In this document: piece by piece, positions 1 through 64,000 of the stretch
How positions within the stretch are numbered: position 1 is the first letter of the stretch
Layout of the letters: each line of letters starts with the position of its first letter
DNA from: Eledone cirrhosa
Lineage: Eukaryota
Direction of reading: 5' to 3'
Assembly (NCBI GenBank): GCA_964016885.1
Contig: OZ024745.1
Location: forward strand, 48,856,001 to 48,920,000
DNA length: 64,000 nt
Made by a program: the position numbers and the translations under genes
Notes under the pieces: generated by a model
What the model was told of the DNA's origin: nothing
The model's database searches: none
The model's input: only the letters and a program-made list of their open reading frames with translations

Positions 1-917
1 AAGTCCATTGCCAGACGTCGGAGCTTCAATGAATCCATGCCCAGGGAAGCAAGGCGTTCAGAGTATGGTAGGTGTCTGATGGAGGGTATGCGCTTGGTTG
101 CACGTCTCTGAACAGTTTCCAGGAGGTCAATGTTCTGAGCAAGATAGGGGTTCCAGACTGATGATGTGAATTCCAAGTGTGGTCGTACCATAGCTGTATA
201 CAGTTTTAAATAGATGGCTGGAGAGCGGCTAACAAAGGTCTTGCTGAGTGATGTCAAGACACCCTCGGCCTTCTTGACAATCTTAGAGACATGCTTTGTC
301 CAACGCAAATCACTGCTGACAGTAATGCCCAGGTCACGTTCACAAGAGGACTTCTTGATATCAGTGTTGTGGAGGAAGTATGTGGACGCTGGATTTTTCC
401 TCCAAAAATGCATGGTGGTACACTTGTCCACAGCCAGCTTCAGTTGCCAGTCTGTGATCCATTGCTGCATTGTGTCCAGGTCTGATTGTAGGAAAGAGTT
501 GTAGATTTCAGGATCAGTCCTTTTGATTTCAAGGTACAGCTTGATGTCATCTGCATATTTCAGTACCGTGGCATTCTGTAAGTTGGCATTTATGTCATTA
601 ATATATGCCACAAACAAAAGGGGACCAAGAACAGATCCCTGTGGTACACCAGATGACATCTCATATGGTGAAGAATGCTGTCCTAGAACCGTGACTACCT
701 CTTTTCGGCTGAGAATGAAGGATGTCAACCAGTCGAAAAGATCATCCCTCACACCCATTGCAGAGAGTTTTGCCATAAGTCTTTTGTGTGGTACAGAATT
801 AAAAGCCTTAGCAAAGTCAAGGTAAACAACATCCACCCATGAGCCGCTGTCAGTGATCCGGGTGATGTCTTCAAGGAACTCGATAAGCTGATCACAGCAG
901 CTGGAGTTAGGGATAAA
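1..917 (-). mobile_element. CR1/L2-clade LINE ORF2 (reverse transcriptase) fragment, 5'-truncated, running off the left edge, in BTAF1 intron 16
   Basis: Stop-free minus frame of ~305 codons: FIPNSSCCDQLIEFLED..YLDFAKAFNSVPH..GVPQGSVLGPLLF..YADDIKLY..ERDLGITVSSDLRW..VRPHLEF..VWNPY..VQRRATK. Absent from the ORF track because it has no stop inside the window. Confidence 0.92.
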
Positions 918-924
918 TATGTTG

Positions 925-1075
925 ATGCAATCTAAGATGTGAATAAAGTTTACAGTGTGACTGCAGGGTATGAGTACAAACTAGAGTGTAACCGCAGTCT
1001 AAGGTGTGACTGTAGTCTGAGATGTGACTGCAATCTAAGGTTGGGACCGCAACCCAAGGTTTAGATACAATCTAG
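925..1075. repeat. Degenerate ~18-bp minisatellite
   Basis: Successive units such as cagtctaaggtgtgactg / tagtctgagatgtgactg / caatctaaggttgggaccg / caacccaaggtttagata. Confidence 0.7.
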
Positions 1076-2036
1076 TTTGTATCCTCCATTACTAGGCCTC
1101 AGTTCTTTTCAATCCCATCCAAAAGAATGTTTTAACATAATCAGAAATTGAAATATTTCTCTAGAACAAAGGGCATTCAACTGTGTCTATAAATCAAATC
1201 CAATAACTAAACTTTTTTTTACCATAATAATCAACACCCATTAAATGATTGATCAGGAAATACACCTGATTTATCAATCTGCAAACTAATAGATATAGAA
1301 ATTATGTTAGAATAATTACTTAGGCTATCCTTAAAGGATGGATCGTTCATCAGTTTTGATGATGAATATTTAGTTGTTCAATCAAATAAACTTCCAACTC
1401 ATGAATTAACATGTAAGTGGTTGAGTATTCCAGAGACGTGTAATTCCTAAGCTGAACCAATGCGACATATGTGACAAGGCTGAGCCTTTAAATTACAGGC
1501 ATAATCCAATCAACATGCTTCCATACAGTTTCTCTCAACCCAATTTTACTTATAAGGCTTAGGTCAATCTCAGGCTATGATATAGAAGACTCTTGCCGAA
1601 GATGCCAAATAATGGAATCAAACCCGGGACCTAATGATTGTGAAGCAAGCTTTGTAACCGCTCAACTATGTCTGTATTCACATAATAATAAATCAAAGGA
1701 ATTCTCTCACACACAAACAATTACTAAGTCTAAAATGTTAACTGTATTATAATAAAATTGGATAACTAAGAAAATATTATCTAAAATGAAATTAAGGACA
1801 AACATCATTTTTTAATGTGTTTTCCCTGATAGCAAAGGTTAGACTAACATATATACAAACATAAACCCACAATATGACTGGAATAAGAAAAAATACAAGA
1901 AGCAACATGATTTGAATTATTAAATTTCCAACATATGGAAAGATATGACTAGAATGATTTAAACTAAATTAATACAAGTTAAGGATAATAAAGCAAGACT
2001 AAAAGATTTCTAAAAAATACCAAAAATGTAACTCAC

Positions 2037-2206
2037 TTTGCTCCAACCATTCTTGCTCTGGTAGTACAGATATCACCTTCAACCATAGAATCATTGTAAC
2101 TATCAACACCACCTAGAAAATCCTTTTGTTTCATACTAGCTTCTGTGTTGAAATTTATGCAATTTTCAGTTGTCTGACGATGTGGATTTTTCTGAAGCTG
2201 TTGATC
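2037..2206 (-). CDS. BTAF1: BTAF1 exon 16
   Basis: [27 protein letters not shown]; tag/gtgagt. Confidence 0.92.
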
Positions 2207-5200
2207 CTAGAAAATAAATTAAGCCAATAAAATTAAATAATAAAATTAAATTAGGTAATTCATAAAGATAACATTTGTCAACAAAAATCCTTAAAACCAC
2301 AAATTTAATGTTGATAAAAACTTACCCTTCCTTTATGTTTTGCTTCAAGTATATAAGCTGGATCAAAAGGAATTCTTGCATGCTGCATGAGAAGGCAAAA
2401 CCAAACTCCTAACCAAGCTACAGAAGCTTCAGTTAAATTTTCTAAAGGTGCTTGCAGCAATATCTGATCCCAGACCTTGAAAAATACAAATACATACAAA
2501 TAATCAATACAGAATAGAGAGGGGAAACATTTCATTTTTTATTTATTTCATCATCATCATCACCGTTTTACGTCCGTTCTTCCACGCTAGCATGGGTTAG
2601 ACGGGTTGTCCTGTTGTGGGCAGTGTCTGGTCGGCTGACCATGCCTTGCTCATACAGGAACTGATCTGGCTTGATTTCTACAGCTGGATGCCCTTCCTAA
2701 CACCAACCTCATTTACAGTGAGTGCTGGGTGCTTTTTCGTGGCGCCTACACGTCCACTTTACAGTGTGGGCTGGGTGCTTTTTTGCCGTGGCACCTCCAC
2801 GACCACCTTGCGGGGGTGGGGGGGGAGGGGGGCATATTGTTTATATGCTTCAGCATGTACCCATGGGAGGTCGGGTACCCTGTATTACTGCGTGACGCCA
2901 GAAGTCACGGTCGTGTGTCATTGACTTTGAGAGGTGTAGTTGGGTAAGGTCGGCTTTTATCACCTCATCCCAAGTCATCTTGGGTCTCCCCACTCCGCGG
3001 TTTCCATCAACTTCTAGTGCTCTGCACCTTTTTATGCATGGAGGAGTTTAAGACCGGATGCCCATGGGAACTCCTGACAGTAATGCCCATCCTCATGATG
3101 ACGATTATGATGACTGTTACTTTAAAAAAAACACAAACAACTATCAGATATTTCAGAGAAAAAAGTTTAAAAGCTATGTTAAAATTAATTAATGAAAAAT
3201 TATTTTTGAAATTCTTTCTCAAATAAATAAAAGATAATTTAAATATTTAATAACCACACTTTTTCAACAAGCTTCAAAATCTCAGGATTGGGTTCTAGAA
3301 GAGCTCGTTGGAAGATGTGTCGTAGAGAATCACACAACAGAGGTACAAGCCAGTTCTTAGGGTGATTCTGAAATATTAAAAAATTAAATTAAGTTCCAAA
3401 CAGAAATGTAATTTACATATAAACTAATTTCCTACATCTTGCCAAAAAGAGTTGAGGGGACTCTTTAGTCATGTCAAGGACATAACAACCTCTCTAATGC
3501 TGGCACAATAAACTGCACCCAGTACATTCTGTAAAATGAGCATCCATAGAAACCATGATAAACAAAGCATTAAGTGGACTCTTTAGACATGTAATAGGCG
3601 TAATAACCTCCCTTGTGTAGGTGTTGTGATAAAATGCACCTAGTATATTTTGTAAAGAAGTTATTGTTAGTAGGGCAATAGAAAACATGTCAAAACCGGA
3701 ACATATGTAAGAAAGATATGGCCTCTGGTCCATTTAAGAGGACAGAAACCATGACTTGTGAAGCAATGCATCAAAATATAGAGTTATACTCAGATCAGAG
3801 ACCTGGTCAAGATACTTGGCATAAAATGGACTTTGCTAAATACATGCAAGGGCCAGTTTAGTCGTGTCAGATTGAGGGACAGACAAAAATATACCACACT
3901 GTCCATCTACACAGTTTCTGTCTAACCAGTTTCACTGGTTCAAGCTTATGGTAAAAGACCCTTGCACAAAAGGCCCCAATGTGTTGTTGAAGCTGGAATC
4001 ACATGATTGTGAAGTAAATATCTTAACCCCAATGCCATAACTGCAGCTATAAATTACATTATAGAGTATAAGATTCAATATATCACCAATGCAGAAAAAA
4101 GAGATTGAGGATGGTAATTGTTTCTACTATAGGCACAAGGGCAGAAAATTTGGGGGAGGGGAAAGTAGATTAAATCGACCCTAGGGTATAATTAGTGCTT
4201 TATTTTATCGACCCCGTAAGGATGAAAGGCTAAGCTAACCTAGGTGGAATTTGAACTCAGAACGTAAAGGGCCATAACTATGCTGCAAAGCATGGTGTCT
4301 GACGCTCTACCGATACTGAAGTTAGTATGATATTAATAATAATTTCTAATTTAGGCACAAGGCAAGCAATTTTGAGAGTGAGGAAGTTGATTATATCAAC
4401 CACAGTTCTTGGCCAGTCCTTTATTTTATCGACCCCAGAAGGATGGAAGGCAAAGTTGCTTATGGCAGGATTTGAACTTAGAACACAGAATAATGGAATG
4501 AATACTGTAAGGCATGTTGTTCTGTGTTCTAACAATTCCACTAATAATAAAAGTATACAAGATTTTAAATCATGAAAATATATTCATTTACCTTTGGGTG
4601 TTCCAAAATTAGTAACGTGTGAAATGTTTTCAGGGAAGCTTTTCGTACAGATGCAATATTGTGACGTAGAAAAGGCCAAAGTCTGGGAACCAATTCCACT
4701 AGTGAATGTCCAGAACTAAAATGAAAATTTAGAAAAATATTTTAATTTTATATTGAGAATATGGAGGCACATGGCTTAGTGGTTAGAGCATTGGCCTTGC
4801 AATCAAAAGGTTGTGAGTTCAATTCTCAGACTGGGTGATATGTTGTTTCCTTGAGCAAGGCACTTTATTTCACATTGCTCCAGTTTACTCAGCTGTAGAA
4901 ATGAGATGATAGGGACTGGGGTCCATATCATTCCACTGCAAAGTGGTCGTGGAGGTGCCACAGCAAAAAAGCACCCAGCACTCACTGTAAATGAGGTTGG
5001 TGTTAGGAAGGGCATCCAGCTGTAGAAATCAAGCCAGAATCAGTTCCCGTCCCACCCTTGCAAGCAGGGAAAAGTGGACGTAAAATGAAATGATGATGAT
5101 GATGAGAAAACGCACTAGTGCTAATACCATGATAAAATGTACCCAATACACTTTGTAATATACTAGCAACCAAACTGAGACCAATATAAGGTTAAGAAAA

Positions 5201-8200
5201 CCCCTTCAATCCTATTGAGGACATAAACTCTATGATAGAAAGCACCCCAGTACACTCTGTGAAGTGATTAGCATTAGAAAGGGTAACCAGCTGTAGACAT
5301 TATACCAAAGATGGAATGCACAAACAAGACAAAGTTCTCAAGTCTGTTTGTTCCAAAGCATGACAACCTATCCAACACATGCAGGCATTAAAAGTGAGTA
5401 TGAAGTAATGATAATGATAAATTTTATTGGTCACAGAAATAAGTCATAGCAAATTTAATGTTGAAGATTAATATGATGTTCACATCAGAGGCAACACTTC
5501 ATCATCATCATCATCATTTTACGTCCGCTTTTCCCTGCTTGCAAGGGTGGGACGGCAACTGATTCTGGCTTGATTTCTACAGCTGGATGCCCTTCCTAAC
5601 ATCAACCTCATTTACAGTGAGTGCTACGTGCTTTTTTTTCTGTGGCACCTACACGTCCACTTTACAGTGTGGGCTGGGTACTTTTTTGCCGTGGCACCTC
5701 CACGACCACAGTCCTAACATCTCATTTTTACAGCTGAGTGAACTGGAGCAATGTGAAATAAAGTGTCTTGCTCAAGGAAACAACACATCACCCGGTCTGA
5801 GAATTGAACTCACAACCTTTCAATTGCAAGCCCAATGCTCTAACCACTAAGCCATGCGCCTTCACATGAAAATAAGAAACACTAAAGATAAACTGTCTTT
5901 ACGAAAAGCAGGAAGCACAAGAAAATTATAACTCATTCCTCAATCAACTGAAAGAGTTTAAGATATCTTACACAATAATCTTTAAGAACATTGAAAAACA
6001 GTGACATCACCATATTCATAGCCACCTTTCTAGAGTTGGGTAGGTTTTGGGGAGTAAATTTTTATGGCTTTCCTCATGTAAACATTTACTTTAATTTTAA
6101 GTATTGTATAAACTGTTAATCCTTGTCAAACCAGTTTTATAGTGGGACTTGTCACTGCTAGCTTATAAAAGGTGTCAATATGAAGAGGCATGGAGAGAGA
6201 GAGAGAGAGAGAGAGAGACACACACACACAACAGACTTCCCTATAGTTTCCATCTACTAAATTCCTTCACAGGGAATTGGATAGCATAGGGTTAGAGAAC
6301 ACTTGAGCAAAGTGTCGATCAGTGTGATTACACCCACTGGATACAAACTTCTTAAAAACACACCCATTAATATTTATCAATAGTTTAAATGTTTTTACTA
6401 TTAAAAGAAAGTTTCTAAAAGTGTAAACATCCAGCTGACTTATAAAGCATTGAGAAATTTGAAAATATAGTTGCCCCAATGCAGATAACTATAATAACAG
6501 TTGATAACTATATATGATTGTTGAAAAAAATTGGGTAAAGTACCCCTGGATACAATTTTTCAACTATCATTTATAGTTATCAACTATTATTATAGTTATG
6601 CCAAGGTTAACTTTGCCTTTCATCCTTACGGGGTCGATAAAATAAAGTACCAGTAATGTACTGGGTAATTGCTGGCCTTGTGCCAAAAGTGGAAACAATT
6701 ATAGTTATCTGTGTTGGGGTAACTATATTTTCAAATTTCAAAGTTTCTAAAGTATATGCTAGAAATACTTTTGCTAATCTTACTGAAATGGAATAAAATA
6801 TGACTCAAATAATAAAAAATATTTTCTTCACCATTGAGTAGATTCTTCTCCTTCAGGGTAGCACAGTAATGTTGAAAGCAAGGTCATAATGCTGTTAGTA
6901 GATGCAGTTAGGTCATCCAGGTCTAATAATATCTCCCATAGCATTGATATAATTCTCGGAACCTGTATCAACAAAATAAGGATTTCAAAGTCAGAAATGG
7001 AACATTTATTCTTAACATCTTGTAATGATTTAACAAAGAATATCTAAAAATGGATTTCTTAATTCAAATGTTTATAGTATATTTATGTACAGATTTGTTG
7101 TGAAAATGTGCAGTATTCAGTGTAAAGACATTAATTTGTACTTTTCAAGAATGTTTTGCTAAATAGTGTAGATTTCTATCTGACTATTAAAGTGTTTTAA
7201 AGTATATGTTTATTGACAATTTAATAAAATATACAGAATAAAATAATATCTAACTACATCTTCACTTAACTCAATGTCCTGTACCACATGAAACTGCATT
7301 AGTAAGATGTTCTTGAAAAATACAAACAGTACAATGATTGCATAGCATCAAAAATTAAAGTTTCTCCTTTAGTGCAATGATTTGTTTACTAATAAAGATA
7401 CTATAAACATTTGAAGTAACAAACCCATTTTTAGAAATCGTCTGTTAAATCATTATAAAGATGTTAAGAATTGATCACATCATCATACAATATTTACAAA
7501 CTGAAATAACTATATAATATAAATATACTAATATAAATATCTATTTTATAACAATTTCATCTTTAACAGCAGTGATTGAATTGTCTATATCAACATCGTT
7601 TCTATGAAGATTTTAAAAAGCAATAGTCAAAACATACCTCATTTGGTAAAAGATTGACTAACTCATTGCAAACTGGGACAAGAGCAGTAGCTGCAACTGC
7701 TCTCACATCATCATCATCATCTTTTAAACCCTCAAGGATACATGGTAGAATTTTGGGTAATAATTCATTTGTCATATTCTGAAACAAATGTTTGGCAGTT
7801 TATAAAAACAAAATATGTATTGAGAAGAGTAATGAAGAAAGGTATTTCTCATAAAAATTACTTAAATTATTCATTTACTATTTTCAGTAATTCCACTGCA
7901 GCCATGCTAGGACATCACCTTCAAGAATTTTATGTGATTATATCAGCCCCAGTACTTTGTCTGGCATTTATTTGACCTCAGAGAGGGACAAAAATGGCAA
8001 AGAAAATTGGCAGTCATTAGAGCACAGGACAAAATGCCTTGAGATATTTTTTCTGGCTCTCTATGCTCAGAGTTCAAATCCTGCAACAGTCAACTTTCAT
8101 CCTTTCAGGGTTGGTAAAATAACGTACCAAGATACTTTTGTCATATTTTATCATTCCTTACACACACACAAAATGTATATGTATATTAAATGTACACCAT

Positions 8201-11200
8201 ATCTATACACTGTTTACATGATTTACAATAACCATAGCTCAGTTGTTTTTTTTTTAAAACCAGGTTAGGCCTCATCTAGCAGACCTATGATAAAAACAAT
8301 CTAGCTGAGAAACCCCATCCATATTTTTTATAGTGTATCTAGGACTGAATCATCCAATGTGTGATATAAAGTAGAATTGACTGTTATTTCTAGCAGGTCG
8401 AGCATCTAACCATCCACATGAAGACTTTGTCTTTGCTGGGGCAAGTTAGAAATTAACTTCAGTGAAATTGCCCATTGAACTTGTTACATGCTTTTATTCT
8501 TTTACTAGTTTCAGTCATTGGAACCCAGTACTTTATTCACTCTTATTCAGTACATTTTATTTATTGTTTTGCTAGGTCTGGTATAGCCATAGTTTTAACA
8601 GGCCCCTTTAAATCTGTGATATTAAGGCTGTTGATGTTCCATTTAAACTATTGCAAGTCAACACCTGCCAAAAAGACATGAACAGAGAGGGAATTCACGT
8701 TCTGGCTAAAGTGGTTAGTGTGGGCTTGGAAGGTTCAACACAACATGAGGAGGAGAGATAAATGAGTTGGGAGTATATAAGTGGAAATGGCATGAGACCA
8801 TCAGTTTCAAGGAGCAGAGGCCATTTTAGTGGCATTAGAGAAGACAGAGAAAAGAGATGGTATATCTGTGGGCCTGATCCAGAAGTTGATTTACACCAAT
8901 TTAGCCAAATAGCTTTTCTCTGTCTGTAGTCTAGTCTGTCTTATTTATAGACTTGCTGAGATATGCTTTTGACACAATACCATTTCATTCTGAAACAAAT
9001 GTTTTAAATAAAAAAGAACCAGAAAAACCAGAAAAACAATCCTTTGAAGACCTCTTTCTTCGCTAAAGCAAGAGTTAACCATGCAAGCCCTACAAGCTTC
9101 ACACTCATCATGGAGTCCTTTTTGATGTGTTTTATGATGAGATGCCCTTCCTGGTACCAAGTCCTTTTAGTTGCCTCTTACAACATGCAAGGATATGGTA
9201 CACATATTCTAAACTGGATATTCACATGTAACAAACAAGAAAAATAAATTATGAAATTACCTTCCTGACAGCTAATAAATATTTTAGTCCAAGGAGTCCT
9301 CCATGTCGCACTTCCCATTGGGACTGTCCCAAAAGAGCCAACAAAGCAGAAACAACACTGTGCACACCATCAGTGTCAAGCAAGTGAATAACAACTCCAA
9401 GAGTTTGTGCACAGGTTTCTCTCACTGGTGCAACAACCTAGAAAAGAATAGTTCACTACATTAAAATGACTAAGTAAGAAGCTATCTTATTTAAATTTCA
9501 CATAACTCAAAGGAAAGATAAAGGAACCAATTTCATTTTCTCACTACATCAAACATACACATTTAAAAAATACATATAAATAAATAAAGGAAATAAATAT
9601 TAAACATGATTTTAGTGATCTGCATATTTATAACCATAAAACATGTACTTTGTTTGTAGTTTAGTCGCTAAAAGCAATCAAGAGCCAGCTTTTGGTGATA
9701 TGTTAAATTGGAAAACAAATTAAGTCAACCACTCAAGTATGCCACAATGGAATTTGAACTTAAACAGTAAAGAACTGAAACAAATACTGCAAAACAATGT
9801 CAGGGACAATAATAATTCCACCAATTTGCTGCCTTTGAGTTGAACTCAATGTGCATTGGACACAAATACCGCAAGGTATTTATAAAACTTCTGCCAATTC
9901 TCTGAGCTTATTTCAATATATCAATCAGAAATTTAATTATCAGTTATCAAAAATATGGAAAATATCTAATAAACACATTAGTTTACATGCTATAATAGTT
10001 CATAAAATCATTCTCTGAACAGAATTCTGATTTTCATATTAACTCTTTCATTACCATATTTCTATACACTGCCTATGACTTTCAAATAACTATGAAATTA
10101 ATCAAAAATTTGGAAGGATCTAGTAGTATAACTAACTGTTGTATGAATCATAACAAAAGATCTTAAATAGTATTATGATGGAACATATAAAATTTAAATA
10201 TGGACATTTTAAAACATAGAGCTTTGTATTATGGTTTCGGGTGGTTAAGGGAGTTTTATTCAAAATATTATCAATAATATGTGATAAAATCTAATATTAC
10301 CTCATCAGCAACAAAATCACCAAACCGATCCAGTGCCAAAACACACAACAGACGAAGTGAAAGATCACACAGCCAGGTTTGATTTATTGATAACATCTTC
10401 AATATAAAATGAAAGTAAACAATCATGCATTACATATATTCATTATAACCTAAAATGTTGTTAATGATAAAAATATCAAATTACATTATCAGTAATTGTT
10501 TGACTTTTCCTGTCACAAGTTTTAGATTTTATTTAATTCTAAAGTGAGGGCCTAAACATAAAGTAGTAGAGAAGACTGGACAGAGCAGAGATCAGAATAT
10601 ATCAATGACTTAGCAGAGAATCACTCAAAAAGAGGAAGACAAACAATGAATTGCAGAAGATAATGGAAATAGAGTTAGTGATGAGTGAAAAGAAAAGGGA
10701 TAAGATGGTTAGAGAAAGAATGAAAGTGACTGAATGAGAGAAATTACGGAAATGAATGTGGAAGGAAATAAAGGAAGAGGAAGGCCAAGAAAGACATAGC
10801 TAAAGATGGAGCAAGAAATGCTATTACTGAAACAAAATGTTTTATTTGCTCCTTACAATATGCAAAGATATGGTGCGTCAAACCCATGCAAGCATGAAAA
10901 ATGGACATTAAACAATGATGATGATGTACCATATGTGCAAAGAGAACTGCTTTGTAATTATCAATGACAAAAGATCCTTAAACAACTACACACAAAAAAT
11001 TCAAGCTTAACAACAAAAAATACAATATCTCTCAAGAAAACATACATCACACCTTTACTTGTGCACTATTAAACTCTGTCTTTTCTATCACTACAATATT
11101 CTCTGCTCTTTTGAACTTGCAGTCCATATATTACCTACATCTGAACCAACCCATCTCTTAGTAACTGGAATTGATCTGATCAACTGAAACTCTTGTATGT

Positions 11201-14200
11201 GGTGTCCCAACATGGCTACAGTTCAATGACTGGTAACAGTAAAAGAATAAAAGAATATACTTCAAATTAGCACACTTTGTATGTACTTCAATATAATCAT
11301 AATTCTAGAGCAGTTTAGTAAAATATCTGTAGCTTCAGGTACGGGTCACGCTCAAGGCATGTAGCATATTGTATCATTGAGAAAAACTTATTCCACATGG
11401 CTCTAGTCAACTCAGATGGCAAAAATGAGTTACACATATAATTCAAAGGGTTGGCTTTGTCACACATTATGTCATGCAGTATCTCCTTGAGAACTCTGTT
11501 ATGGATACATGTGTCTGTGGAATGCTTAGTCACTATCACATTAATTTCACAAGCAGGCTATACCATTGTTCAAATAACTGGAACACATGTCAGAACAGAC
11601 AGAAGTTCAACACAAAATAAAATTTATGTTAGTATTGCCCAACAGAAATCATTCATGTTATAAAGTGAAGAGCAACCAGCTGTAGAAACTGTACCAAACA
11701 TAATGACATACACAACAGACTAGGCCAGTTTTCCTCTGTTGGTGTGTGCTAGATGATGAAGAGCCGTGGCAAATGGCAAGAGAGAGGACTACAGTTGGTG
11801 GTGTGATGAAGGACAGGAGAAGGTAGCAAGATGATGAACCACAAGAGGTGGTTGGTACCTAAATGAAAGCTCACAGCAAGTGGCACAACGTTAATACCTA
11901 TCCAATTCATGCCAGTATAAAAACAAAATGGATGCAAAATGATGATGATGATGATATCATTCAATGAACTATAACCCTTCCCAATAAACCATTTACTTAG
12001 GTCCAAAATACAAATGTATTTTTATTAACCAAATATAAGTGAATAGACTGATAAAACAAACCTGATCAGCAGGTGTATCAGAAGCTCGACCAGCTCCTCT
12101 CCCGTGGAGTTTGACAACCTCTCGAAGACCTGTAGCAGCTCCATGCCGAATTTCCCAAGCATTATGAAACAGATCATTCATTAAAACTTCACAAAAAGAC
12201 TCAAAAGGCCATTCTTCGCACTAAAGAAAAAAATACAAAAATAATATGAAGCTTAATATTTTTTTAATTTTGAAAACTAATAAAATGTTAGAGATTCAAA
12301 CCTATAATCTTATACAACTTCACAGCAAAAGATGTAAAAATTATCAATAACAAAAGCTAAGTTTGGTTAAAAAAAAAAAAGATATTCTTTAATAAAAAGA
12401 AAAAGCTTTTTTAGCTTTTTAACCATTTTGATACCAAACCACCTGAAACCATCCCTGGCTATATGATACAAAACTGTTTATTTTAAAATGCTCATATTTA
12501 TCTAAAAAACCTTCCATTATAATTTTATATAAGAACCTTTGTTAAGTTACACTCCAAATATCAGCTAAATAATGAGAAAGTTATTTTACAAATACCCTCC
12601 AAAATTATTTGAAAATCATAGATTGTCCTTCATATGGCCACAGAAAAGTGAATTACTAAAAATTATTAATATTTTATATTTTACCTATTCAGCAATTCAA
12701 TAGCTTATATTTAAATTTTTTTATTATTTTCCATAAACATTAAGAATTTTAAAAAATGTATTATTATTTCAATAAAAATATATTGGCAAAAAAAACAAGA
12801 GTTCTTAAATCATTACTTACTGCCTCGTCTGCCGATGAGTTTGGTACAGCTACATCAATAATCAATCTATCTTCTTCAACGAGTTTCTCATTCAAGTTAA
12901 GTTTTGCCTTCTTTACATTTGGTTCACCCTCATTAGAAGTTGATTCCCTATAATAATAATATATAATATACTTCACTATAATATATAACAAGATAAATAT
13001 AATAAAACAGATATACTTTGTCAAACCCATACCATCATGATAAGCAAGCACAGACTGATAATCTATATATATAAAACAGAGGATGTCTGTCTGTGTGTGT
13101 GTGAGTTCGAATCCCTAAAACTCGAGAACCACCCAACCGACTGTTTTCAAACTTTACACATGTAATACTTATGTTTCAGGGAGTGTTCTGAGCAAATAAA
13201 ATTTCAAATTTTCTAATCCCCAGGGACCACATTAGGCGATTTAGCGATCTCGCTCTATAATTCTTAGTCTTTCTCTTTTTAGATAGATACATACTTATAA
13301 CGTCGCGCCCTTATAATATCTGTCTGTCTGCATTACATCACTTCCTTGAGGATGTCTGTGTGTGTGAGTTTGAATCACTAAAACTCGAGAAGTACCCAAC
13401 CGATTTTATTCAAACTTTACATGTGTATTACTTATGTTTCAGGGAGTGTTAGGCACATAAAGAAATTCGACTTTTTTTTATCTCCTAGCATTAGGTGAAA
13501 AACTGCGTTGTTTAACATTTTTAGGGTTTTTTTAAGGTGTTACGTCAGACCAATTTCCTTGAAATTGTAACTATGTATTAGTCAGTCTCTTCTTCATACC
13601 ATAAGCAAAGAAAATCCAACTTTCTTATAGCCTAAGGCCTGCATTAGGTGAAAAACTTCATTTTTTTCAGCTTCTCAGGGCTTTTTGGAGGCGTTACGTC
13701 TAGCCGATTTTCCCGAAATTTCAAGGCATATTATGCACATAAAAAAATTCATTTTCTTGAACCCCTAGGGCCCGCATTAGGTGAAAACCTGCATTTTTCC
13801 TGTTTCAGTGAGGAAAATCTTAAAGATTATCCAGCCATCAGAGTATTCGGTTTATTTTCTTTACATATTGTCCAGGCATGCAGTTTTTAGGTCTATTGGC
13901 GGCCCGCGTTCCAAAATACCTTATCCTGTGCAACGCCGGGTACCACTGCTAGTGAATAATAAATAAATAACAAATTAACTTATCTGTAATAATGGTTTCT
14001 TAAATAGGCACAAGGCCAGCAATGGGGGGGGGTCGATTAAATCGACCCCAGCGCCTGCCTGGTACTTTATTTTATCGACCCCTTAAGGATGAAAGGCAAA
14101 GTTAACCTCAGCGGAATTTGAACTCAATGCTTGAAAGCATGGTCTCCGAGTCTCTACCGATACTACCAAACCACCACCCTTATCTGTTTCTAATGTAAGT

Positions 14201-17200
14201 ATTAGGGTGGAAAGGGAAATCAATTTGCAACAGTGTTATGGGTAGGATGCTGGCTAAACCTATGTAGGTGTGAATCAGAAGAACAATATGTAAAAATGGA
14301 TATTCATCCATAGACCTTTAACTGATTAACTTGTAGGGACACCATAGTGACATATCTTCATCATTGAAACCTGGTGGACCCCATCCCTCTTCAGATCTGA
14401 ACACAAGTTCTCCCACAGAATAAAAGAAGGGGTAGGTAGAGGAAGAATCAACACTAATACTGGACTGGATGAAAAGCAAAATTGTCCTCAACAGAATTTG
14501 AACTCGGAGTGCTAGAGCAAATACCACTAAGCATTCTGTTTGACGTTCTAACAACCCCACTCACCCTTAAAATATGGATAAAAACAACAACAAAAATTTT
14601 AATATATTTACTTGGAGGATCTAAACATCAGAATATATTTATATGAGAATATTTATTATACTTTATTTCATACTATTCTATGATGTTCTTCAAAGTAAAT
14701 AATAAACTTAATGAAATTATTTAAAATGTGAATTATTTGAAAATATTAACTTTACCCTTGTGCTTCTTTTGATCTCTGTTTGGCTAAATTCCTGGCTTTC
14801 CGTCGAGCTTTGTTTCTTTCTCGGGCGCTCATCCCACTAGTGACATTCATTAATTGTTGTTTAACTAGTTCACCAACAGATTTCTGAGAAAATTGAGAAA
14901 TTTAAAAGACTCTTTGTTAATCAACAACAATAAGCTCTATTATACATGGTTTTATGGTAATTGATTTCTGTTTATTAAATAGCTGGGTTGTGCTTTTGAC
15001 AGAGATTGTAACTCAATACACTGGGTAACACTAGTAAACAGACACACATACATATCATCATCGTTTTTACGCCTACTTTTCCATATATATATATATATAC
15101 ACACACATACATTATCATCATCATCATCATCATCATCATTTAACGTCTATCTTCCACGCTAGCATGGCTTTAGACGGCAATTGTCCCACTTGAGGCAAAA
15201 TTGGTTGTCTTGCTCGTATAGGACTGTCTGGCATGTTTTCTACGGTTGGATGCCCTTCCTTACACCAACCATGTTTACAGTGTGGACTGGGAGGTTTTTA
15301 CCGTGTTACCTACACAACCTCATTTATTTAGGACTGGATGCTGTGGTACCAACATAACTTTACAGAGAGAGGGATGGTGTTGATGGGGGTGGGGGTAAGG
15401 GTAATGATATGGGGGTGTATTTTTAGTTAAGAAGTGCCTACTGACTGTAGGTTTCGCTTTGTACTTAGGCAAGGCGGGTCTTCTGTATTACTGCATAGAA
15501 CCAAAGATCTCGGTCCAGTGACGTTGTCTTGGCGAAGTGTGTGTAAGGTCGGAATTTATCAAATCGTCCCAGGTTTATCTGGGTCTGCCTACTCCATAGC
15601 TTCCATCAATTTTGATCGCCCTGCACTTTTTTATACAGCTGTCGTCTCGCATGCGCATCACGTGACCACATATATATACACATATACATACACACACACA
15701 CATACACACATATATATATATATACACACATATACATACACACACACACACACACATATATATACACACACACATATATATATATATATGTATGTGTGTG
15801 TGTAGAGAGAGAGAGATAAGCCAACCTGCATAGTCTACAAATTCCATTCACAAGGCATTGGTCAACCAAAACAGAAGACACTTGCTCAAGGTGCCATACA
15901 GTGGGATAGATACCAGAACCATGTTCTTACAAAGCAAATTTTTTAAGCAGAAAATTAATAAAATTGTTGTTAAAGTTCACACCTCCATACATTTAGCCAA
16001 CTTCCTTTGGGATGTATCTCATGAGCTTTCTTGGGTGTTTCTAATATTAATATTACCGAATAAACAATGATTTTATTCAGGGGAAAAAAGCACCCAGTCC
16101 ACTCTGTAAAGTGGTTACACTGGTGCATCAAGGAAAACACCCAGTCTACCCCATAAGCTGATTGTGCTGGTGCACGAAAAAAGCTAATGGTACACACTGT
16201 AAGTGAAAGTTGGTTTGGTATTAGGAAGGGCAACCAACTAGAAAACGAAATCAAAAACAGAACATATGAACAAGACATGGTCACTAGATCTGTTTGGCCT
16301 CATAACATGACAACCCATCTAATCCATGCAAGCATGGAAAATAGATGTTAAACAGTGATGATAATGATTACAATGGATTTACAAGTAAAATTTAAATAAA
16401 CTCACTTTACATCTATCCATAGAATTTACATCAATCTTATTCTGTGTAAGATCTTCATCATTAAAAAGACAGTCTGTGTCAAAATCTCCAGCCATATCAA
16501 GACCAAGTCGCTTATTTAGAAACTGTCTTTGTTTTATCAACCGTTCTTTATCATCCATATCTGAAAATACATATATAAAGCAATTGTGTTCAATATTTTC
16601 AATCATGTAATTCCAAATTTAAAGGATTCATCTGAGACAATGGAATCTGTACCTGAAAATCTCTCAAAGGCACAAGCCTGGGCAAGTGATTTTGTGGAAG
16701 ACTAACAATTGCCAATACATGGAAGTCTCCCCTCTCCATCCCACAGATGTTGACCAAAGAAAAAGGAAGGGCTAATACAGCATGACCAGTAAAGGCTGAT
16801 ACCTTATCAACCATGAAAAGCTAAGCTGACTTCTGTAGGATTTGAATTCAGAGCACAGAGAACTAGAACAAATCCTGTGAGACATTTAATTCAACACAAA
16901 TCCTGTGAGACATTTAATTCAACATCATGACCAGTAAAGACCGATACTTTATCAACTCTGAAAGGATGAAAAGCAAAGCTTACTTCAGTGTATTTGAACT
17001 CAGTGCAGAAAGGTAGAACAAATCCTGCGAAAGATTTAATCCGACACAGATTACACAGACAATTCTCCACCTTAATATTTTAATAAAATACAATAATGAT
17101 TTCTAATTTAGATACAAGGCCAACAATCTGTGGAAAGGGGAAAGTCGATTATATTGACCTTAGAATGTGATTAGTTCTTAATTGTATTAACATTGGAAGG

Positions 17201-18229
17201 ATGAAAGACAAAGCTGACTTCAGCAGGATTTGAACTCAGAACATAAAGGCCAGTAACTAAATGCCATGAGACATTTTGTCTAATCCTCTAACAATTCTGC
17301 CAATCCACCACCCTTTAATAAAGTACAATAATGACAATAAAATGAACTCAAATTCTCACCAGCGCCACTCTCTTCAACATCATATTCATTGCCTTCAGAA
17401 CCCAACAAAGAAGATCCATGCAGAAGAACTTTATTAATGTCAAAATGTAAAAACATTAGACTTCCAGGTGACTGGTCACTTGGCTTTGAACCACCTTCTG
17501 AAAATAAAAGTATTATTTTTAGTTCTTTTATTCTTTTACAGGTTTCTAGTCATTAGTCTGCAGCTATACTGGAGCACCACCTTCAAAGCATTTAGTCAAT
17601 CACATCAACCGCTAATACTGGCTGGCCATATTCTGTGTCTGCCAAATGAACGGCATTCGAAAAGAGCGATGAAACTGGACTCCGCCTGGCGGTAAACGGA
17701 GGCGGGGTTGCCTAAGGATCACCTGGCGACGAACGTTCCGGAAGGACCTGATGGCAGCCAACATCACCTGGCACGGTCTCGAAAAAGTTGCCGCTGATCG
17801 TGACCGTTGGCGAGCACCTGCTGCTCGATGCGCCGAACGGCGCAGAAGAATCTAAGACTAAGACTAATACTTATTACTCCAAGTATGGTACTTACTGATA
17901 TCTTTTTGTTGAACTGGTAACTTATTTATATACATATATCATCATCGTTTTTGTGTCAACTTTTTCATGCTGGCATTGATTGGACAGAACATGTGTCCAA
18001 TGTCTTACAACCAGATGCCCTTCTTTGTCCCTTCATACATCAAGAAGGGATATTCTAAACCAGCTATACATGGTTAATATATATATATATATATACTTCC
18101 TTTTTGTGTTTGTTTTGAAAGCGTGTGTTGAAACAGACATTGTTATCCTTTGGGAACGCCATACTGTCAATAAAAATGCATGATCCAGATGCATGTGTTT
18201 TTATTGGCAGCATGACCTTCCAAAAGTAT

Positions 18230-18322
<93 letters not shown>

Positions 18323-21300
18323 TCATCATCATCATCATCGTTTAACGTCCATTTTCCACGCTAGCATGGGTTAGATATAGATATATATATATATATATGA
18401 AATGGTTCAGGACCCCGACGGCAGAGCTCAAGCTGTTTCGACGGCTATTTCTGGACTAGAAATAGCCATCGAAACGGCTTGAGCTCTGTTGTCGTGGTCT
18501 TGAACTTTTTCCTATTACCTACTTATCGAGTACTCTGGTGCGTTATGGTCCACCTGGTTCCTTACCACACTTCCTTCGTTATATATATATATATATCCCT
18601 TGTTACCAGGAAGAGCAGACATATGATGATGATATACAAGTGTAAGTACTAACAAAATAAAACAACAATCAACACAATGTGGGAGTCGAGAATATTTATA
18701 TTAACAATCTGACCTATTTATGCATTACTAAACAGTTTTGAAGATGTAAACACATCTAGCTCTCTCAGATGCTATAGTAAAAGACATATACCCAAGGTGC
18801 CATGTAGAGGGAATAAACCTGAAACCAAGTGGTTGTAAAGTAAATTCTTTAACCACATGCCTGTTGAAAAAAAACAAAAAGTGAAATTTTAGAAAAAAAG
18901 ATATTACCTTCTTTGGTGAGACCCAATGGGTTCCATTCTGGTACATTTCTTACAATAGCTTCAATAGCCTGCCCAGCAGCAATACGAGTGTCCCAATTGG
19001 AGTTTCTTAAAAACTTATGAACCTGAAATATAATTATATTTAATGGTTTCATTTTCCTTTTCATTTTTAATTATCAATCTTTTAACTGTTTTGATACTGA
19101 ACTGCCTGAAACAGCCCCTAGTTTTATGATACAATGTCATTTGTTTTAAATTTAAACATTCCATCAAAGTTTTATGTAAAAAAAATGTTTTAACGGTTTC
19201 AAATAACAGCTTAATGAAAAAATCAGTTATATTACTAAATCCCCATGACACCTTCCCAGTAGAAGCACTTGGACTAAAAGAACATAGAAAAAAGGAATTT
19301 ACCTTAGTTAATAAATTATTCAGTTCATGGGGATGAAGTTTCTGTACTTCTCCAAGTTGTTCAGCTGCCGACTTTCTTATCAAAGGTGTGGAACCAGTCT
19401 CCAGCAAGAGAAATAGGCGATCCAATCTGAAATGATAATAGCAAATTTTAGAACTTTTTTTTCTAAAACTCATACAAACAATTATATCTAAATAGATAGA
19501 GGATGAGAAACATTAATACAAATGAAAATTTTACTATAAAAATTATTTATATACTTCAAAGTATTCAGTTAGTTCCTAATATCAGAATCATAATAAAAAT
19601 AATAAAGAATGTAAGTAATTAATATAAAAGAAAGTACTGTAAATAGAGCTATACAAGGTATACAAGACATATCTGGAAAGAGTGGATGAATGGGGTCAGT
19701 AGAAAGTACTATACCAGCGAGGATAGTTACTGAGATGCTAATAATATCCAGAGAATTGACACACACACAACTAATTAAGGAGTGTATTAGCTTAAATGAG
19801 ATGTAGTATATGTCTTTGGCAGGACAGAGTATCACAGATGCTATCTTTACATTAGACAAATACAAAGTTCTTAAATAAGAGCAAGCCAGCATAGATAGCA
19901 TTCACTGATCTGAAGAAAACCTTTGACAGAGATTCGAACTGGTAGTTGTTAAGAAAGCTAGGTGTAAACGAATGGCTTGTAAAAGCCATGCAAACCATAT
20001 CCAGAGAAGCTGTCAGCAATGTGAAAGTTGGAAATGAGTTTAGTGAGGAATCTAACATGGGGGTAGGCATCCATCAGAAGTCAGTTCTCAGCTCTCTAAT
20101 GTTTATTATACTTCTTTGAGAAATTCCAACCATAAAAGCAAGTTTTATAAATGAGATGCTTCAAATGAAACGTAGCAAAGTTTAAGAAATGGAGCAAGCA
20201 TCCTCCATTGGAAGTGTAATGTTAGAGTGCATTAACAACTGAATACACATGAGCTAAGAGAAAAACTGGATACAAAAGAAATCAAATGTAATGCGCAAGA
20301 GAGAAAAGTACGCTGGTATAGACATGAAAAGTATATAGATGATAGCAATCCAAGTGTAAAGATCTCGCAAACAAAAAGCTGAACCTGATGAAGGATCACA
20401 ACAAATGGTGAGACACTAAACTGGACCACACTCATCCAAACTATGTAAGCATGGAAAAAACAAACATAAAATTGATGATGATTATGTTCTTACAATCAAC
20501 TATTTATTCAACCTCATAGAAAGGGTTTACTGCTACTTAATTGTCTGCCAAACTAGAGTAATTTGCATGGGATGATTGAAAAGAACCTTTAGCAAATACT
20601 CATCAAAGTTTCCAATTGGTGAATTGTAACATTTGAATGCAGACTTCATTGTCTGAACAATACTTTTGGCTACACCAATATATTTTTGACTGAAAGTGAA
20701 ACTCAATTTTCTTACAACGAAGTTGGTTTAACCAGTTTTTTAATTAAATGAATTCTGGTGTCACTTTTCAAGAGAATGATTAGACTATGAGAGAAAACAG
20801 ATATTTCCTTACTGGAATATAAAAAGTCTCCAACTTATAATGACTGAGTCAACTAAGATCAATACATTTCCAGCATTTTGTACATATCTTTAGACCATAA
20901 GTAATCTTTCTTAAGGACATGTCCTTATTGGTTCAAGGTGTACCTTTGAATCTGATTTTAGTGCACAAAAAATGAGATGACAAATTCTTCAATATCTGTA
21001 CCAAGTCTAAGCCACCAAACAAGCCTTTACTTTCCTCAGTGACTGTTGTACACCAATGTAATAACCATTAACATTAATTGCAGAAAAATTGAAGAATAGA
21101 CAACCCTTTATTATTTTGGGGAGGGGGGTATCAGAAACATAGTAATATGGTATACTTTTCAGAAAACCTGCACTGATTAATACAAATTTATAAGAGCTAA
21201 CCATCACAAAAGTTTAGGTGTACATATTTTTCAACAGCACACTTTGAATTTTCAATGGAAAAATCTTGAATTGTTGAATTGAGAGATTTTTCAATTTGAC

Positions 21301-24300
21301 GATTGCATTGATGGTGCATATAATGCAAAGAATTTGGATTTAACCAGTTCAGGTCATCTATAAACAGTTCGGTGTTCAACTATACTGACTATGTCACTGT
21401 TTCTTTAACATTTTCAAGATTTAAGTGTTTATTATAGTCTATCTTAGTGTTATAATAAGCTGATTATTAAAGTTGTAAATCTTCATCACCAATTATGTTT
21501 ATTACTAAAGTCCACAACAGTAAGTCAATGACTAAGTTCAAATCTTGAAATGTTTGTTATAACTGGGTATTGTGATTCACTAACACTATCCAAGCAGCAA
21601 ACCTTAACTTTCTTTTTTACTTTGAACTAATTTGCCACTTTCAACAGACCTCACCATGTGCAGACAGGGGAAACACATGAAATACCACAACTTTAGCATA
21701 ACAATAAATACTACAGATCAGTGAGATAATACAGTGTGCAAATGGTGAGATATCTTCTCACCATTTACATGTTCATAATAGAACAGGGAACAAAACAAGT
21801 AACTATCTAGAATAGTATAAATATGACAAATTCAAAACGGCATTTTTATTTCCATGTTTATGTATTTAACCCTTTAGCATTTAAAATGGCCGTATCTGAC
21901 CAGAATTCTCTCACCTCTGTCTGTTCAAACCAGCCATAACCGGCTGCTCAAACTTATGTTAAGGTATTATTCTCAAAATAAATAATATCAAAATCTTATA
22001 GATTCAATATTATGTGAGATAATTATCTGAAATAAAGTGTTTACCATGAAAATACAATAGTAAATATAGAGTAATGTAAATGCTGAAGGGTTAAACATAC
22101 TTTGATTCTTACACAGACATAGCTGGATAATTAAGAAGTTTGTTGCACATTCATGAGCTACCAAGTTCAATCCCATTGTGTGATGTCTTGGACAAATGAC
22201 TTTACCATAGCCTCGATTTGACTCAAACACTCATTAAACTTTGGAATATGTCTGTGCAATATTCAGCCACTTATACGTTAATTTATATGTTGGATGTTCA
22301 GTTGATTGATCAACTGAATGCTCATTAACAATACTGATGGAAAATCCATTATTAATTCTGATTTTAATTATTTGTAACAAAATGTCTTTGTGCTTTTCTA
22401 TATATAATGCTTACAAATTAAAGTAGAAAATTTTGCTGTATCATATACAAAACTCCACTCTTAACCCATTTGATATCAGCCTTTAATTCTGATACAAATT
22501 CTAAAATTTTACAGTGTTCCTATTTAAATTAAAGCGACTTATGATATATATATATATGTAATCATTTGTCAAATTATGCTCTAAACACCAACTAAATAAT
22601 GAAAAAAAAAATATCCAAATCTTTTATTATTTTAAAAATGAATTAAAATACATAGTCCATTTCATTAAAAATATAATCACGAAAGAGTTAATTCCTAAAA
22701 GATGTTTTTCTTAAAGTCAAAACTAGATATAAATAGAATAATAATCAAAGCAACAAAGTAGCAAGGTGTGGTTACATTTCACATGAATAAATATTTATGT
22801 AATAATTTATACACAATGAGAGTTTAATGTTTCACCTATCAAGAATGTTTCCAGTGTTTCTTTGAAACCCTGAGACTAATATTCACTAGTAAGTTTTATT
22901 TGTGTAAAGAAAAAGTTAACCTTTTAGCATTCACATTACTCTATTATATTTTCATGGTATAGGCTTTACCTCGCGTAATTATCTCACATAATATCGAATC
23001 TATGAGATTTTGAGAACAATACCTTAACATCAGTATGAATGGCCAGATACAGCCAATTTCAACTGAAAGAGGTAGAGAATTCTGGCCGGTTTGAACATTA
23101 AATGGTTAAACCCTCACAGAGCTTGGCATTCAAAGCCACCTCCCAAATGGTACATCTGTGTTAAGATAGAAGCAGACCAGCTCAATTACAGGGAGATACC
23201 ATGTGTATCTAAGTTAGGCTGGATACACTATATCCTTGCATGTCTAAGAAGCAACTAAAAGGTTTGATGTCTTGAAGAGCATCCAGCTATAAAACATTGC
23301 TTCAAAAGATCCTGTCCAACCCATGCCAGCATGGAAAAGTCAATGTAATGATGATGATGGTGCTGTAGACTTCTATGGTCTTCCTTGACACCTTCTCTCA
23401 GTGCATGAGAGGCAATAACAGCCATCTATGGGATTTAAATCTAGGTAGAATTTGAACTAAGAACAAAGAACTGAAAGAGACAGCTCAAAGTATCTTATCC
23501 AACTCTCTAATAATTCCACCACCTTTAACAGAAATATGAAAAAAAGTGACATTTACAGCTCACACCTATGTAGGTTTAGCTGGCCTCTTATGAGCTTGCA
23601 TTTCATATGGATACAGCACCCCTTAGTAGCTGTTATCATAGTACTTTCCATGCTGATAGAAATCAACCCCTCCCCTCCTACCAATTACTGTCAATTCCAA
23701 CCACTCCCCCAACCTTATACATCCAAGACATCATCCATCTTCACCCTATCCCTCTAAGTTGGAGAAAGCTCTTCAGTTGAGTCAATAACCAACAACCCCT
23801 CTAGTGCTGGTGCCAAAAAAATGCACCCAGCACACCTTGTAAGACAGTTTGTTTTAAGGGCACTGAAAACTCGCTAATGTTGGTGGCTACTTTGCTGTTC
23901 TCCTTTTCGCAATCTCAAGAATGACAGCAGATTTGTTAAGCAAATGAACAAAGCAGCCGGCTTAAACTTCCTATACTTAATACATTACATCCTCCATAAA
24001 AATTCCTTTCTCTGACTCTAATTGTATCATCCAGACTTTCTTCCTCATAGTTCATGAAGTGTCCAAGCTCTTTTCCAATGTTCTAAAATTAGTAAACATT
24101 GTCCTAAAGAAGATAATTGTTTCTACTTTTGGCACAAGGCCAGCAATTACCCAGTACATTACTGGTACTTTATTTTATCGACCCCGTAAGGATGAAAGGC
24201 AAAGTTAACCTCGGCGAAGAAGATAATGAAGACTGTCAAACCATTTAAATGTAAAATTCTTCTTAGATAGAATTTCCATCAAACAGTGAAGATGATTTCA

Positions 24301-27300
24301 GGAGGCTCAAATGTTGATTAACAAGTCATGCATCAAGCAGTCACAATTTTGGAGGTTTATGCAAAACTTTAATTTTACTGGCAACATAAATTCTTTAAAT
24401 GGCTTCTTAAACTTGATAACTGATCTCTGGAAAATGGTACAGCAATAGATCCAAGTAGTATTGAAATTCCTTATGATATATGACTGTCAAAGGAAATATA
24501 ACTGGATAAATATATATTGACGCCATTGATATCACCAGTGAAGAAGCAATATGAAATTTCAACAGATAATCCTCTCAACAAGAAACAAAGATAGCCTAAT
24601 GTTCAACAATCAATTACTGGACGACATCAAGCAGAAGTGTTAGTTATTGACAAGGGTTCAGCAATAAATTTCCCTCATGAATGAACAAATTTCATCACAT
24701 ACCTCCCAAGAAAATGAAACTAAAGAAAATTTCCATAATGTTTCTTCAAAACTTGAATCTAAGGATTGGACATCTGACACTCAACAGTTCATCCTATCAC
24801 TGCATGAGCTTTATATTCATTCATGGATACTCACAGCAAGCAAAGAATTGCTCATCTCAAAAACTGATTTGACTGAAACAAAGACAATTTTTAGGTATTC
24901 CTGCATTTGCAATCACAATAAACAAATTGGCAATCTTTTCATAAAGTAGGTTTCTTCCTGCCTCAAGCTGTATGAAATTGAGTAGAACAAGGAATCAGAT
25001 GGAAGATTGCTAAGGTCAAAGAAAACTCAAAGTATTGTGTGTCTTTACATGAATGTCACAATCAAGGAATTATTATATTCAAATAAACGCAGTGACTGTT
25101 TATGGGTACAACATGAGTACATACAGATAAGACTAAACATAAAAGAGGAAGTAGTGCTGACCTGGATAAATTCTACAGGTGAGTTGTAATTCAAGTTCAT
25201 CTTGTCAAAACAATCATAGAATGACTACAGAGCATTTTATTAAGCATGATACAGTATATAGTGATTAGAAGAAATGGCAATCCTGATCTAAATATTAATA
25301 GAGACGCCTTTTACTAGACTTCTGTTCTAGTAATGAACTCTCTAATATGGTCACCTTCCAACATAAAGACATCCATAAATACACAAAATATAAAGGAAAT
25401 TGGGAACAGAGATCAATAATTGATTTTGTTATTGTGTCTGATCTCTCCAATTTTGTGCTGGATGTTCAAGTTAAGAGAGGAGCAGAGCTGTCAACTGATC
25501 ACCATCTAGTTATCTGCAACCTGAGATTACCTGGAATCTGACTTCAGATCAGTAAATAAAGTTTTCTAGCAGACCATCTGCTGACTTCATAACAGGAAAT
25601 CTCCCTCCACGCCTGCTACCAGGAACATGTCTGGAGTTCTCCTCTCTTCAGAGAGGTGCATCCTTGTGAGGTGGAGAGAATACGTTGCTGATCTCCTAAA
25701 CCCAGTCAAACAACATCTTCTGATGTACATGAGGTGCAGCTGAGAGCAATGACTAATCTGACAGAGGCTGAAGTCATGGGAGCAATTAAATAGCTCAAAT
25801 GTGGGAAGGCTTCAATAGATTGTAGCAATTTTCCTGTCCCATATCGATATAAAAATATTTGTTTTGTTTATGTTTTTTTGTCCAACGTCCGTTGTGTTTT
25901 AATCCCGAATAGCTATCCATGAATAACTCCAAGGATTCTATTGATGCACTGGAAATGAATAGTATTGTCTTATAAAGCATCCAAAACTATAATGATCCCC
26001 CAGAAAGACAATCAATGAGCGGAAATTGTCCATGTGCTCATCTCTTCTGCATTTTCTGTTTCCTATATTTCATGTTTTTATAATGATATATATATATATA
26101 TACCACCTGCCGGTGGAACAGTAGAGTGGATAGTGTGTCAGTGTGAATTGAGTTGTAATTGGGGAAAAGTGTGTTAGAAATGACTGGTCCACTTAGCACC
26201 ACTGATACTCAAAAGAAAGAGGCCTGGAAATGTTACTATGAGAGACTGATAAATGCAAACCATGAATAAGAAGAAAATAGACTACCTCCAACTTACCCAA
26301 CAGAAGGACTAGCTATTGAAGTTGACAGTTATAGGGACAAAGAAGCAATGAAGGAGATGAAGAATGGTAAATCTGTAGGACTGTTAGAGATAATTGCTGA
26401 GATGCATTGGGAGATGCATAATCAATCAGTTAATACAGGATTGTGTCAATGACTGGCACAGCAATACAATCATAAATTGCTACAAAGGCAAAAGTAATGC
26501 ATTAGAAACAAGCAACTATAGAGGAATAAAACTAATGGACCAAGTTATGAAAGTGATGGAAAGAGTTCTAGTAGAGCTAATTATAGAGTCAAATTAGACA
26601 AGATGCAGTTTGGTTTCATGTCTGGAAAAAGTACTACAGATGCCTTCTTTTTAGTGAGGAACTACAAGAAACGTTCCTAGTTAAGAATAAGCTGCTATAT
26701 TTAACCTGTGTTGATCTAGAAAAGGCCTTTGACAGAGTACTTCGATCTATTAACTGGTAACCCTTAAGGAAATTAGGTGTAGAAGAATGGTTTGTGTGAG
26801 CTGTGTTGCATCCCACTGATTGTTGTCTTCTAATAGACCTTTCCACATGCAGGCCTCTTGATAGGAATTACAAACAGCACAATACACTTTAAGAAGTTCA
26901 TCAAAGCCTTGAGGGCCTCTAACTTCAATAAGCAGCATCCTCAAGTGGAAACATTCACACTGTCCTGGATGCATTGTGTAAATCTTGCCAAGTGTTTCTG
27001 CTTTACGAATTTCAGGATGGTTTTCTACTGGTCTTCCTTGTTTTTGCTGGTTACATTTTCCTCTGTTTATCAAAGATGTAGTAGGATGGTATTTGTCCAT
27101 ACAGTAGAGTTTGTGCAAAGCTGTCAGTTCTACAAAGATCAAAAAATACTGTGTTGTTATGGACATGTGATGCACATGGAAGATAACAGCTGCATAAGGA
27201 AATGCAGAGAAACCCCAGCAGTTGGGATCTGTGGAAGAGGCAGATTAAGGAAAACCGACCTTAAAAAACTAAACCTCATAACAGAAATGACTAGAGATCA

Positions 27301-27652
27301 TGAGGGCTGGCACTATGTGGTGCTGAAGAAAACCCAATCTGCAGCATACAATGTGGTCTGACATACTCCCTGTGTACCCCTTCTTCCACCAGCACCCACT
27401 AACAGCTAGTCTCAACATGATAACACTACGTCCTGACAACCTCCCCTGTGCACCCAGTAGTGAGTGAGACTGTACGTGAGATGCAGATCCCTGGCCTGTC
27501 TTGATCAGTAACCCCCGCTTCAATACTGATTTGTTCTATGTAGACCTGTCTAATCCTTGCAAGCAGGGAGAGCGGACGTTAGAACAATGATTCTATATAT
27601 ACTATATATACATATACAATATAGAAATATATATATATATATATATATTTAT

Positions 27653-27709
<57 letters not shown>

Positions 27710-28456
27710 TATACACACACATTTATATACTATAATATATATATATATATACACACACACATTTATATACTATAATATATATATATATATATATATAATA
27801 GCTAACATTAAGTGGAAAAGAAAAGGATATCAAAGCTCAATACTCTTCAGTACGTTCACACACGTTGATGTCTATTTCACCCACATCAACCCTTCGATTC
27901 AAGTTTATAAAGGTAACAATATGGTTAATAAAGATTGCTCCACCGATAAATAGTGGGGGAATTAAACACTTCTTTAAACATAAATCATTTGTTCCTATTA
28001 AGTTATAGTATTTACATATAATAATTAATGTACTGCGTGGAAATGCAAACGATAAGAAAAGTACTAGGTGTTATGTATGTATCAAAAATTGTATTGTCAC
28101 TTGATATCGGTTATAAAACATCGAGTAATGACAGTGTAAGCAGTGTACTCACATAAACATAAATGCAGATACGCATAAACATACACGTGGAAAATGATCT
28201 TTTAATATGTCTGGTTGTTACACTGATCATTAAGAATATATCTAAACAGAAATGTCGGAATTACAAAATGCTTTGTTGATAATATAAGGCAGAAAATGGC
28301 AGCATTATAATGGCCCAGGGACGAATATAAGTTGTGTAACATAGAACCAAGGAGAGATAAACCTCTCGGACCAAGTAAAATAATATAAAGTTTACAAATT
28401 GAGGATGTAGTATTCGTAAAAGATCATAACCATATAAGTAATAAGAAATATATCTC

Positions 28457-28492
<36 letters not shown>

Positions 28493-29078
28493 CGACGAGA
28501 AATAAAAGTGCATCACAAGAAATGGCTGCGGCAAATCATGCCGTATATTTAATAACATAAAACAGATTGCAACATGCTATCAACAACTAACGATTGTGTT
28601 TAACCAGTTAAGGTGTATATTTTATATCAAGCAAACTGTTTTCTGCATTCATTTTTCTAGTTCAATAGTACTTCGGTTTAACTTTGAATAAGTTTCTACA
28701 CCTGAAATAAATGTTTAAAGAAATCGACTGTCTGCTGTCACAGATCTGGGATGTTTTCACTGAAGTAGAATGATTTAGGAAAATAAATATTTAACAAGTA
28801 ATATTTTAAGAAAAAATATTTCAAGAATAAATTTTCAATGAAAACAAATTATTTTTTATTATTATTTTTTCTTTTCAGATTATAATGTTGACAATATAGA
28901 TTACACGTTGTTCGGATATCAATAAGGCAGTTGAGTGCAACAAGATAGGAGAAAGGGAGAAAACAAAACCCAATTGAAAATATAAAATATATGAAAATTG
29001 TTGTCTACAAAGAAAAAACTGACAACTTAAAGTATATTTCCCCCAAGTTAGAATTAATTGGGCTTACCTTGTTGTCAT
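2037..29078 (-). CDS. BTAF1: BTAF1 (TBP-associated factor 172 / Mot1), N-terminal HEAT-repeat region, 16 coding exons, 3'-partial
   Basis: All exons are GT-AG bounded with consistent phases (2054 nt joined). Translation [113 protein letters not shown] matches BTAF1/Mot1. The SNF2 ATPase part lies outside the window. Confidence 0.97.
2326..2475 (-). CDS. BTAF1: BTAF1 exon 15
   Basis: [40 protein letters not shown]. Confidence 0.94.
2549..3076 (-). mobile_element. RTE LINE 3' end with (GAT)n tail and a short inverted 5' piece
   Basis: Minus strand: [40 protein letters not shown], then 3'UTR and tail. Plus strand 3038-3076: [12 protein letters not shown]. Confidence 0.85.
3260..3367 (-). CDS. 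BTAF1: BTAF1 exon 14
   Basis: [36 protein letters not shown]; weak donor gtgtgg. Confidence 0.92.
4116..4545 (-). mobile_element. Two adjacent copies of tRNA-derived SINE family C (core cctttcatccttacggggtcgataaaataaag)
   Basis: B-box-like GAGTTCAAAT(T/C)C on the minus strand; same core as the copies at 6600, 13990, 17097, 24118, 33146, 55239 and 59127. Confidence 0.8.
4592..4715 (-). CDS. BTAF1: BTAF1 exon 13
   Basis: [32 protein letters not shown]. Confidence 0.95.
4763..5103 (+). mobile_element. Composite SINE: tRNA-like head + CORE-like middle + RTE-derived 3' tail ending in (GAT)n
   Basis: A-box TGGCTTAGTGG, B-box GAGTTCAATTC, tccttgagcaaggcact, then tail shared with the RTE 3'UTR (aggaagggcatccagctgtag..ggacgtaaaa..gatgatgat). 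Confidence 0.88.
5499..5865 (-). mobile_element. Second copy of the same composite SINE, inverted relative to 4763-5103
   Basis: Reverse complement aligns along its full length with 4763-5103, apart from repeat-module differences. Confidence 0.88.
6454..6739. mobile_element. Palindromic MITE-like element interrupted by a 98-bp SINE C insertion (6600-6697, +)
   Basis: Arms gaaatttgaaaatatagttgccccaa.. / ..ttggggtaactatattttcaaatttc. The SINE is flanked by TSD attatagttat (6589-6599, 6698-6708). Confidence 0.8.
6832..6962 (-). CDS. BTAF1: BTAF1 exon 12
   Basis: [36 protein letters not shown]. Confidence 0.95.
7638..7778 (-). CDS. BTAF1: BTAF1 exon 11
   Basis: [36 protein letters not shown]. 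Confidence 0.96.
9261..9437 (-). CDS. BTAF1: BTAF1 exon 10
   Basis: [33 protein letters not shown]. Confidence 0.96.
10301..10396 (-). CDS. BTAF1: BTAF1 exon 9
   Basis: [32 protein letters not shown]; aag/gtaata. Confidence 0.93.
12062..12220 (-). CDS. BTAF1: BTAF1 exon 8
   Basis: [40 protein letters not shown]. Confidence 0.95.
12821..12947 (-). CDS. BTAF1: BTAF1 exon 7
   Basis: [31 protein letters not shown]; tag/gtaagt; phase fits both neighbours. Confidence 0.88.
13062..13952 (+). mobile_element. Non-autonomous Helitron
   Basis: Starts TCTATATATATAAAA after an A; ends with hairpin cctgtgcaacgccggg then CTAG before a T; no TSD; internal ~105-bp duplication (13079/13348) and three gcattaggtgaaaa units. 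Confidence 0.85.
13990..14180 (-). mobile_element. SINE family C copy
   Basis: Same core and tail; cttatctgt on both flanks. Confidence 0.8.
14756..14883 (-). CDS. BTAF1: BTAF1 exon 6
   Basis: [35 protein letters not shown]; ag/gtaaag. Confidence 0.93.
15116..15665 (-). mobile_element. RTE LINE 3' fragment with full 3'UTR and (GAT)n tail
   Basis: [29 protein letters not shown]; same family as 30862-31829 and 62277-63879. Confidence 0.9.
15668..15817. repeat. Compound (TA/CA/TG/GA) microsatellite
   Basis: Directly visible dinucleotide runs. Confidence 0.95.
16406..16560 (-). CDS. BTAF1: BTAF1 exon 5
   Basis: [29 protein letters not shown]; ag/gtgagt. Confidence 0.93.
17097..17313 (-). mobile_element. 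SINE family C copy with ~18-bp TSD
   Basis: tttaataaa(a/g)tacaataat on both sides. Confidence 0.78.
17360..17497 (-). CDS. BTAF1: BTAF1 exon 4
   Basis: ..[33 protein letters not shown]; ag/gtgaga. Confidence 0.93.
17620..17853 (+). mobile_element. GC-rich RTE-clade LINE 3' end with (CTAAGA)n tail
   Basis: [40 protein letters not shown]; 8-bp TSD ctaatact (17612-17619, 17854-17861). Confidence 0.82.
18232..18320. repeat. (CT)n immediately followed by (GA)n: palindromic microsatellite
   Basis: ~45 nt of CT repeat abutting ~44 nt of GA repeat. Confidence 0.95.
18400..18580. mobile_element. Palindromic element (50-bp arms at 18405-18505 plus a unique extension) inserted in (TA)n; possibly a Penelope-like remnant
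   Basis: Arms pair at 43 of 50 positions; (TA)n on both flanks. Confidence 0.6.
18908..19022 (-). CDS. BTAF1: BTAF1 exon 3
   Basis: [32 protein letters not shown]; ag/gt bounded. Confidence 0.95.
19303..19426 (-). CDS. BTAF1: BTAF1 exon 2
   Basis: tttcag|ATTGGATCGC..ACTAAG|gtaaat; [19 protein letters not shown]. Confidence 0.95.
19860..20482 (+). mobile_element. Degenerate, internally deleted RTE LINE
   Basis: [38 protein letters not shown]; later RWYRH and a gatgatgat tail. Confidence 0.75.
20520..21450 (-). mobile_element. Ty3/Gypsy-like pol (integrase) relic
   Basis: Frameshifted motifs in the expected order: [31 protein letters not shown] (HHCC region), [23 protein letters not shown] (NGxAERxVQTxK-like). 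Boundaries are approximate. Confidence 0.6.
21870..22090. mobile_element. piggyBac-like MITE with TTAA TSD
   Basis: ttaa|ccctttagcattta ... taaatgctgaaggg|ttaa; related degenerate copies near 22461-22690 and 22916-23109. Confidence 0.75.
24070..24975 (+). mobile_element. Helitron Pif1-helicase relic interrupted by a SINE C copy (24118-24216)
   Basis: Frameshifted motifs in order: [82 protein letters not shown] aagaagataat. Confidence 0.78.
25260..25830 (+). mobile_element. RTE LINE (second family) APE endonuclease/linker relic
   Basis: [36 protein letters not shown]; relatives at 38140-39290(-) and 54340-54660(-). Confidence 0.8.
26190..27590 (+). mobile_element. Degenerate RTE LINE whose core is replaced by an antisense Helitron RepHel fragment (26805-27148)
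   Basis: [39 protein letters not shown], then minus-strand FAQTLLY../[45 protein letters not shown], then [24 protein letters not shown]. Confidence 0.82.
27593..27800. repeat. Compound (TA)n/(CA)n microsatellite
   Basis: Directly visible. Confidence 0.95.
29068..29078 (-). CDS. BTAF1: BTAF1 coding exon 1 (MTT+R, phase 2)
   Basis: gccATGACAACAAG|gtaagc; completes the Arg codon with exon 2 (AG|A TTG GAT CGC). Confidence 0.8.
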
Positions 29079-29538
29079 GGCAATATACTTTCCAGGTAAT
29101 GATTATTGCAGACTTCTTGTCATAGAAGTGGAAGAAATAAAAGGCTCACAGTTTCACTAACCAAACGTTGTCTGTTTGGGATACACAACAATAGTATAGA
29201 GCTCGATTTATAAAAATACAAATCGAAACTGATATAATAGTAATGATTTAAACAAATTATGAAACAGTTGTCGCCTTTTTTTTCTTTTCCCAACTGATGG
29301 TAGTGTTTTATTTTTAGAGTATTTCTTTAAAAAAAATACTCAACGAATATGGCCACAATATGCATCAAGATTGATTAAATAATGTAATTTTCTACACTTA
29401 ACGTCTCTGAATAATCGCCAAAGCAACCACAGATAACTTATTAGATTAAGAATTTTACATAAACTATTGTCCATAAAAACAGACTCAAAATATGTAACCT
29501 CCAAACCACTTAGGTTGCGAGTTACTTTTATACTGACA

Positions 29539-29608
29539 GCCATTTTGAAAGTTGTTCTTGAAATAGAGAGCGTAAATGTCACTGATTGGTTAGATAATAT
29601 GACGTCAT
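29539..29608 (-). promoter_or_regulatory. Putative BTAF1 promoter: CRE palindrome, CCAAT box, YY1-like motif
   Basis: ATGACGTCAT 29599-29608; CCAAT (attgg) 29585-29589; CAAAATGGC 29547-29539; ~470 bp upstream of the start codon in locally CpG-richer DNA. Confidence 0.55.
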
Positions 29609-30321
29609 GAGTTCGAGCTCTTCGTTTTAAAGAATGAATTTTCTCACATAACATCAAATTATGGTGCATTTATAATATGCCAATAAACATGCTATTAACT
29701 AGACTATTCCACAAGAAAATGCAATATGAGTTAAATAAAATATTACAAACATTAATCTTAAAATCTTTATTGATCCTGCCGAATATCTACAAGCTGTTAC
29801 TTTTAAATAGTCGTGATGTAAATTGTATGAACAATTCAATAAAATTGAATGTTTAACATCTCTTTCGCGAGGACAAAACGGAAGGTTTGATAGAGATGGA
29901 TAAAGTTAACTGAATTGACTCACAACATGATTTGTAATTATTTTACCTTCTCCCAAAAGGTAAAAAGAACACTAGCAAGATATGAACTCAGAGCAGTACA
30001 AACTGAACAAGATACTGAATATTTTAAAATTGATAACCAAGTTGTGTGATATTTTTTCCATATGGTAATAAATTAGTCACTCGTCTTGCTAAAAATAACA
30101 GCCTAATCTCCTTCAAATTAAAACTTCCCATTTTCAAAAGGAAAGGACACATTGAATATATAATAATAAACACACAGAAGTTAAAATATAGATGCAGGCC
30201 AGATCAGAGAGGAGACTAGGGAAGAGGCAGATATTTGGAGTATCATAGGATTTTGAGGAGATCTACTTACCTCAATCTCTATTCTTTTTCTGTTCTGTTT
30301 ACTTATAAATACATCATGTAC

Positions 30322-30366
<45 letters not shown>

Positions 30367-30429
30367 ATATCGTTATCTGAGTATGAATTATAATTACAAA
30401 AGAATGGGCCCTTTGAATGTAAATATAGA

Positions 30430-30605
30430 GGTACTTTATATTACTTAACATCCATGGCAACTAAGCATGTTTTCGTTGGTACTCATAGTTTCATGATAGT
30501 ATCTGATTAATCGTAGCAGATTAATCTCGTGTGCACCATTATGAAACTCTGAGTGCTGACGAAAACATCTGCTTTGGTGTTATGTATTTTAAGTTATAAA
30601 GGACC
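30430..30605. repeat. Imperfect ~175-bp palindrome (MITE-like)
   Basis: Core arms atgttttcgttggtactcatagtttcatgatagt / accattatgaaactctgagtgctgacgaaaacat. Confidence 0.7.
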
Positions 30606-30861
30606 AATCCAACCCATGCAAGAGTGGGAAAATAGATGTAAAAATGATGATGATGGCTGTAATCTATACATAAATCCTGTATTTACCACTGGTTACTAAA
30701 GCAGTGATTAGTTTGAATGGGACCTATATTTCCCATCTAGCTATGGACAAGGACAGGTTAAATCAATCATTTTGAGGCCCAAAGCACTCAAAAGATTATG
30801 AAGCCTCCTATATACAATGCCTGCAAAAAGTTCTTTTAGGAATGATAAATACCTTTAATTT

Positions 30862-31829
30862 GTTACCTGGGTGACAAAATCAGCAGTGGTGGAGGGTCTT
30901 CTGAAAGTACAGTAGCCAGAGTCAGAACGGGATGGAAAAAGTTCAGAGAGCTTATACCGCTGTTGGCCACAAAAGGTTTCTCTCTAAAAATGAAAGGCAG
31001 ATTGTATGATGCTTGTATATGAACAGCAATGTTACATGGCAGTGAGACATGGGCATTGCGTGCAGAGGACCTGCGTAGACAGGAAAGGAATGAAGCATGC
31101 ATGCTCTGTTGGATGTGTAATAGTAATATACGTGAACGGCAAAGCATAAATGAACTAAGTGAGAAATTAGGAATAAGAGGGATCAGATGCTGTTTACTCG
31201 AGAGAAGACTACGTTGGTATGGCCATGTAATGCACATGAAAGACGACAGCTGTATAAAAAAGTGCAGGGCGATCAAAATTGATGGTAGTTACGGAGTAGG
31301 TAGACCCAGAAAAACCTGGGACAATCTGATAAATTCCGACATTACATACTTGCACCTCTCTAAGATGTCATTGGACTGAAATCTTTGGCGCTACGCAGTA
31401 ATACAGAAGACCCGCCTTGCTTATGTGCAAAACGAAACCTACAGTCAGTAGGCACCTCTTAACCAAATATACACCCCAATCCACTACCCCTACCCTATCC
31501 TCCCACTCCCACCAGCACCACCCCCTCTCTATAAAGTTGGTACCACAACATCCAGTCCAAATAAATGAGATCGAGATCGTATAGGTGTCACGAGAAAAAA
31601 AACACACAGTCCACGCTGTAATGTGGCCGTGTAGGTAACACGGTAAAAAGTTCCCAGTTCCACACTGTAAAAATGGTTGGTGTTAGGAAGGGCATCCAGC
31701 TGTAGAAAACCTGCCAGATAGTCCTATATGAGCGAGACACGGTCACCCGACCAACCTTGCCTCAAGTGGGACAACTCCCGTCTAACCCATGCTAGCATGG
31801 AAAGTGGACGTTAAACGAGGATGATGATG
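30862..31829 (+). mobile_element. RTE LINE 3' fragment with 3'UTR and (GAT)n tail
   Basis: YLGDKISSGGG..ARVRTGWKKFREL..MLHGSETWAL..RRLRWYGHV..GRPRKTW. Confidence 0.92.
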
Positions 31830-31845
31830 TATATATATTATATAT

Positions 31846-32107
31846 CAGGGGCGAAGGATGTGTGTATGCAGTGCATGCGTTATAAAATCTTGAGTTGATC
31901 AATTGTGTCGGTTGAAGCAAGCAGAATTTTGACTGCTTACTAAATCGTAGACACATAAAAAGATAACACACACACTAGATAACACTACATGTAGCTTTGA
32001 CCGGAAGGGTCATTTAGAGGGAATGGGGGGAGTAAGGCTGCACAGCACCACTTTCCGCCATGGCAATGGACTGCATGCCCTGCTTTCCAGGTTACCCTTC
32101 GCCACTG
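31846..32107. mobile_element. hAT-like MITE in (TA)n
   Basis: 12-bp TIR caggggcgaagg / ccttcgccactg (1 mismatch). Confidence 0.7.
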
Positions 32108-32174
32108 ATATATATATATATATATCCTCTTTGTTTCGGCCGCGGATGGCTAACATCCACACCATCTAGGCCGA

Positions 32175-32436
32175 AACAAATGAGATCGTGTAGGTGTCAC
32201 GACAAAAAAACACACAGTCCACGCTGTAATGTGGCCGTGTAGGCAACACGGTAAAAACCTCCCAGACCCACACTGTAAATGTGATTGGTGTTAGGAAGGG
32301 CATCCAACTGTAGAAAACCTGCCAGACAGTCCTATGCGAGCAAGACAATCACTCTTGCCTCAAGTGGGAAAACCCCCGTCCAAACCCATGCAAGCGTGGA
32401 ACACGGACGTTAAACGTTGATGATGATGATGATGAT
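32175..32436 (+). mobile_element. RTE 3'UTR-only copy
   Basis: Matches 31564-31829; (GAT)n tail. Confidence 0.85.
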
Positions 32437-32455
32437 ATATATAAATATATATATA

Positions 32456-32921
32456 TAAACAAAATTAGAATTTAGTTTTTCACTCTAACTTAGCAAGTAT
32501 ATAAATGCATTTGTGAGTTTTATATCAAATGATAATGATATTCAATTCATTTGCAAGCAAACAGCCTCATTACACTATGTGTTTAGATGACCGTCCCCAA
32601 CCTTTTGTTCTAGCGGTGACAGAGAGAAACAATCAACAATAATATTGTTTCTGGGTTATTGTCCTTTATCAAGATTGTAGCTCTCTTCTGTCACTCACTA
32701 GAACTCTTGAGAATATATAGTATTCTCTAAAGTATATACCAGCTGATTAGCCTAATTTGCATGCTGAGCGATTTTACGGTTGGCTTTGCTGAAAATTAAA
32801 AACAAAATTAGAATTTAGTTTTTCATTCTAACATAGAGGATATGTAAATGCATTCATGAATTTTGTTTTTAATATTTGGCAAAGCAGCCATAAAATTGCT
32901 CGTGCAAATTAGGCTAATCAC
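32456..32921. mobile_element. Foldback/MITE complex
   Basis: ~65-bp inverted arms tgattagcctaatttgca..aaaacaaaatt (32744-32810) / aattttgtttt..tgcaaattaggctaatca (32859-32921); direct repeat 32457/32800; second hairpin 32608-32704. Confidence 0.65.
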
Positions 32922-33145
32922 AAAGAAAATTAACTGATACCAGGATCTAAAGTGGGAACTGAAAAGGATTTGAGACTATTATGAGACCAAAGTTGAGCCG
33001 CTTTGGAACACTTCAAAAAGCATGACTACTGGGAACAGCAGGGACCCTCCAATATGTCATGGCTGCAGGTAGCAGCTTGATGTTCATTTGGATAATTTTT
33101 CCTGTTAAATAAAATCAATGACTGAGATATCAAATTCATAATAAT

Positions 33146-33363
33146 TGTTTCTTATATAGGCACAAGGCCAGCAATTCCGGGGAAAGGGAAAGTCAATTAA
33201 ATTGACCCCAGTGCGTGACTGGTACTTTATTTTATCGATCTCGTAAGGATGAAAGGCAAAGTTAACCTCAGCGGGATTTGAACTCAGATCATAAAGGGCC
33301 GTAACTCTATGCTGCAAAGCATGGCGTCCGACCTTCTACCGATACTGCCAATCCACCACCTTC
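33146..33363 (-). mobile_element. Full-length SINE family C copy
   Basis: tRNA-like head with GAGTTCAAATCCC; 18-bp TSD tatcaaattc(a/g)taataat (33128-33145, 33364-33381). Confidence 0.88.
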
Positions 33364-33544
33364 TATCAAATTCGTAATAATGAATGACTTAAAGTATTTC
33401 TTTGAGAACAACTACCAACTTATAAATTATATAAATTTAGGAAATAATTCATAAGTGCAGAGTTGCATTTTGGTGGGGGGAAAATGTTCAAAATTTAAAT
33501 AGATGTATGGAGGAAAGAAATAACTATAGTTTTAGTTAATGTGT

Positions 33545-33838
33545 GTTGGACCTCTGTCAGTTCCAATGATAAGTGTTTAATCAACAGAACAGATTGCTCA
33601 TGAAATTAACATGGAAGTGGCTGAGCATTCTACTGACATGTCTACTATTCACATAGGTCTCAGGGAGATTCAGTATGTATGACAAGGTTGGCCTTTTGAA
33701 TTACTGGTACAACCACATATTTTTGCCAGCTGAGTGGACTGGAGTAACATGAAATAAAGTGTTTAACCAAGGAAACAACACATCACCAGGAATCTAACTC
33801 ATGGCAAAACATCCTAACCACTAAACCATGTGCGTTCA
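33545..33838 (-). mobile_element. tRNA-headed SINE with an alternative tail
   Basis: Head like 4763; tail like 49130-49290. Confidence 0.7.
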
Positions 33839-36454
33839 CAGTATGGTGTGAAGAATAATAGAGATGTTATTATTTAGTGTATAATGTTTATCCAACAAAG
33901 AATTCTTGTTTATATTGTCAATAAAAATACTTTCACTAGTTGTATTTTACTTTGACTCTAATATCAATCAATTACATAATTAACTAAATGGTTAATTTGT
34001 TAATTAATTATCTAATTATCTAATTAATTGACAATAAGCCCAAAGTGAAATACATCTGTGCAATGCTATTGTCAGTACGACCTCCTCCCCAACGTACAAT
34101 ATCTGTTTCAACACACACTTGAGTATAAATTACATCAAGACACTTCTAAAACAAATATAAAAATGAAATAGTCTAATCAATTTTAAGATTGCAACTGGAC
34201 AGATTATTAAACATATTTATAACCAACCACTTTCAGAAGAAAAATGTAACGTAAATGGAATTGGACTTTCTGATGGTGCAACTTTGACATCTATATGCTT
34301 CTTCTTTTTATCAATCTCATCAAATTAATTTCTAAACTATTCTAATATAACATGTTATATATGTGGGTTTATGCCAGAATAAAAAAAAAAATGCAGTAGC
34401 TGATTTGTTTGCTAAACGCCAGCTGCAGATTAATTTTAGATCAATATTAATCTTCTTAAGGATTTAGGATTTAAATACATAATAAATTGTATCAACAGGG
34501 TGGTGAGACATTGGTGTATGCCTAACTCACCTGAATATTAAAAATAAAAACTTCCATTTAGTATGACATACCATCAATCGGGAGGTAAATTGATGAATCC
34601 ACACATCATAACTACCACTATCACCTATCTTTCATATAATGTACCTAAGGGTAAAATTTTCACTTCAACCTCACACTTCACTTCAAGTTCTACTTTAAAT
34701 AGGTTAACAGATTTTATAAGAGAAGAACTTAACATCAGTCTTTCCATGCTAATCTACTGAATCGTTTTTGTCAATCCAGTCACCAGAGAAAAAGAAATTT
34801 GATTAACCATCATAGTGAAAAGAGAAATAAGGAAGGCGATTTTAATTCTGGATTTTACTGACAATTAGGTCTACCCATTATAGGATAGTAGAGGTGTTAT
34901 AAGACAAAATCTTATTTCTAGTTGTTGTGGTGGTTTACCCTCATGTGACTCTTTAGCTAGCCATGACCATCCCATCTTTATATACACCAGAGACTACATT
35001 GCCTAACAAAACATTCCTTTTTTAAGGTGGAAGGGTGGAATTAATTGCAATTTCCAGCATGTCATATGGCTGCATAGAACACAGATCGGGTACACTTCTC
35101 CCCCCCCCCCCCCAACAAAAATTTACTCATCTGCTTACAAAGTGCTTAAAAAGCTCATATAAAAAAAAAAGCTTTAACTCTTAATATTCCGTAATGATTT
35201 AGGAGAAAATATCTAAAATCGAACTTGTTAATTCAAATGTTTGTAGTATGTTTACTTTTCAAGAATATCTTGCTCATGTGGTTCCATGCACTACAGGATG
35301 TTAAGATCACAAGTCAATATAAATTCCATACATATGAATTTGTAAAATTATGATTTAATTATTTTTCTTAATACAGATGCATCCCAACTTTCTGTCATAA
35401 AGATTCCTCCATTTTCTGCCCATTACAGCATAAAAATATTTGGCATTTTAGTTTAAAACAAAACACACCCAGTCTACTCTGAAAGGTGGTCATACTGGTG
35501 CCACTACAAAAAGCACCCAGCCTTAACTGTAAGGTGGTAGAGCTAGTGCCATGAGAGAAGCTCCTAGAACACACTGTAAAGTGGTTGCTATTATGAAGAG
35601 CATCCAACTGTAGAAAGCTAAACCAAAAACTGAGTGTACGAGCAAGATGTGGTCACCTGATCTGTCTTGACAACCTGTCTAATCCGTGCAAGAATGGAAA
35701 ATAGACGTTAAACGGTTATAATGATGATAGTAACTATCTAATTTATACTCAAGTTGAAACACTTATATTTTTATAGCTAAAATAAGTTTAGCATGCAAGG
35801 ACTTATTGACTGTCTTTTGTTTCGCTTTTAGATTTTTCTCATTGTATTTGATTGGCCTTATTTATTTATTTTTTTTTTAAACATGTCTTTTCCTGAATTG
35901 GCTAACAAGCAATATTTTGATAAAGTAGTATTTTAACCCTGTTTGAAGACAAACCATCTGAAATTGCCCTAGGTTCTGGGATACTAAACACATGTTTTGC
36001 CTGCTTGCAAGGGTTGGACAAGTCAGTATTTAATTGGTGCTACTGACCTCTCAGATGGATCTGGAGCTGCAACTCACTTACATACATTTCTGAACTTTAC
36101 AGAATGTACTTCATGCATTTTATCATGACACTAGCATTAGGGAGGCTTTCATGTCTTTGACATAACTGAAGAGTTCTCTCGACCCATTGTTTGGCAGGTT
36201 TGCTATAGATGGATGCCCTTTCTTTCACCAACCACTTAACATAGTGTACAAGGTGTGTTTTATCATCGCACCAACACTAGGGTGTGCTCTTCACACAACT
36301 GAAAAGTCTTTTCAACCCTTTGTCTGGCAAATTTTTGATTGCTGGGCACCCTTCTTTATGTCAACCACTTTACATGATGCACTGGGCGAGTTTAAAAATT
36401 TTTCAGCGGAATTTTATAAGAACCTTTGTTAAGCTATTTTCTAAACTCCAGTTT

Positions 36455-37024
36455 ACGGATTTTTTTTTTTTTTGCGCGTGTTATCAACGAATATGACTGC
36501 CTAACCTGTAGAAAATTACTAGATTTGTAGAAAACGGGGAGTGAAAGGGGGAAAAATGACCATCGGAGTTTCACAGATCTACACACTTCTCGCGTTTGGC
36601 GAGAAAAAAAATTATTTTTCCTTGTTTTGTTCTGGATTTCTTAGATGCTTGCAATCGATTTTTTTCTCCAGGATTAGGGTTTAGGGTGAGGTTTAGAGTT
36701 AGGGCTTTTGCTTTCCGGGAAAAAAGCATCTAAGGGGTCCAGAAAAAAAAGGAAAGATAATTATTTCCCACCAAACGTGAGAAGTGTGTAGATCTGCGAA
36801 GCTCCGATGGACTTTTCGCACTCTTTCACCCTAATTGTTCAACAAATCTAGTTGTTTCTGACTGGTTTGGAGGTCCTATTCGTTGATTACACGCGAAAAA
36901 AAAGTCGTGATGAAAACTCCAAGGATGGTACCCACTCCACACCCTCTGTTCTCTGGGGGGAAAAGTCGGCTGCCAGAATGTTGGGGTTACATTAGTTGAT
37001 AGCACACGAAAACAAAATCCGTGA
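36455..37024. mobile_element. Foldback element with a telomere-like loop upstream of RPL28
   Basis: Imperfect ~200-bp arms (best block 36560-36599 vs 36771-36810); loop ttagggtttagggtgaggtttagagttaggg. Confidence 0.75.
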
Positions 37025-37158
37025 AAAAATACTGAAATCTACTGAAATCATGTAGGGTGTTCTATTAAGTTACCAATTTAAGTTTGTGACATAAGGGACG
37101 TAATTTGTGTGATAATTCAAAGATCCAATTCTCGTCTACGCAATACATAAAAAATACA

Positions 37159-37588
37159 ACTTCCGGTAATATTATAGCCGCAGAAAAGTCACAATATTTT
37201 ATATTATATTTAAAGTAAATATTGATTAATATAGAAAATATCTCATACAAATACATTTTTATAAGAGTTTTAAAATGCATAATAAAGTATATTTAAGCGA
37301 TTCGACCCATCAGTTATTGCACATCCGGTTTTATGTGCACGGCTATTCCTGTTCTCTTATTCTCAAGTCTTTCCTACGAAGATTTGCTGAATGTGAGTGC
37401 TCATTTTTAATAGTCGTTGTTTCAGTGTCAAATTAATTAATATAACTTAACTTTATTGCTGTTGTAATATAACATATAAATAATTCTTTTTGATATTGGT
37501 GTTAATGTGTACTTTTTTTAGTTATCTAACTGATATATGTTTTCAGTTCTATAATATATCTATAAATATATTTGTGCCACATGGCGGC
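37159..37588 (+). promoter_or_regulatory. RPL28: RPL28 promoter and non-coding exon 1 (~37369-37392)
   Basis: TCT/TOP initiator tCTTTCC at 37368-37374; donor gtgagt at 37393; ETS-like ACTTCCGGT 37159 and ACATCCGGT 37321; intronic YY1 ACATGGCGGC 37579. Typical ribosomal-protein gene layout. Confidence 0.7.
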
Positions 37589-38139
37589 CCTATCAGACAT
37601 TAAACATTGAAACTGCCAATAATATATATATAATTAGGACATTTCCCCTTATTGTCTCGGGTTTTATAAAAAATATAAAGTTAAATGTGTGTATCGTTGA
37701 TAATGGATCTCGTTTCGTTTTTTTCAGCTCGATTCTTTGATTTATATATTTAATATGTATGTATGTATAAATAAATCGGTGAATCGGACTGATTATGAAA
37801 ACGTTTCTGAAATATCTATGTTACTCTATATGTCTACCTAACTCATTTATTTTATAAGAATCAACAAATTTAGAATGTTTTTGATTTCGATTTTAGTGAA
37901 AAGATAGATAATTTCTACATTGTCGTATATAGGATAATTACGTAAGGAATTTATAGTTGAAGCTGAAAGCTATGGCAGGACTTATTTCCAATTAATTTCG
38001 TTTAAGTTCACCCCCTCCCCCTGATATTTACTTAGATATTTTTCATTCTTCCGGTTTGGATAAAACGAGGTCAATTTTTACGATTGCACACACCTGGCGT
38101 GCTTTTAACGGATATTGCATTCAAAACAGTCGAGAATTA

Positions 38140-39290
38140 TTCGTTTTTCTGTTAATTGGAGAGTGGATAGTTAAGTCTTAATATCAATATAATTGACTTA
38201 ATTCTGTGAGGTTCGTGGGAGCATCATCAAACATTACTTCCAGCGGGTCTAATCAGAAACCATCGTCTCCAATTGATCCGGTTAGATCCCCATGCGTAAC
38301 CAGCTGAACTTATGAATATTATCAAACGATCTGGCCCAGGCTCTTTACAGCACTCATTTTCTTTCTAGTCGTATAACACTCGGCATCAAACCTATCAAAT
38401 GCATATCGAAGATATCTCCTGACGAGTTAACTAAAACCACACTGTTCAGCTATCTTGGACACGGCAATCTCCCTACATCTCTTTGCCAGACTCTCAACAT
38501 AGACTTGGAGAGGTTTAACAAGAGAAACAATCTTTCCTGTCTCCCTTTTTGAAAATTGGGACTATCACTCTCAATTTCTATTGATTGGGTACCTTTCCGG
38601 AGATCCAGATCACCTGGCAAACATGAGTCAGCCAGAGAATGCTCTTGTGACCCTAGCCCCTGTGAGGTTAGTCATCGCTCCCAGATGCACTTAATGTACA
38701 TTAGATGTTGTGATCGGGTTTAGATCAGCAAAGTATTCTCTCCATGCATCTCTCTGAAGTGAGGAGAACCTTAAGTGTGTGGAAGGAGGACTTATTACAA
38801 AGTTGGCAGGTCGTCTGCCAGAAAACTTTATTTGCTGATTTGAAGTCGGATTCCATCTTAACCTCCAAATCCTCCCATATCTTAACTTTGGGTGCCTTTA
38901 CTGTCTTTGCTATGGCCTTTTGTGCCTGTTTGTACCACAAGTGCATGAAAGAGTACTTATTTTCTAAACCAAGCTTTGTAGGCCTCCTTTGACCTGTTGA
39001 TTGAACCAAGGGTGCTCCTGGCACCATACCAAGCTGCTTACGCCAGTGGCATTTAACAGCTGAAGCAGAAACTGCTAATTTAAATTATCTCCACCCTGTT
39101 TCAATGACCTTAGTTTTCTCAGGAAGTTCTGAATTTGGATGCAATAGTGTCTTTCCCACTTTATACTGTAGGTCGACCTGGACCTGGCAGTTTTGCAAGC
39201 TTCCTTGGTTTTAAGTAGTCTCAAGTTGCAGATAATTAGATAGTGATAAGTTGACAACTCAGCTCTTCTCTTAACTTCAACTTCCACATC
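38140..39290 (-). mobile_element. Degenerate RTE LINE (second family) in RPL28 intron 1
   Basis: VKRRAELSTYHYLIICNLRL; MESDFKSANKVFWQT; further RT remnants. Confidence 0.78.
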
Positions 39291-39326
39291 TTTCCTGCCT
39301 ATAGATTCCTGTTTTGTAAATCACAT

Positions 39327-39435
39327 CTGTATGAGCAAGGCATGGTCAGCCGACCAGACACTGCCCACAACAGGGCAACCCGTCTAACCCATGCTAGCGT
39401 GGAAGAACGGACGTAAAACGGTGATGATGATGATG
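39327..39435 (+). mobile_element. Young RTE 3'-tail insertion
   Basis: Near-exact reverse complement of 2549-2657. Confidence 0.85.
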
Positions 39436-39929
39436 AACTTCGCTACAGAATGAACACCCAATCAACACTTGCACCTTTAGTTAATTAGTAAAAGGGCTCG
39501 GAAGAATATTTAAGAGGTGTTATTTATTCAACTGGTACTGCCACCAAGAATTAGATAAAGCACATTTGTCGGAAATTTCATTATATTGGTCACTATCATT
39601 GTTCAAACTTTGTAACATTGGGTTTACTACAACTTCTGTGAAGTTACAAACAATTAAAAGAAAATAGTATTTTATTTGTTTATTTTTTAAAAACTCTAGT
39701 TCATGGTTACTGAACTAAATTTTTAACTATAGCTTAAGCCTGCTTTATCTATCTGTTTCTACAAGTTTATCTTCGGTAATATTTTGAATTTGCACATTTG
39801 TATGGCTTATGTTTAACATTGATGTACCACCAGAAGATTGAATTTAATATGGAATTGATTTCATACAACTGTTCCATTGATTTAGTTTTTAAAGAAAGTG
39901 TTTCTTTTATCTTTTTTTCAGAATCCAAG

Positions 39930-42900
39930 ATGTCAGCCGATTTACTTTGGATGATTGTGAGGAATAATAATTCTTTCCTTGTCAAACGAAATGGTCTCTG
40001 GCTTAGCAAAGTAAGTAACTACAAATAATTATATTAAAGCAGGACTCTTCATCTTGGACAAATAGCAAATTTTTTTCTTATGTATTAATCAGGATGAAAG
40101 GCAGTGCTATTTTTCAGGTGCTCCAAAACTGATGGGAGATAGGGAAGAATGTATTCTCAAGCCAGAGGCCTGGCCTAAATGCTTGCAACAGCGTGTACCA
40201 TTGCTTGTATGATCTCAGGACAGATAGTGGCGAAGCTTTCTATCTGCTGCTGTAACAATACCACCAGTTATCCTCCTTTGGCTGATATTGTATTTAAACT
40301 CGTATTCCCTACCCAAAGGAATGAAATCAAAGCTGAACTCTAGACTGCAAGTGCTCTAAAGATTTTACCGAAGACAGAAGGAATGTGGTTAATAAGCTCC
40401 ATGAAAGTGTATTACTGGCCCTAGAAATAAGCATCTAGTTTAATTCAAGAATTAAAGTAAACATGAATATTATGTACTTTTTAAGATTATATTGTCATTT
40501 ACTTAGGCCATTGCTTTTCATTTAGAACAGGCTGTCTCTCTAATGTTAATAGCATGATAAAATCATTTGCTTTGTATTGCAAATGGATTAGCGATCGGAA
40601 GGGCATTCAGCCATGCACAAAAAAAAATTAAGTGGATTCTGTGTTGCTGTGTTAGATAATGGTGAACTCTGACTATAATGTTTTGTACAACTGCTGGGTG
40701 TTTTCTTGTAGGTCCCAATCTTTGTCATTTGCTAAATATTATGGGACTATTCACTAAAGTATTAGATATAATTAAGAATGAAATATAACAATTACATTTA
40801 TGTATATATAAATTTTCAATTTATTTTTCTTTATAGGAGCCAAACAATTTAAAAGGGCGTCACTGTTTCCGTTACAGTGGCCTCGTCCACAAAAAAACTA
40901 TTGGTGTTGAACCATGCAAGGATGGCAAAGGAGTTGTATATGTTACTCGACGGTCCAGAAGTAAGTTTTGCATGCATCAGAGAAGAAATTTCCCATTAAC
41001 TCTTTATTTAAGCCCTATGACTTATTTCCATACATGTGAATGACAATATGTAACCCTCTTGTGTCTGAGGCGGACTTTGAATAGTTGTGTAAATAAATAA
41101 ATGCTTCAGGTGCCATTTGAATATTTTTCCTTCTATGTTGAGAATTTTTTAATACTACAAAAATCATAGTAAAATATAATGGGAGAGTGCTTGTCAAGCA
41201 TTGTAAACGAAATCTGCATTATATACAAATAAAATGTGGAATACTACAGTAGAACTTCAGTGACTTCATGAACAATTTGCTGTTGTCAACAGGAAGAAAC
41301 AGGTGTAAAATGATGTTAATTAAGATGGAGAAGATGTTTATAGCCTTTTCAGTGTCTCTGAAAATTTCATAAATGTTGATATTTCTGTGGGCAACATTGG
41401 CTTTATTATACCTGCTTATTTACTGTGTGTAACAGGTTTAGAATAGATACACAGTATCCTGCATGTTGGACGGGTGTCTGTAAAATATTACCTTTAAAAC
41501 AATTCCATCGTTTGAATGCAATTTATGACAAGGCTAATCCTTTCTTTAATGGAGAAAGTGACCTTAAATGCTGTATATCAGGCATGTCAAACATGTGGCT
41601 CGTACAAAGGTTTTTACAGTGCGACCATGTTTTATCTTCATAATAGGAAATAAAAAAAATTTAGTTGTAATCTGCGCAATTAGTTGTTGTGGTGTGGCCC
41701 TCGGAGGACCTTCAGTTTGATATGCCTGCTGTATGTAATACTGTATTTCTAATACAGCTAACTTTCTCATTATGAAGTTGTTTGGAACTTACCAAAAGTT
41801 CTTAAATTTTTGTATTGTAGAACCAAGGCTGGTTTCAGGTTGCTTGCTATCAAAAGGGCCAAATGCAACCTCATAGGTGATTGGTTAAACTTATGCAGTT
41901 GTGAACTGCAACAATAGTATCGTTGTCTCAAAGTTGGTTTTGATTAATAGGGTTTGGTTTTTCTGGTATCTGTAATGTTGGACCAGTTGTGCAATATATA
42001 GTGGTGGAATGGTAAAACTTTGTATAAAATGCCATTGCTATATTTGTTCTTATTCTTAACATTCTGGGATTAACATTGCCTTTCGTACTTTGGAGGTCAA
42101 TAAAATAAAGTATTGGGTTTAATAAAATTTGCTGGTCTAGTACCTATATTAGAGATCAATATTTACTAGTTGTATCTTAAGTGTTTGCATTAAATTCAGT
42201 ATTTCATTTTTCTCAAAATAATGTGTCTCATTTTCCAACTTTAAAACCTTCTCTCTCTTGAACCATCAAATTTATAATTTTTCACTTACCAGTCACATTA
42301 TTACCTAATAATCATCATCAGACATCTCTGTTTTTTCAGTGATTGAATGAAGCAATTCAGGGGCAAATGGCACCTTTTATATACAATTAAAAGGGCGAAA
42401 GACCTTTCACAAAAGTTGTAATTATGTTTCTCATCAACTGTGCAGAATTGAGTCATGCTAGCAGCAGGGTTTAGGTAGCAAGTCATAAATGTGTTATGTA
42501 TTCATATTAAGAAATACTAATGATTATATAAGTGTAGAGTAAGGTTATTTATAGAGGCAATTGAGATTAGTGTGCATAGAATTAAAAGCCTAGTCTGGGT
42601 GTTTGCATCAATGCTAATGATCTCTATGGACCAGTTTGTGGAGTTAAAGCAATGGCATGTTGGGCCTATTGTCAGGTCTTAGAGAAATATGCATTGTACT
42701 CATATCTGTTTATAAGTTTCTTTGTCGTTTTGATTAAATTAGCTTTTTTTAACCAATGTTTCTACTTTGTTTCAGAGAGGAATCGTCCTTCAAAAGCCTT
42801 TTCTAGGGTTGAGTTGAAAAAAGATCCCAGAAGAACATTGACATCAATCAGGAAAATGGTTAAAAAGAACAGATATCGAGTTGATTTAAAAATGGTAGGT

Positions 42901-43842
42901 GTAACTAATAAAATAACAAATGTCCAACTCGTATTAGCATGGATGATTAGTTTTCAGTGATTCTTGGTTTGAGAGGACTCGACAACCTCTTTAGGTGTAA
43001 GTGATTCGATAAAACACATCCAGTACACTCTAAAGTGGTTAGTGATAGGGCATGCTGAAAATTTACCCATCAAGAGGACTCATTGGTTGTGTTCAAGTCA
43101 TGACTTCTTCCCTGATGCTGGTGCCACATTTATAGAGTACAGGGCCAGTGTGGGATCAGGAGCTCCAATTAAGTACTGATTCAGTCTTTAACTGTTTATC
43201 AAACCCTTGCTGGTAAAGAAAACAAATGTTAAATGATAATCTCTGTAAATTTACACAGTGCATTTCATTTTATGTCATGTTGCAATAAGTTCCTGGGTTC
43301 TAATGCAACATTTGTTTCTGTAAATAGTTTATTTCTCCAAATTTACTCATATTTAATTCTGTATGTACTGAATATTTATGTAATTATATCTCGGAAATGA
43401 ATTAAGCTTTATTCACATCCACGTCAGTAATCAACATAAACTATAGGGTTTCTCTTATATGTAGCATTAATTTATCAAAAACATCTGGTGATCCTAGTAT
43501 ATATGGCATACTAATCCTGAACTTCAAAAAATATATGTGGTCGTTATTGATAGCAGTGGTCCAATAATTTCTTAGGATAGGAAGTTTGTCTTTTTATGCT
43601 AGACTAATTCAATCACTTAGTGTCATGATCCTGTCTGCTTGTATTTTTCTGGAAGACCATTTTGTATGCATTCATTTAAATCTAGGGTTTTTTTCCCCCC
43701 CACAATATCAACAATTATTTCTTACTGCTGTAAAATTGATGTCAATTTTCATTTTTTAAAGGCTGCCATGAGAAAAGCTAGTGCCATAATTCGCAGTCAA
43801 CGTCCTGTAGTGAAAAAGACTGGACGCAAGAAGAAAGAATAG
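39930..43842 (+). CDS. RPL28: 60S ribosomal protein L28 (eL28), 4 coding exons: 39930-40010, 40837-40960, 42776-42894, 43762-43842; 134 aa
   Basis: [27 protein letters not shown]|[41 protein letters not shown]|[40 protein letters not shown]|[26 protein letters not shown]; GT-AG introns with consistent phases. Confidence 0.97.
41579..41728. mobile_element. hAT (Charlie-like) MITE in RPL28 intron 3
   Basis: TIR caggcatgtcaaac / gtttgatatgcctg; 8-bp TSD ctgtat(a/g)t. Confidence 0.82.
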
Positions 43843-43859
43843 TAATGTAACCAGCTGAC

Positions 43860-43865
43860 AATAAA
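43860..43865 (+). terminator. RPL28 polyadenylation signal
   Basis: AATAAA 17 nt after the stop codon, followed by a TG/T-rich stretch. Confidence 0.75.
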
Positions 43866-46187
43866 TTTTGATTTAATGTAAATTGTGTTCAGTACTTTTT
43901 TGGGGGTGGTATGTTCAGTGCCAGAACTCTATGGCATTAATTAAAATGAAACATAAATTCAGTTGTGTTGACATGAAAAATAAGTACTGCCCACACTAAG
44001 GTGGCCATGCGAGTGGGGCACCCAGTACACCCTGTAAAGTTGTAATTAAAACCCACCCATCCCACACTAAGGTGGCTGGTGTTAGGAGCCAAAATACAGA
44101 TCTGTAGGAGCAGTATATGGTCCTCTTACCTGCCTTATCTCGATGTGACAACCCATCTTAATTCGGACATTAAACTGATGATGAATTCTTTAGGTACAAG
44201 ACTTTATTTTGAAGTATTTATCATTATAATCAGTTTTGTGATGACAGATTGGGCAATGTTTTATGGTTGGGTGCCCTCTTAGTCACTTATGACATGTAAG
44301 GATATGATGTACACATTCTAAACCTGATGCACTATGTATCTAAAAACCTTTGTATGTTATGTTTTTAGAGAAAATCGGTTACTAAATCCCTCCAAATTCT
44401 TTATTTCAAAATTATTTGGAGATTATTGGCATTAGAAATATGGTCATATAATAAACAAACCAATTAACCTCTGTTTGCCCCGTCCCCCCAAAAAACAACA
44501 AATAATTATGTGGAAAGATTCAAACTGACATGGTGTCCTGAAGCTGAGATTACTCTTCAGTTGTGTCAAGCACTTGATAACCTCCTTAATGCTAGTGCCA
44601 TGATAAAATACACTTTGTAAAATGGTTGGAGTTAGGAAGGGTATCTAACCAGAGAAAGCAAGACAAAGGTCAGGTAACTCTTCAGTTGTGTCGAGAACAA
44701 CTGAAGAGTGTTGATACCACGATACAATCCATCTTGCACACACTGATTGGTATTAGGAAAGGCGGCCTGTGTCTTAAAGCATAATATGGCTTTTTGTCCA
44801 TCTGGAAGAGAACCAACTCTGATTTAAGGAAAATGGGCTTTAAATGTGCAAACTGGAAATGAAACCCTGTGTATATATAAACCTTCAAACTTGAGCTGGT
44901 ATTCCTGAGGCTCTAAGCCATTCAAGTTTCTAGGACATCGTAAGAAAACATCATCTCATCACATAACATGCTAATAACAGGTCTGCCAGTTGTGTAAGAA
45001 ATGTTACCCTATATTGGTAGTCTGTACACAATGACAATTGTCATGAGTGTATTGCATTTAACTGAGAAAAGATAATTCATCTTTATATATCATTGTTTTT
45101 CCATGCTATATCATCATCGTTTAACATCTATCTTCCATTTTAGCATGGGTATGACGGGCTGTAAAGTGATAGTGTTGGTGCAAAGATAAAATGCATCAAT
45201 ACAGTCAGAATATGGAACGTATGAACAAGATGTTCTGTGACTTATCTAGCCTTGGACTGTGACAACCTGCCCAACCCATGCAAAAGTCGACCCCAGTGTG
45301 TTATTGGTACTTTTTTTATCCCTAAGAATGAAAAGCAAAGCTAACCTCAGAGTCTAGAGACATAACTACATACTGTAAAGCATGTTTGGCGCTCTACTGA
45401 TACTACCAATCCAACGCCCTTAAATAAAATAATGATTATATATATTGGAATGTCCATCCCATGCTAAAAGACATTAAATGATGCAACTAAAAGGGTTGGT
45501 GCTAGGAAGGGCATCAGGCCATAATGAATATGTGATTCAGTTTTATCACCCAAGTTCTTTCTCTTCTTGTCAAAAACCCTTCAGTCCTCCATAACCAGTA
45601 ACCATCCCCAACCAATGTGCAGTCTCAACACCTTAAACCAATCCTGCACAGATTCTATGAGCAGAGACCACCAAATGGTAGTGCCATTCTTATTTCTTTC
45701 AATAAAAAAAATACAAGCACTGCACACTGTAAGAAAACATCATCTCACCATATAGCAACCTGTCTCTCTTCATTTGGAACAAACCCATCCATTTTAAATG
45801 GTTCTGATTTAAATTAAAATCTACAAAACTCAGGTAAGACCTACAATGGAGTAGCATTCCCATATTTGGTACTGCTTGCTGTTGCTCACACAGAGATCCA
45901 GAGAAAAGCCACTTAGCTAATTTGTATAAAGTCAATCACAGACACACTGCAGCTTCTGGTTCACAGATATGCCATCTCATACCCCTGCCTCTTTTACTAC
46001 TACTAAAATGCGCTGCTCTTTGGAACTGGCTGGGCTCATTTCAAGTTATTCTTGACTTCTCTCTCCTCTAACCACCCACGTGTCCACCCTCCATTCATGG
46101 CCTCGTATGAATCACCATACTCAGTCCTTCCTGTCCAAAACTTCAACCTTCAAACTAATATTTAACTCCGTTCCTGCACCAGCCACA

Positions 46188-46305
46188 GGATTCAACATAA
46201 ACGATGAATGAGTTGCGTAACGTTGAGTGCTTTTCCTATCATGATTGTCTTTAACGGAATGATCAATTCTATCCAGTGGTGAACTACCATAAAACATAAA
46301 CAAAT
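46188..46305. repeat. Dispersed repeat ending at (TA)n; second copy at 59633-59755
   Basis: Shared ggattcaa..atgagttgcgtaacgt..acggaatga..ttctatccagtggtgaac. Confidence 0.75.
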
Positions 46306-46777
46306 ATATATATATATATATATATACACATACATACACACATACGTACGTACGTATATATGCATGTGTTTTAACTTTCGTGATAATAGTGTTTATAATG
46401 TTATAGTACAATTCCTTCAATTCTTGTACTATCTCAATAATAGACCCGGTTATATATTCAGAAATAACATTTTTCTCATTTACACCGTTCAGCTTCGCCG
46501 GAGTGTCTAACAGTCAAATTACTTTATTTTATTTGGCAATTATCTTTCTTATTTTATTGATGTTTATAGTTTATAAAGTAATTCGTATTTGAAACACGTT
46601 CTTATTGGTTACTATTTTGGAATTTCAAATACTGACTGTTTACATTTAATCCGAAAAAAAAAGAAGAAAAACAACAAAACTCTTGTAACAGTTTTCATAA
46701 TTTTCAAACAGAATTCAAAAAACAAATCTGTTACAATGCAAACTTAAGTTTACTACCGACCATAGAGAAACTAAAAC

Positions 46778-48001
46778 ATGCGTTATGTTTATTATTTATG
46801 GGAACATTTTTGCTTTATATGCGACGGAGCATCTTCGTTTATTTCAAAAAGTAAAGATTTCTTTTTTTCTATGATGGTATTTAACCACCAAGCTTTCTCA
46901 TCTGTTATAAACGTCGTGAGTTCACTATGGATATCACTTAGTTCCCTCCTTTCTGTTGCAAGTGAAATTGCCATGTGGGTTATATACGGAATTATTGAGT
47001 TTGTCACCGAAGTTGGATTCTGCTTCAGAAGTCTTGTTGTATTACTTTGGCAGCTGTTTTTAGTTTTTATTAATGTCATCATTCTTATTGTAAGTGCTAT
47101 CGAAAATTTTATCTTTATGTTGTGGAACGGTGGTGTAGGAACTGTTTCTGTGTTCAGTACATCAGTGGCAGTTGTGAAAGAAAGTTGGATGATGGCTGGT
47201 CAGAAAGGTGAAGAATTTGCCGATGCATTTTTCTTGCTCATTGTTGGTGGGTTCGAAACCATTGGCTCTTTTGTTGTGGATATTTTCCTATCTGTCGTCA
47301 ACATTTTGTCGAATATCTTCAATATCCCATATTTGATACGTGATGCATTTGACTCTTGCATTCATATGATTACAAAGGCAATGGATTATGTGTGGATTCA
47401 ATTTACTTATTCCAAGGAAGCGTTGTTCGGTGTTGCAGTGTGTATGTTCCTCCACATTTTACTTACACAAGGAATAAAAATGAGTAGAACCCTACGCGAA
47501 AGAGGTATTACATTCCCCATTTTTAGACACTATCATAGTCATAGTATTCCCAGATTTGGCAATGATAGTGAAATTTCTGACAATGAAGAACAGAATGAAG
47601 AAGATCATGATAGCAATATATCTGGATCTTACAACAGTGATTCGGAAAGTGTTGATGACAGCGAAACTAACGAAAGCGATTCGATTTTGTCCGTATCATC
47701 TGACAGCGATGTTGATCCACCAAATTATAGAAACTCATTGCAACACAATCACCCACCCTCACCACCGTTAAATAAACCGTTAAATAGCACTCAGCTGGAA
47801 AGAGAAATCGAACGTGAAAGAGATAAACGTAAGTGTGTTGTTTGTCAAGACAATGTAAAGACAGTTTTAATTCTTCCTTGTAAACACATGTGTCTGTGTG
47901 TACAATGTGCTAACCACATAGTCAGAAATGCTCCACCCGACAGAAATGTTTGTCCATTATGTCGAACCACAATACAGAAAGTAATGAATATTTATGTTTA
48001 A
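46778..48001 (+). CDS. RNF26: RING finger protein 26-like multi-pass membrane E3 ubiquitin ligase, single coding exon, 407 aa
   Basis: Hydrophobic N-terminal ~230 aa, acidic Ser/Asp linker, C-terminal RING CVVCQDNVKTVLILPCKHMCLCVQCA..CPLCRTTIQKVMNIYV resembling vertebrate RNF26 (also intronless). Confidence 0.9.
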   Translation: MRYVYYLWEHFCFICDGASSFISKSKDFFFSMMVFNHQAFSSVINVVSSLWISLSSLLSVASEIAMWVIYGIIEFVTEVGFCFRSLVVLLWQLFLVFINVIILIVSAIENFIFMLWNGGVGTVSVFSTSVAVVKESWMMAGQKGEEFADAFFLLIVGGFETIGSFVVDIFLSVVNILSNIFNIPYLIRDAFDSCIHMITKAMDYVWIQFTYSKEALFGVAVCMFLHILLTQGIKMSRTLRERGITFPIFRHYHSHSIPRFGNDSEISDNEEQNEEDHDSNISGSYNSDSESVDDSETNESDSILSVSSDSDVDPPNYRNSLQHNHPPSPPLNKPLNSTQLEREIERERDKRKCVVCQDNVKTVLILPCKHMCLCVQCANHIVRNAPPDRNVCPLCRTTIQKVMNIYV

Positions 48002-48994
48002 CGTGGCACTATTTACATGAAGAATCATGGAAGAATATTTTTTTATGCATATTTTTTTAATTTTTTATACTTTTTGTCCATTTCTCTAACAAATACCAAT
48101 AAGCTATTGAAATGTTTTAAATATTTTTATTTACCAAGAAGAAATTGCGTTTCCCATTATGCAAAATGATATATTTTTGGAATCATTAACATTTTGGGGC
48201 CTCTCCATCAGTCTGTAAATATAAACATGGATAGAATCTCAAAATGTTAGAAATATCTCAGCACTGACATCAAACATTACTCTTTAAAATTCTTATATTT
48301 ATTCTTAAATATAAGATTTTAAAGTTGTTGCAATATTACATATATAAACTTATATATTGTCTTAGACCTTAGGCGTTTTATACATTTCCCCATGACTTTA
48401 TTAAGCCTCCCCTCCACTTTACTTTAATAGTTATCATTCATTATAGGTAGCTAGCTCATTAGTACCTGCTTAGAGCAATTAGCTTGGGAATAAGACTGAA
48501 GTTTTTTTAGGGATGTTTCATTTTAGGTATATATATATATATATAAAACAATGGAAGGAAAAAAACCGACAGTGAAATGAAATGCAGCCTTGGGCAAAAT
48601 TCTTTCTTTTCAGGTATCCATGTCGCATTGCTTCACCATGTTAAGTCAATTTATTGGTATGGGGAAATTGATTGCAAACAATCTATTGTGAGTGAGGAGG
48701 TGGGTTAACCCCCACCCCCCAAAATGCTTACAAAGAAATCTTTTCAGTTTGTCGATTAAAAACAAAAAAGATTCAAAAGGCGAAAATGCATTTTCATAAA
48801 TTTCACTGTCTGTGATTCATGTGCCTACAGACAAACACCTCCCAATATTTTATTTCAATTTATGTGAAAAAATAGCGTCTCAACCCAGTTTAGAAACCTC
48901 TGTTCTGTATGATTAATTGAAAATATATTTGATTTCCTAATTCACCCAATTCAGTTGTTGGCTGTACTGTTGTTTTATTTATAACTTAAATGGG

Positions 48995-49290
48995 GAAGGT
49001 GCGTGGCTTAGTGATTAGGGTGTTTGACTCACAATCGTAAGGTCGTGAGTTAAACAGTGCATTGTATCATTGATCAAGACACTTTCACAATGCTCTAGTC
49101 TCTACTCAGCTTGAAAAAAAAAAATGAGTTATACCTGAAATTCAAAGGCCTGTCCTTGTCGTACAAGGTGTCACACTGACTCTCCCTGAGAACTACATTA
49201 AGGGTATATGTGTTTGTAGAATGCTCAGCCACTTGCATGGGTGAAACAACTGGAATACTTGTCAAAACCAACAGAGGTTCAACACATGGT
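48995..49290 (+). mobile_element. tRNA-headed SINE with an alternative tail
   Basis: gaaggtgcgtggcttagtg head; body matches the reverse complement of 33545-33838. Confidence 0.72.
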
Positions 49291-52200
49291 GTCATTAATA
49301 ATATGACCATTCTAATATATCAAGTAGTCTTCCAGTATGAGGCTATCCATTATTGAGTATTGCTTTACTGTGCACAAAGTTTAAGTTTTACACGTGTATA
49401 GGAACGTAGGGAGATGCAGTATTTTGTGCAGTCTAATTTTAAGATATTAGCTGATAGTTGATGTCCAGATGCCATAGCTGTTATCTCTACTAGATGATAT
49501 TTATAGTGTTAACATTGTAATACATTTGTTTTGTGCCATTCTAGATTCATTTCAACACATAGATTACCTCTGTGTGACTCTGGGATGATAAAGAATTTAA
49601 GGTTACTGTGGCTGAACAAACAAAAACAAAATCAGCAAGTTTATAAGCTATCAACAACACTGATTTTTCTTTTTTTTTATTATTTGAAATAGGTGACATA
49701 TATTTTTAAAAAATACACCTGTATTTTTGGCTCTTGGGTCCTTATGATAAAATAAAAATAATATAGTTTGAATATATGACATTGAATTTTGTCCTCACGA
49801 TGACATCTGATGGTGGCTAAGGGCAAAAGGGTTTGATGAATTTCTGAGTTCTATGCTATCATTTGTCTTTCAGGTCTATATTAACAATTGTAAATAAAAA
49901 TCACTAGTCACCCTAATAATATCTGACCAATATTTAAAACAGCTCCCTTTGATTATGATTGAAATATCTTTGAATTTAATGCTAAATCTGACATCAATTC
50001 TTAAAAAGAATTGGCGGAATTGTTAGGGCATCAGATTATCTTGGTATTTGTTTTGGTTCAAATCTCACTAAGGTCAACTTTGCTTTTCATCCTTTTGAGG
50101 TCAATAAAGAAAGTATCAGTTGAATACTGGAGTCAATTCTTCATCCATCTCTCTTTATCACTTTCTCTTGCTCCATCTCCTTCTCTGGAAGAAATCATCT
50201 GTGTTCAGATCTGGGCCTTATTAATAATCTAACATTTTAAAAACACTTTTGCTTTCTAGATAGGTTTGTATATATTTATTTTTATAAATTCGATGGTTTT
50301 CTTGACTTGAAATCATTTATCAGGACTGATATAAATATTTCTTTGCTCTAGGATAAATTATATTGTCAAACTACACAGAGTTCAAATCCTTAGCTTTAGC
50401 CATCAATTCTCTACATGGCAGTGGTTTTTACTGAGATGATTTGGGATTTTTATATTTTTTTATAAAGTTGGAAAATTGTTGGCACACTTTATTTGTTGGC
50501 ACAAAAATGTTGGCACACTTTATTTATTTGTCATTGTTAATTCTTGTTACCATTGAAACCAGATGAACAAGATATTCTTGAAAAGTACAAAACAGTACTA
50601 TGATTGTATTACATTAAAAATTAAAGTCTTTAGTTTACTGAAAATGTTCTCAACAATCTCTTTATTAGTAAAAATACTATAAACATTTAAATTAACACTC
50701 CTCTTTCTAAATAGTTTCTGCTAAATCATTATAGGTTGTTAAGAGTTAACCATCGTTAGTCTTTGCAGGATAAAAGCAGCCTTTATTTTATGCAAAAATA
50801 TGAAGAATATATTGCAAGTGAGAGGTTCTAACTATATCTGTAAACCAATTATTTATTATCATAATTAACACTGTCACATTGCTGAAGATTTGATCTTTTG
50901 GATGCATTTGTGCTACATTCCATACAGCTAATTCCCTCCAGGCATTTATTTTAACTGTAATTAAATCTCATTGGGTGCGATAGTATTTTATTTTCCTTTT
51001 CAAATATCTACAAGATATTGCTAGTAAGAGATATTAACTATGTCGACCAATCATAGTAGTAGTTATATATTCTGGAGTACTGGCTTCAAAGGTGTAGTTG
51101 ATTATATCAGCCCCAGTACTTGTAGATACAATCTAGTGGCTAGGGTGCTAGTCCCATGATTATAAAGTTGTGAGATTGATCCTTGAACTGGGCAACATAT
51201 TGCATTCTTGAGCACTTCATTTCATGTTTTTCCAGTTCATTTAGCTGAAAATGAGTACCAGCACTAGGTGAAGGTTAATCTTGCAAAGGACTGGTGCCCT
51301 GTCCAAGAGTGGATCCTGTACTCTCAGTCACTCAATACCACATGAAACTGGGGTAAGCCTTGGCTTGATGAGCCTCTGAGCTCAATAAAGATTTTTAACT
51401 TGCAGACTGGTATTTATTTTATTTACCTTGGTAGAGTGAAAAGTCAAGCCAAGTTGAATGAGATTGAACTTAGACTGTAAAGGGACAAGATGTTTCATCC
51501 AATACTCTCTCAATTCTGCTTTCTACTGTCTTTTGTCTGTATAATATATTCATATTGTAAACTTATCAAAGTTTCATAGCCTTTCAAATTGTATTTATGA
51601 TATTTTTAAAAAGAATTCTTATCTAGAAATGCACCCTCCCCCTTTTTTTTTGTAAACAAAGCTTCCCTCATCCAAAATCTTTGGTAACTGAAACTTACAT
51701 TTGTAAAAGAGATTCCAAGTATGTATTTTTATAATGTTTGATATTAAAATATTAAATTTAAAGTATCTCTTGCAATGCTGGTGTGTTGTTTTTCTTTTTT
51801 CATAACTATTACTATGTTGTTCACTTATAAAGAAGAAAGATCTGAAATAATAACTTGTATTTATTGTATTATATCTATCAAACGAATTTCAGTATGTTAA
51901 CGGTTCTCAAACATTTCACTTCCAAGGACTCCTTTTATTTAGATGAATTCTCTACCACCTGCCCTGCACTACAACTACATTCCTGCTAGATTGTTATACA
52001 CTGATAATAATAATTGAAAAAGATAAATAGATATCCAATAATATGTATATATTATGTTTTTAACAAAGTATTTGAAATTTTGAACTAATCTCATGAACTT
52101 CCAGTGGGCTATGGACACCAAGTTGGAAACCATTGCAATAGAGCAACTGAGACAGCCCAGTACTTTACTGGTACTTTATTTTATTGAGCTCGGAAGGATG

Positions 52201-54339
52201 AAAAGCAAACTTGACCTTAGCTGGATTTTAACTTTACCTTTCACCCTTCCAGGATTAATAAAGTAAAGTACCAATAAAGGATTGGAGAATTGCTGAATAT
52301 GGAAGGTATTAAGTTCTTTGAATTCAGTAACCTTTAAAACCTCATGTCAGCTTCATATTTTCGTTAGGAGAAAAGCTGAGATTAGGTTTCTTATCTTAAG
52401 ATATGAATGTTCAAAAGAGCAAAACATATATAACATTTAACCAAAATTTGAGAGGAAGTTTTGTAAATGTAAATTTCAATGAAAATAAGAATGTGGTAAT
52501 TTGCTGAAGCATTTTAAAATAAATATAAGGTGGTGGTGTCGGTGACAACAAAAAGCACAAAGTCCACTCTGCCAGGTGTTTGGTATTAAGAAGAGCATCC
52601 ATCTTTTGAAAACCAAGTCACAAAACGGATTGTATGAGCAAGACATGGTCACCTGACCTGTTGGGCCTACTAAAGTGACAGCTTGTCTAAGTTATGCAAG
52701 CGTGGAAATATAGATGTTAAGCAATGGTGATGATAATAAAAGACAATGACATGTCACGAAAAAAGGCTAAAGTAAGTAAATGGACTTGCATATTTGAGGG
52801 ACAGAAGCCTCACACAAAACTATTTATTCCTTTCAAAACAAAATCTTGCTTTAATATCAGATCTTATATGTTTGTCAGCACTGGAAATGAATACAGTATC
52901 AGAGGATAATATACAGGATTATTAAGTAGTTAGGAGATTGTGCGCCAGTAGATTGATGTTTGATCAGCAGTCACGCTAGATTTAATTATAGATAAACCCC
53001 CAAACACAGTGGTATTTAATTTCTTTGACTTTCAAATAAATGCTTAAATATTTTTTTAACATTACAATTTTAAATAATCTGAAACGTTAAAATCCAAACT
53101 CAGTTTTGCTACAATAATAATAACATTAGAAAAATGAATAAAATAGCCTTAGGGACAGAAATTAAGTGGCTGACAGCCATTACAGGGAATCGAACTTTGT
53201 ACTTCTAAACTCCGGTTTAACATTTCCAAATTCCAATAATTCACTTGAAACCAAATATGAATGGTGGTTCTTATTTACCTCCCCTTTACTAAAGGGAGTG
53301 AATTATGCGTTATTGATAAACGCACATAACGAACTGGACCAAGCAACACAGAATAGAAAACAGGCGAGCAACAGTTCACCTAGCTGAAAGTAGTCTGAGG
53401 TAAACTATTTTCGGAAAAGACTAGACAGTCAATGCTAGACTACCTTTAATTGCATATCTACTAAATGACTGTATAGAGCAGGCATGAGCAACTTTTTTCA
53501 AGCAGTGGGCCACATGAGATATAGCTCATCATAAGGTGGGCCACACTAATAAAAATATTCAAGGTAATTTTTTTTATCTCTATGCTATTCAGAAAATCAA
53601 TCAGACTGCATGAAGTCCACAGGCTGCTTGCGTCTCATTATTAGTTGGCATAGTGGATAATAATAGAAATAAACATTTATATCTTATAATTTTTAACATA
53701 AAAACTCAACATTTTAATCTCATTCGGTGGCATTAAAATACAGGTATCACTCATTTCAGGAAATTATAACTGCAACATTACATCCATTACTTGGGAACAA
53801 CACACAACTAAAACCATAACACTCTCCATGAATGCAAGACCTTACAATCTCTGATGACTTTTTGCTCTCATTACACATCCACAAAATGACAAAGATTGAA
53901 TTATAAATGCTATATTTCTTCTTTAGAGTCACAAAACATGTTATTTGGGAACAACAGTGTATATGTGGTGCAAGTATTTTTTTTTCTACATTGCTACATA
54001 CACATCTGAGATAGGATACCTACTATGCCAGATATTTCCAAATATTTCGCATTAGTAACAGATAAAAAAATAAGACTAAGATTTGTAAGTGACTCAACAT
54101 TAATAAACAACTAAATAGATCACATACCTAATGGTAAACATTTATAAAAATTGATCAGGTTTGACTGAATTATGCAACACACCTAAAGATTATCTGTGGA
54201 ATACTAAAGTGACATGACACACATTTTGGCAATCTCTTCACTATGCATGTACATGTCTTGAATTACCCCAGAATTGATCAAGTGTTAGATAGTAAAGCTT
54301 TCTATTACCAATGCTACGAACCACTGAACTATTGCTGTG

Positions 54340-54660
54340 CTCTGTTTTGGGTGTTTTCTTGGTTTTAGGTAGTCTCAGATAACTAGATGGTGATCAGTTG
54401 ACAGCTCAGCCCCTCTGTTAACACGAACATCAGCACGGAATTGAAGAGACCAGAGACAATAACGATTTCTAGTATTGATCTCTGTCCCCAATTTCCTTTA
54501 TAGCATGTATATTTATGGATGTCTTTGTGCTGGAAGATGTTCATAATAGAGACCTTTAATAGGGTCTCTACATTCGTATTTAGATCGGAATCACAATTCT
54601 ATCCAATGACTCCTTTCCATGTGAAGTGGTCAATGCCAACATTGTACATTGAAGTCTCCC
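54340..54660 (-). mobile_element. RTE APE endonuclease relic
   Basis: [40 protein letters not shown]. Confidence 0.78.
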
Positions 54661-54924
54661 ATTATGACATATGACACCTACCGACCTTGGTAGGGTTGCT
54701 AGTTTAGTCACTGACGACCTGACTATGTGACAGGTTGTACTGGGCTACAAATAACCAGATGCACTTGAGAGCAACCTCACACACACACACACACATAATC
54801 GGTGCTTCCTTTTCCACATTGGATGTCTCTCCCTCAACCTACAGCTGGCAGCTTAATCACCACCACTATCATTAATATATCGCCAGTCTGACCAACGACA
54901 TACCGTCCACTCTATTGTTGTAAA

Positions 54925-55227
54925 TTAGTGCTGGCACTATGATAAAGTGTACCCAGCCCACTCTGTAAAGTGGCGGTGCCGATGCTTTGACAAAAAAGCC
55001 TCTAATCTACCCTTGTAAGGTGGTAGCGCCGAAGTCATGATAAAATACTTCCAGTACACGCTGCAAAGTGGTTGACGTTAGGAAGGACATCCAACCGTAG
55101 AAACCAAGCCCCAAAACAAAGCATACGAGCAAGACGTAGTCACCTGACAAATCTAGCCTTAGTACATGATAGCCTGTCTAACCCATGCAAGCATGGCAAA
55201 TAGACATTAAACAGTGCTGATGGTGAT
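54925..55227 (+). mobile_element. RTE-tail retroposon with three ~47-bp internal modules
   Basis: Modules ..aaag(t/c)..cccag..ctctgtaaagtgg repeated 3x, then aggaaggacatcc..catgcaagcatgg. Confidence 0.72.
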
Positions 55228-55559
55228 ACATAAATAATTGTTTCTACTTTTGGCACAAGGCCAGCAATTATCCCAGTGCATTACTGGTACTTTATTTTAT
55301 CGACCCCGTAAGGATGAAAGGCAAAGTTAACCTCGGTGGGATTTGAACTCAGATATAATAAAATCTAAATACTTAGTTTTTTTATTTGTTTTGTAAGATT
55401 TGTTATGTAAAATCGTGTGTTGAATAAGATATAACACTGTGGGATGGACAGACTGCCAATAAATAAACACGCAACAAGAATTACAGGAGCTGGTGCAGTA
55501 ATATGCCAGCTTCAGCATTCAGTTAGGGAGGTAGGTATAAAAGCCAAACTCACTATTTT

Positions 55560-55840
55560 CAATTCGAATTGAGGAACGACAGCTCCGATATTACGGGCAT
55601 GTGCTTAGAATGTCTCAGGAAATAATCGTTGGACAGATTTTACGAGCAAAACCAACCGGCAGGAAACCCATGGGTAGACCCCGAGCAAGATGATTGGATA
55701 ACATCGATGAGCTTGGCTGGTCTCGTTTGGGGACCCAGTCGGATCAGTTGGAGAGGGTTGCTTCTGACAGGACCCGCTGGAAGAAGTGTTTGAGGACTCT
55801 AACCCAACAACCCTCTCAGGAATAAGTGAATGAAGAAGAA
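55560..55840 (+). mobile_element. RTE (second family) 3' end with (GAA)n tail
   Basis: RQLRYYGHVLRM..KPTGRKPMGRPRAR..DRTRWKK; tail gaatgaagaagaa. Confidence 0.8.
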
Positions 55841-57221
55841 AGCATTTCTCATTTCTGTTTCATTCCGTAAAATCAGAATTTGTATATAAAAAAATCTAAC
55901 AAAAAAAAAGTTATTTAATTGTATTCGGGTTAAAAAGCGGGCGGTTGAAAAAGATAAGCAACAGGAGTAATTAAGACCATCGTAGTTATCTTCCTTGACA
56001 ACTTAACCTGTCCGTTGTTAGGACGCTAAAAACTATATTATGGATTAATATACCAACAGAAGTCGTTTACCATCATCGACATATTTTCTTTCTATTGCAA
56101 ACACCTTGCAAAATAGAAGCTTTGTTTCTTTTGAACTCCTTCTTTAAAGTGACCACCCAAGATTCGATAGTTCATCTATTTCCATTGAAATGTGAGTATT
56201 AAACTTATTGTTTATTATTGTAGCTAAGAAGAGTTAACTCGAGCCAAAACATGCTGTAAATTATAATTATTGGTTTTCAAGAATAGGAATTGTTACCAGA
56301 ACTATTACATAAAATCAAAGTTTGTACTTCGTTTTATTGAACATGATTTATTTGGCAATGCATTTACTTTTGAACACGGTTGTCATTTAAATGAAATTCT
56401 ACCGTAGACAACTTTATCAAAGAATTTGAGTATGTTGTGAGTAGTATATGCCGTCTATTCATCTCAGTTCTTGCAGAATAAAAATTCTTTATTATCAACA
56501 TGAATTAATATAATGCTTACAGAATGTAATTATAGACACAAATAAATGGAATGTATTTATTAAATATATACGCAAATAACATTACAAATTGCTCACAATT
56601 CTTTTAGAATGAAAATATAAACACATATAACAAATACAATTAACTATTTATTGCTAGGGACTTCACAAATATAACGCACCAAAATATATGACCAGAGCAA
56701 GAACAAAAACGACTGTCAATTCACAACTATGTGTCAATAGATAGTGTTTCCTTATGGTCCGTAGTGTATAGTTTAAATAACTTTCGACTGTGTTGATTTT
56801 ACTTATTCGTTAATCCATGTCTGATAAAATATGCAACACCCCAGCACTGAACACAATAATTTTTATGATATATTATATTATATCGAACTCATTCGACTGC
56901 ACGTCTCTTTATATTCAGCTTCTTACAAAATTTTGAAAGGAATCTTATATCTTCATTATTGGAATTCTTTTTCTTTCTCTCAAACAGTGGGAGATTGTAG
57001 GAATATATTAGCAGGAAATGCGGTGTACTCGGCCACTGTAAATAATCTTAAGAAAAGTTGTCAATTCCGTAACATAAAATATTAAACTTGGAAACTAACT
57101 AATGAATATAGCAACGAAGCACCAAAAGATGCATCTTTAGCTGTGCTTATTATATTGGTGAGTCCTGCATTCCCAGGCGTGCAATAGACCACAAAGGTAT
57201 TATTTTGCATCCCAGTTGACT

Positions 57222-57650
57222 AAAAAACGAATAATTTCCGACTGTTTTGAAGTAAATAAAAAGAACATAAAAAAACATTTCCCCTCCAAAGCGAGACATG
57301 TCTAATATTCTCACATCCAAACCCAAGAACTCTTACAGTGACCCTCCCTCATAAAAAAACGATTAATTACTGATGGTTTTGAATGCCATATTTATTCAAA
57401 CTACATGTAAAACATCAATTTCACCTCCAAAGCTAGATTAGTGTAATATTTACTTGCAAATCTAAGAACTCCGTGCGTACCCCTCCTCTTCTGTAACTAA
57501 AAGAAACTGAATAATTTTCGACGGTTTTAAACATTAGATTCATTCAAATTACACACAAAAAACAAAACAAAACAAACAAAAACAAAACAGAAAAGAGATA
57601 AATTTCATTCCTAACGCGAAACGAGTGTAATTGTAAAAATTGGTAGAACT
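57222..57650. repeat. Degenerate ~130-145-bp tandem repeat, three units
   Basis: Units start aaaaaacgaataatttccgactgttttgaa (57222), aaaaaaacgattaattactgatggttttgaa (57353), aaagaaactgaataattttcgacggttttaaa (57499). Confidence 0.7.
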
Positions 57651-57750
57651 GACTCCCAATATCCCTTAAATTACACCATCCCTTAAATTACATTTAAAAA
57701 AAAGGCACATTGGATAATGTAACCTCTGAAAATGAGGTTGGAAAGTCTTT

Positions 57751-58257
57751 GTTTCAGGGACGTACAACCAAACGAATACCCTCCATCAGGTATCTACCAT
57801 ACTGTGAACACCTTACTTCCCTGGGCATGGATACATTGAAACTCTGACGTCTGGCAACTGACTTGGTAAACACCCACAAAATCATTAACCATCTTGCCAA
57901 CAACAACTCTGAGCACCTTTTTGATTTCCATGTGTCTAACACTCGTGGGCATGCCTACAAAGTCAGAAAACAGCACAGCTCCCATGACTTTCGGAAACAT
58001 TTTTTCATGCTCAGAGTTGCTGAAGCATGGAACAAACTACCTGCATCAGTTGTTAGCTGTCGAGACACTGCATCCTTTAAAACCTCCATGCTTCCTGAGA
58101 TTCGCCAACCTGATGTCCCTCCCCTCCATTCATGTATTTCATGACTCATACACTTCATTTTCTTGACATTTGAACGTTATTCTATGTACTATACATGCAC
58201 CTTTGATGAGTAGTAGTGCACCTGAGCACTTTACACAATAATTTCATTATTATTATA
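57751..58257 (+). mobile_element. CR1/L2-clade LINE 3' end with (ATT)n tail, same family as 1-917
   Basis: TTKRIPSIRYLPYCEHLTSLGMD..NTRGHAYKV..RKHFFMLRVAEAWNKLP; ends ttcattattattat. Confidence 0.9.
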
Positions 58258-58904
58258 ATTATAGGTTTGCATGACACATGGGAGATGTTTCTCTTAATGA
58301 ATGGTTGGCAGAAATGTGTGAGTGGATATGGTAAATAAGGAAATTGAAAAGTAGACAATTAAGTTTTGTTAGGAATATATGAGGGATAAAAGTGTTCTGT
58401 TGGGGAACATTCTTCGAATAAGAATAGTTACTGATGCAGGAACTCATCACTTGGGGAAATGACTGGAATGCTGTTATGTTATGGAGGAGGAAATGAAAGT
58501 TAGTGGGGTTACAGACGATAGGGCAAACAGAGCAGCTTGTTATGTATGGGCTCTGCAAAGATAACCCCTGTTTTAGCACAGAAAAATGACCTTAAAACAT
58601 GTTTTTGTTGGTGGTGAGGTCAACTATGTCAAGTTTATCTTGGTAATTCCAATATGGAAGAATGGTGAGTTGGACATTCTTCACCTGTAGCAGGCCAGTT
58701 CTTGTACAAAACAAAGTATGTTATTTTGCGATCTTGTGTGTTTAGTCTATTCATGGTGACTCATATTCAGGTCAAGGCTGATGTATTAGCCCATGGGTGA
58801 GCCCCTAAGCTTTCAGGTATTTCAGAGGCCCCTTCTCTTACTGCTATCATCCTACTACAGCAAAAAAAAATTATTGTGCCTCTGGACTTAGCCTTATGAA
58901 TAAA

Positions 58905-59286
58905 TATTTCTAATTTAGGCACAAGGCCAACAATTTAGGGGACGGAGAAAGTCGATTATATTGACCCCAGTATTTGACTGGTACTTTATTTTATTGACTT
59001 CAGTGGGATTTGAACTCAGAACGTAATGAGTCATAATTAAATACCACAAAACATTTTGTCCAATGCTCTAACAATTCTGACAATCCACTGCCTTTAAAGA
59101 TAATACAGGCAGGATTCAGATATAATTGTTTCTACTTTAGGCACAAGGCCAGCAATTACCCAGAGTACATTACTGGTACTTTATTTTATCGACCCCGTAA
59201 GGATGAAAGGCAAAGTCAACCTCGGCGGGATTTGAACTCAGATCGTAAAGGGACGTAACTATGCTGGAAAGCATGGCGTCCGACCC
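58905..59286 (-). mobile_element. Two SINE family C copies; the second (59127-59286) has a 12-bp TSD
   Basis: TSD ttcagatataat at 59115-59126 and 59287-59298. Confidence 0.82.
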
Positions 59287-59750
59287 TTCAGATATAATGT
59301 GTGTTGCTTTTATGCTGCTGTTTGTAATATCTTAAACTGGATAATGTATTTGCAAATGGTGCATTGGTATTTAGTTTTACAATCGTATTGAATTGGTAGC
59401 AGTGTTTGAGCTAATTCTTCTGAGGTTTTGTGTATTTTCTTCTTGCCTATTATGGCCAGTGGTCAGTTATAATTTCAATATGCTTATAGTGAGGATGTGA
59501 TCTTTAGTTTGGTCAGAGCTTTGTTCAAGTCTCTTGTCTTGAATAAGTGCAGAAAGTACACTTCAGAACTTCAGGCAGTTACTATTTATATTACATTTTA
59601 TGCTGTGTGTGCACATGTATGTATATACATACAGGATTCAAAATCAAAGATGGATGAGTTGCGTAACGTCAAGTGGTTTTCCTACTATTACATCATGGTT
59701 AACTATACGGAATGACTAGTTCTATCCAGTGGTGAACCACCAAATTACAA

Positions 59751-59782
<32 letters not shown>

Positions 59783-59785
<3 letters not shown>

Positions 59786-60340
59786 GATAACAAATTATCA
59801 TTATTGGTAATCCAGTTAGAGGTTGTGAGTACTCTGTACTATGGATAGTTTTAACGTACAGCGTTGTTTGACTCAACAAGAGGTTTCCTTAGTTAGGTGG
59901 TGAGTTCACGGGAATTCCTATGCAGGTTAATCTTGGAGTAATAATAGTGAAAGAGTGAAGAATAACATGGTCAACAGTACAAAATGGGTTTTATTTACAG
60001 TATTAACAATTGTTTCATTGATTAGGATGTCTAAAGGTTGCTAATCACTCGAAGTTGTGTCACTCAACCTTCAGTACAGTGTATGCCTAATCAAATCATC
60101 GGAATAACTGACAAAATTACACTCAATGTTTGTTTTTATACTACGGAGAATTCAAACACGAGTGTAATTTTGTCAGTCATTCCGATGATTTGATTAGGCA
60201 TACACTGTATTGAAGGTTGAGTGACACAACTTCGAGTGATTAGCAACCTTTAGACATCCTAATCAATGAAACAATTGTTAATACTGTAAATAAAACCCTT
60301 TCTGTACTGTTCACCATGTTATTCTTCACTCCTTCACTAT
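59783..60340. mobile_element. Penelope-like pseudo-LTR with an inverted partial copy (~189-bp arms) in (TA)n
   Basis: Arms 59944-60132 and 60153-60340; one arm extends ~160 bp further to a TA run; hammerhead-like motif in each arm. Confidence 0.65.
60174..60286 (+). ncRNA. Candidate minimal type I hammerhead-like ribozyme (mirror copy on the minus strand at 59998-60110)
   Basis: Stem I CAGT(C)ATT/AATACTG; core CCGATGA (non-canonical U4C); stem II TTGATTAGG/CCTAATCAA; GAAAC-AATT-GTT. Confidence 0.45.
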
Positions 60341-60347
60341 ATATATA

Positions 60348-60863
60348 TCTATATTATAAAGCTGACAGCCGTATGTATGTAACAAACTTTTTGCTAAACG
60401 GCTGGACCAAACAGCACCAAATTTGCACCATAGATGTAACTTTTTCCAAGAAAGTGAGGGTATTTTTGTCTTCTAAATTGCATTAAAAGATTAAAGATAT
60501 TTTATCGTTTATTTAAATATTCACTTCTTTAAAATTTTCAAATGTCAACACTTCCGGTTATACGACATTCCCCTCTCTTTCTTAGTCTGTCGTTTTAGAT
60601 AGATACATAGCTATAACGTCGCACCCTTATAATATTTCTCTGTATGTCTGGCTGTCTGCATTAGATACATAGCTATAACATCGCATGCTTATAATATCTG
60701 TCTGTCTTCACAAACCAAAGTATCGTCTTCCTGTTTTTCTTCGGTTGCAACGTTTTTCGAAATATTTACTTCTGCGTTCACAGATTGATTTTTTTTAGTT
60801 TCAGAAGATCCCGTTAAGGGTGAAAGCAGCGATTCTTTGCTTAAACTTTAATCTGTTATTTTA

Positions 60864-60906
<43 letters not shown>

Positions 60907-61640
60907 TATATCCAGAATCAGTAGAGGAGCTAGAGAATAAATTCTGGCTATGGAAACAGCAGTTGGAAGCAAGAGGACTGAGAGTGAACCTAGCTAAGAC
61001 AAAAGTGTTGATGAGTAGAAAAGAGGACAAAACTCTGATTCCGTCAGGGAAATGGCCATGTTCGATATGCAGAAAAGGAACTGGCATAAATTCTATAAAA
61101 TGCACACAATGCAGATCCTGGGTACACAAGAGATGTGGCGGGATAGCAGGCAAACTAACAGGTAGGGAGAGATATGTATGTAGTAGATGTACAGGGAAAT
61201 TAGACAGAAGTCGCATTGATAGACACATTTTTCAAATGCAGGCGAGCGCTATAGAAGTGGTGGATAGCTTCCGGTACCTTCATCTTTGCTCCCGAGGGCT
61301 GAACAAAAAATATTGTATACTCTGAGGCTCTAACAATGTAATTTATGTATTTTCTGTTACTTGGAATTTCTATTATGGTTGTACAAATTATTGTAAAGTT
61401 TGTTAAAAAATGTGTTCTCTGTTCAGCCTTTATTGTTGTAACTATCAATTTTCTTTAATGTATTGGCTGCTGAACTGGGGAATCCTAAAAACTATTCAAA
61501 CCCAACATCAGAGTCCGTTAACCCCGCCACCTCTGACTTGAGAGGGTGTGCGGTATCTTTGCACTGGAGTCGAGGGGGGAATTTTGAAAAGATAAAATGC
61601 CAGTATACCGAGCCGTGCGCCAGCCGGACGGGCCAGCTAG
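60348..61640 (+). mobile_element. Non-autonomous Helitron containing an internal RTE RT/PHD fragment (60911-61280)
   Basis: a|TCTATATTATAAA start; ccgtgcgccagccggacgg hairpin + CTAG|t end; shares ttagatagatacata..tataacgtcgc.cccttataatat with the 13062 Helitron. Confidence 0.72.
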
Positions 61641-62276
61641 TATATATATATCATTATCCTCATCATCCTTTTTATGACCACTTTTCTATGCTTCCACAGG
61701 TTGAATGTTTTTTCCACCATAGCCTCTCTCTGCTTGTTGGTTGTGTTCCTTTGTCATTGTTTTTGTGAGGTTCAGCATTTTGAGAGCCATTCTCACCTCC
61801 TCTACCCAAGTCTTCATTTGTCTTTTATCTCTTGTCACTGTACCTTTTACCTCTTTCACCATCACCCATTTATCTGTCTTCCTATTTTTCATATCAACCA
61901 TCATTCTACATTGATAACCATTGCCCTATCACCCTTGCCACTGCTGGCCATTATCCTCTTTTCCAACCCCCATATATCTGTCCCCCTGTGTCACCCTTCT
62001 CTGCTATTCATTCCTTAATCTCTATTCCTCACTCTTCTACCAACAACCAGTATCTAGCCACATAGCTTTGTCTTCTCCACCACATTTATAGCCATATGTG
62101 TTTACCTTAGCCATCAGAACCCTCCTATCTCCATTTTTGAAACAAGACAGCCCCTCTAATATCTTCCTTTGTCACCAACCATCATCTATTCTCACCCTTG
62201 ATCTGGCTCATCTTGAAACAAGGCACCTTATGATGTTGATATGATGATGTATGAATATATGTATATGTAGCTGTGT

Positions 62277-63879
62277 CATCATCATTATCATCATTGTTTA
62301 ACGTCCATTTTCCATGCTAGCATGGTCTGGACGGGAATTGTCCCACTTGAGGCAAGATTGGTTGTCTTGCTCAGGACTGTCTGGCGGGTTTTCTACGGCT
62401 GGATGCCCTTCCTAACACCAACCACCTTTACAGTGTGGACTGGGAGGGTTTTACCGTGTTACCTACACGGCCACATTACAGCGTGGACTGTGTGTTTTTT
62501 TGTTGTGACACCTACACGACCTCATTTATTTAGGACTGGATGTTGTGGTACCAACATAGCTTTACATCGAAAGGGGTGGTGTAGATGGCGGTGGGGGTAG
62601 GGTTAGTGGGACGGGGGTGTATTTTGGTTAAGAGGTGCCTACTGACTGTAGGTTTCGCTTTGTACTTAGGCAAGGCGGGTCTTCTGTATTACTACGTAGC
62701 GCCAAAGATCTCTGTCCAGTGACATTGTCTTGGAGAGGTGTGTGAGGTCGGATTTTATCAAGTCGTCCCAGGTTTTTCTGGGTCTGCCTACTCCGTAGCT
62801 ACCATCTATTTTGATCGCCCTGCACTTTTTTATACAGCTGTTGTCTTTCATGCGCATCACATGACCATACCAATGTAGTCTTCTCTCGAGTAAACAGCAT
62901 CTGATCCTTCTTATTCCTAATTTCTCACTTAGTTCATTTATGCTTTGCCGTTCGCGTATATTACTATTACACATCCAACGGAGCATGCAAGCTTCGTTCC
63001 TCTCCAGTCTGCGTAGATCCTCTGCACACAAGGCCCATGTCTCACTGCCATGTAACATTGCTGTTCGTATGCAGGTGTCATACAGCCTGCCTTTATTTTT
63101 AGAGAGAAACCTTTAGCGGCCAAAAGTGGTATAAGCTCTCTGAACTTTTTCCATCCCGTTCTGACTCTAGCTACAGTACTTTCAGAGCACCCTCCCCCAC
63201 TGCTGATTTTGTCACCCAGGTAACAGAAGGTGTCCACTATTTCTATAGCCCCATCTGGGCAATGGAATGAGCTAGTATCCTGTGGGCACTTGCTGCTACT
63301 TATTGCACCAGAGCACCAGCCAAATATAAAATCTATATTCTTAGTTAGCTTACCTGTGATCCCACTACATCTTTTATGCACCCATACTTTGCATTTGGGA
63401 CATAAAATGGAGTTTCTGCCTACTCCTTTCCTACACACTGAGCATGGCCATTTCCCAAATGAGACCAGTGCCCTATTCTCCTTCCTACATATTAGGACTT
63501 TAGTCTTAGACAAGTTAACTTTAAGGCCTTTTGATTCTAGGCCATGCTTCCATGTTTGGAATTTCTTCTCTAGTTCAGCCATTGATTCGGCTATGAGCGT
63601 TAGATCATCTGCGTATAGAAGTTCCCATGGGCAGCCGGTCTTGAACTCCTCCGTTATAGCTTGGAGGGCGATAATAAATAGGAGGGGTCTAAGGACGGAG
63701 CCCTGATGAACACCAACTTTTACGCTAAACTCTTCACTATATTCGTTGTTAATTCTAACCTTGCTGACTGTTTCTTTATACATGGCTTGTATAGCTCTCA
63801 CAAGCCATTCATCTACACCTAGTTTTCTAAGAGCTCACCAGATAATGGAGCGGGGGACTCTGTCAAAGGCTTTCTCCAG
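62277..63879 (-). mobile_element. RTE LINE, 5'-truncated ORF2 (RT, PHD-like finger, thumb) plus 3'UTR and (GAT)n tail; inactivated
   Basis: [53 protein letters not shown]; in-frame stop near 63835 and a 1-nt frameshift near 63092. Confidence 0.94.
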
Positions 63880-64000
63880 TATGTATATAATAATCAATGT
63901 ATTCCTTCAGTCTTTCACAAGATGTATGATTTTTCTCACTTATGATATGAGAAACATTTTAAGTACTACTGTCTCTCTGAATTTGGTTTAGACTAAGTAC

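Follow-up and report, generated by a model that had tools for sequence, protein, structure and literature searches.

Penelope-like elements (PLEs) of the Hydra clade are described as generally shorter than 3 kb, with one listed at 3,045 bp, and the 25 Hydra hammerheads published in File S2 of the same paper all have a CUGA core and a loop II of ≤10 nt (PMC8557442). Cleavage and circular templates have been proposed for PLE hammerheads (PMC4209133). The account of an Anolis PLE in vitro reports that both strands are cut and extended, with two internal start sites, an uncleaved RNA and a protein-assisted ribozyme (PMC11167929). What the hammerhead does in PLEs and how their inverted repeats arise is described as unresolved (PMC8557442, PMC11167929). 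As for promoters, a TATA-less internal one was described for the Penelope of D. virilis (PMC2377424), and rotifer pLTRs are reported to have TATA and Inr-like motifs as well as an optional tail (PMC3846280). Natural U10.1-U11.1 is recorded among hammerheads, and a viroid U4C hammerhead has considerably lower activity in vitro, yet sufficient activity in vivo (PMC3088659).

The window, a stretch of 64,000 nt from Eledone cirrhosa, contains an inverted repeat with arms at 59944-60132 and 60153-60340 (189 and 188 nt) that differ by 7 substitutions and one 1-nt indel; a second repeat detection gave 181 nt at 97% identity. The preliminary description of this repeat was accurate for the hammerhead motifs in the right arm, all of which have mirror images in the left arm, and for the extension of one arm by about 160 bp, which is the left arm running 160 nt further to 59784. 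It had also placed a spacer of about 20 nt between the arms. The length is correct (60133-60152), but alignment to an ORF-linked copy identified these bases as further minus-strand element sequence and not as a separate spacer. The left arm is 93.6% identical to the ORF-linked copy L031 over 373 nt, and the right arm 94.1% over 188 nt, the right arm's start falling at 60153 or 60154. (TA)n adjoins both outer ends, and no target-site duplication was discernible at the insertion, which has a (TA)15 microsatellite on its left. The left flank (59631-59742) is a 79% copy of a repeat at 46185-46289 that likewise ends in (TA)n. Since this other copy also precedes (TA)n, the element landed in the TA run of the flanking repeat. 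The right flank adjoining the insertion (60347-60370) starts like what we take to be a Helitron-type 5' end.

Table 1. Position of the inverted repeat, its predicted hammerheads and its putative promoter motifs in the window.
Feature	Position	Strand	Basis or remark
(TA)15 target microsatellite, left side	59754..59783	.	sequence
Left arm: pLTR truncated at its 5' side, with the 160-nt tail; site B (59784) is its 3' end	59784..60156	-	
160-nt tail, from end site A to end site B (both fixed)	59784..59943	-	
Type I hammerhead, left copy	59998..60110	-	model built from these same sequences
Left stem I, 5' and 3' strands	60103..60110, 59998..60004	-	
Left core, CCGAUGA	60096..60102	-	
Left stem II	60086..60094, 60018..60026	-	
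Left GAAAC	60012..60016	-	
Left palindrome	60006..60013	-	
Left predicted cut	after 60005	-	
TCAGTT, first bases of stem I, with predicted transcription start A (60109)	60106..60111	-	sequence, stop hotspot
TATAAAA (TATA-like), its first T 31 nt before the predicted start	60134..60140	-	left arm only
CAAA microhomology (3-4 nt arm overlap), head-to-head joint of arms	60153..60156	.	L031 alignment
Right arm: 5'-truncated pLTR, 3' end at site A (60340), then (TA)n	60153..60340	+	
Type I hammerhead, right copy	60174..60286	+	motifs, alignment of copies
Right stem I, 5' strand, CAGTCATT from 60174	60174..60181	+	
Right core, CCGATGA, C at position 4	60182..60188	+	
Right U10.1	60189	+	
Right stem II, TTGATTAGG from 60190 and CCTAATCAA from 60258	60190..60198, 60258..60266	+	
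Structured extension capping stem II	60199..60257	+	79 nt in all, A9 to G12
Right U11.1	60267	+	
Right GAAAC	60268..60272	+	
Right palindrome, ACAATTGT from 60271	60271..60278	+	
Right predicted cut	after 60279	+	
Right stem I, 3' strand, AATACTG	60280..60286	+	

The type I hammerhead with a palindromic minimal stem III was borne out by its motifs and by comparison among copies, and by this comparison it is real. The left hammerhead matches the model by construction, since the model was built from these same sequences. A profile search of the first 104 loci gave 102 full matches, of which 89 were unique. Fifty-nine of these were aligned (MAFFT, unfitted): the two arms from the window, 2 taken from a group of 31 near-identical copies, and 55 from the 58 that remained. 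The covariation of stems I and II proposed earlier as a check was found: 84.8% of cells are paired in the 59 copies, compared to 78.7±0.4 after shuffling and 30-44% when slid, and double changes in hammerhead pairs number 199 versus 70. Two of the five covariation measures were not beyond every shuffle (41/500 and 66/500), and the copies are related. Compensatory double changes affect 2/4 pairs of stem I and 5/8 of stem II. The stem II extension has 19 pairs, 10 of them changed on both sides, with 83.9% of cells paired; RNAalifold on the decayed copies recovered only 6 of its pairs.

The core residues C3, G5, A6, G8, A9, G12, A13, A14, A15.1, U16.1 and H17 are each kept in 52-58 of 58 copies (L048, whose core is deleted, was left out of this tally). 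No change is seen at G5 or A6, N7 varies freely, and U or C occupies position 17 in 57/58 copies, never G. Changes were also counted on an unrooted ORF-region tree of 52 rows, with four rows that carry a ribozyme from another copy excluded: the 12 core columns changed 1.5 times per column, compared to 10.6 upstream, 3.4 downstream and 4.0 in the unpaired extension (p=5e-5). Two variable positions, 4 and N7, changed 10 and 9 times. The sequence downstream of the ribozyme is thus well conserved too, and conservation is not limited to the core. Genome-wide, the core pattern with a gap of 76-84 nt matched 4,723 times versus 2 for the reversed control, so that it does not occur by chance. A search with Rfam at E≤10 returned no hammerhead at the inverted repeat, which we infer to be due to the long stem II. 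An alternative type III fold, cutting at a GUC just before stem I, was rejected, since this GUC is not kept in other subfamilies.

Both window arms have C at position 4; the U4 standard for type I hammerheads is absent from the window copies and present in sister copies. The aligned copies have U in 30/58 and C in 27/58, and C4 lies on separate branches of the unrooted tree. Among the 4,723 intact cores of the genome, 2,326 have C4 and 2,397 have U4, versus 180 with G5A and 74 with a purine at position 4. Since both pyrimidines occur in thousands of copies and the other two changes are rare, the transposing lineages carried both. The preliminary description had left the choice between CUGAUGA and CCGAUGA to the consensus: in the window subfamily C4 is the majority, with 144 copies against 51 with U4 (exact 21-mers). 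CpG decay was considered as the sole source of U4 and rejected, since its mirror product G5A is rare (11 vs 51; 180 vs 2,397) and both arms are U4 in L120, L126/L127 (one locus) and L215. The U-U at the base of stem II had been called atypical. This did not hold: it is present in 14 of the 25 Hydra families published in File S2 of PMC8557442, as counted here, and is thus ordinary for Hydra. A distant C4 lineage (L220-L278) has a CCGAAGA core, is very homogeneous and has, in many copies, a duplication of a segment that lies between TATA and Inr; it may be the youngest. In the literature searched, which covered text passages and File S2 of PMC8557442, we found no report of the family or of the variant. 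The feature belongs to a known type, and the form it takes here (long stem II, C4) was not found described in that literature; a prior listing of C4 or long-stem variants may be contained in Lunse et al. 2017.

By their sequence, the arms of the inverted repeat are the pLTR ends of an autonomous Hydra-clade Penelope-like retrotransposon. The right arm gave 2,122 candidates in the 3-Gb genome, of which 40 were scored, and an exact 37-nt motif near the element end occurs 388 times. Longer copies have a 0.9-kb UTR 5' of the ribozyme, preceded by an ORF. A protein search for the family gave 75,583 candidates, of which 120 were scored, at 62-100% identity; the top 30 and 40 others hand-picked across the lower range were taken as loci. 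The Penelope-like identity proposed for the pLTR was corroborated, in that the same ends cap ORF-bearing copies with RT and GIY-YIG. The link to PLE coding sequence that was to be looked for is found in the longer copies, and an inverted partial pLTR is indeed typical of PLEs. The claim of a non-autonomous element, in contrast, was not supported, since truncation points differ between copies and units of about 3.4 kb that contain the ORF have these ends too. As its ends are shared with these units, the window copy is a truncated product of the autonomous family.

The single ORF combines RT with GIY-YIG at its C-terminus, with open frames of 631 aa (L116) and 576 aa (L105). Its motifs comprise N-terminal RWK and DKT, the RT motifs FDINDYY, ITMGSNDSA and YRDD, WFNP, the CxCX5C linker of the Hydra clade in the form CNCHLPDKC, and then the GIY-YIG domain (VYLCT..HYIGS). 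CCHH is absent, with no cysteine pair between VYLCT and HYIG; the CxxC and CxH expected near the EN end are present as CGLC and CRH (by eye). Among 16 long loci, RWK is intact in 3 and degenerate in 3, and DKT is found in 8. The clade was assigned by motif comparison with section 11 and Fig. S7 of PMC8557442, after which a first guess of the Nematis or Neptune clade was rejected. Pfam gave no useful match on the family proteins. Another protein search gave 365 relatives among 8,000 scored, and the best named one is a hypothetical protein of Argonauta hians (36%). The complete layout is seen in L107: a partial pLTR, the tail, an ATG about 80 nt after site B, the ORF and a second pLTR, in a unit of about 3.39 kb. 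In L116 (7024-7812), a fragment of a different PLE-type ORF, Neptune-like by eye, lies directly after the A end of the family.

The ends of copies were surveyed in 90 loci picked by position (89 from the list of 37-nt end motifs and one other), with 140 arms. The 3' ends fall at two fixed points, both kept in distant subfamilies: site A lies 61 nt past the cut site, and site B another 160 nt on. TA-type repeats follow 124 of 131 A or B ends. In tandem copies the tail runs on into the 5' UTR. Head-to-head pairs were found 44 times in the 90 loci, and all 44 combine an A end with an arm passing A; 38 of the latter arms are complete to B and 6 are broken (binomial p of 6e-14 versus a 50:50 mix). 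This A+B pairing is consistent with each of the two ends of a cut (TA)n run acting as a primer. Among 34 close junctions, only 16 have overlapping letters, 15 have inserted bases and 3 are blunt. Short reiterations were also observed, namely three tandem copies of a 7-9 nt unit at site B in L107 (3812-3840), and at the predicted RNA 5' end in the L204 and L205 junctions, as if by RT slippage or re-priming.

The 5' ends of copies pile up at -106..-95 from the cut site, where 31 of the 72 arms reaching -95 stop, compared to a background of about 4% per 12 nt elsewhere in the arms. No excess of stops was detected at the cut site (4/112 arms). These positions come from single-reference alignments, as truncation coordinates drift by a few bases with several references, and L148, reassigned because microhomology had carried its alignment too far, is left out of the hotspot count. 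This hotspot coincides with stem I's 5' strand and holds TCAGTT, which we label Inr-like, 31 nt after TATAAA. A TATA/Inr spacing of 30-32 nt is found in 16/57 subfamily rows; the most distant branch has it and the L100-type branch lacks it. In the distant branch, sampled as 60 hand-picked copies, the Inr-like A lies 13 nt before C3, versus 7 in the window type. Among its short arms, 9/11 end at -3..-17, and six of these at -10..-17; this small sample was read by eye, since (TA)n inflates automatic extents. A non-templated cap-type G is seen in 2-3 junctions and is ambiguous. Since stops occur at the predicted RNA start and not at the cut site, uncleaved RNA is likely the template of the copies. 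Absence of a stop at the cut site would fit uncleaved or re-ligated RNA, and the stops at the predicted start speak more for RNA that is linear and uncleaved. In 6/44 pairs the hotspot is where both arms end, and in 4/44 both pass it, the window pair being among the latter; hence a simple model of one RNA with two pLTRs does not fit all cases.

Folding was predicted for the 117-nt ribozyme region, which has a z score of -2.55, with 3/200 shuffles equally stable. In the best predicted monomer fold the core is paired with the palindrome (probability 0.64-0.84), and the hammerhead fold is predicted to be 4.4-5.0 kcal/mol less stable. This off-state pairing is predicted to rise from 0.68 to 0.84 with C4. 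The palindrome would form an 8-bp duplex of -6.4 kcal/mol, and together with the monomer misfold this fits gating by dimerization. Self-cleavage is predicted to be slow or to occur only as a dimer. It had been suggested that transcription from either strand would give one ribozyme plus its own antisense. The geometry agrees, but the TATA/Inr-like promoter of the left arm would give a ribozyme without antisense. A read-through transcript of the whole repeat is predicted to form a near-perfect hairpin of -333 kcal/mol, which would mask the ribozyme.

Our preferred reading, with a probability of about 0.72, is that the window feature is an insertion of a Hydra-clade PLE, dead and 5'-truncated in both arms, that was made by A/B two-end priming from uncleaved RNA. 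Pol II would initiate at the TATA/Inr in the upstream pLTR, so that the RNA would have the hammerhead at its start, then sites A and B, the ORF, the 0.9-kb 3' UTR and the second pLTR. The element protein would cut both strands of (TA)n, and one DNA end would prime reverse transcription at site A, the second end at site B. Synthesis of each cDNA would break off early, in many cases at the RNA 5' end, and a few complementary bases would link the two. Both window arms reach upstream of the predicted start and would thus derive from the downstream pLTR. The copied RNA was likely not self-cleaved, in which case the ribozyme would not set the copy ends; it would more likely be an attenuated switch, able to cut only with help from the element protein or from another copy's palindromic stem III. 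Extending this to the whole lineage is tentative, and we hold it with less than even confidence: its RNA would start with a hammerhead that evolved a 79-nt accessory helix and a core repeatedly retuned between U4 and C4, acting as a slow, dimer- or protein-gated 5'-leader switch and not to produce templates of unit length, and A+B priming would build every inverted insertion.

Other explanations were weighed against this scheme. The hammerhead fold might no longer cleave and persist for its structure, either as a 5' leader or as a platform to which protein binds, loss of cleavage being the reason why C4 and the 79-nt insert are tolerated. The considerably lowered in vitro activity of U4C (PMC3088659), the spread of C4 masters as well as U4 masters, the lack of a stop at the cut site in copies and an insertion in vitro that is unaffected by ribozyme mutants (PMC11167929) would all agree with this. 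We regard it as unlikely, since G5, A6, G8, G12, A13 and A14 are nearly fixed while N7 varies freely, position 17 is restricted as cleavage requires, and the viroid U4C ribozyme is active enough in vivo (PMC3088659). The 5' stop hotspot might likewise be an RT pause or a 3' splice site (pyrimidines and CAG) instead of a transcription start. Indeed, TTTTGTCAG|TTATT resembles an acceptor, the intron end in D. virilis falls at helix I's 5' end (PMC4209133), and the YAG is kept in the branch without TATA spacing. However, junctions have no common upstream exon, as the arms join an inverted partner or (TA)n, and the distant lineage has no AG there and yet stops near its Inr, so that this explanation also seems improbable.

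Head-to-head repeats could also be produced without priming at both DNA ends, if an antisense template folded back or primed itself as has been suggested for the Penelopes of rotifers (PMC3846280), and some junctions are near-palindromic or reiterated (L204, L205). Fold-back would be expected to start both arms from one mirrored point, whereas their starts are unrelated in most of the 44 pairs, and it does not predict the strict A+B rule; we consider it quite unlikely. A distinct non-autonomous element of fixed structure, retrozyme- or MITE-like, is disfavoured and very improbable. The window copy encodes no protein and short inverted copies are common (44/90 loci). Nevertheless, junction positions vary between copies, the same ends cap ORF-bearing units, and no tandem ribozyme arrays were present in the loci examined. 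Non-LTR retrozymes and non-autonomous elements are fixed non-coding units, usually in tandem arrays, while the copies found here are variable truncations of a coding element.

Thousands of natural copies constrain both the role of the hammerhead and the origin of the inverted repeats, through the strict A+B ends and the stops at the predicted RNA start, and the family offers matched natural U4 and C4 ribozymes. Standard searches can miss hammerheads whose stem II is long, as seen here with no Rfam hit versus 4,723 pattern matches in the genome. Elsewhere in the window, an uninterrupted 408-aa frame with a C-terminal C3HC4 RING finger (46775-48001, +; Pfam E 1.5e-13) is possibly a single-exon host gene or a retrocopy. 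Two LINE-like fragments have PHD-finger matches: one starts right after a (TA)n run (60912-61322, +) and the other also has RVT_1 (62938-63831, -). At 58900-59260 lie two adjoining copies of a short interspersed repeat (families D5-D7), presumably an octopus SINE.

Compared to the published Hydra hammerheads (PMC8557442), those of this family differ by the 79 nt between A9 and G12 and by a CCGA core in half of the copies. The core change is the same as in the viroid U4C hammerhead cited in Perreault et al. 2011 (PMC3088659); that one is described as a rare variant, whereas C4 is found here in 2,326 genomic copies on several branches. Like the minimal PLE hammerheads of PMC4209133, the family has the type I order, a palindromic stem III suited to dimers, an extra base after A9 and a long stem II. 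The conserved G10.1-C11.1 pair described there is present in one branch only (5 rows), and the core variant reported in that paper (Cervera and de la Pena 2014) is U3-A8, not C4.

At the level of the element, the family resembles the Hydra clade as described by Craig et al. 2021 (PMC8557442), including Hydra-1_Obim, in its C-terminal GIY-YIG without CCHH, CxCX5C linker, RWK and DKT, TMGS.D.A and YRDD motifs, (TA)n target, inverted 5'-truncated copies, and a pLTR hammerhead that has U.U at 10.1-11.1 and whose short stem III is palindromic. It differs by its 160-nt tail (30-40 nt in published PLEs), and the ribozyme listed in that paper for Hydra-1_Obim has a different sequence (compared at the ribozyme level). 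Its unit of about 3.4 kb stands beside a clade length of generally below 3 kb and a listed element of 3,045 bp. The two-end A/B priming proposed here differs from the antisense self-priming idea for rotifer Penelopes (PMC3846280). It agrees with the in vitro results for Poseidon PAc of Anolis (Frangieh et al. 2024, PMC11167929), in which two internal RT start sites also define the tail, both strands of an AT-rich target are cut and extended, and the RNA template is uncleaved; here these steps are deduced from copies. Poseidon PAc belongs to a different clade, and its ORF starts inside the ribozyme, whereas the ATG of the Eledone family lies about 300 nt after the cut site.
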